A DNA stretch of 49,324 nt from assembly GCA_009602725.1 (NCBI GenBank), contig WELB01000014.1, positions 796,561 through 845,884 on the forward strand, given 5' to 3'. The position numbers and the translations under genes are program-made. The stretch comes from Spirogloea muscicola. Taxonomy: Eukaryota. Each line of letters begins with the position of its first letter. The stretch's first letter is position 1. This document shows positions 1 through 49,324 of the stretch, piece by piece. Below the pieces are notes generated by a model. The model ran no database searches. It saw only the letters and a program-made list of their open reading frames with translations, and had not been told where the DNA came from.

Positions 1-671
1 GCGCGGCGCACGAGCGCGCGGTGGTCGCCGCCGCCGAGGAGCACGTGCGGCGGGGCCTGCTGGCGGCGAGCCTGGAGGTGGAGCGCTCGCGGCTGCGCGT
101 GGCGGAGCTCGAGCAGCGCGAGCACCGGCTCGTGACGGACATGCGCGGCATGGAGGCGCTCGTCGGCGCGCTCCGCGCCTCCCTGGAGGCAGTCATGGCT
201 GCGCAGCAGCGCCAAGCCGAGGCCATGGCGCTCTCTCGTGGGGACGCCGCCTCCGCCGATCGCGCCGAGGGTTCCGGCGACTCCGACGGCCCCGTCGACG
301 TCGACGACGCCGCCTCAGCGCACGACCACGACGCGGCCGACGCCGCCGCCGACACCGCGGACTTCTACCACCACAACCACCATCACCTCCAACACGCCGC
401 CGCGGCTGTGACCATTCGCCGCCAGGGCGAGGCCGGCGGCGCTGCCGTGAGCCATCAGCATCAGCGACCGGGTCACTTGGCCTCGGCGCCGGCGCCGCAG
501 CGCGGCTGCCGCGTCTGCCGCGTCTGCCGGGGCCCGGCGATTGCAGAGGCCAGCGTGCTGCTGCTGCCCTGCCGGCACCTGTGCGTCTGCAAGGAGTGTG
601 AGGCGAGCACCGACGCCTGCCCCTTATGCGGCGTCGAGAAGGAGGCCACTGTCCACGTCCACTTGGCCTAG
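1..671 (+). CDS. BOI/SBP-related RING (zf-C3HC4_3) E3 ubiquitin ligase, 5'-partial
   Basis: Frame is open from the window edge. Coiled-coil segment (LEVERSRLRVAELEQRE) followed by a C-terminal RING, CRVC...ASVLLLPCRHLCVCKECEASTDACPLC, typical of plant BOI/SBP proteins. Stop TAG at 669-671. Confidence 0.85.
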   Translation, partial: AAHERAVVAAAEEHVRRGLLAASLEVERSRLRVAELEQREHRLVTDMRGMEALVGALRASLEAVMAAQQRQAEAMALSRGDAASADRAEGSGDSDGPVDVDDAASAHDHDAADAAADTADFYHHNHHHLQHAAAAVTIRRQGEAGGAAVSHQHQRPGHLASAPAPQRGCRVCRVCRGPAIAEASVLLLPCRHLCVCKECEASTDACPLCGVEKEATVHVHLA

Positions 672-1564
672 GCCTGCCGGCCAGTCGCCAGCCCATTCCA
701 TTGCCATGGCCGAGCGGGCGCGCCGCTCGAGCCTCTGGTGCGAGAGATCCTGCAAGTAGCGCAAGCTGTAGCTGCAGGCTATAGATCTGAAGATGAGAAC
801 CGCGTCACTATGCGAGCCGCTCGGCAGACTTTGGCCGCTGCCATACGGCTGCTGGCGCGCTCCGAGCGGCCTTGTGAACAGTCAAATCTGGATTGTTGAC
901 TCGCAATTGTTGAGTGACAGATACTATATCAATAAATGTTTCATACTCATCAATCATGTCTCAGTCGCCATTGCTTTGTTGATGACTGTCTGGTCAGTCT
1001 GCAACCTTGCACCTCTGATAACCCACCAACCTGAAAGTTGCACAGAGGTTGTCCTTGCAGGGCTGAGAGGCTGATAAGCTGTGCTTCTCCTGTGGCTATA
1101 AATGTCAGACTGCTTGAGCAGCCCCAAGTCCATGGCTTGTGCAGTACTTGCCACCGTGCACTCCATGATTGACTTTTGGAAGACTGCTGCATGACGAGGA
1201 GCAAATGTGGCTCGCAGCCAGGAGGCTCGCATTTGCATTGGCCTTGCACTCGCTCTGGTCCTCCCTCTCCAGCAATGCATGCTGGCTCACTTTTCAAACT
1301 GTGCAATTCTTGCTTAAGATGTAAGCGGCGGGTCAACTGCACAATAGTCAGATTAGAGTGCAGTGTTTTGCCTTCAACGTTCAGTCAACATAAGGTGGAC
1401 CAGCCGAAGTGCTTGATCGCAAGCAAGCAGGGCCAATGCTCAGCTAATGTTAGGCACGTCACGAGTGAGAGCCTCTGTATTCTTGTGCGGAGTTTTCCAC
1501 CACCTTGAGCAGCAAGTACACCACCAACAAGAACATCACTGCAGATGCATTGGCCAAATCTAGA

Positions 1565-4500
1565 CTAGCTCTCAGCCACCGCCACCAGATCACTGGCCAC
1601 CTGAAGCCTCTTGTCTGCGCCGCTCCGCCTCTGACGCTGGAGGACCTCCAGGTGGATGAGGAGAGCCGTCACGTCCGCTGGATTCACTCCACCCACGCGC
1701 TGCGCCTGGCCGATGCATGTGGGCTTGATCTGCGGGAGGGGCACTTGCGCAGCCAGTCAATAGACGTCATGCAGCAGCAGCAGCACATGGTTTCCATATG
1801 AAGCGCGGATTCACAGCTGAACGCTGAGTCTGGAAGTCGGTCATGGACAGCGCAAGCAGCTTCACAATGAGGAAGGATGGCGATGGCGAGCTTAGCACCT
1901 TGTTGAGCTTTTCCCTGGCCTCCATGGAGATCGTGGCAATACTGCTGTAGTCGATGCCAGCGGGGATTGGCCGATGCTCCTTTGCCGCCATCTGCATCCT
2001 TACATGGTCTTGCTTTTGTCACTGTCAGCTCGCACTCCGAAGGTCAGAAGAATGCGTCTCCAGGGCATATCACGCTTGTGAATGACTTCTGCTTCTGGAA
2101 AGTCACACAGGTCAAGCATCGACAATAAAGAACGCCCACCTGCTCGAGCTGCTGCTGCTGGCGTAGTATGAACCCCTCATACTTCACGTCAATCTCAACG
2201 CACTCTTGCTCAACCTGCGAGACCTCAGGGTCCGCAAGGCCGTGCCGCTCCAAGAGCTCATAGTGCACGTGCGGCCGCCGGAGTATGCTGTCCAAGCTCA
2301 CACCCGCCTTCAATGGCTGGCCGCACAACTCCTCGACCTCCGCTGCGATTGGGTCGCTCACTGGGGCCGCCGCAGAAGCATCAGCAAAGAGGGGCAACAC
2401 ATGGGTGGAAATGACTTAGCATCAGCATGCGTTGCCGCAGGGTATCAGCAGCAGGCATCAGCAACAAGATGTCAACTGTTCACGACGGGTCTTCATGTGT
2501 TACTCCCCCTAGTCATACTCTGTGATGAGGAAGGAGTGCCCACGCACTTGCATGGAAATGGGCAACAACATCTGTGCATTTGGCCAGGTCCAAAACCAAG
2601 CACTTGGACTTTTGCCTTGCTCTGAAAGCAGAGACGCAGCGCCAGGCTTGTGCCAACGAATGGGCAAGCACTAATGGGTGACCGAGTAGCAAATTGCACT
2701 GACCTCCGATTCGAATCTTCCGTATGCGGACCTTCTCCGCCGCAATGCGCTCCTGCTTGCTCTGGTAGAGAGCCCACCGACGGTCATCGACCAGCCCCAA
2801 GTCCCGGCCAACTGGCGTGAGTCGGCTGTCTGCATTGTCTGATCGCAGCAGCAGCCTGTATTCAGAGCGACTGCGCAACGGGACACAGTGTCAGAAGAAG
2901 CTGGGACGAAGATGAAGCGAGGCCAATGCCACAGATCTCTTGTTCCACCAAGCTTGACTCTGCAAATTGGTGCCTGGAATCACGTCGTAGCGTCTTGCCT
3001 TGTCAACATGCGGTAGGGCTCGCGCAGGTCCTTGGTGACCAGGTCGTCAATCAGCGTACCGATGTAGCTACTCTCTCGCTCCAGCGTCAGCATTGGCTTG
3101 CCGGCAGCCAGCTGCGCAGCATTTATCCCTGCCAGGAGCCCCTGAAAAGTGCCACATTGAAATAACATTGATGGCTCTTCTGCAACGTCCAGCAGGCCTT
3201 GAGCTACAATGCTGGCCAGGTGAAGAGTCAGCTGCTGATGATGCAAAAATGGATTGGCAACTGTTTCAACACTTGTAGCGTAGGCTGGCTGAGAGAGCGG
3301 CCTTGCCTGTGCGGCTGCCTCCTCGTAGCCGGTTGTGCCATTAATCTGACCAGAGAAGAAAAGGCCGTCAAGGCGCTTAGTGAGCAGTGTCCGCTGGCAT
3401 TGATTCGCGGGCAGGTAGTCGTACTCCACCGCATAAGCTGGCCGGAGCATAGTGCAGTGCTCCAAGCCCGGCAACGTCCGAAGCAGCGCCAGCTGGAGCC
3501 GCTCTGGAAGGCCAGTCGAGAAGCCCTGAGAGAACCAAGGACCATGTAAGACACAGAGACTGTCGTTGATGATGCTGCAGAAACTCTACTTCAGAACCTC
3601 TGTTTCTGCCGCTTATGACAGATCCAGACCTCACTTGTGCTAACATGCAATGACCACCTTTTTGGCACTAAACAAGTTAGTGAGTGACAAGCGAGCAGTT
3701 AGTGTGGGCTGCCGATGCTTGCCTGCACATAAAGCTCTGGCACGGTGCGTCCCTCCGGCTCTAAGAAGACCTGATGTGACTCCTTGTCACGGAACCTCAC
3801 AATCTGTAGGCAAAAGAGTAGCAGTCAGTTGACGGGAACCGGAGCACCTTAAGCACCATTCCCAAACCCGTGGTTAGGTAGTACACAAATCCTCATAAAT
3901 TTGTCAATGACAACACTTCTTTGATAACCCATACTAGAATATGACAGGCGCATGCGAAATGTGCACCTTGTCCTCAATGGAAGGGCAGTACCGTGGCCCT
4001 TTGGCCTCCACCCACCCTCCGTACGTCGGCGTCTCGCCCAGATTGTCCTCGATCAGCTTGTGGGTCGCTGCCGTGGTGCGCGTCAAGTAGCAGCTTAGCT
4101 GCTCCCGCTCCACGTGCACCTCCGGATCGAAGCTGAACCACCGCACCTGGATTCCAAGACCAAACAAAGTCAGGTGTCATTACTAAGGTGAGGGTTCAAT
4201 CTATTGTAACATTTAGGCAGTCTGCTGCCTGATCGTGACGATCAACAGCCTCTGCCTATTGCACAATCTGTGCTGGTCCTCTCAATCGTCTGAGACAACA
4301 AATCCGTCAACGACATCGTTAAGCATAGAGTAACCCTGGTCTTTGATGTAGAGGAGCGCTCTCACCTCGTCATCGCCCGGCTGAGTCTCCAGCCTGGAAC
4401 GGTCGATGCTACGGATGTCTACACGCGCGGGCGTGCCGGTCTTGAGTCGGTCAGTCTCGAAGCCCAGCGCGACGAGGTTCTCAGTGAGGCCCAGGGCCGC

Positions 4501-6093
4501 GCCCTCGCCGGCGCGGCCCGCGGGCATGGAGCTGCGCCCGATCCAGATGCGCCCGTTCATGAAGGTTCCCGTCGTCAACACCACCGCCGCCGCCCGGAAA
4601 GCCACGCCGAAGAAGGTCCGCACGCCCTCCACGTTGTCGTTGGGCCCCACCAGCAGCTCCGTCGCCATGGCCTCACGGATGCACAGGTCCGGCGTGCTGC
4701 CAGGCATACACGTTTAGTACGTCATAAGTGTGCCTCGCTTGTCGCATTGCGCTTCAGGCTTTGAGGAGCCTAATGTTGAGGAGCCTGGTCATGTGGGACC
4801 CTCACTTGTCCAGGACTGCCTTCATCGTGATGGCATACTCGCGCTTGTCCGTCTGCGCACGGAGCGCCCACACAGCGGGGCCCTTGGACCGATTGAGCAC
4901 CCGCTTCTGCAGGTAGCATCTGCTCCGCAGGAGGTGGCAAGGGGGAGCAGCCGCGCAAGCACGAGGGGGCCTCAGAAGGGGACCAGCGAAATGTCATTGG
5001 CACACTCTATTAAGGACCTAAAATATTATAATGATGCTGGCAAACCATTCAACTAGCTGATGTTAAATATCAGACTGCACGGCGGCCAGCTTCTCTGACT
5101 CGAGTCAAACAGGACGCCACTGGGAGGTCCCGTTGGGGGAGAGAGACACGGTGCACCTGTCGGCAATCTTCCCAATCTCGCCACCCAGCGCGTCGACTTC
5201 GTGCACCAGCTGCGACTTGGCAGGGCCCCCGACGGCGGGGTTGCAAGGCTGCGCGTGCAGCACGAGTGCGCGACAATGGTGGGCGGGTGAGCGGCTCCCC
5301 AAGCTCGCATGGCTGCTTGGAGCGGCAGCTGCTTGGAGCTTGACATGAAGTCTTAGGAATATTGGTTTGGTTTTGGGGTTTAAGGGTGAGCCGGACCTGC
5401 CAGGCGATGCGGTCGGGGTTAAGCGTGAGGAGGAGTGTGCGGGCGCCGAGGCGCGCCGCCGCCAGCGCGGCCTCGCAGCCGGCGTGCCCGCCGCCCACCA
5501 CGATCACGTCGTAGCGCTCGTCCTCCGAGCCCGCCTCGCCTGCAATGCAGCGTGTATTGAGCGATGGAGGGCCTGAGAGTCGCCAAGTACGACGGCAAGC
5601 ACACTCACAGGTGTACACAATGTGCTGCTAAGCTGACCCATTCATTGAACGTGAGATTATATCTCACTGTAGACTTCACCATTTACGTGGAGTTCAGATG
5701 AGAGCAACTATTTGTCATCAAACTCGATTCAATCTCAACACGACCCTCGCCTGCGCAGCGCAGGGCGTGAGGGGCCTGCGCCGGTCTCGCCGGCGTGGCG
5801 CTCGCAGAGGGTTAGGAACAAAAGTAGGGTCTGAGGTCAAGCCCTAAGCCCTCGCCGGCACTCACCCAAGGACGACGGCACCGGCGACTGCGAAGCGGCA
5901 TGGGCGGCGGCTGCTGAGAAGAAGCTGCGGCGCGGCAAGCACCGGCCGGGCGCCGCCGCCGCCGCCTCCGGAGCCGCCAGCACCGTCACCGCCGCCGGCT
6001 GGAGGCGCTGCCAGGGACGGCCGCTGGTGCTTTTCCCGCGCCCGCGCCACGCGCGACGGCGGCGGCGGCAGCGGCGGCCAGCGCCCGCGGCAT
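1565..6093 (-). CDS. mnmG: tRNA uridine-5-carboxymethylaminomethyl modification enzyme MnmG/GidA, organellar, about 12 exons
   Basis: Spliced motifs [119 protein letters not shown]. Stop at 1565-1567. The 5' exon and start codon are unresolved. Confidence 0.95.
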
Positions 6094-6108
6094 GCCACGG
6101 AGTTCGGA

Positions 6109-6125
6109 GACCTAACCCTAACCCT
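6109..6125. promoter_or_regulatory. Telo-box-like CCCTAA repeats upstream of mnmG
   Basis: cctaaccctaaccct lies immediately 5' of the putative first exon. Telo-boxes are known near plant translation-related genes. Confidence 0.35.
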
Positions 6126-6310
6126 TTGCTCCCGGATTGCGGAAAAGCTCAGAAGCCCACCGGTGGGATTAGTGATTCAATTTAGCAGCAGGTTGCATAT
6201 ACACATCTGTCGATGTGCTAGCCTACGTACTTGCCACTCATCATGCCCTCCATCAATCAATACTGTCCATTCCCGTTGAATATGGGAGGGGGTGGCGGAG
6301 TGAAGGCGCT

Positions 6311-7563
6311 TGCCCTGTATACTTTGTTCTTTTTCTAAGCTGGTCAATCACAGCCATCGGCCATCTACAGGAAGAGACTTGCTCTCCTAATGAGCAAGTG
6401 GCTTGAATCTGCCACCCTTTCCATTCATGCGCACCGAGCGGGCCTTCTCTCTCTCCTCTCTTAGGAATATTGTGTATTTCTCTTAGGCGAGGTACAAGAA
6501 ACGGGAAAGAGAATAAACAGCTCTTTTGCTGGTCGCGTTGTTGTTACGGAGGCATATAAAGGCCCAGCTTCGACACACATCGCTGGGCACGCAGTGGGCG
6601 GTGCAGAACAAAGAAAACTGCGGCACTACTACGATTACCCCCAATGCGATCAGCTCCTGCCAGCGGCAATCAACATATTTGTTTAGCTTAGCAGAGGTTA
6701 CTGAGTGATTCGTAGCTGCTTTGTTTCTGTTTCTTAGCGCTTCCCCTGGCCCCCTTCTCGTACTCTGTTCATTCTTTTCCGGGCTGGCTTTTCCAGCCCC
6801 TATTCTTAATGGGCGAGCACTTTCTCTTTTCTCACATATTTGGCTGTCTGGGTCCTCGTTTCCACACTCTCCTTCAAAACATTGCCAATCTAGGCTACAC
6901 ATGACGTGCAGATGTGTTTCCGGCTGAGATGGGCTTGCCAGCTGCATATCTGTCGCTCTTGCGATGCCAAGTTTCAGCCTGTTTGCAGCGTGCTCAGGCT
7001 AGTGCCTTGCACCAGAAAGCTGGGCGAGCTCTTGTTGGTGGCAGAAGGGCTCCGTTTCTGGCATCTAGTATTCATGCATCGATTAGTTACCTTTATGTTT
7101 TAACCCGTGGTTATTGAGCGGGTCAATCTGCTGTAGGTTATGTAGATCTTAACATGTGCTTGCCAATGTACTTGGCCATTTGGCCTACAATTGTTTCTAA
7201 TACACGGACTTTTCTTGTCAACGTGAGGCAAAGCAAAGGCCGCGAGAGGCCAGCCCAAAAGCGCTTTTCCACATCTTTTCCTGATTAGCTGCTCCTCACT
7301 CGCGGTTACCAAGTGATATATCCTACCGGGCAAGCTCTGAGGCAGCGCCCCCCTTGGGAAGCCACTTTCTTACCCGGTAGGATAACCACTTAGTGACCTC
7401 TAGTGAGGAGCCGCAAATCAGAAAGACTAGCAGCCGGAAATCACTTCCCCTGTCGAAAGCCAGAGGTTGCAGCTAGATCTTGGGTAGGATGGATCACTTT
7501 GTAACCACGAGTTCAGCCCTTCAAGGGCTGGCATCTGCCTGCCCCTCTTCTCTATGGGCGCGC
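6311..7563. repeat. Cluster 1 of the dispersed ~65 bp motif (copies ~6311-6378+, 6748-6820+, 7237-7264-, 7510-7563+)
   Basis: Shared core TTGTTCATTCTTTT(C)GGGCTGGC..CAGCC with copies at 11.1, 22.5-22.8, 33.0 and 44.9-45.2 kb. Confidence 0.7.
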
Positions 7564-8163
7564 AATTTCTTTGGGGGAGCCACTTCTTCCCTGTGGGAGA
7601 GCCACTTCCCTGCAGCTAGAGCACGGCCAGCACGCAGATGCAAGGCGTGCAAGCAGGCGAAGCAGTTGGCCAGGTCCGAAGGGGCCTCACTGACAGGAGG
7701 GAGAAGGCGTGCGATGCTTTTAGATGAAAAGGGTGGCCATTACAAGCCAATACATTGTAAAGAGTAGTGCAGAAATGCACCTACACACAATGGGACCGCG
7801 CGAAATTCATGATCGTGTATTTGAAAGAAACGAAGGCCAAGTGGCCAAGTACAAAGGCAAGCACATCTAATGACCTTCATAAGCTACAGCAGATTGACCC
7901 GCTCAGTAACCACGGGTCAAAACATAAAGGTTGCTTATCAATGCCTGAGTAGTAGATGTCAGATACGAAGCCCTTCTGCCACCAACTAGAGCTCGCCCAG
8001 GTTTCTGGTGCAAAGCATTAGCCTGAGCACGCTGCAATGAGGCCGAAACTCGTCGTCGCAAGAACGACGGATATGCAGCTGGCAGGCCCATCTCAGCCGG
8101 AAACACATCTGCACGTCGTGTGTAGCCTAGGTTGGCAATATTCTGGAGGGTGTGGAGAGTGTG
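6864..8163. repeat. Long inverted repeat: arms ~6864-7207 and ~7814-8163, spacer ~600 bp
   Basis: The arms are diverged reverse complements, for example gatgtgtttccggctgagatggg versus cccatctcagccggaaacacatc. They also produce near-identical mirror ORFs 6914..7117+ and 7903..8106-. Confidence 0.9.
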
Positions 8164-8210
8164 AAGTGGGGAGGAACTAACTCATCACCCCCTTCCATCT
8201 TTCCTGGTGT

Positions 8211-8264
8211 CTTACCACAACACTGTGGCGGCTTGCCTTACCACAACACTGGTGGCTTGCCTTA
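8211..8264 (+). repeat. Short tandem duplication (~25 bp x2)
   Basis: cttaccacaacactgtggcggcttgc followed by cttaccacaacactggtggcttgc. Confidence 0.75.
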
Positions 8265-8970
8265 GCTTGGCCTCCCATTCCATTTGCGCAGCGGGGTTGC
8301 TCTTCCTCCCCTCAGCTCATCTGACTTCCTACTGCTGACACGGGGGTATTGAGGGCGCCCTGTCTGCCTAGCCTTTGGCTCCGTCATGAACACCTGTATG
8401 CATTTGGCTGGCATTTCACAGCCGATTCTTTCATATCAGCAGCCGCTTCCCCCCATTTACGCGCACAGCGCGCCTTCTCTCCCGCCCGTCGAGGCCCTTC
8501 CCCCCAGCATCGGCGTTGGAGCTGCCCGCCGCCGCCGCCGCCGGCTGCTGCGCCTCTCTCACGGCGTGCGTCTTGCTCAAGGAGCTACGCATCTCTGGCG
8601 GCGCTGCTGCGGCGAGCACCTCAGCTTCTGGGCTTCCTCTCCCTCCCTGCGCGCCCGAGGAGACCGCCGTCCTGCGCCGCCACGGCGCCCCCTTGCCACG
8701 CTCCGCGCGTGTCGCGCAGGCTCCAAGGCCGCCGCCGCTCGTAGCCACTGACTGCCACGATCGTTAGAACCGGCGGGACGCTCCTCCCTGCGGCACGTGA
8801 TGCAATCGGGCACATTGGGTGGCCAACCTCGCCTCCTTGGGCTAGACGCGCCCTCGGCCACGCGCCTGCGCCCGGCTCGGGAGTGAGCGCCAACGTGGGC
8901 CGGCAGCAGCGCGAACGACGTCGTCGTTTCAGCAGGCTCTCCTTCCCCACCAACCATTGCGGCAGGCACC

Positions 8971-10370
8971 ATGAGCTGGATATTTGGGAAGAAGAAGACG
9001 CCCCAAGGTGCGCCGTACCTGTCGGGCCACTAGTTAGACGGCCAGCTGACGGTGTCCTATCATGCCACTTGCACGCGGGCATTTGCCGCTTACTTTTGCG
9101 GCGCCCCCGCCCATTTGACTGCAATTGGCGTGTCAGCTGCTAACTACCTTACATCTGCATGGCGTAGATGAGAGTTGGGCTCAGTTGCCTCCGCCACGGC
9201 GGTCGCTTGAGCGACAAGCCCTGACGCACCTGCGCTGCTGTGACTGCCAGAGCTGCTGCGCGAGAACAAGCGTATGCTGGACCGGTCTATCCGCGACATT
9301 GAGCGTGAGCGCATGCAGTTGCAATCGCAGGAGAAGAAGCTCGTCGCGGAGATAAAGAAGACTGCCAAGCAGGGGCAGATGGTGCGTTACTGCCTTGTCT
9401 TCACTCTGGCGCTTCAGTCATGGAAGAGTAGCTGAGCTTAATTCTGTGTGCAGGCCACAGTCACAGGGGTTCCAATTTCAAGTGTGCCCAACTACAGATG
9501 CACAGCCATCTGCTAATCAGACATTTTGCTCTTCTGAGATCTGGTCTGTTTGTGCTGACCTTCATGGAGTTCCTACTGTCTGAGGCTGGGGAATCATTTC
9601 ACTTTCGTTTGCCAGGGGGCCGTTAGGGTAATGGCAAAGGATCTGATCAGGACAAGGCATCAGGTTACCAAGTTCTACGCTCTGAAGTCACAGCTGCAAG
9701 GCGTCTCCCTTCGCATGACGGTGAGCTCCCGAAATTGTGAGGCGTGACCTCTTTGTTCCCAGACAGCATGTGGAGCTGCCAGTGCTTTCATACATCGATA
9801 GGCTGGCTCCTTCCTCAATCTTGCTCCTTGTCCTGTTTGCAGACGTTAAAGTCGACGCAGGCGATGGCGGATGCCATGAAGGGCGTGACAAAGGCCATGG
9901 GCCAGATGAACAAGCAGCTCAATCTGCCGGCGCTGCAGAAGATCATGCTGGAGTTCGAGCGGCAGAATGAGCGCATGGAGATGACGACAGAGGTCATGAA
10001 TGACGCCATTGATGACACACTCGAGGGGGACGATGAGGAGGAGGAGACGGAAGAGCTGGTCAACCAGGTGCTGGACGAGATTGGTGTTGACCTTGATTCG
10101 CAGGTGAGCAGCCAAGACTTACTGGCAGCTGTCTGGTCTTCTCATACGGCCGGCTATTTGATCTGCCCTATGCCTCCTCCTTTTGATCAGGTCGCTGATG
10201 TCCAGTCCTGCTTCTGGTGGCAGCTGGTGCGCACGCCTGCGAATGCCACACCCCAGCCTCAGCAGGAGAATGCGCAAAAGGTGGCAGCAGCACCGGCAGC
10301 AGAGGGAGGCGACGACCCGGGCATAGACAGCGACCTGCAAGCTCGCCTAGAAAGACTCAGGAAGATGTAG
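8971..10370 (+). CDS. VPS2: ESCRT-III subunit VPS2 (CHMP2A, Snf7 family); exons 8971-9007, 9251-9381, 9616-9720, 9843-10103, 10224-10370
   Basis: MSWIFGKKKTPQELLRENKRMLDRSIRDIERER...AKDLIRTRHQVTKFYALKSQLQGVSLR...EFERQNERMEM...DSDLQARLERLRKM. All introns GT-AG and in phase. Confidence 0.96.
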
Positions 10371-11076
10371 AACAGGAAGACGTAGACAAGTTACATGTAT
10401 AATTGGGGGAGGTGCTGTGAAAGACCACCAGGAGGCTGCCACTTCTTGCGTGCTTGTTGTTGTGAGGACAATTCTGATTGGAAATAAAGCGCGTGGTGGC
10501 TATCAAGGTGTGTGCAATGAGGTATGGTTGAAAGTGGTAGGCTGGAGATTTGCACGCATGCATATGGCGCGAGGAAACGATTCTTTGCGCAGGGCGCTGA
10601 GTGCAGTTCCTGCTGCTAACCAAGCGCGAGCCTTTCTCCGCTTCTGAGCGCAGACCCTCCAGGGTGTCACTTGAGAAAGAAATTTGGCAAAAGTGTTGGG
10701 AAATGTAACCTACAGAACTTCATGACTTTTTTGGTCAACAACAGCTGCTCTGGATTGGTCTGGAGCTGACAGCTACTGTGCCAGGGGGTTGGCGCCTCCG
10801 GTGTGACCACATAACTTTGCTGACACAGGTAGCTTCTTCGATGGGTAATTCAATGCAGCCCATTGCTGCAACGTTCTTGCCAGCTCCAACCATTGTCGCT
10901 ACTCCACTGTGACCACTCACACCGACATTGAGGGTGCTCGGGTTGCTTGATCACGGGTCCGTGGATTTGCGGAGCCCGACATTGAGCAGGGGAAAGCCTG
11001 CGTGTATTGAAATGATGGAGCAGGGAATGAGCACCCAACGGCGGCCACTCGAACCGCTGTGCCTTGGCGAGTTCCT

Positions 11077-11136
11077 GGGCCCTTCGGAGTTTGTTCATCC
11101 TTTTCTCTGAGCTGGCGTAGCATCTACTGAAAGAGC
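11077..11136 (+). repeat. Dispersed motif copy (cluster 2)
   Basis: gggcccttcggagtttgttcatccttttctctgagctggc...catctactgaaagagc matches the copies at 6311, 33041 and 44889. Confidence 0.65.
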
Positions 11137-11628
11137 GTCTCTCTCACGGAGCCAGTGGCAGGAGGCTGCGGCAGATCCGCGATGGGCAGTCCATGGCTCT
11201 CGGCGGAGTGGACGATCCGGGCGCAGTGGGAACTGGCCTCGCTCTCAGAGTGGGGTCGTTTCCCACACGGCGGCGAAAGCGGCTAGAGCCGGCCGGGGGC
11301 GGGCCCCCCCCATCCGCCAACCACCAATGGGCGCCGAAAGCATAGCAGCACGTGCTATCGCGTGGATGCGTATGTGCACGCCACGTGTCTGTGCGCGGGG
11401 GGGGACCACGCCCCCACCCGCGGGTCTGGGAGGGTGCGTGCACATCCGCACCGAGGCGTCCTCTGCGGGTCAAGGCGCGGGGGCCCGCCGGCACGACGGG
11501 ATGGACCGTCTGAGCTGGGCCGCTGTGATGTGCGAAACGCCGTAGGGTCTCGCCGCGGCTGTGACACCGTGTGCTGGACGGTTTGTCGTTGCCCGCAGAG
11601 GACTACCGGGTCCGCCCACTGCGCTACT

Positions 11629-11629
11629 C

Positions 11630-11663
<34 letters not shown>

Positions 11664-11693
11664 AATCCATTGCCACCGCCGCCGCCGCCGCCG
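11629..11693 (+). repeat. (CCG)n microsatellite tracts
   Basis: Two CCG runs upstream of the AAE gene. Confidence 0.8.
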
Positions 11694-12173
11694 CGAAGTG
11701 CGGAGCGGGCTGCCGGCCCCTCCCCGCAGCCAGGAGTCTCGGCTCAGGACGGGCTGCGGGCGCAGGAAGAGGCGGTCGAGCTGCCCTTGCGAGACTTTGC
11801 ACTCGCGGAAGCCGACAAGGGGCAGGAGCGGCGCCGCCGCCGCCGCCGCCGCGGGTCTTGCCGTGCAGAGCTGCCCGCCGCCGAGGCTGCCAAGGCGCGC
11901 CTTCTCGTGGCAGTGCCACAATTGGGACCTTGCTTGCGGCTCGCCGGCTGTGGCAGCACTAGGAGGCTGCCAGAATTCCGTCACTGGGGCGCGGAGGCCA
12001 TCGGTTGGAGTCCCTCGCCGCCGGCGCCGGGGCTTAAGGACTTAGTCGCTGTAGCTCTTCTGGCGGACCACGCCGGCAGTTGCGGCGGCGTCGGCAGCGG
12101 CTGCGGCGCGGTGCTGGCTGCCAGGTTGATGACGCGGCGGCGTTGAGGCTGCAGCTCAAGGCAGAGCGGCGGC

Positions 12174-15100
12174 ATGAGCTCGGCGGCGGCCATGGCGGCG
12201 TGCCACGGCCTCAGCATCGCGGGCTTGGCCTCGCGGACGTGCCCGCGAGGCTCGCCGAGGGTCGCCGCGGCGGCAGCGGCAGGCAGGGGCTTGACACCGC
12301 ACCCCTTGGCCGCCACGGCGAGGGCCGCGTGGGCCGCGGGGCGCCGCCGGCGCTGCGCTGGCGGCAGGGGCGCCGGCACCGGCAGCCGGCGATGCACCGT
12401 CCACTGCGTCATGGAGGTGAGCGAGGGGGGGCAGCAGGGCGCAATTGTCGCAAGGCAGGGCTTTGGGCCGGCCATCGCCAAAGCGGCGCCTTTGGGACAG
12501 CTCGCATGGTCAAGGCCAGGCTTTGGCTATCGCAGCGGTTGGCCGCCATTTCGCCTGTTCTCTGCACGTTGTCAGCTCTTGGCTGAGCTTCACAGCTGCG
12601 GGCGCTGGATTGACATGCGTGCATGCAGCCTCCGAGCAAGGAGATGGCCCCCAACACGGCCGTGCTGGTGGGGAGCTCGCTGGAGCCGCCGCAGCAGAGC
12701 AGCAGCAACGGAAGCGTCGGCGGCGGCGGTGGCGGCATTGGCGGCGGTGAAGGTGGCGTCGCTGGGCGGGAGTGGCGAGTCCTGCCCGACATGTGGCGCA
12801 CGCTGGCCGACAAGTTCGGCGACAGCGTGGCGCTGTCAGACCACCATCACGAGCCGCCAGCGGACATTACGTACCGCCAGGTGTGGCTCGCCGCTCACCC
12901 CTCGCCCAAAGGCAGGCGAGGATGCTGTGAACTGCAGTGGAGGGGCCGGGGCCCTGATCCACAGCGCCGCCTGTGTCGCCTGCAGCTGGAGGCGACAATC
13001 TCGGACTTTGCGGAGGGCCTGGCGGTGTTTGGCCTAGCCCCAGGCCAGACTGCTGCGCTCTTCTCCGACAACTCGTACCGCTGGATGGTCGCAGACCAAG
13101 GTGGGGCCCCGCTGCTCGCCTGCCCAAGTTGTTGTCTCGGTGCTGAGACTCAGGGGTTTGGGAAGCTGCCTGGTGTCAAGCTGCATGACCGCTTGGCTGT
13201 CTTCCCTAAGGCTCGTCTCACGCCCTCCATCGCCGTCTTGAATGCAGGCGTGATGATGGCGGCTGCCGCTGATGCCGTGCGGGGCGCCAAAGCATCGCCC
13301 GAAGAGCTCGCACACATTGCTGCACACTCCGACAGGTGCATGCACGGTGGTGCCAGCCGGTGTGGCAAGAGCCCGCTGCCGCTGGCCACGGCGGCAGATT
13401 CAGATTCTCAAAGGGAGATTGGGCTCTAAAGTTGTTGTCATCCTCCATGCGCGCAGTTCGGTGCTCATCGTCGAGAATGCGGAGCTCCTGACGAAGCTGG
13501 CGCCAAAGCTCGGACCAGCAGCAGCAGAGCTGAAGTTCGCCGTCTGCCTGTGGGGTGCAGCCCCGGCAGCGGGTGCCGGCAGGCTGCCATTCCCGGCGCA
13601 CACGTACCAGGAGATCCTGGACGCTGGGCGCACCAGCCGTCAGGCCCTGGCCGCCGCCGACGGCCATGGTGAGCCACCTGGCACTTGCGACTGGCGAGCT
13701 GCGCTGCCTTCTACATGTTATTGCTGGTTGCGCCACCTGTCATGCAAGCCGCCCCGTGTGCTTGAGAACGACTTCCTATTGTGGTGGCTCTTGAGCACAT
13801 ATGCAGGAAGTGTTGCACAGTTGTTCTTTATACTGTGCTTAGAAATTCTTGGTTGTAATCGAATTTGTGATAAGTACCTATTTGCTGTTGGAGAAGTGAG
13901 GGCTTGTGCAGCTGGAGCCTTCTGAACCTATGCCAAACATAGCCAGCTGGTTTTGACAGTGGCACAGTGGGCACTTGCAGCAGCGCGGCGGCAGCACAGC
14001 GCAGCGGCATGCCTCCGACCAGACGATGTCGCGACGCTGGTGTACACGTCTGGCACGACCGGGAACCCCAAGGCCGTCATGCTGACGCATGCCAATCTCC
14101 TCCACCAGGTGGGCTCGTCAGAAATGTGACACTGACAACCCCATCCTGCACATGCTGCGGCCATGATTGTGCCTAGGCTAGCAGCTGTGTTGTCTTGACT
14201 GGCATACTGCTTTAGCTGTCAAGCCCGGTGGATTGACTAGGGCTTGCTAATTTCTTGGGGGCTTTGGCACAGGTGAACAATTACCACACGGTCCTCTCGC
14301 CCGCCCCCGGCGACATTGTGCTGAGCCTGCTGCCGCCGTGGCACATGTATGAGAGGTCTGCGGAGTACTATACGCTCAGCCGCGGCGTTCGTCAGGTCTA
14401 CAGCAATGTCAAGCAGTTCAAGGTGCATATGCTGGCCGCGCGCTGCCCTTGCGATTATCTGCCCTGGTTGCTATGCCTGCCCTTATGACCTTCGTGGGCC
14501 CTGGCCTCTGCGGCGGCGTGCTAATGCCAGTCTTGGTGTTGCATGTTGATGACAGGAGGACCTTACGAAGACGTCACCAGACTTCTTCGTGGCCGTGCCT
14601 TTGGTGTTTGACATCCTCTACAAGTGAGCGGGGCCCGTCACCAATTGCTACTATGCATGCTTATTCTCGCACAGCCTGCAATGCAGCCTGTACTTTGAGC
14701 TGTTACCTCGTACAAGTTGTAGCCTTGCAACTTGAGCAGCACCCATGAGGAGGTTGGCCCGCTGGTTGCCTCCATGGCATGGCTGCCGGTGCTGGCCCTC
14801 GTCTTATCACTGAAGTTGCTGCCCAGCTTACACCCCAACATCTGGGCTGGCCTGATGCAGCGGCGTGCAGAAGAAGCTCGCCCAGGCGTCGCCGGTGCGC
14901 GCTGCGCTGGCGAGGTTCTTCATGAGCGCCAGCCAGGCGTACATGGACAACCGGCGCGTCTTCGGGGTGAGTGGCGGCCTGCGCACACGAGCTTAAGCTG
15001 AGTGCTGCTGCAGGCGCTCCCGCAAGAAGCCAATCAGCTGAAAGGCTCGGGAGTATGGCTTTGTGCCTATGCCAGTCAGTCCTTATGCTTGTCCACTCGG

Positions 15101-17917
15101 GGGCTTTTGCAGGGCTTCGATCTGGAGAGCACAAAGCAGAACGTGACTCGGGCGCAGGCGGCGGCGCAGTGGGTGCTGGCGGCGGTCCGCATGGTCGCCC
15201 TCCTACCCCTTCACCTCCTGGCGGTGAAGCTGGTGTACAGCAAGGTCCTTGCTGCCATCGGCATCAACAAGGTGCGGAAAGCCGGCCGCTGTAGTCGGCA
15301 GGCATGCACATAGCCGTTGATGTCATTGTCTGTGCTCCCCAGATGGGCAGGGGCGGCATGGTAGGCTACAGCCACGTGACTCTGGTGTTGTCGAGGTGAG
15401 GTGTCGCTGCTGTGCTCATTACGTTTGACAAGCCTAAGCGCTGGCTGGTCACAGGTGGGAGTCAGTGGGGGCGGTAGTCTGCCTTCGCACGTCGACAAGT
15501 TCTTTGAGGTGAGATACCTGCAGCAGGCCAATCTGTGATGGTCGTACAGTGTTATTGGTCGTTCAGATTCTTCTTGTCAGTCAGTGCTCAGGCATGTGAC
15601 TCTCTTGCATGCTTGACTGAGAAAGAGCTAATGGTTGTTGCATTGATGATCTTGTCTTTGCCGCTTGGTCAGATGGTGGGCATCAAGCTCCTCAATGGCT
15701 ACGGCCTCACCGAGACATCACCAGTGCTCACTGTTAGGACGCCTCGATGCAACGTGAGTGTCATTGCGGTTGCTCTGTTTTCAGCAATGCTACTGTTCAT
15801 GCTGATGATGAGAGGTCTACCTTTGTTTGTGCATGGTGAGGAGGGGGCTATAACTTGATGCTCAGCGTCGTGGCCTGCATTAAACATGTTGAGCCTGATT
15901 GTGGAGGAAGTCAGTGAACGTTCATGTCACCAATGCTTCAGGGGTTGAGTTGAAAAATTGTCGCTTGCTTGTCAGGTTTTGGGCACTGTGGGTGGACCTA
16001 TAAGTGGGGTTGAAATCAAGGTTGTCGATCCAACCACTGGTAAGACGCAACCGGCGGGGATCAAAGGTGTAATCCAGGCCAGGGGCCAGCCAATCATGAA
16101 GGGCTACTATAAGGTGATACTGCAACAGGTTGATGCACGCAGCCAGCCTGGCAAAGGATTCATTCTTATTCGTTCTTAAGTTGTTCTGTGTTATACTTCC
16201 CCTTTGCAAGCTGCAACATGTACATTGTAGTCAGTCCTGGACAACACTGCCCTTGTTGTGACATCTTTCTGTTGGCAGGCAATTGCACACTTTTCTGTGC
16301 TTACCATGCACGTGAGCATACTCCTCATTTGTTTAACAATTCCTGCGGGTGCTTGCAGAATCCCCAAGCCACAGCAAAAGTGATTGATAAGGAGGGGTGG
16401 TTTGAAACGGGGGATCTGGGCTGGATAAGTCCAAGCACGGCTTATGGTGCAGGTCGGAATGCGGGCGGTCTGCTCGTTCTGGACGGACGAGCCAAAGACA
16501 CAATCGTCCTTGCCAATGGTGAGATTTTGCAGGTTGTGGGTCTCAAAGAGCGGCAGAATGAGTAGGAGAAGCAAGGCTGTTGACATGGGCAATGATCAAG
16601 TGAGATGAGGCGGTCCCGTCTTGTCTAAGATTGCGGCAATAAGAGCTGTAGCTTCAGGAGAACACAGAGAAGACCAGAGTGGGCGCATCTCCTTCTGAAA
16701 GAAAGAAAGAAAGAACAATGCCGCTTGAGGATAGAGTCGAGGCATTCCAGCAACACAAGTCATGGCAGTCAGGCTGATGCCACTGCACCTGAACATGGGC
16801 ACCACTGCAGGTGAAAATGTTGAACCAGTGAAGATCGAGGAGGCAGTCTTGCAGAGCAGGGTTGTACAGCAAATCATGCTTGTTGGCCAGGTGAGTCTAA
16901 TTACGGCCAAGTCACCGGCAGGGCCTCCAAATTGATGGAGTCGGTAGAACTTAGTCGGAGCAGGGAAGCAGCAGCTCCTCTAGCCGGTTGGTTGTTAGTA
17001 TTAGCCGTGCATGTTGAGCTTTTCTTGAGCTTGATTCAAATGCCTTTACTACGTCTCATGGTGTCAGGACAAGCGACGCTTGGGGGCCTTGATTGTACCC
17101 AACGATGAGGAGCTGACGGCCGCTGTGAGGAAGATGAAGGCTGACCCCTCTCACCAGCCAACAGAGGAGGAGCGCTACGCGGTAGTGCAGCGCGAGATCA
17201 ATGACACGTAAGCATCTGACCCACAAAGTGATGGCTGACAGATGCACACGTGAGTTGACCAATTACAGCAGTACAACTTTGTAGCGCCAATCCTGCTTGA
17301 TAAGTGAAGGTGCAGAGGTCACACTTCTGCTGCTGATATCTATTGAGCAAGTCTTGAAGTCCTGATAGCCTCGGTCATCTTTGTCAGACAAAATGGTGCT
17401 TTTGTGGTGCAGCCTGACTGCTGGAGGGTGCACTAGCCCTTTCGAGAGGATTGGCTTCTTCAAGCTGCTGAGGGATCCCTTCACGGTGCACATCACTGGG
17501 CTCTGTGCATGCTTTGGCCCTCGCACTGCCTGACATACATAATATTAAATAGCACAGTCGGGGATGGACTGTTTGGTTGGTGCTGTTTCTGCTCCTGTAG
17601 GCCTGGTTAAGCTGCATTGCGTTTTTCTTTGCAAATGGCAGAAGCTGCTTACTTTTGACTTGATTTGATCAGAGTGACTTTGTTAGTATGCTGTTTGCAG
17701 AGGCTGCTTGATTACTGATTCGCAACAAGATTTGAACACAGGCTTGTTGTAGTCTAAGCTGCAAGCCAGAAGATTGTATTGACAGGCTTAGCACGAGACT
17801 GAGTGCACAGTGTATGCATTGCATGCCCAGGTGGAAAGTGGGACCCTTACTCCAACCATGAAGATGCGAAGAGAAGTTATTGCGTCTCGATATGAGGCTG
17901 AGATTGGAAGTTTGTAG
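12174..17917 (+). CDS. Plastid long-chain acyl-activating enzyme / acyl-ACP synthetase (AAE15/AAE16-like, AMP-binding), about 17 exons
   Basis: Transit-peptide-like N-terminus. Motifs [100 protein letters not shown]. Stop at 17915-17917. Confidence 0.93.
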
Positions 17918-19002
17918 CTCCTTGGTCTTGGACACTGTTGCTCATTGTAGTTGTTCAGTGAGTACTTAACCTTTGAAACATATACAGCCCAATTTTTGAG
18001 GTCTAGTGTTTAAGAGCGTGTAGAAATTCCAACTATTAAGTACTGTCAGTTCTGTCCAGCGAAGGCATGAGTTCTCTGCCAATCCGTTGTTATGTCCATC
18101 AATGAACGTGATAACTTAAGTGTTGCTTCAGCTACCTGCAGTGGTTGCAAGCACTGCACAGCCTCATTGATTGTTCCTGTCAGCTTGAAGAACAATTTGA
18201 TTCAAGATTTGGTGTTATGATGTGACCAATCAGACACTGTTATTAAGTTACTCGGTAGCAACGAACCATGGCTTACTCGCTCGTTTTTCAATAGCTATTA
18301 ACACCATCATGGGTCTATTTCTTGTGTAACTTCGACGGCAAGCAAGACGGTAGATGGCATGACCTTGGGTGTGGCCATGCATCAATCTGCCTTGCACACA
18401 GACATCCCCATCAGGCAGAAGCATCATTTGCGCAATAATATTGCAATCCCATCCTCATCCACAAGTGATCCCACAATGGCCGAGTAGTCTTGCCAGTCAC
18501 AGTAGATAAAGCTTGCAGTTGAAGCTGCAAAGTAGCTCTTCAGCTATATAAACATCTGTATGTTGTGTATGAAGAAAAGCTCATGACAAACATAGCAGAC
18601 ATACCACCTCCACTCCGTCTTCGACTGAAGTCAAACACCTAGCCTTTACCTAGTCATTCCACATCAAGCGGCCATGAGCCAAAATGACACATACAAGTTG
18701 GAGCAAACAGGAATGGGTGTCTCCAATTTGCGCGATGGTAATCTACTTCGTATGCATGATTGGTGTGAGCCGATTTGCGAAATTGGTATGAGCCGCCACC
18801 ACACTTTCGCGACACCGTATGTATGCTTTGTACAATCTGTACATATGCAAGCAGTCAAGAAAGTCTTGCACCTATTTGTGACCCAATTTAAGTAAGAATT
18901 CAGAATAGCTAGTGAAAAACGCAAGCCAAAATCACACTAGACAATCCAAATGCACAATGGTTGACCACTACCCTATCAATTATCAGATTGCAACCCTATG
19001 GG

Positions 19003-21134
19003 TCACGAGTCAAGTGTGTCAAGCCACTTCTGGATGAGGTCTGCAGCAAGTTCTGGGCGATCATCGTGTGGGCAATGTCCCACGTCCGGCAGTGGGAGCA
19101 CTCTGACGTTCTCCCTTTGATCCTCCAGATTCTTGAAGTACCTTGCGACCTGGTCAAAGATGAACGTGATCACGAGCTGCTATTAGATAAGTATATACTA
19201 CAGCCAATGCTTGAAAGCCGAGCCTGAATCCAATTAAACGTTCTACCGTTTAAAATAAAGCCATGCCCCATGAGCATGTTGCAAAATTATCCTAGAATCC
19301 AAGACAGCCAATTCAGTATCAAGACTGGGCAATCTACGAAGCACTCCTGAATATTGCCGACAACAACTCCTCTGTGAATTGGCAGTGTGACGCAAATACA
19401 AGATACTCACAGAGCCTGAGGGAGGAGTCCAGGGGTCCTTTTCACCCCAAAGTACCAACACTGGCGCAGTGATGCTCCCCATCAGCACCTCTGGTCGAGG
19501 ACCTGAAATGTTCCGGCTCAATGTAGCACATTAAGAAACACCGTAACATGTTGGGCTACATGACAGTCTGCATCTTTGCATCAGTTTGTGCATGTGGCAA
19601 AAGCTCAATTCACAGGTCTGACCTGGGTGGCCTGTGAAGACCTTGACAAACACATCCAATGCTCCCGGGTGCTCCGAGGGCTCGTACAAAATGTCCACTA
19701 AATGGTCCGTGACTGCTGCCGAGTCGCGATATGCCTGTTCCTGCAGTATTTTCTTGACATTGGATTTGCTGCGGAACCTGCACAACCATCCCCAGGCCAC
19801 TGATGAGCCTATCTCCAGCAACTTCAGCAACATCATCGCACAAGCATCGGGAAACAAGCAACCATGCTTCTGTGTGTCTGTTCCCTTTGTTTGCATGTCT
19901 CCATGGCTGATTGGCAGGAGTACGCTCTGACTTACCAAATGACAAATAATAGTCATGAAACACAGAGGCTAGGGCTCAGGCGGCGTACTTGTTAAAAAGG
20001 AACGAAGCAATTCTTGGCTTCTTCAGCAGAAACTCAATGGCAACGAAGATTGGCCGGAGGTACTTGAGGATAGCCTCGTCCTTCTCAAGGCCTTTCCTGT
20101 TCATTGCCCCAGCACAGTTGAGCAGCACCAAGCCCCTGCTTGGCAGCCAGATACCTTGGATCTCAGTCCTTAGTGTCACAGCGTTGGCAGATTGTCGGAG
20201 CAACCCGGAAGCCAAGCCACTTAGAGCACTCTCCTTCAAGAGCTTCCCAAGCTCTCCTTGATGCACCAAGTGCCTCCGCTCCATTGTGTAAGAACTGCCT
20301 GGCAACCTCAGGGTTTAAGCTATCACAATCCACGCTGGAGAGATGTGTGCATGCATGTGAGGCAGCAATCACCTCGCCGAAACCTGGTTCCTCTTGAAAG
20401 CTCTTGCTGCCGCCGTCAGCGCAGTGAGGGATCCAATGGAGTTGCCGATGAGCACAGCCGGCTCCTCGAGCTCCACTGCAAAGTCTGTGGACAACAGACA
20501 GTGCAGAGGAAGTTTGTCAACAATTCTCTGACTTGGAGATAGGCAAAATCAGCAACGTCCAAAGCCCTTGTGAACGCCAGGATCAAGCAAGTGTGATTGG
20601 CGATTCTGATTAAGCTAAACCTGGACCTAAACCAAGCCATGGACATCCTCATGAGGGGAACAGCATGGGACACACTGAGATGCGTACCGTTGATGATCTC
20701 CGCCCACAGCTCAGGGCCATACTCAGCTCCGGCAGGCTTGTCCGAGTCGCCAAAGCCCAGGAGGTCGATGGCGTAGACGCGGTTGCGATCCGCCAGATGC
20801 GCTATCAAGTTGCGGAAGTGGCCCGCGTTGCTCCCTGCGCGCAGACAACGAAGCCCACAACTTGAGAGTGAATCCTTGCATGGCGAGACTGAGGCTGCTG
20901 CTGAGCGCACACTGCGGTCATGTCCGATCATGCAGGGGGGGCGGGGGGGAGGGGTTCTCACCGAAGCCATGGACGATGATGAGGGGCTTGCCGGAGCCGG
21001 CCACGGCGTAGTTGATGTTGTGCCCTCTGCCACCAACGGCCGAGCGAGACAAGCGAGCAGCTCAAGGAAATTTCTGATGCAAGACGATGCTGACGCCGAC
21101 GCCGACGCCGACACCGACGCCGACGCGGACGCCT

Positions 21135-21195
<61 letters not shown>

Positions 21196-21868
21196 GGCAA
21201 GGTCTGGCCTGCCTCTGCGGTCGTAACTGTGGGCGAGGCCGGCGGCGCTGCCGGTGCCTCACCGCCAGTCCCAGGAGTGGGTGTGGTACGGGAGCGCCAG
21301 CAGGTCCCGCTCGAGCTCGTGCACGGCGCCGACGACGGCGGGCAGGGGGACGGCGGAGTCGACCTCCAGCTCCAGCGGCAGCGAGCCGCCGCGCAGGCCG
21401 CCGGGCCGCGGCGCNNNNNNNNNNNNNNNNNNNNNNNNNNNNNNNNNNNNNNNNNNNNNNNNNNNNNNNNNNNNNNNNNNNNNNNNNNNNNNNNNNNNNN
21501 NNNNNNNNNNNNNNNNNNNNNNNNNNNNNNNNNNNNNNNNNNNNNNNNNNNNNNNNNNNNNNNNNNNNNNNNNNNNNNNNNNNNNNNNNNNNNNNNNNNN
21601 NNNNNNNNNNNNNNNNNNNNNNNNNNNNNNNNNNNNNNNNNNNNNNNNNNNNNNNNNNNNNNNNNNNNNNNNNNNNNNNNNNNNNNNNNNNNNNNNNNNN
21701 NNNNNNNNNNNNNNNNNNNNNNNNNNNNNNNNNNNNNNNNNNNNNNNNNNNNNNNNNNNNNNNNNNNNNNNNNNNNNNNNNNNNNNNNNNNNNNNNNNNN
21801 NNNNNNNNNNNNNNNNNNNNNNNNNNNNNNNNNNNNNNNNNNNNNNNNNNNNNNNNNNNNNCGGCCAT
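19003..21868 (-). CDS. Alpha/beta-fold hydrolase (pheophytinase-related family), first exon interrupted by an assembly gap
   Basis: WDWRGHNINY..GKPLIIVHGFG, RVYAIDLLGFGDSDKP, nucleophile motif GNSIG, VLWGEKDPWTP, GHCPHDDRPE. Stop at 19003-19005. Candidate ATG at 21868, just beyond the gap. Confidence 0.88.
21092..21193 (+). repeat. (GACGCC)n hexanucleotide microsatellite, about 17 units, intronic
   Basis: Directly visible within an intron of the hydrolase gene. Confidence 0.95.
21415..21861. other. Assembly gap (N run)
   Basis: Ns in the sequence. Confidence 1.
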
Positions 21869-22150
21869 GCCGCGGCGGCGGGGGAGCTCCAAAGCCCGAG
21901 TCCGGGCGCCTGCGGTCGCCGGCCCGCCGTTGGCCTCTGCTCCGCGCGCCGCCCGAAGGCACGCGGGGGAATAGCCCGGACTGACGGCGCCCCGCGCCGA
22001 CAAGCCCGCCGCAGAGCCCGCAGCACAATCCGCCGCGACGCCCGCCGCAGAGCCCGCCGCAAACGTAGCCGCAGGAGCCGCCGCCGCTCGCCGCGGGCGA
22101 CAACTGACACGACGGACGAACTATCCACCAGCTTCCGCCGCACGAGCAGT

Positions 22151-22212
22151 GCCACGTGGCGCGCCTCGGGCTGCACGGGCTACGTGGCCGCTTCCATTAG
22201 CAGCACACGTGC
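22151..22212. promoter_or_regulatory. G-box/ABRE-like cluster
   Basis: GCCACGTGGC at 22151-22160, TACGTGGC at 22181-22188 and CACGTG at ~22206, about 300 bp upstream of the hydrolase ATG. Confidence 0.45.
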
Positions 22213-22487
22213 GGGCGGGGGGGGGCGCCCGGTACTGGTCGCCGTCGGTTTGGGGGGCGGCCGTCAGATGACGCCCCGCTGACGGCCGGATAGTCTCACT
22301 CGTCACCGTTGGTGCCCCCCCGTCTTGACCCGAAGGTTCCACACGGCGAAGAGAAGGCGTGATGGCTTGTGTCCAGGCCAAGCCGAGCCGGCAGACTGTT
22401 CGGGCACAGACCAAAGCATTGCGGCGGCTAGTCTTTCTGGCTCTCCCCATGGGGGCAAGGGCAGCCCAGCATCTCCGACCTGCGGCT

Positions 22488-22810
22488 GCTTAGCAGAGGT
22501 TACTGAGTGATTCTCCTGTAGCTCTTTGGATTTTGTCCATTCTTTTTGGGCTGGCTTCTGCCAGCCCCTCTCTTCTATGGGCGAGCTCTTGGTTGTGAAA
22601 AGCCAGCCCGAAAAGCATTGACAAAGGTACGGGGGAGCCACAACGACGGAGGGGCCTGAAAATGCTGTTTCTGGCTTGCGGCTGACTTCAGGTGTGAAGT
22701 GTATCCTACATCGCCCTTGCTTAGTCGTGTGTTTCAGCGCTTTACGGCCCCTTCGGACCTTGTCTTCTCTTCGGTCTGGCTTTTCACAGCCCTCGCCGCC
22801 TTGGATGAGC
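22488..22810. repeat. Cluster 3 of the dispersed motif (22521-22588+, 22591-22636-, 22746-22810+) plus a 26-bp block identical to 6686-6711
   Basis: gcttagcagaggttactgagtgattc is exact in both places and is followed by the GGGCTGGC motif in both. Confidence 0.8.
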
Positions 22811-23845
22811 TTGCTTCTTTGAAGGTTAACGAGATGGGGAGGAGTAGGGTCCCTCGACGTCTGCCAGCCCCGTGAGAGCTCCACCGCATCCACCGGACCG
22901 ACGGGGGGCTGGCTAGCGCTCGACACGAGCACCGCCATGGCGGCTTCCAGAGCGGAGCGCCTTGGCGGAGCCAAGCCCCCTCGGGAGGCCCCAGTCGTGT
23001 CGTGCGCCCTGCTCCCCACGGCCCCAAAATACGCCTTGCCGCCGACAACTCGCAGCAGAAGTCCATGTCGGCGTCTGCAGGCACTTTTCCTACCGGTGTT
23101 GGTCCGAGGTTCATTATTATTGGTGAAGGCTTCGGTACCAAAGCCCCCTCAGTCGTCCGTTCGCCATTCGTCCTTAGCCCCTTTCAGCCAGAAGCTTTGC
23201 TCGCGTAGCTCCGCACTTTCTACTTCCTTTGCCTTGTGCATGGACAGTATGTTGGCTCGGCTTGACCTCTCCTTCTCAAGTCATATGCACCATGCGCCTT
23301 CTTTCTCTTTGGTCCTCGCTTACAAGTTGGTTCCACTCGCCCTGTACTTGTGTTGGGGCCAGCCAATCCATGCCATTGTCCCAGTGGAGCAGCTACGACT
23401 GGAGTACACCTAGCTTTGCCAATGCCAAATGGCAGGAAAGCCACTTCTTCCAACTTTGCCAGCAGTCATGCTATCCTGTCAAGTGTGTCGTCACCAGGAC
23501 GACGCATTTGACAGGTCACTGGACAGCAGGATATGGCAGCCCCAATCCGATAGCGCGGTGTAGCGTTGACCTCATTGGCCTGTCTTCCTCACGCCCCTAC
23601 CTCAGTAACCTTGCTAGCGCCTGGCTTCTGTATGAATTCTCTTTACTCCCTGTTCACATCCACCCACAGCCAGTGAGCTTGGCAGAGCGTCTACTTTGTC
23701 TTGCTGTAAATGTCTCCATTGCTTGACGAGATATCGCTCATGAAGATGCTGGCGTCAGAGTCCATAGACGGGACACACAATGCAAGGGGCAAGCGGCTGA
23801 GGGGGGAAGGTTAGAAGAAACAGGGTGTCTCTTTACCCTGCTTGC

Positions 23846-25696
23846 TCAGGCCTTGGCAACAAACTCCACGTCAAAAAGCAGGACCGAATTTGGTGGGATG
23901 ACACATGAGCCTGCGCAAGACGAGGGGGATTGTTGTGGGCAGGTCGGCTGCGAGTATCATGACTGAGCCTCGTCTTTCAGTACTTCACCTTACTGATGCA
24001 ACTTAGAACCAAAGAGTCAGACAAGTGAGGAGGACAGAGGAGGAAAGAGTCAGAGAGCAAGGGGGGGAGGACAGCGGTATATTGCAAGGAAAGGGAGGTT
24101 GAATGGAGAGGGAAAGAGTAAGGTAAAGAGCCAGCCAGAGGAGAGGGGCAAAAGACAGCACCTCCTCTGCAACCTGCACCCCTGGCGCCGTACCCGAGCT
24201 CTGCCGGAATCTGGAGAGTGCGCTTACCACCTACCAAAAGCAGTTTCCAAAGTATGGTGCTCAGCGGAAGGAATGCTGCTCATCAAGTGAGCGATTGGTG
24301 CCAGCCATCCGGAGCGTCACAGAGCACCACTGCAGCAGGCTGACTGTCAAGCAACTTCCTGCATGAGCCAGCCCTCGGCAGCGTGGACCTACCTGCCAGC
24401 ATGGGTGGGACGCCGTCTGTTCCAGCAATCCCCTGGTCCCAGCCACGAATCACCTGCACAGAGGCCCTCGCATGGGGGACTACTGTCAGCTGCGTATGCT
24501 GAGGCGCGATAGTAACCACAGATGGTCATGCGCTTGCCCAAGTGCTAGTGCAGTCATTGCCCCTCGACCAGCTTCACACCTCCGTCCTGGCTGCACCGAC
24601 TTGGCAACTAGGATAACCTCAAGAGCTCTCTGGCCATTACCTGCCCCTGTATGACAGCTTGTACTGTGCATGCACGAACCTCAGATAAAGGCATGAGATG
24701 CACAGAGGGAGGGGGGAGGGAGGGAGGGCTCACAGATGAGATGGTTAAAGATTGGGGAGAGGAGGGAAGCAGAGGACGAGAGAGAGAGAGGAGGAGGCAA
24801 GGGGATGGAGGAGGAGTTAGGAAGCCTCAGGGAAGAGGGAGGAGAGTGGGAGGGAGGAGACGGGGGGAGAGAGAGGGCTACAGGGAGAGATAAGGAGGAG
24901 GCAGGACAGTCAGAATATGAAACTCAATAGAGGGAAGGCTAACGTAGAAGGCTGACCTCGCCAACACCGATGCGAAACACGAGGGGCTTCCCCCGGCCGT
25001 AGCTGCTGTCGAAGACCTTTCCGTTCAGAAGCTTGCCAGTGTAATGCGCCTGGAGCAGTATGGCAGATGGAGGTCCAGCACTTGGTCAGAGCAGTAGCCA
25101 CATTGGTGGGACGTCGGAGTGAACGGCGGCTTGGTGGGGAAGGGCTTCGTCCGGCGCTGGCTATGGGGACAGGCTGTGGTCAACTATTGCGATGCCGCTG
25201 TGAGCGTTGAGAGGTGGAACATCACACGACGCAAGTGGCGAAGTAGCGGAGGCGCGGGAGCGGCAGCTGGCATCAGACGTCGAGGCGGCCATGGTCAGAC
25301 CTTGATGAGCATGCCCTTCTCGGCTGCGGCGCCGGTTCCGACGGCGGTGTCGCAGAATGCGAGGCCTGACGGGCTGCTCTTGAGCTCGCAGGCGGCAGGA
25401 GCGGCCGCCGCCGCCGGCGCCGCCGCAGCCACGCCGGCGCCGATGGCAGCCGCGGCCGCTGCGGCGGTCGCCAGCGCGGCTGCGCTCCGGAAGACGGCGT
25501 CCCGCCGAGTGGTCGCGTCGGTCGAGCTCCTGGCGTCGGCAGTGCCGCTGCCACTGCCACCGGTCGCAGCCGCCGCTCGGATGGCCACAAGCGGCGAGCG
25601 GGGCGGCGCGCCCACGGCGCGGCGGCGCTCGACTGCGCCGATCGCGCAGGGCACCACTGGCGCAAGCGCGGCAGAGCAGAGCGCCATGGCGGCCAT
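23846..25696 (-). CDS. FKBP13: Thylakoid-lumen FKBP-type peptidyl-prolyl isomerase (FKBP13-like), 5 exons
   Basis: Bipartite transit peptide with a twin-Arg (TRRDAV) and an Ala-rich tract. [90 protein letters not shown], with both Cys pairs of FKBP13. Confidence 0.92.
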
Positions 25697-25879
25697 GACA
25701 AGAGTCGAGCGGGGGAAGGGGGGGTATCCAGTGGTCACAGCTTAAACCCTCAGACGCTAAACCCGCTCACACAGAACCCTAGTTTCAGAGCCCAGCCTCG
25801 CCGCCGCCACCGCCGCCGCCGCGAGCGCCATGTAGCCAGCGGCGGTCGCGGCGGAAATTGCGGCGGCGGCGGGGAAGTN

Positions 25880-27389
25880 CGGCGCGGGCGAGGCGCCGGC
25901 GGCGGACCAGACGGGCGTGATGTTCCGGGACGGCGCGTTCCTGGGCCTCGTCGGCGGCGCGCTGCCCGCCGCCGCCGCCTTCGACTACTTCGCGCGCTCG
26001 CCCTTCTACGACGCCGCCTGCGCCAATGAGCGTCTGCGCCAGCGCGGCGCCCACCCGCTCGACGCCGCCCAGCTCGCGTCAGTGCCAATGCCGCCGTCGC
26101 CGCCGCCGCCGCCGCTGCCGCCGAAGGCGGGCTGAGACCGACGGGGGGCGCTCGCTCGGTATGCCTCCTTGACGCACTGTCGCGAGCGCTCTCAGGGCGC
26201 TGACCGGCGTCGAGTACACCATGGCCGAGGCGGCGGAGCCGCACCTGTTCGTCCTCCGCAAGCAGCGGCGCGAGGCGCCCGACAAGGCCACGCTCCTGGC
26301 CGTGTACTACATCCTCGACGGCTCCGTGTACCAGGCGCCCAGCCTCCACGCCGTCATCGGCGCCCGCACCGTGAGTTGCAGTCGCGACCGGCAGCAGCCT
26401 GAGCCTGCTTGGGTCCACACTTAGCCCCAAAACCCTGGGGCTGAGCCTCTGCCCGAGGCTCTTTGCGCCTGGACGCACCAACTTGACGTAGACCTCTGGC
26501 ATGTAAGCTTTGGGCTACGTCTTGAACTTGCGGTTACTCCTCAGCCTTCAGCCAGCTCTGACGCAGGACATGACTCGCTTGCTTCTGTGCTTGTTTGTGG
26601 GGTCCGCTTGGGCGTCGCTTGTCCCAGTCCCGAGCCCTGAACCACATCCGGCAAGCTTTCTCCGAGACCGCCACGAGGCTGGAGCGCGTCGGCCTGCGTG
26701 AGTACACCGGCCCTCACTGCCCCCTTCAGTTGTTGCTGTCCTGAAACGCTTAGAATGTGGCAGCAGTCTGAGGACCCCGCTGCATGCCAAGCAATGAATG
26801 TGTAGACAGACGCAACCACGTCGAATTGTGAACGGGGTGCAAGAGTCCTACAGATGAAGACATGAATTTTTGAATGTGCTTGATTGCCTCTAGCTGAGCG
26901 GAGCCCTGACCTTGTCCTGGCAGAAACCGGCGGCAGAAAGGACGAGGCCAAGCGGGCGGGCGCCAACCCCTCGGACACCAAGGAGGAGAGCAAGAAGCCG
27001 ACAAACTTTCAGGAGATGCTGCGGCTGGACCAAATCCTTAGCACCGTCTTCAGCCGGGTGAGAGGCCTCCTCCTGTTCGCCCTGCACTGCGCGTGATCAA
27101 GTGGCCTCCTAAATTCTACACTGCCATTGCCACAGCTCTTTCCGTCTCATTGGCACTAAGAAGAAGTTTTGGGCCTTCTTGACTCCAGCTCAGCCACATT
27201 GTAAAGACATTGTTGTTTGCAATTCTGTTGCAGTTGCCTCCTCTACCACCGCCGCCGGCTCCTCCTATTGCAGATGAGGTGGTGCCTGGCTCCACTGGCC
27301 AGATTGATGGGCAGCCCCGGGTGGAGAAGGCCGATGTAACTCCCATGAGCCAAGGGCCCGCCAAGCGGGTGAAGCTGGAGCGCAGCTGA
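25880..27389 (+). CDS. MED6: Mediator complex subunit 6, about 5 exons; start obscured by the N at 25879
   Basis: DQTGVMFRD..FDYFARSPFYDAACANERLR..LTGVEY..EPHLFVLRKQRR..YYILDGSVYQAPSL..SRALNHIRQAF. Stop TGA at 27387-27389. Confidence 0.92.
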
Positions 27390-27718
27390 AGCGATGGCGA
27401 AGCAAACCGCTCGTAAGCAGTGTAACATGGAAGGGATGTGCACTAGGATGCTGCCGCCGACCTGGCCAACCTTCCACTATACTCGCAACCTTGTCAGCTT
27501 GCAGCTTGCAAAGGTTGACCATACAGGGTTGGTATACAGGGCTTCCTTCTCAGAGGCCACGTTGGCTCTTTCGCTCTCTGTACATGCCAACTGCATGCGC
27601 TTGTACTCAGCAAGCCATGCAGTAGTCGAGGCTAGCAGGGAGGAACTTAGTGGATTATCGACAGCGCACGAGTGACCAGCAGCAGTGATTGAACTGCTGA
27701 AGTGTTGGTGCCATCGCC

Positions 27719-29247
<1,529 letters not shown>

Positions 29248-29624
29248 NNNNNNNNNNNNNNNNNNNNNNNNNNNNNNNNNNNNNNNNNNNNNNNNNNNNN
29301 NNNNNNNNNNNNNNNNNNNNNNNNNNNNNNNNNNNNNNNNNNNNNNNNNNNNNNNNNNNNNNNNNNNNNNNNNNNNNNNNNNNNNNNNNNNNNNNNNNNN
29401 NNNNNNNNNNNNNNNNNNNNNNNNNNNNNNNNNNNNNNNNNNNNNNNNNNNNNNNNNNNNNNNNNNNNNNNNNNNNNNNNNNNNNNNNNNNNNNNNNNNN
29501 NNNNNNNNNNNNNNNNNNNNNNNNNNNNNNNNNNNNNNNNNNNNNNNNNNNNNNNNNNNNNNNNNNNNNNNNNNNNNNNNNNNNNNNNNNNNNNNNNNNN
29601 NNNNNNNNNNNNNNNNNNNNNNNN
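29248..29624. other. Assembly gap (N run)
   Basis: Ns in the sequence. Confidence 1.
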
Positions 29625-30136
29625 CGAGCCCCGCCGAGAGCCCGCCGCGGCTCGCACTCTGGCCGCCGCCGCCCACCAGCCTCGCGCGCTCCCGCTCGCC
29701 GCTGGCGCCGGCGCGCCGTGGCACGTCTCCGTGGCACTCGTCCTCCTCCTACCCCTCGCTCTCTCTCTCTCTCTCTCCCCCGCGCCCTCCCCCTCTCGCG
29801 ACACTCCTCCTCTCTGGCTATCTCCTCGTCTCCTCCTCCCGCTCTCCCGCTCTTCCTCTCCCGCGCATTCCCTCCTGTACCCCGCGTCATGCACATGCAG
29901 TCCCTCCCTCTCCCTCCCATTACTCGCCTCCCTATCCAGCTCTCTACCCCCGCAAAGCTGCAGTCACCTCTGAGTCCATCCCTTCCCATCGCCTCCATCA
30001 TCTGCTAAACCCCCCAAGCCAAGATGAAGCTAAACCCCCAAACAGCTCCAGCTGCTGCTGCATCCAAGTGACCCACGCATCCTCTTTGTGGCGTCTACCA
30101 GGTGTGCCAGCTGCGTTGCAGACGCCAGCAGCACCG

Positions 30137-32184
30137 ATGGCAGCCACCGTGGGCGGCCCCTCTGCCACAGCGGCGGCAGCTGCAGGGCGCGTCCTCGCAG
30201 CCGTGTCGACGCCAGCCGAGCATGGCGGCGGCCGCCCTGCCGCTGCGCGTGTCTCGGGCCTGCAGTCGCTGCGCCACGCCGTGACGTGGGTGCAATGGCG
30301 CCCGCCGTCAGCAGCGGCGGCAGGTGCGGAGGAGAGGAGGGGTCCCGATGCGCTGCAGGCCGCCGCAGCTCCGGCTGCTGGCGCCGGCGGCAGCGGCGGC
30401 GGCGGCGGCGGCGGTGGCGGCACTCCGGCGCTCAACGACCTGCCGCTGGTCAATTACATCAATCAGCGGGGATTCGTGCAGCCGGCGGTGGAGCCCGGCA
30501 CGGCGGCCACCGTCTTCGCGGTCTTTGACAAGAACAAGAAGATCCAGTACATCGGCTTCTCCAAGGACGTCCGCAACTCGCTGCGCACCCTGCTCGGCCG
30601 CCGCCCCGAGCTCTGCTACTTCTACAAGGCCGCCGACCTCCCCACCCTCGACCAGCAGCAGATGATCAAGATCCGCGAGCAGGTCCGCCGCCATTGCCGT
30701 TGTCACGCGCTGCCTGCCGGTCGCTGGCGGCTGCGATTCGTGTATCTGATCCTTTGTGGTGGATGCCATGTTGGTGCTGCAGTGGATCTCGGAGCTGGGC
30801 TTGCCGCCGACGGGCAACGCGGAGCCTGCACAGCGGAAGCTATGGGAGCAGCCCGGCGACGCGGGCTCCATCTCCGAGCGCGGCAAGGTGGCCGCCGCGA
30901 CGTCCAAGGCCAAGACCATGCTCCAGATCCTCGCGGACAGAGGTCTCAAGGAGGAGGTATGCGAGTGGCCACCCTCGTCTCTGTCTCCCTCCTCGTCCAG
31001 GGCCTGATTGTAGTTCGGTATCGTGCCTCTGCCATGCCGCCTGCGTGCATATGATGCAGGTCTGCCCTTTGTTCTGCGTGGCAGTTTGTGTACGACCCAG
31101 AGCTTCTGGAGAAGGGCCTGTGTGACATTCAGACGGTAAGCTCTGCACTTTTACAGTTGGCCGCCAGTGCCCGACTGGTGCCGCCGCAAGCTTTGGCAAT
31201 GCGTGGTGAGGCGGAGTCTGCTGCGACTGATCCGGCTCCCGCCACTATGTAAGCTGTGGCCAGTCCAAGGAGCAGAGCAAGGAGCAGCTGGAGGAGACGG
31301 AGCGCCAGCTATCGGAGGCGGCATCGCGCCGCCGGGAGGTGGCGGTAGGTGCGCCCGACGGCACGGAGGTCAAGTTTGAGATTTTCCTGCAGAATAAGTT
31401 CAAGACCAACGGCGGGTGGATGTACGACGTCAAGCTCTCGCACGATGACAAGGAGACGACGTAAGCGCCGCGCAGCACCTCTTCTGGCACCCCTTCTGGC
31501 GCTCCCCTATGACCTCCATTGCCCCTCATTGTGCGGCCCAAATGTGCACTTGTGCCGCTCAAGAAGGTCCTGCTTTGAGCATCTGCCTCACCATGGCGAG
31601 TCCAGGGTCAGAGCCGAGGCCCGGCAACAGAGTGAAGCTTCTTGCCGGCCCGCGCCCAGTGGTCATGGCCTGACTTCTTGCTCTGGCCTGGCTGTGCATC
31701 CAGCCACCGGGTGGTGTGCGGTGCCATATATCCTGAGGCGGCTGGCCTGCCGGAGGATGAGTTTATCGAGCGGACCTTCGCATTCCTGCTGGTTTGTTAT
31801 CCAATCCAATCCCATCAAAGCTGAGAGAACATGAATATGAGTAAGTCAAGCGAAGCAAGAGTGTCATTAGAAGGTATGAGAATACGTCATGGAGCTCGCG
31901 ATGACGATGGTCTGCCGGCTGCTCTGCGGCTCTTCTCTGCTCCGCAGTGGAAACGGCTGCCCCGTCGGACAGAGGGCGTGCTGACAGGCGACCAATTTGG
32001 CATCAACTATTTCTCGGTCTCGGAGGTCAGCCAGAAGTTTGACGACTTCCGTGGCTGGTTTGCCTCGGACCTGCCGGACGCATACTGGCGCTTCAACCGC
32101 CTCCACTCATACGGCAGCCAGGCGGACCCTGCGCCGCTGCTTGGGCCACCGCCACTCAGTATAGAGGCAGCCAGACTGTCATGA
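30137..32184 (+). CDS. Plastid-targeted GIY-YIG-fold protein (cyanobacterial / AtGRXS16 N-domain-like) with an extra C-terminal domain, 6 exons
   Basis: TVFAVFDKNKKIQYIGFSKDVRNSLRTLLGRRPELCYFYK...WISELGLPPTGN...LQILADRGLKEEFVYDPELLEKGLCD. GT-AG introns in phase to the stop at 32184. Confidence 0.75.
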
Positions 32185-32956
32185 AGGCAGCACCATTTTA
32201 GTAAGGCTCGGCAAGGCCGGTACTGCCAACAGTGGCTTAGTGTTTGCTTAGTGTTTGGGCAACTTGGTGCAGCGATGATGGCGAAATGCATTGCTTCGGC
32301 AAGCTCTCATGCAGTCACCTAGCGCGAGCGTCATAGAGATTACAATTGTTAGAGCTGTGCTTCTGCATGCCGACCAGGCGATTTTGAAATGTCAGAGACT
32401 GATGGTCCCGTGCCGTTGAGGACGCTCAGGTGCTGTCAATGAGAGGTGCAGTTTGCCGCGGCACGAGGTGCCCTCGGTCCAAAATGGGGTGTTAGTACTC
32501 AGGTCTGTCAAGGAGATTCTGCAGAGCCACTGCTTCAAGATGGACTTGGCCTGCAGGAGGCATGGCAGTGGTCTAGGAGGGAGCAGAGCAGGACCTGTCT
32601 GGAGTCCACAGGCCGGTAGCTTTGCAGAAATTGCGGCTGCTGATGTTCAGAAAGTGGTTGTGAGAGCCAGTCAGAGGCAGGATGGCCGCCTGTGCAGGAC
32701 AGTGCTGGGGCACACCACGCGGCCATGGCAAGTAGGCCCGAATCTGCCAGCGAGGGTGCATTGTGGGGCTGTGTTCTAGGGGTGCAATGTGATTGAGCTG
32801 CCCGTGAGCGGCCGCCACATGAAGTTGGGGCTGAAGCGACAGCGGCATCCTGAGGGCGCGCCGTTTGGCTGACGCATTCGTCGTCAGGATGTCGGAGCTT
32901 CTAAGTGAAGGTAGATCTTGGATGCATTGTGGCAGGAACGATGGATCCTTTGAATA

Positions 32957-33113
32957 TTCTTGTTTCTGGGCTGGCCAACCGGCCATCGCCCTCTTCTGGA
33001 AGCGTCTTTGTGAAACTGGAAGAACTTCTTTCTTTCAAGTAGGCGCTTCCAGGAGAGGGCGGTGGCTTTGATAGGCCAGCCCGGAAAAAGGAATGAACAA
33101 GTTTCGATGGGCC
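32957..33113. repeat. Foldback pair of the dispersed motif (cluster 4): ~50 bp arms 32957-33007 and 33041-33093, loop ~33 bp
   Basis: ttcttgtttctgggctggccaaccggccatcgccctcttctggaagcgtct versus the reverse complement ttcctttttccgggctggcctatcaaagccaccgccctctcctggaagcgcct. Confidence 0.8.
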
Positions 33114-33535
33114 AGCGAAAGCTCTAATACACGGAACTATTCTAAGCCCCACAGTCGCTGAAGTAGCCACTTAGCGCTCAGTGAACCGCTGTGGAGCTGC
33201 CGCAGGTCGGAGAAGCTTCGAAGGTGCTCCATGGCTGCCATACAGTAAGCTGGATGCAGCACACCTGCAGCAAAGACTGCGAAGGCAATACTAGCAATGC
33301 GAGGTGCGGCACACAGGAGTCGTCGCCAGTTTCGCTTTGCCGGCAGGTCAGCCGGTGCGCCTGCGCAGCCGGCGCTGGCTGCTGCGGCTGGCGGGGCATG
33401 GGCGCGGAGCACGGTGGCGTGGGTTGGCGGCCTGTGCCGCTTGCGGTGGAGCACTTAGTGACGTTACGCGGCGCGTCGCACGTCAGCTCGCCTTGCATGC
33501 AGCGCTCGGCAGCCTATCGAGGACAACAAGCAGCG

Positions 33536-34904
33536 ATGGCTGGCGGCACCGCTGCCAGTGCCGTCTTCACTGGCACTGCCGCGGGCGCTCCGCCGGCGAC
33601 AAGCAGTTCTGCAGCTTGCCAGCGCGCCGCTGCTGTGCACGGCAGCCGGACGCTGCTGAGCCAGGCCGCATGCCATGGCCGGAAGCTGCCCCATGCTGGC
33701 TGTGGCGGCCGTGGTGCCAGCCCCAATTGGCGTCGGCGCCGACGGCGGAAGAGCAGGCTGGCGGGCACGGCGAGGGCACTGAGCTGGAGGTGGGAGGACG
33801 AAGACACTGGCGGCGGCGATGTGGGCACTGGCACCCGAGGCGACTCTGGCAGCGAGAAGGGCGACGGTGCCGCTTTCGAGCACGGCGTGGCGCTCTTCAA
33901 CGCGGGCCAGTACTATGCTTGCCACGACGTGCTGGAGGAGCTGTGGCACCGCGCCGCCGAGCCCCAGCGCACCGCGCTGCACGGCGTCCTGCAGTGCGCC
34001 GTCGGCATCTACCACCTCCTCAACCAGGTCTGCACGACCGCAGCCTGCTCGGTTTCCATTGCTCAGACCATTCTTAGCCTGGTCAAGTAACTAGAGGTTC
34101 ATGATCATTGCCAAACTGGCTCCATTAGTTGTCCTACATTCTACGAGCTCGGCTCATATCCTGTTAATACCAGGTTGTCCTCCTGCACTCTCCATTGATA
34201 CGTTCGGCGCAGCACCGCTTCAACATGGCACCATTCTCTGCCCTTCAGCAGCGCTGCTGCATCTTACGATGGCTGCAGAACCACAAGGGCGCGATGGTGG
34301 AGCTCGGGGAGGGGCTCAACAAGCTGCGGCGCCTGCCCAGCCGCACCGGCCCTTTCCATGACTTGGAGCACCAGGCCTCCGCGCTCCTTGAGTTCATCTA
34401 CAGCACACAGCTGGAGCACGCCGCCTGTGATCCTCAGCACCCCTGACGTCAATCAGTTTCTGCTCTTCCTTGCCAACCCATTAGTGCTTTGACATATGCT
34501 GAGTGAATTGGGTCCATGAACGCCTCACACAAACTTGTAGACGGAGTGCGTGCATAGCTGTCGCAGGGCAGCTTGCAAAGTACAAAGCAGCAAAATGGCT
34601 GATGAGCAACTCTGCTTGCTTTTGGTCCTGAGGGCAATTGTGATCCTATGATCACAATGATGCAGGTGCCGATGATGTCTGTGTGGCCATGGACGGGTCT
34701 GAAACGTCCTACCGCTTGCTGGGCGACTTTGCTGCTGGCCAACAGCTTTATGCTCTTCACGTCGATGTGAACGGGCTCGCTCGCCTTCGGTATTATCCTC
34801 TCCATGCAAGAAGCGAAAGCTCCAACGACTTCCCGGCCCAGCCAGAGCAACAAGTGCTGCTGCCCATCCTCGATGCGTCAGAAGCAGATCTACGAAGCTG
34901 TTAG
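33536..34904 (+). CDS. DUF309 domain protein (plant plastid type), 3 exons
   Basis: FEHGVALFNAGQYYACHDVLEELWHRAAEPQRTALHGVLQCAVGIYHLLNQNHKGAMVELGEGLNKL...CVAMDGSETSYRLLGDFAAGQ. An alternative ATG lies at 33497. Confidence 0.88.
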
Positions 34905-35198
34905 ACTCTGTGGTTTCGAAATCATTCCATGGTACAACATTCATAGTCACAGAAGGGGCTGCGCTTGCACAACAAGTACATAAGCTGCTATGCGTCTTTT
35001 GACTGCGGACCTCCAGGCCTTTGTGAAGTTGAGGTATTTGGAGCACACAGGTTCTTAACTTGCACCTCATCTGACTAAGGCAGCAACATTATGTGAACCT
35101 TGATGTGCAATTACAATATGGTCTCAATCTTGCTCCAACATGAAGTCAAAAAGCCTCTGCCAATTCTCACCACCAACAGTGGGCACAGGAGCACAACA

Positions 35199-35298
35199 TC
35201 TGCCAAGAAGCCCGTCTATCTCTACTTGACACTTGGCACTCTTGTACCTCTGCCAAGAAGCCCGTCTATCTCTACTTGACACTTGGCACTCTTGTACC
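35199..35298 (+). repeat. Perfect 50-bp tandem duplication
   Basis: tctgccaagaagcccgtctatctctacttgacacttggcactcttgtacc x2. Confidence 0.95.
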
Positions 35299-35480
35299 TG
35301 TTCCAACGTCTACAGCCTTTCTCCCAATGGGGAGGTGCTACCGGCTGGGCTAGCTACCTTAGCACTGGTCCTATAAGAGAGCGCTTTATCCTTCTGACAG
35401 CTCAATGTAGCCCAGGCTTAAAACAACATTCCACTACCACCTGACTGCCTAACTAAATTGTACCTGTTACCTGCCAGCTC

Positions 35481-38400
35481 TTAAGCCTCTTCAATGGATG
35501 GCCGACATGAGAGCCACGACTTGAAGGTTGAGACAGCAGCTTGCAGCTGGCACGACCGGTACTCCATTGACACAGGTGCCAAGAGAACCATGCATTCAAG
35601 GTCCAGCTTCTCGTCACTTGCGGCCCCTTGCTGAACCAGCTGCCCATCCGTGCAGAGGAGGCCAGCAATCTTGTCGGCCATGCTGGAGTACACAGCTCTG
35701 CCAGGATGAAGAATCATCCAAAAGCACTTCAGACATGCGACAGTGCAACTGCATATCAAGCCCGCAATTATGTTTGTAAGATCCCTTCAGAATCCCTTCT
35801 GCAACCCCCAGAGCGAATGTTACCTCAACTGTAGGCCATTGCCTGTCAGCCACTGAGCCAGCGGTTCGCGTAGCCGCTGGAAGAGTGCTTCACACCTAGC
35901 AACCAAGCCCGCTTCCAACATCTGCACCATTTATCAGCCATATTCAAGGGCCAATCAAAGCTGAATATGAGGAGGGCTCCAGACGAAGAATTGTACAGAT
36001 TGCTAGCACAGATAACATTTCTCGCATGAGGCCGAATCTACATCAACACAAGCTGGACGAAACAATCAGGTGTTTGATGAAATGCTTTCTCCAATCTTAC
36101 CTCTTCATCAAAGAATGCCAAGTCCTTCCTGAAAGAGTCCCTTAGGTAAAGGTAGTCAACAAATATAGATGCTCCCAACCTCCAATGCACAATCTCGTCC
36201 TTCTGCTTTTCCAATCTTTGCAAAATCCTCCTCAGCTCAGACTCGTCTGCAACATTCAAAGGAGCTGTTTCATCAGCAGTATTTCTCAGCAAAGTGCCAG
36301 CAGGAGCAAATGCTAGGAGGCTGACCAGCAAGGAAGGTAAAAGAGACCTTGCATATCCTGCCTTGTCTGACAGTCGACTCTGAAGGTCGCTTGCCTGAGT
36401 AGAAGAGGGTGGATGCAACTGAAGTCATGAAGAGTGCGTGGCCTTCCTCCAACTGGCCACCCTCAAGCAGGTGGTGAAGCTCGTTGCGATGTTCTCCGAG
36501 GTATCTATAGTACATAGCCTGCACTTGCATGATTGCATCGCTACATTGTGTGACTGGATCATGCAGGCAATGGACCCAAGGGGCTCAGCAATCTAAAGAA
36601 CCAACTGCCCTTATTGCCATGAAGAAACATGATTCATATTGATCCAGTACATACACCAAGAGGCATTGCATCTTTATTCACCCTTTCATTCCTTGAGATG
36701 AACGAGTACGCGATGCCAGACCTACTGCTGACGAACTTATTCTGCAAGGCGCACCTCTGCTGAATGCATCCAAGGTGATGGAAGGTGCAGGTCCAGCAAG
36801 GCTTCTCGCTGCTCTTCGGAGTTCGTCCAATCTTCCACATACTGTGTGAGGATAGTCTCCACAGCCCGTTCATGTAGGTAGGGGAAGTTTTCAGACCTCG
36901 GCATGTGCAGAATGACATAGATAGCCCAGTGACATTGGCCTATGGCCAGCAGCTGGTCAGCCAAGCCCATGTGGAGGCCATTCAGATGCTCGCCACTTTG
37001 AGCACCTATTGCCTGGCAGAATGTAAAGCAGCGCCACTGGTATGAGTCACAGGTTAGTACAATGCTTATCAGCAACTGAGTAACTTCTGGACTTGTGGGA
37101 TTCAAATGCTACTGGACTTTTGGGGTTGAGATATATAGGTGCACTTTGACGACACTCTACACTCCCTGCTTACGCTTGAAAATGATATAGCAGGATATCG
37201 CGGCGACATACCTGCAATGCAGCATGGACTTCCCAAGCCAGTGCATTGTCCAGTTGATCTGACGTGTAAGATGCAGACCTCAGCATGGCCGTCGACTGCT
37301 TAGTGTCATCTTCTTTGACATCGTCGGCACTCCTGACGGCTTCTTGTGCATGGAGCTCCATGAGATGGTAAGCCATGTCCAGGGGCGCCGTCTTGGAGGG
37401 TGAGCGCGCCCCACCCTCCTCCACATACATGGCCAGCGGCGGCGGCGCATTGCCTGCTCGGACGCTGGCTACATACTCCGTGACAACGGAAGCGAGGGGC
37501 GTACTAGGCAGCAGCTGGTACCACAGCATCAGGCCCAGATGCCGCTTCCAGTCGAGCGGCTCCTCGTCCTTGGTGGCCAGGTCGACCTGCCCGGCAAGCA
37601 GCCGATACAATCTCAGGCGGGAGCCGTCAATGAGCGGCGGCTTGAGGCCTTCGACGTCCCACACTGCCAGCTGCGCTTTCAGGTCCGCTCGGCTAGCAGA
37701 TAGCCCGCCGCCCAGCGCAATGATGCTGGCCAATCGGACATCCCCCACTTCGATGGCAATACCGGTCGCTTCCTCTAGCTGGTGCCCTGTGAGGTACTGG
37801 AAGATGGCCTTGGAGGCTGAGCCCATTCCTGACTTTGCAAGGTCCGCCAAGCACCTCTCAACTTGCTCGCCAACATTGTCCTGCAGCCAGACACTGAACA
37901 GCGTCCGGCGGCGAGACGCCTCTGCTTCATGATTCAGGGCCGATGGTGGCAGCTGCGCTCCGCTGCCATCCCATCCAGCTTCCAGGAGGGCGCTGTCGGA
38001 GGGGTCCTCCACAGGCCTGCTGTGCTCAGCAAAGAGCACGTCCACTAAGTCCCACACCATGGCTCGGTGTCGCAGGATCAGCCGGCGATCTGGCATGCTC
38101 CCGAAGTCAGCTTCAAGGAGCTCGCGCTCCACCAGCGACCGGTGCTCGTTACACACCGCGGGCAGCCTTCGCCTGTCCAGGCTCACGCCACGGACTGGAG
38201 CTCGCAGCAACAACGTGGGTCCAAGTTCGTCTTTCTCATCTTCATCCGCCGCCTCTGTGCTCAGCATCTCCCTGTGCACCAGGAGCCCTGCAATCATGCT
38301 GTCTCGCTCGGCTGGCTCACAGAGAGCCACCTTCTCAATGTGGACAAGCGATGACAGGCCGCTGGAGGTGCCCATCGCAGAACCAGAGTGGACGAGCACC

Positions 38401-41400
38401 CCGCCAGGTCCCCACCCGACCCGGAAGGAGCGGCCGAGAAACAGCCCAAGGTCTGTCACCACGCTCGACCGGCCTTCTGTCACCGACGGCACAGTCGCTG
38501 CCACGAAGCCTGCGGAGGGTTGCAACCGCTGCCTCTTGGCCTGCGCCAGCTGCTCCCTTGGTCTATGGATGTCTTCAATCGTGTTAGAAGGAGGAGCCAG
38601 GAGGCTGCGCTCCCTCCACGGAGACGGGCTGAGCTTGTCCATCCCCTCCATGACCTCCCACTGTGTGACATGCTCCTTCGACTTGGCAGTGCCCCTCGAC
38701 CCACCAACACTCATCTGTCGCGATTGAGCTTTGGTGGTCAACTCTGCACGGCCACTTTGTCCGCTTGACTGCTCCTCTACTGTGCCGGTTTCACCATCTG
38801 CGGAGAAGAGCAGGCGGCGCATCTGCGCTATCCGCTGGGGGTCGAGGGCGAGCCGAGCCGGCAATGCATGCACCAACTCCGCACCACCCGTGTCGTCCAT
38901 CGACAACTCTGCCACGCCAACCGGGATGAGGGCCTCCTCATCTCTGGGCGAGCCAGTAGGCTCGTTGCCGTCATCATCGCCGCCACCATCATCGTCGTCT
39001 GACGTGTTCAGGCCATATCGGCTGAAGTGGTCGACTTGGAAGACCCACTCGCCTTTCTCCGGCGAGTACGACAAAAATTTGGCCCCCTGCTCTCCTGTCT
39101 TCCGGATGAGCTTCTTCACGAACGACTCCAGCTGGGGCCCTGACTTGACGTGCTCGCCAGTAGCCCTGTCCACGCAGTGGACCTGGAGTAGAGCCACCTC
39201 GGCCGCTTTGTTCAGCTCGTCTCCCACAGGTGGCTTGGCGGCCTCGTCCATGTACACCAGCACCTCGCACTTGTTGAACTGCACTATGGCTTCAAGATCT
39301 AAGCCCCTCACATCAGTCTCCCCGAGAAACTTGATGTGGCCGTATCCTCGCCGACCCACCACAAAGTTGGGCACGCGGCTGCAGTATCCTGGATCTGCCC
39401 TCTCCTTGGCAGCAAGCTCTGAGAGCCTTGGTTGCGTGAAGTACTCCTCGCTAATAAGGCTTGGCAGTGCCGTCCTCTGTCTGCCGTCCTCTGCCACCTG
39501 AGTACCCTTGCCACCGCTGAAGGCCTCATCGCCCCTACGACTTGTTCCTGGCTCCTCACTGTCGTCACCCTCCACAGACCTCAGATTGGCGCCCTCTTCC
39601 TTGTCCAGGTTGCCATTCATATGATCTTGCTGGCGACCAGTGCCTTCACTCCCATGGTCATGACTGACAGCGTCTGTAGTCCGTGCCGGACGACCCTCCT
39701 GCTGCTTCTGCGGGCTCTTCTCTGCCTCCCCATTGGCAGCTGAGGGAGCTTGCGAATCTGTGGGCTGCCCCTTCTCGGCCTCTGCTCTCCTGCTACTCTC
39801 CCCTCTACTTGCTCTTCTCCTGGCACGATCATCCCCTTCAGCATGATTGGCCGCTTCGGCCAAGGACCTCTCCTTTTCCTTAGCATTGCCTATTACAGTC
39901 CACCTTCAGAGGTAAGACTGAGGCTATCCCTACCCTCCTGCAGCAGAACTGCTGGGCAATAATTGCACGACAGATACTCAAAGCTGAAGCAATGTCATCC
40001 CCACAAAATACCTGCTGGCTCTAGTACTGCTGAAGCATTACTACACCTTCACATGCAAGTAAAGCAGCCTCATTGCACAAACTGGTCTCAGGCTACCCAG
40101 CCACTGAATTCTTGTCGTCAGTCATGCTCTAAGCAACGCCATATCGTGCATCTAAAGATCCAGCAAAGCCTGCTCCATTGAAACATTCTTACACACGCTC
40201 TCTCAAGAGGAGCCAGTAGCCTACTGGACAGACTTCTCCGTTCTCTCACCATTCGGCTGTGGCGACGCGCGCGGTGAAGCTTTGGGAGGTCCAGGCTGGC
40301 GAATGAAGAGTGCCCGAGGCTTCTCCCTGGGCACAAACGCCACATCGGCCTTGGGCGCACCTGCTGACATGTCTTCGCCTTCGCTGAAGAAGGAAACCTA
40401 TGGCAGCACCAGAAGGCAAGAGGCTAAGCTTTCAACTACCACAGAACAGACGGTTCTCCAGTATGCATTCTGCAGTGAGTAAGTGATGGGAAACATTGAA
40501 ATCGATAACCGCCGCGTTGCATGCTATTCTGGTCTCTACTTTGCATCGAGCATTCTGGGAGAACTGACAACCAACCTTTGGGAGGTTACTTTTGGACTGC
40601 TGCCGCCGTGCATGGACTCGGACGTTAGACCTGGTTGTGACATGCCTAGGCGTGAGCAGTGACGACGTCCTCATTGTCGCAACTTTGTCAGTGACCTGCA
40701 AAGGTCGAGCATGCACTGCACTTAGAAGCGACCCTCTGTATCAAATTATGATCTATACAATCTGCATGTTGTAACTTATTCCACATTCTGTTATCCACAC
40801 AATCCGCATCTGTACTGAATGAAGTTATCCCACAATATAGCTGCCAGAGATAACAGCAAGATCCTGCAATATTTAAGGTCCAAAGCTGTTGCTAGGCAAA
40901 ACCAGGATACATGAAGACTGCAGACATCCATGAAGATGAATTCTGTTGTGGTGCAGTTGCTAAAGTAGGTCAATTGCAATGTCGTATAGCAATGGCTGCA
41001 TGCACAAACTCATCCAGCTCTAGTATGACATCAGGGTGCAACTTAACTGGTAGACTGGAGATGCCATACTGCGTGGGGCTTCGACTGGTCAGCGCAAGTT
41101 GCGGCATGGCTGGCAGGGTGCCAAATGGCGTAGCCACAGGCGGAGGCGTGCCAGCAAATAGACCGGTTTGAACTGCAGGCCTGCATGGAGCATGGTGTCA
41201 AATTACTGCGCAACCACAAGTAGTTCCAAATATCAGAGCCCTACCTTATCAAAGAGAGTAGTCATTTTACAAATGCCAAGAAGACTCTAAGTTGACAGAT
41301 GCTAGGATCGCAAAGAGAGCACCAGTCCTCCCATTCCTGCAGTCTCTGACATGATGGCACATCCAAAGATGCAGTGCTGGACGACGCAGTTGAAATCAAG

Positions 41401-44185
41401 CAGCTCACTGAGTTGAGAAGGATGGCATCCCAAAAGATGGAGTTGGTGACGTGCCAAAGATGTTAAAGTTGCTGCCTGCACAAGGTAATACTCAAGTCAG
41501 CTTATCATTGACGACATGTCTGCGATGAAGGTCGCAATCAATTCAGCTCATGAGATGAACACCAGTCTCATCTGCTTAAACAAAATGGTCGTACTTGGCT
41601 GGCTCTGCCCAAAATTGGCAAAACTGAAGGTGCTGCCAGTGGATGGTGCAGTAGCTCCAAAATTAGCAAATGTTGGAGTGGCCTGCAAGGTAAAAGCACA
41701 CTAACTGTAAAAGGACAAACCTTGGGTGATGCAACACCCGCCTGCCCTGAGCATACACTTCCTAGTTACCAGAATTTCGGCCATATGTTTACTTTCAGAC
41801 CTTAGTGTGCAGCCATATTTGGCAGGCTCAAGAATGTAGTATTGTGATCAACGAGGACGTCAAAGACCCAGGTTATCCAAGCCGTAGCAAGCTCACCGAG
41901 GACTGACCCAAACCGCCAGGCTTGGTCATGGCCCCAAAGGCACCAAAGGACGATGCCGCGCCTGTGTTGCCAAAGAGGGAAGAGCTGAACGGTGAAGAGC
42001 TTGAGGGAGCCCCGAATGCTGGCGCGCTTGCTCCAAAAGCAGAGGGCTGTGAGGCGCCTCCAAGCCCAAAACTGCCAAACGTGGGCGCCGGTGCAGAGGG
42101 CAAGCTCATGTTGCCGAAGATGGAATTGGTCGTGGTGCCAAAGGGCGAAGACGATGGCGACGACGAGGGGAAGGCTGACGTCGACCCAAAGGCTGGAGTG
42201 GAGCTGCCAAAAGCCCCGCCACCAAATGTGGACGTTGTGCTGCTGCCAAAGATTGATGGCGTGGAAGTTGGGGCCCCAAATGCCGATGTGCTACCAAAGG
42301 GCGTGCTGGTGCTCCCGAAAGCGGGGGTCGTGGATGCTCCGAAAGCAGGTGTGCTTATGCTGCCAAAGGTGGGAGCCGAAGCACCAAACGGCGAGGGGGT
42401 CGTTGACCCAAATGCAGAGGTGCTGCTGAAAGGTGGCATGGTCGAAGGGGCGCCGAACGCTGGTGTGGTGGAGGATCCAAACAGCGACGACGAACTGGCG
42501 GTGGCGCCGAAGGGGTTGGGCGGCGCTGCCGTTGCCCCAAATTGAAGCGCAGTCCCGAACGGGCTCGCCTGCGGCTGGCCAAAGAGGCCGCCCCCTGCTG
42601 GCGCCTGGCCCATGGGGTTGGGGCCACCTGCAGCATTCACCAGCCGCTGTCGGTCATGGCCATGGTACATGAATGAGGTGCAAAGTCATGCCCCAGACAT
42701 GAGCCAACTGAGGCAAGACAGCGCTTGCCTGTCACTTTGTCTATTTGCATCAAATCCAGAAGCATTAGACTCCAGAATCAGGGAGGAGTGTGCACGTTGT
42801 GTGTGCAACACTAGGGCCCTGTGCGCCCTCACATCGTGCTTGCAACGGGCAGCACAAAAACAGGATGCAATCAACCAATTGTGGAAGAGAAGACAGATAA
42901 CCAACAAATGGCTGGTCCAGGATGCTCGCTTACCCTTGTCACTGGCCTGATAGTCCTCCCAGCGCAGCTCCTCGGGGCTCTTGAGCTTGTAAGCGGGCAT
43001 GGCGGAGATGGAGATGAACTTGCCGGCCTGCGCGCCGGTGCCAGAGTCTGCATCGTTGGTTGTTGCGTACAGCTGCGCACGGCTGCCCGGCCGCCCCGTC
43101 CCACCGAATGGGACCGCTCCAAACGAAGTTGTCCCAAAAGCCGATGTGGCTGCGCTCCCTGTATTGACCCAGTAGAGGTGAAGCCATTGAGACTGTCGTG
43201 TCAAGCACATCACAGATCTGAGAACACGATAACCTTAACAATACCAATTGAACAGAAGACATAAAGTCCAACTAGTCCTAGGTTGGTCGCCTGCAAAGGA
43301 TGGTGGTCGCCAGACCCTACCGAATGCCGGCGTGCTCTGCTGGCCAAAGGGCGAAGTCGTAGAGGCACCCCCGCCGAAGACGGACGTGGTGCCAAAGATA
43401 GGCGCCGCAACCGAGGAGGAGGTAGCTCCGAACGCACCGAAAGCGGGCACAGCGGAGCTTGCCGGCGTTCCAAACGCCGATGGTGCCCCGCCCGGGGATC
43501 CTCCAAAAGACTGCTGAGGCGATCCGAAGCTGGTCGTCCCTGTGCCGAAGGCCGGGGTCTGCACCGTCGCTCCAAAGGCGGGCGCAGCACCGAAGGGGTT
43601 GGCCGCTGGCGGCGCAGCGCCAAATCCCGGCGTCTGAGAAGCAAATGCGGGCGTTCCGGACGCGCCGAATGCAGGTACGCCAGTGCCGCCGAAGAGGGAG
43701 GTGCCGGCGCCTGGCTGCTGCGCGACCTGCCCGAACGGCGTGACGCTGGCCCCGCCGCCGAACGGGTTGGCGGTCTGCTGGCTGGCGGCGAACGGGTTGG
43801 CCGACGTCGACGTCCCGAACGCGCTCGACGACGCCCCAAAGGCTGCACGAGAGCACATGTCATTCTGCTCAGGCATGGGCCTTGACCTAAGTTTCAGTAA
43901 AGAGGAGCGAGCTGTCAGAGCGCAGGTGCGCCAAGGGACAGCATTATGCACGCGGTATGAAAGCAGCTACAGCGACGGAGAGGGTGGCTTGCAGAAGAAG
44001 CGAGCCGGCGAGCCATGGCGGCGGTGACGAGAAATCGCCGAGCAGGGCGGAGCAGGGAGGCGGCAGGGCGAAGGGGTCAGGACGAGGATCGCCAAGCAGG
44101 GCGGGGGAACGAGGCGCCGGGACGAGAGAGGAGAGGCCTGGCGGCAGCGACGGAGAGGCTCACGGCTGGCTGCCGCGCCGAACAT
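35481..44185 (-). CDS. NUP98: Fused nucleoporin NUP98-NUP96 precursor, multi-exon
   Basis: MFG start, many FG repeats and a GLEBS motif ([22 protein letters not shown]). Plant Nup98 motifs QYGISSLP and [16 protein letters not shown]. Peptidase S59 domain ending [10 protein letters not shown] (39021-39029), then Nup96 motifs ([37 protein letters not shown]). Stop at 35481. Confidence 0.95.
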
Positions 44186-44536
44186 GGCGCCGCCGGCCTG
44201 GCCCGGCCCGGCCGCGGCGGACTCAGCCCGGCCCGCGGCGGGCCATGACGACGGCGGCCGCGCGAAGACGAGGCAATGACGTCGCCGCGCGCCTTAGCGT
44301 CCGCAGGCGGCGGCGGCGGCGGCAGCGGCGAGGGCAAGCCCGGGCGTGCTGCGAGGCGGGAGGCTGAGGGCAGTGTGTAGGAAGCCCTAACTTGTGCTCT
44401 GCTTACCTACAGACAAACTAGCGGGAGGCGCCTGGCTGAGCCAGCGGCAAGTTAGCGGGCGCCTATAGGGAGCAGCGCCGTTATGTGCCTCCCGTTTACA
44501 TCTATATCTTGTGTGTGGCCGGCGAAGGCGTTGCTT

Positions 44537-44609
44537 GCTGACTTAGCTCAGTCGGTAGAGCGCGTGGCTTTTAACCACGTGGTCACGGGTTCAAGTCCCG
44601 TAGTCAGCG
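44537..44609 (+). tRNA. tRNA-Lys(UUU), nuclear type, intronless
   Basis: Acceptor stem GCTGACT/AGTCAGC, A-box TAGCTCAGTCGGTAGAGC, anticodon arm CGTGG-CTTTTAA-CCACG (TTT at 44570-44572), T-loop GGTTCAAGTCC. No encoded CCA. Confidence 0.96.
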
Positions 44610-44888
44610 CAGGGCTGGGCGTCTGCAGTTGTCGCCGGGGCTGCCGACGGCGCAGCGCCCATTGCGCCAACGTTGCTGCGCCGGCTCTCGAGTCGTCACC
44701 ACCGCAGCTGCTCCGGCTTTTCTATGTACCGTCATTTTCTTGTCCACGATAATTTTAACCGTGTTGCCATCACAAGCACCTCGACCATCAGTGCTGAGTT
44801 TACTGTGTTGCCATCCTCGCTCCTTGCCGATGGGTTTTCCATCTATGTGGAAGCTGTCATATATACAAATTTATCACTTGCGCATCCC

Positions 44889-45224
44889 GGGTCTTTCGGA
44901 ACTTGTTCAGTCCTCCCTTTGAGCTGGCCTTCACAGCCACCGCCTTACTACGGAAGAGCTGTTCCTACTCTGCAGATCCTTGTCTTATCTTTCGGGCCGG
45001 CCCTTCCGACCCTTCTAATCACAGTCTCCGTGCGTTGTCACGGCTCTGCAACAGTCAAGATGTTTACCAGACCATTTCATACAGCCGCCTGACGAAAAAT
45101 CTCCCTCTCCGATCTGCTCTCATGAACTCTCATGAACTTACAAGTGGAAGGACTCTTCCAGGAGAGGGCAATGGCTGTGATTGGCCAGCCCAGGAAAAAG
45201 GATAACCAAAGTATGGAGAGGCCA
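44889..45224. repeat. Cluster 5 of the dispersed motif (44889-44959+, 44975-45012+, 45151-45224-); outer copies are inverted
   Basis: gagctggccttcacagccaccgcc..ggaagagc versus the reverse complement gggctggccaatcacagccattgccctctcctggaagagt. Confidence 0.75.
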
Positions 45225-45513
45225 CCAAGGATCAAAGCACACACCAAAAAGGTACCTCATGTCATCTGGCCGCTCTGCAGCCCGATCGATTGCAGTGAAA
45301 GTGGTCTAGCATTTGTACTGTTGTTACAGGTGAGCGTGGCTGCTCTTTGAAAAACATTGTAGTATAGTCCAGCATTGCCGTCATTGTCAAAGGCCTTGTC
45401 CCTCTCCCTGTGTAGATCAGCCTGAGTTGGGCTGGAGGTGTACGGCACTCTGCCAGCCGTTCAACAGTCGTCACACATATCGCCCAATGGACGGGCTGCC
45501 AATGCCCGTCATC

Positions 45514-48500
45514 TCAGCACTTGTTATGGCGGCAATGGCTGAAGCACAAACCGAAGGCCAGGCTGCCATATCCAAGCTCCCAGCAACACTGCTGGCATTC
45601 GACGAGGTAGTCCTGGCACGAGTAAGTGATGGGTGGGTAGGGCGGGTAGCCACATGTCGGCGCATACTGGGCAAACGCCCAGCAGTAGTTCGGTACGACA
45701 TATGCAATATCGTTCATGGCGCCGAAGCACCGGCCCTCGCAGGCGATGGCGCATGCATTGCAGTTGCCGAAACGGTCTGCCGGAATAATGGGCGTCGCAT
45801 AATTGCAGATGGCATCACATAGTGAGCTGTAGGACTTGCCGTTGTAGCCACACACCCTGGTACCAGCAGCGCAACCGCAGTAACGGCTGACGCCTGGCCA
45901 CTTGCAGGGGATCTGCACCACGGAGAGTCGAACATTCATCAGCACCGTCATGTGCAAAGGATGAATGATTCTTTACCATGGTGCAGTCAACACCTCAGCA
46001 TGTCTGTGTCAGACACTCCTGCGATTGCTCATATGATGACATACTTAGTTCGTTCCAAATACTTGACAATTTGACATAACGGTAGTGAAGCTGCTACCAG
46101 GTTGACACGCTTCCAACAAAACCTGGTGAAGACAGATGCTGACCTGCAAGGTGGTGTTGGCAGCAAGGGCCTCGCAGTTGTGCAGGCGGTTGTACCAGCA
46201 GATGTTGGAGGGCGATGCCTCAGCGCCGCACTCATCATGCACCGTCGCAGCGATACGGGTGAGAGTATCGCCCTCAGCGACCAGGTATGGCCGCAGATTG
46301 ATGTAGTCGGACGAAAGCGGGGGGCTGATGCACAATGCCTGCCCAACCTGCAGGCCCGGCCAGTCGCACTGCAGGCCAGGGTTGAGGTGCCGCAGCTGCA
46401 CATGGGTCAGGCCGGCAGCCGAAGCAATCACCGCACACGTGTCGCCTGCCTTCACCCGGTAGATGCTGGAGCAGTTGAGGGCAGACACGCCACTGGCGAA
46501 TGGGCTGATGCACACAGAGATGCGCGGCGGAAGTGGGGCGCTGCTAAGGCTGCAGTCGAGCCCTGGATTGAGCTCCGCAAGGTCGGCAATGGTGATGCTG
46601 AGTTTGCGTGCGATGCAGTCGCAGGTCCGGCAGCCGTCCTCCGTCTCCACCACCGCACCGCAGCGGCCCACATGATCGCTCACCGTTGTTAGCCTTGCAG
46701 CCAAACGCTGGACGCAGATTTGCTGGCCAGCATGGAGTTTGGAGCAGTCCACTAGTGGGTTTGCCTTCCGGAACTCAGCGGCGGCAATGGCATGAGCTGT
46801 CTGGATGCTTGCACATGAGTCGCCGTCCTTCACATGGTACAGTGACGAGCATAGGATGCTCTGATTCTCCCCGTCAGCCACTATCAGGGTGTGTCCTGCA
46901 TGCAGAGCAATAGCCCAGGAGCAAGTGCTGCATTCAAATCGATGAAGAGTGTGACAAATGCAGGACATGGATTCTTGTCTTAGTAAGCAGGACAACATGG
47001 TGCAATGTTGCGAAGTCGTTGAGGAGAGCTACCTGCCAATGGAGCGGTGCAGTCCAGCCCAGGGTTGAACGCAAGGAGCTTGGACAAGGTAAGCCCGTAC
47101 GCCTGCGCGACATGGCCGCAGGAGTGGCTGCTGCCGGGCAGAACAATGGCGGGCGATCCACCACCTCCACCGCGGTGGACGCAGGTGGGGTGGCCGTCGG
47201 CCCTCACGCCGATGACAGCTGCGGCAGTGCACTTGCAGGTGTAGCTGCCGTCGAGGCCGTCAGCGCAGACGCCCGGCCCACACGGGCTCGGATTCTGGCT
47301 GCAGGGCGAGGCAGGCACGCACTTCGGCGCGGCCGGCACTGCAGTGTTCAGCACATAATCTTCGGGGCATTGGCAGCTGTAGCCGCCACTGGGGCCGCCG
47401 AGGGTCCGGCAGGCGCCACTGCCACATGGGTTTGGCAGGGCGCTGCAGGCGTTGACGTCGTCATTGATAGGCACCAGGGGGCTGTGCCCCAGCAGGCCGC
47501 AGGCGCCCTTGCCGCCAGTGGCCGCCATGGCAATCTTTGCATAGCCGCCGACGCCCCACAGCAGCCCCCACGTGTTGCGGACGATCCAGTAGTCCTGGCT
47601 GGAGACGGGGTTGACGCCGTACCCAACAACCAGGACCGCATGGTTGATGCTTGTGCCGCAGGCACCGGCGTAGATGTCGCTGCTAGCCCACGACTGGAAG
47701 TCGTAAGCACTTGCATCCAGGAAGGCGACTGCAGGCTGCAGAGTGGGAGAAGGAGGCGCCGAGAATCAGTACAACATCTGTGAGACTGCGCTAGAAACTG
47801 AATCAATCTACACGTCACTCGTGCATTTACACTTTGAGCTGATATTAACACTAGTAGAAACAAACTTGTCGAACGCACTTCGAAGCTCTTGGAAAGCAAG
47901 GAAGCACAGGAGCTGCAAGTGGACCAGCCCACAGAAAGAACAAGTGGGCTTTCAATAACATTGCCTTTCAATTACAAGCAATGTGTACCGCTAGGCTTCA
48001 GCGGGGTTGGTGGCAATCGTACTGGAATGTCCCACCATGATTTTGTCTCAACAATGGGTGAAGGATTACCCATCTTCAGTCGGTTTTATGGCTGGCATAC
48101 AGACTATGTGCACAGCGTGTTCAAGAAAGGCAAGGGTGATTCAGAGCAGTGGATGCATCAACTTCTGCCAGGTATGTGCAGCAGCAGACCTGGCTCGCAA
48201 TCGCCTGCTTGAGGGCGTGCACGTCCAGTGCGGGCACGAGCTCCCAGCCAGAGATATGGGCTGTATAATTGGCGGCGCCCGCCACCTTGGCGCGGACGCA
48301 AGTCCAGCTACGAGCCGAGTAGGGGTAGTCGGCCGCGGAGTGGAGGCCGCCGCTGGTGGCGACATAGTCCAGCGCACCTTGTGGCCACCCTCCGCCGTTG
48401 CAGCAGGCATTGACGCTGCCGCTGCTCTCCCGTGCGCAGTCGCAAATTTCCTGTGCAGCAAGATCGACAGCAGGGAGGCCCGTTTGGATGGCCCGAAGCG

Positions 48501-49183
48501 CAGCGACGGCGTCAGCCACCACCAGTGCCCAGCAGCTGTCGCACTGGCCCTGGTTTTTCACCTGCCGGTGACAAGACAGGAGCGGCATGGGCCATATCGC
48601 TTGTTAGCATAAGTGCGTTGCATATTCGCCGGGAATCCAAGCCACTGCTTTCGCGCACTACGGGATTGTGTTGGAGCCGGCAATGGCGGTTGAGCATGAC
48701 AATAGCTGGACACTGCCAGGCAACCGGCTGACATTATGACCTGCAGAAGGTATACTGTGAGACCAGGAAGAGCACCCCCAACCAAGTACAATTTAAGCAG
48801 AGACACGAAGCTGGCTTACCGGAGGGAGCACGTCGGGCACGAGGCGCCAATCGACGGACACGGGCGGCCGCAACGCTGGCGTAGCGGTAGTACTTGCTGC
48901 GGGCGTGATGGGATGCGCCAGCAGCAGTGGTGGAGCCGAGGCCGGGCACGCGGATGCCCAGGCGGCGCACCGGCGCCCCGGGGTATGCGCCGTCGATCAT
49001 GCGCCGACGGGGCGCCGGAAATCCGCCGGCTGCGCGCTCCGGCGGCGGCCGCACGCCCCGGTTTGCGACGAGGACCTCGAACGCCGTCGGCTGGCCGGCG
49101 GCGGCGACGACGGGCAGGAGGGCGACGAGGAGGAGGGCCAGCGCCGCTGCAGCAGCAGCGGGAGCCCATTGCGGTGCTGCCAT
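45514..49183 (-). CDS. Secreted papain-like (C1A) cysteine protease with 2 EGF-like, about 5 LysM, Kazal-like and Cys-rich C-terminal domains
   Basis: Signal peptide; [11 protein letters not shown] (Cys 48532-48534), [11 protein letters not shown] (His 47640-47642), YWIVRNTWG (Asn 47574-47576). Exons 48561-48190, 47735-47033, 46895-46144 and 45912-45514 splice in phase. The junction from exon 1 to 48561 is unresolved. Confidence 0.88.
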
Positions 49184-49324
49184 GCCGCCTGGTAAGCTGG
49201 GAGGCTCAAGTGGCCAGGGAGAAGGCGCGAGGTGGGGGGCGGAGGAGCGAGCAGCGGGCGCTTGCGGTTACTGGCGCCAGGCTCGGGCGGCGGGGAGGAG
49301 AAGCTCCCGCGGGGAGGAGGGAGG

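What the first reader, a model, noticed from the sequence alone, without database searches (positions are those of the whole stretch)
45514..49183. Secreted papain protease fused to EGF x2, LysM x5 and a Kazal-like domain: candidate algal anti-microbial or self-regulating protease
Seen: four in-phase GT-AG-spliced exons join an intact C1A catalytic set (Gln, Cys, His, Asn) to two 6-Cys EGF-like repeats, five LysM-like repeats, a Kazal-like motif and a Cys-rich tail, behind a hydrophobic signal peptide. Known: LysM binds GlcNAc polymers (chitin, peptidoglycan), and land-plant papain-like proteases carry at most a granulin extension. I do not recall this architecture being characterised. Inference: a secreted protease that docks on fungal or bacterial walls, i.e. 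an algal innate-immunity or microbiome-control effector.
Basis: partly seen in the sequence, partly recalled or inferred. Interest (0 to 1): 0.88.

Follow-up and report, generated by a model that had tools for sequence, protein, structure and literature searches.

The report
Algal papain–LysM protease family, frameshifted copy
This gene belongs to an old, apparently undescribed family of papain-type proteases with five LysM (predicted sugar-binding) repeats in the algae closest to land plants, likely secreted to dock on microbial cell walls, but as sequenced here it carries one extra base that cuts the protein short.

Summary
The architecture is real: signal-like N-terminus, papain (C1A) domain with Gln/Cys/His/Asn, two EGF-like, five LysM, a Kazal-like domain and a Cys-rich tail. 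Corrections: five exons, not four. Also, one extra base at 48868/48869 puts the signal peptide out of frame with the protease, so the sequence as it stands gives 137 aa. Spliced contigs of a relative show all four introns and lack that base. This copy is a recent pseudogene or an assembly error.

It is not unique: 69 of 150 listed relatives are C1A-EGF-LysM. The named ones are Spirogloea, Mesotaenium and Closterium, plus one entry from an algae-eating amoeba. The Kazal-bearing clade has 98/94 support. C1A-LysM fusions were already reported in Chlamydomonas; my searches found no paper on this family.

New traits: no I29 prodomain, Cys-rich LysMs nearest to plant chitinase LysMs but mostly lacking their chitin-favouring aromatic residue (17 of 291 have it), and a shortened Kazal loop.

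Best reading: a secreted protease tethered to GlcNAc polymers on microbes (about 50%); binding and defence are untested. New variant of a known kind; interest 0.5.

The parts
48870..49183 (-). Exon 1, 5' part: ATG, hydrophobic signal-like stretch and short family pro-segment (no I29 domain)
   Evidence: Kyte-Doolittle maximum 2.63 over 19 aa at residue 11; family pro-segment profile E 2.9e-9 in this frame; no Pfam hit. No signal-peptide predictor was run.
48868..48869 (-). One extra base relative to a relative's spliced contigs: +1 frameshift
   Evidence: Both X1 contigs covering the place lack one base; the profile switches frame here
48820..48867 (-). Exon 1, 3' part: start of the mature protease (DWR motif), in the +1 frame
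48562..48819 (-).
   Evidence: skipped in X1 contigs
48190..48561 (-). Exon 2: C1A first half with oxyanion Gln (48552-48550) and catalytic Cys (48534-48532)
   Evidence: Pfam PF00112 E 1.3e-20; best solved match ficin 1b, E 8.1e-18
47736..48189 (-). Intron 2 (454 nt)
47033..47735 (-). Exon 3: C1A second half with His (47642-47640) and Asn (47576-47574); EGF1 47450-47316; EGF2 47306-47178; start of LysM1
46896..47032 (-). Intron 3 (137 nt), inside LysM1
46144..46895 (-). Exon 4: end of LysM1; LysM2 46851-46708; LysM3 46662-46504; LysM4 46473-46324; most of LysM5 from 46296
   Evidence: Pfam PF01476 E 9.6e-29; nearest solved LysMs 5bum (E 5.2e-9) and 4pxv (E 1.4e-6), both named Chitinase A
45913..46143 (-). 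Intron 4 (231 nt)
45760..45906 (-). Kazal-like domain, non-classical Cys spacing, 6 residues between Cys2 and Cys3
   Evidence: all matches weak but consistent
45514..45759 (-). Conserved Cys-rich tail of no known family, ending in a predicted two-helix CX3C...CX3C hairpin; stop codon 45516-45514
   Evidence: no Pfam hit; one Z 2.0 row to a designed helical repeat only

Best explanation
The gene is a frameshifted copy of an old zygnematophyte family of papain-type proteases that are likely secreted and predicted to be tethered by five LysM repeats to N-acetylglucosamine polymers on microbes, where the protease would cut nearby surface or secreted proteins. Shown: the domain order, the four catalytic residues, four spliced introns in a relative, the extra base, the family and its clade. 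Inferred steps: (1) the signal peptide sends the protein to the wall or mucilage; (2) the short conserved pro-segment, which stands in place of the missing I29 domain, would keep it inactive until clipped at its basic residues; (3) the EGF pair would act as a rigid spacer; (4) the disulfide-type LysM array would bind GlcNAc-X-GlcNAc with additive affinity, leaning to peptidoglycan rather than chitin; (5) the Kazal-like domain and tail are likely a structural cap or second binding module rather than an inhibitor. As sequenced, this copy cannot make the protease. A recent loss-of-function change and an assembly error are about equally likely.
For: Architecture and catalytic set. Splicing of all four introns in a relative. 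69 of 150 listed relatives are C1A+EGF+LysM, 13 of them also Kazal-like. 49 of 68 fused C1A domains with all four positions filled read Gln-Cys-His-Asn; 22 of 90 were incomplete. The 14 sampled Kazal-clade rows, from Spirogloea, Mesotaenium, Closterium and unnamed sources, form one clade at 98/94. 12 of 20 full-length members have a hydrophobic N-terminal stretch (KD15 >= 2.0), and none has one in the last 45 aa. The Thr/Ser at the position whose mutation cut AtlA binding 60-fold (PMC4083421, passages) is kept in 60 of 65 LysMs, and the buried Asn in 65 of 65 (13 members). The same paper says an aromatic at the next-but-one position favours chitin and a non-aromatic one suits peptidoglycan. 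It is aromatic in only 17 of 291 fusion LysMs, against 4 of 4 in Gonium, 54 of 128 in LysM-only proteins and both nearest solved chitinase LysMs. No GPI- or membrane-like C-terminus in the window protein.
Against: No binding, activity, localisation or microbe-induction data exist. The frameshift means the window copy may be dead. The missing aromatic may just as well mean weak or lost sugar binding. The second aromatic that the paper links to peptidoglycan (AtlA F40) is present in only 5 of 13 LysM2 and 1 of 13 LysM4, and my mapping of AtlA numbers onto the alignment is by motif. AtlA itself binds chitin better than peptidoglycan. 17 of 68 complete fused domains have Ser in place of the catalytic Cys, so proteolysis is not needed by all members. 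8 of 20 members fall below the hydrophobicity cut-off, though several of those models look truncated. Run X1 is only guessed to be RNA, is one study, and is a relative, not this individual.
Confidence: 0.5

Rival explanations
1. The family works on the alga's own wall or mucilage: the LysM array binds host glycans or glycoproteins (or is only a stalk), and the protease remodels matrix proteins in growth, division or conjugation.
For: The chitin-favouring aromatic is mostly absent. Two spliced variants are present in run X1 with no record of microbial challenge (library not on record). Conservation across three genera suggests a steady role.
Against: LysMs characterised in the passages read bind GlcNAc polymers, not cellulose or xylan (PMC4083421). 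Core binding positions are kept. A zygospore review has 0 mentions of chitin or GlcNAc (PMC11449217, term search). Many paralogues, dead copies and LRR/lectin fusions look more like a microbe-facing family.
Confidence: 0.25
2. The family is a glycan trap, sensor or decoy: LysMs capture microbial wall fragments, and the papain domain serves as bait for microbial protease inhibitors or as a release switch rather than as a weapon.
For: 17 of 68 complete fused C1A domains have lost the catalytic Cys. A sister clade carries LRR and legume-lectin domains ahead of C1A-EGF-LysM.
Against: In the Kazal-bearing clade that holds the window copy, nearly all complete domains keep Gln-Cys-His-Asn (P0015 has Ser, P0049 has His for Gln). 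No membrane anchor or kinase is present in the window protein.
Confidence: 0.15
3. The C-terminal Kazal-like domain folds back and inhibits the protein's own papain domain, making up for the missing I29 prodomain.
For: No member of 30 matches Inhibitor_I29 at E<=0.1. Kazal-like fold: Pfam Kazal_2 in 4 of 30 members, best E 4.2e-5. The top four Foldseek rows are Kazal-type inhibitors, E 0.78-2.8. Cys1 and Cys5 come and go together in 25 of 29.
Against: The Cys2-Cys3 loop has 6 residues in 26 of 29 members and its sequence is not conserved. Kazal domains are serine-protease inhibitors (established knowledge). 56 of 69 C1A-EGF-LysM relatives have no Kazal-like hit with my profile; at least three of these hold a diverged one (P0016, P0019, P0022). 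A conserved short pro-segment already exists.
Confidence: 0.1

Closest known systems
Papain-like cysteine proteases, MEROPS C1A (Pfam PF00112); nearest solved: ficins, ananain, EP-B2
   Same: Catalytic Gln/Cys/His/Asn and the DWR mature start. P0003 matches ananain at E 1.9e-56; window exon 2 matches ficin 1b at E 8.1e-18.
   Different: No I29 prodomain and a roughly 530-aa C-terminal extension of EGF, LysM, Kazal-like and tail in place of granulin or KDEL. This copy is frameshifted.
Chlorophyte C1A-LysM proteins (Chlamydomonas, PMC6362431 Suppl. Table 3 and PMC2728734; Gonium P0133)
   Same: Papain domain joined to several LysM repeats; reported as absent from vascular plants.
   Different: Gonium P0133 keeps I29, has no EGF or Kazal-like hit, and its LysMs have no internal Cys (0 of 4, against 257 of 296 here) and keep the aromatic (4 of 4). 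A shared origin of the fusion is neither shown nor rejected (p-AU 0.17 and 0.63).
Volvox carteri pheromone- and wound-induced cysteine protease with chitin-binding repeats (Amon, Haas and Sumper 1998)
   Same: Recalled, not read: a papain-family domain joined to three chitin-binding repeats, induced by wounding. Only the citation was seen.
   Different: The paper was not held, so domain type and homology are unchecked.
LysM domains of fern and horsetail chitinase A (PDB 4pxv, 5bum; PrChiA and EaChiA in PMC8003243; linking the PDB codes to these species is recalled)
   Same: Best solved matches to the window LysMs. Same internal-cysteine type that PMC4392113 calls fungal-specific and notes in PrChi-A.
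   Different: Attached to a protease, not a chitinase. All five window LysMs lack the Tyr that follows GDxC in both structures.
Non-classical Kazal inhibitors (horseshoe crab CrSPI-1 3pis/3qtl, leech LDTI 1ldt, infestin 2f3c)
   Same: C-x-C...C-x10-C-x3-C spacing; top Foldseek rows and the best VIA row, Z 2.0, rmsd 2.4, 39 aligned.
   Different: All scores are below significance; the loop is one residue shorter than the recalled canonical 7; no inhibition shown.

Membership tests
C1A papain-like protease | Peptidase_C1 domain above Pfam cut-off | tested here: met
   74.9 and 59.1 bits against cut-off 20.7 on exons 2 and 3
C1A papain-like protease | Gln, Cys, His, Asn catalytic residues | tested here: met
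C1A papain-like protease | Open frame from signal peptide through the mature domain | tested here: not met
   +1 frameshift at 48868/48869; 137-aa product as sequenced
C1A papain-like protease | Proteolytic activity | not testable with these tools
   needs activity-probe or substrate assay
Cathepsin-L-type plant PLCPs (RD21, SAG12, CEP) | I29 inhibitor prodomain | tested here: not met
   No hit in exon 1, in 8 of 8 fused relatives or in 30 of 30 aligned members; found in controls P0009 and P0133
LysM (PF01476) | Profile match above cut-off | tested here: met
   99.5 bits, 4 stretches in exon 4; 5 repeats with a family profile
LysM (PF01476) | Binding of GlcNAc polymers | not testable with these tools
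   Residue pattern only
Chitin-binding LysM of PrChiA/EaChiA type | Aromatic residue after GDxC | tested here: not met
   0 of 5 in the window; 17 of 291 across fusions
EGF-like | Six-Cys repeat with Pfam EGF match above cut-off | tested here: inconclusive
   Six Cys per repeat seen; 19.7 bits against 21.5 in the window; above cut-off in P0039 and P0085
Kazal inhibitor | Kazal fold and disulfide pattern | tested here: inconclusive
   No Pfam hit in the window; 4 of 30 relatives hit Kazal_2; weak Foldseek, VIA and Atlas leads all Kazal; Cys1/Cys5 covary in 25 of 29
Kazal inhibitor | Seven-residue reactive loop between Cys2 and Cys3 (recalled) | tested here: not met
   6 residues in the window and in 26 of 29 members
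Chlorophyte C1A-LysM proteins | Common descent of the fusion | tested here: inconclusive
   Gonium is unresolved in the careful tree; AU tests do not reject one clade; LysM type differs
Alpha-hairpinin (lead only; motif recalled) | CX3C-Xn-CX3C helix-loop-helix | tested here: inconclusive
   Motif in 16 of 29 tails, 12 of them Spirogloea-like or Mesotaenium sequences including the window; two predicted helices; Foldseek rows 9q1l and 2lqx at E 4.9 and 8.0

The most novel reading that the evidence does not exclude
The last common ancestor of zygnematophyte algae built a secreted anti-bacterial system that land plants lack: prodomain-less papain proteases aimed at peptidoglycan by re-tuned fungal-type LysM arrays. 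It expanded into active enzymes, catalytically dead decoys and LRR/lectin-fused sensors, with a C-terminal hairpin released as an antimicrobial peptide.
Probability: 0.2. Interest if true: 0.8.

Novelty: new variant of a known kind. Interest (0 to 1): 0.5.

Why it matters
[quoted passage not shown] This family gives a concrete, assayable candidate: a protease with a glycan-targeting array, conserved across three genera and not seen in named land-plant hits. The LysM residue pattern makes a sharp prediction (peptidoglycan over chitin). The window copy itself is a poor experimental object because it is frameshifted as sequenced; intact relatives are the ones to test.

Tried and rejected
A hidden intron that restores the frame: three GT-AG candidates exist, but they would remove part or all of the family pro-segment, and an X1 contig runs unbroken over 48818-49016. 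Rejected. A downstream start codon: the first Met in the mature frame lies after the catalytic residues. Rejected.

Independent origin from the Gonium fusion: suggested by the first trees, but the AU tests do not reject one clade, and the constrained tree scored higher. Left open.

Decay test: of 25 listed window-versus-X1 coding differences, 13 were synonymous and 12 not when scored one by one. The listing is partial and some share a codon, so this is inconclusive.

Whole-protein fold of P0003: mean pLDDT 48.6, not used. Tail searches: nothing in PDB sequences, Pfam or VIA beyond Z 2.0; this does not show a new fold. The Atlas look-up of the tail alone did not complete. Complex prediction of C1A with Kazal+tail was not folded: no verdict. 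No genome is held for the window, so paralogues and raw DNA reads could not be checked. No run on record as RNA is listed. X1 has no cover at 49017-49056, so the signal peptide is not bridged by one contig.

Literature: no paper held LysM + cysteine protease + Zygnematophyceae. No occurrence of 'peptidase c1' in 25 listed of 83, nor of 'papain-like cysteine prote' or 'plcp' in 20 listed of 144. Searches gave no description of this family in their listings. Term searches in PMC11156808 and PMC13519894 gave 0 hits, and PMC11289646 held LysM twice with no protease term. The two supplements of PMC10505561 were unreadable and may hold expression data. Subscription papers are not searched. Earlier findings of this scan: none relevant.
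Full report
Gene structure. The gene lies on the minus strand, 49183 to 45514, in GC-rich (57.5%) eukaryotic DNA with three N runs. A fourth intron, 48819-48562, separates the DWR mature start from the catalytic Cys exon. Downstream of 48867 the spliced frame is open for 757 aa. It holds C1A with Gln, Cys, His and Asn, two EGF-like repeats, five LysM, a Kazal-like domain and a Cys-rich tail. No second copy lies in the window. Neighbours are tRNA-Lys at 44537-44610 and housekeeping genes.

Splicing. One public run was listed (X1; RNA status guessed; 11% of words). Of its 75 laid contigs, 13 are 95-99% alike, 36 are 90-95% and 26 under 90%, so it is a relative. Its contigs skip all four introns (231, 137, 454 and 258 nt). 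No contig spans protease to LysM. The listed pieces tile 45575-49016 with overlaps of about 30 nt, and 49017-49056 is uncovered.

The ATG frame carries a hydrophobic stretch and then a segment that matches the family pro-region (E 2.9e-9). The match continues in the +1 frame at the mature start. Both X1 contigs over this place, one close and one more distant variant, lack one base at 48868 or 48869. As sequenced, the product is 137 aa with no protease. The rest of the coding sequence and all splice sites are intact, so this is either a very recent loss of function or an assembly error in a stretch of 75% GC. Without DNA reads I put this at even odds.

The family. Exon 3 found 9 longer proteins, 8 with both PF00112 and PF01476; the last exon found 2 more. 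A profile search of 1.84 billion representatives listed 150. Of these, 69 have C1A+EGF+LysM by my profiles, 13 of them also Kazal-like; 58 are C1A only and 12 LysM only. I looked up 20 fused or part-fused representatives: 7 Closterium, 4 Mesen1 (Mesotaenium; label recalled), 1 Spirogloea muscicola, 1 Leptophrys vorax (an alga-eating amoeba, so likely prey; recalled), 1 Gonium and 6 without an organism. In one search, 16 of 52 hits have both domains: 15 are named Spirogloea-type, Mesen1 or Closterium, and 1 is unnamed. The named land-plant rows have I29 and no LysM. The range beyond these genera is untested, since most representatives carry no name.

Tree. I kept 124 of 150 C1A domains with at least 185 aligned columns, then 42-43 for likelihood trees. 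The window sits in a Kazal-bearing clade of 14 sampled rows at 98/94, which spans Spirogloea, Mesotaenium and Closterium. Its sister is a clade that includes LRR- and lectin-fused members. The closest protein is P0007, 55% identical over the domain. Gonium is unresolved. Holding it with the Kazal clade is not rejected (p-AU 0.17), and holding it with all 23 fusions gave a higher likelihood (p-AU 0.63). The origin of the fusion is therefore open.

What is distinctive. (a) No I29 prodomain in 30 of 30 members; a short conserved pro-segment with basic residues stands in its place. (b) LysMs with two internal Cys in 257 of 296 repeats, against 0 of 4 in Gonium (the fusion count includes one repeat from Sanguina). 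They are nearest to solved chitinase A LysMs and of the type that PMC4392113 calls fungal-specific (passages). (c) The position after GDxC is aromatic in 17 of 291 repeats and in none of the window's five. PMC4083421 (passages) reports that an aromatic there matters for chitin and that a non-aromatic one suits peptidoglycan. It also reports that stacking has a limited role and that AtlA binds chitin better than peptidoglycan. The key Thr/Ser and Asn are kept (60 and 65 of 65). I read this as GlcNAc binding kept, leaning to peptidoglycan; weak binding is the alternative. (d) The Kazal-like domain is supported only by weak but agreeing leads (model pLDDT 71.5) and by Cys1/Cys5 covariation. Its loop is short, so inhibition is doubtful. 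(e) The tail has no family; its last part is a predicted two-helix CX3C hairpin. (f) 17 of 68 complete fused domains have Ser for the catalytic Cys.

Prior knowledge. PMC6362431 (passages and Supplementary Table 3 rows) lists five C1A+LysM architectures, all in Chlamydomonas. None is C1A-EGF-LysM-Kazal, and no zygnematophyte genome is in the table. PMC2728734 (passages) notes peptidase_C1+LysM in Chlamydomonas and the absence of peptidase+LysM from angiosperms. PMC8003243 (passages) gives chitin binding and antifungal activity for PrChiA. A wound-induced Volvox protease with chitin-binding repeats is recalled from Amon et al. 1998; only the citation was seen. PMC2474614 (passages) added nothing on this fusion. 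Ten searches found no description of the zygnematophyte family (listings only unless stated), within a library that lacks most subscription papers.

Mechanism. Best reading (0.5): secretion, removal of the short pro-segment, docking on microbial GlcNAc polymers through five LysMs, and local proteolysis. Rivals: host wall or mucilage remodelling (0.25), trap or decoy (0.15), Kazal self-inhibition (0.1). None of the functional steps is shown.

Verdict. Observation partly confirmed; interpretation partly supported. It is a C1A gene by domain and residues, not a cathepsin-L-type plant PLCP by prodomain, and not shown to hold a Kazal inhibitor. New variant of a known kind. [quoted passage not shown]

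Noticed in passing
window 44537-44610 (+): tRNA-Lys(TTT) gene about 900 nt downstream of the stop codon.
   Followed up: no
window 37170-43966 (-): Nup98-96 gene: FG-repeat exons and a 911-aa open stretch with the autopeptidase and Nup96 domains.
   Followed up: partly
window 2983-3585, 9741-10367, 12614-13426, 33185-34087: Exons matching GidA, Snf7, AMP-binding and DUF309 families: an ordinary housekeeping neighbourhood, no protease cluster.
   Followed up: partly
window 45151-45200: Dozens of X1 contigs share a short stretch here with loose ends on both sides: likely a small repeat in the 3' flank.
   Followed up: no
proteins P0008, P0039, P0042, P0073: Relatives with LRR, and in some a legume-lectin domain, ahead of C1A-EGF-LysM. 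Three of them fall in the sister clade, and P0073 has Ser at the catalytic position.
   Followed up: partly
proteins P0025, P0163: Spirogloea members with C1A-EGF-Kazal-tail and no LysM detected: the array can apparently be dropped while Kazal and tail stay.
   Followed up: no
protein P0001: The model joins two family genes head to tail; locus names show several members on one Spirogloea scaffold (s144), a likely tandem cluster.
   Followed up: no
protein P0026: Family member filed under Leptophrys vorax; likely a prey-alga transcript, which would mean expression during amoeba attack. Untested.
   Followed up: no
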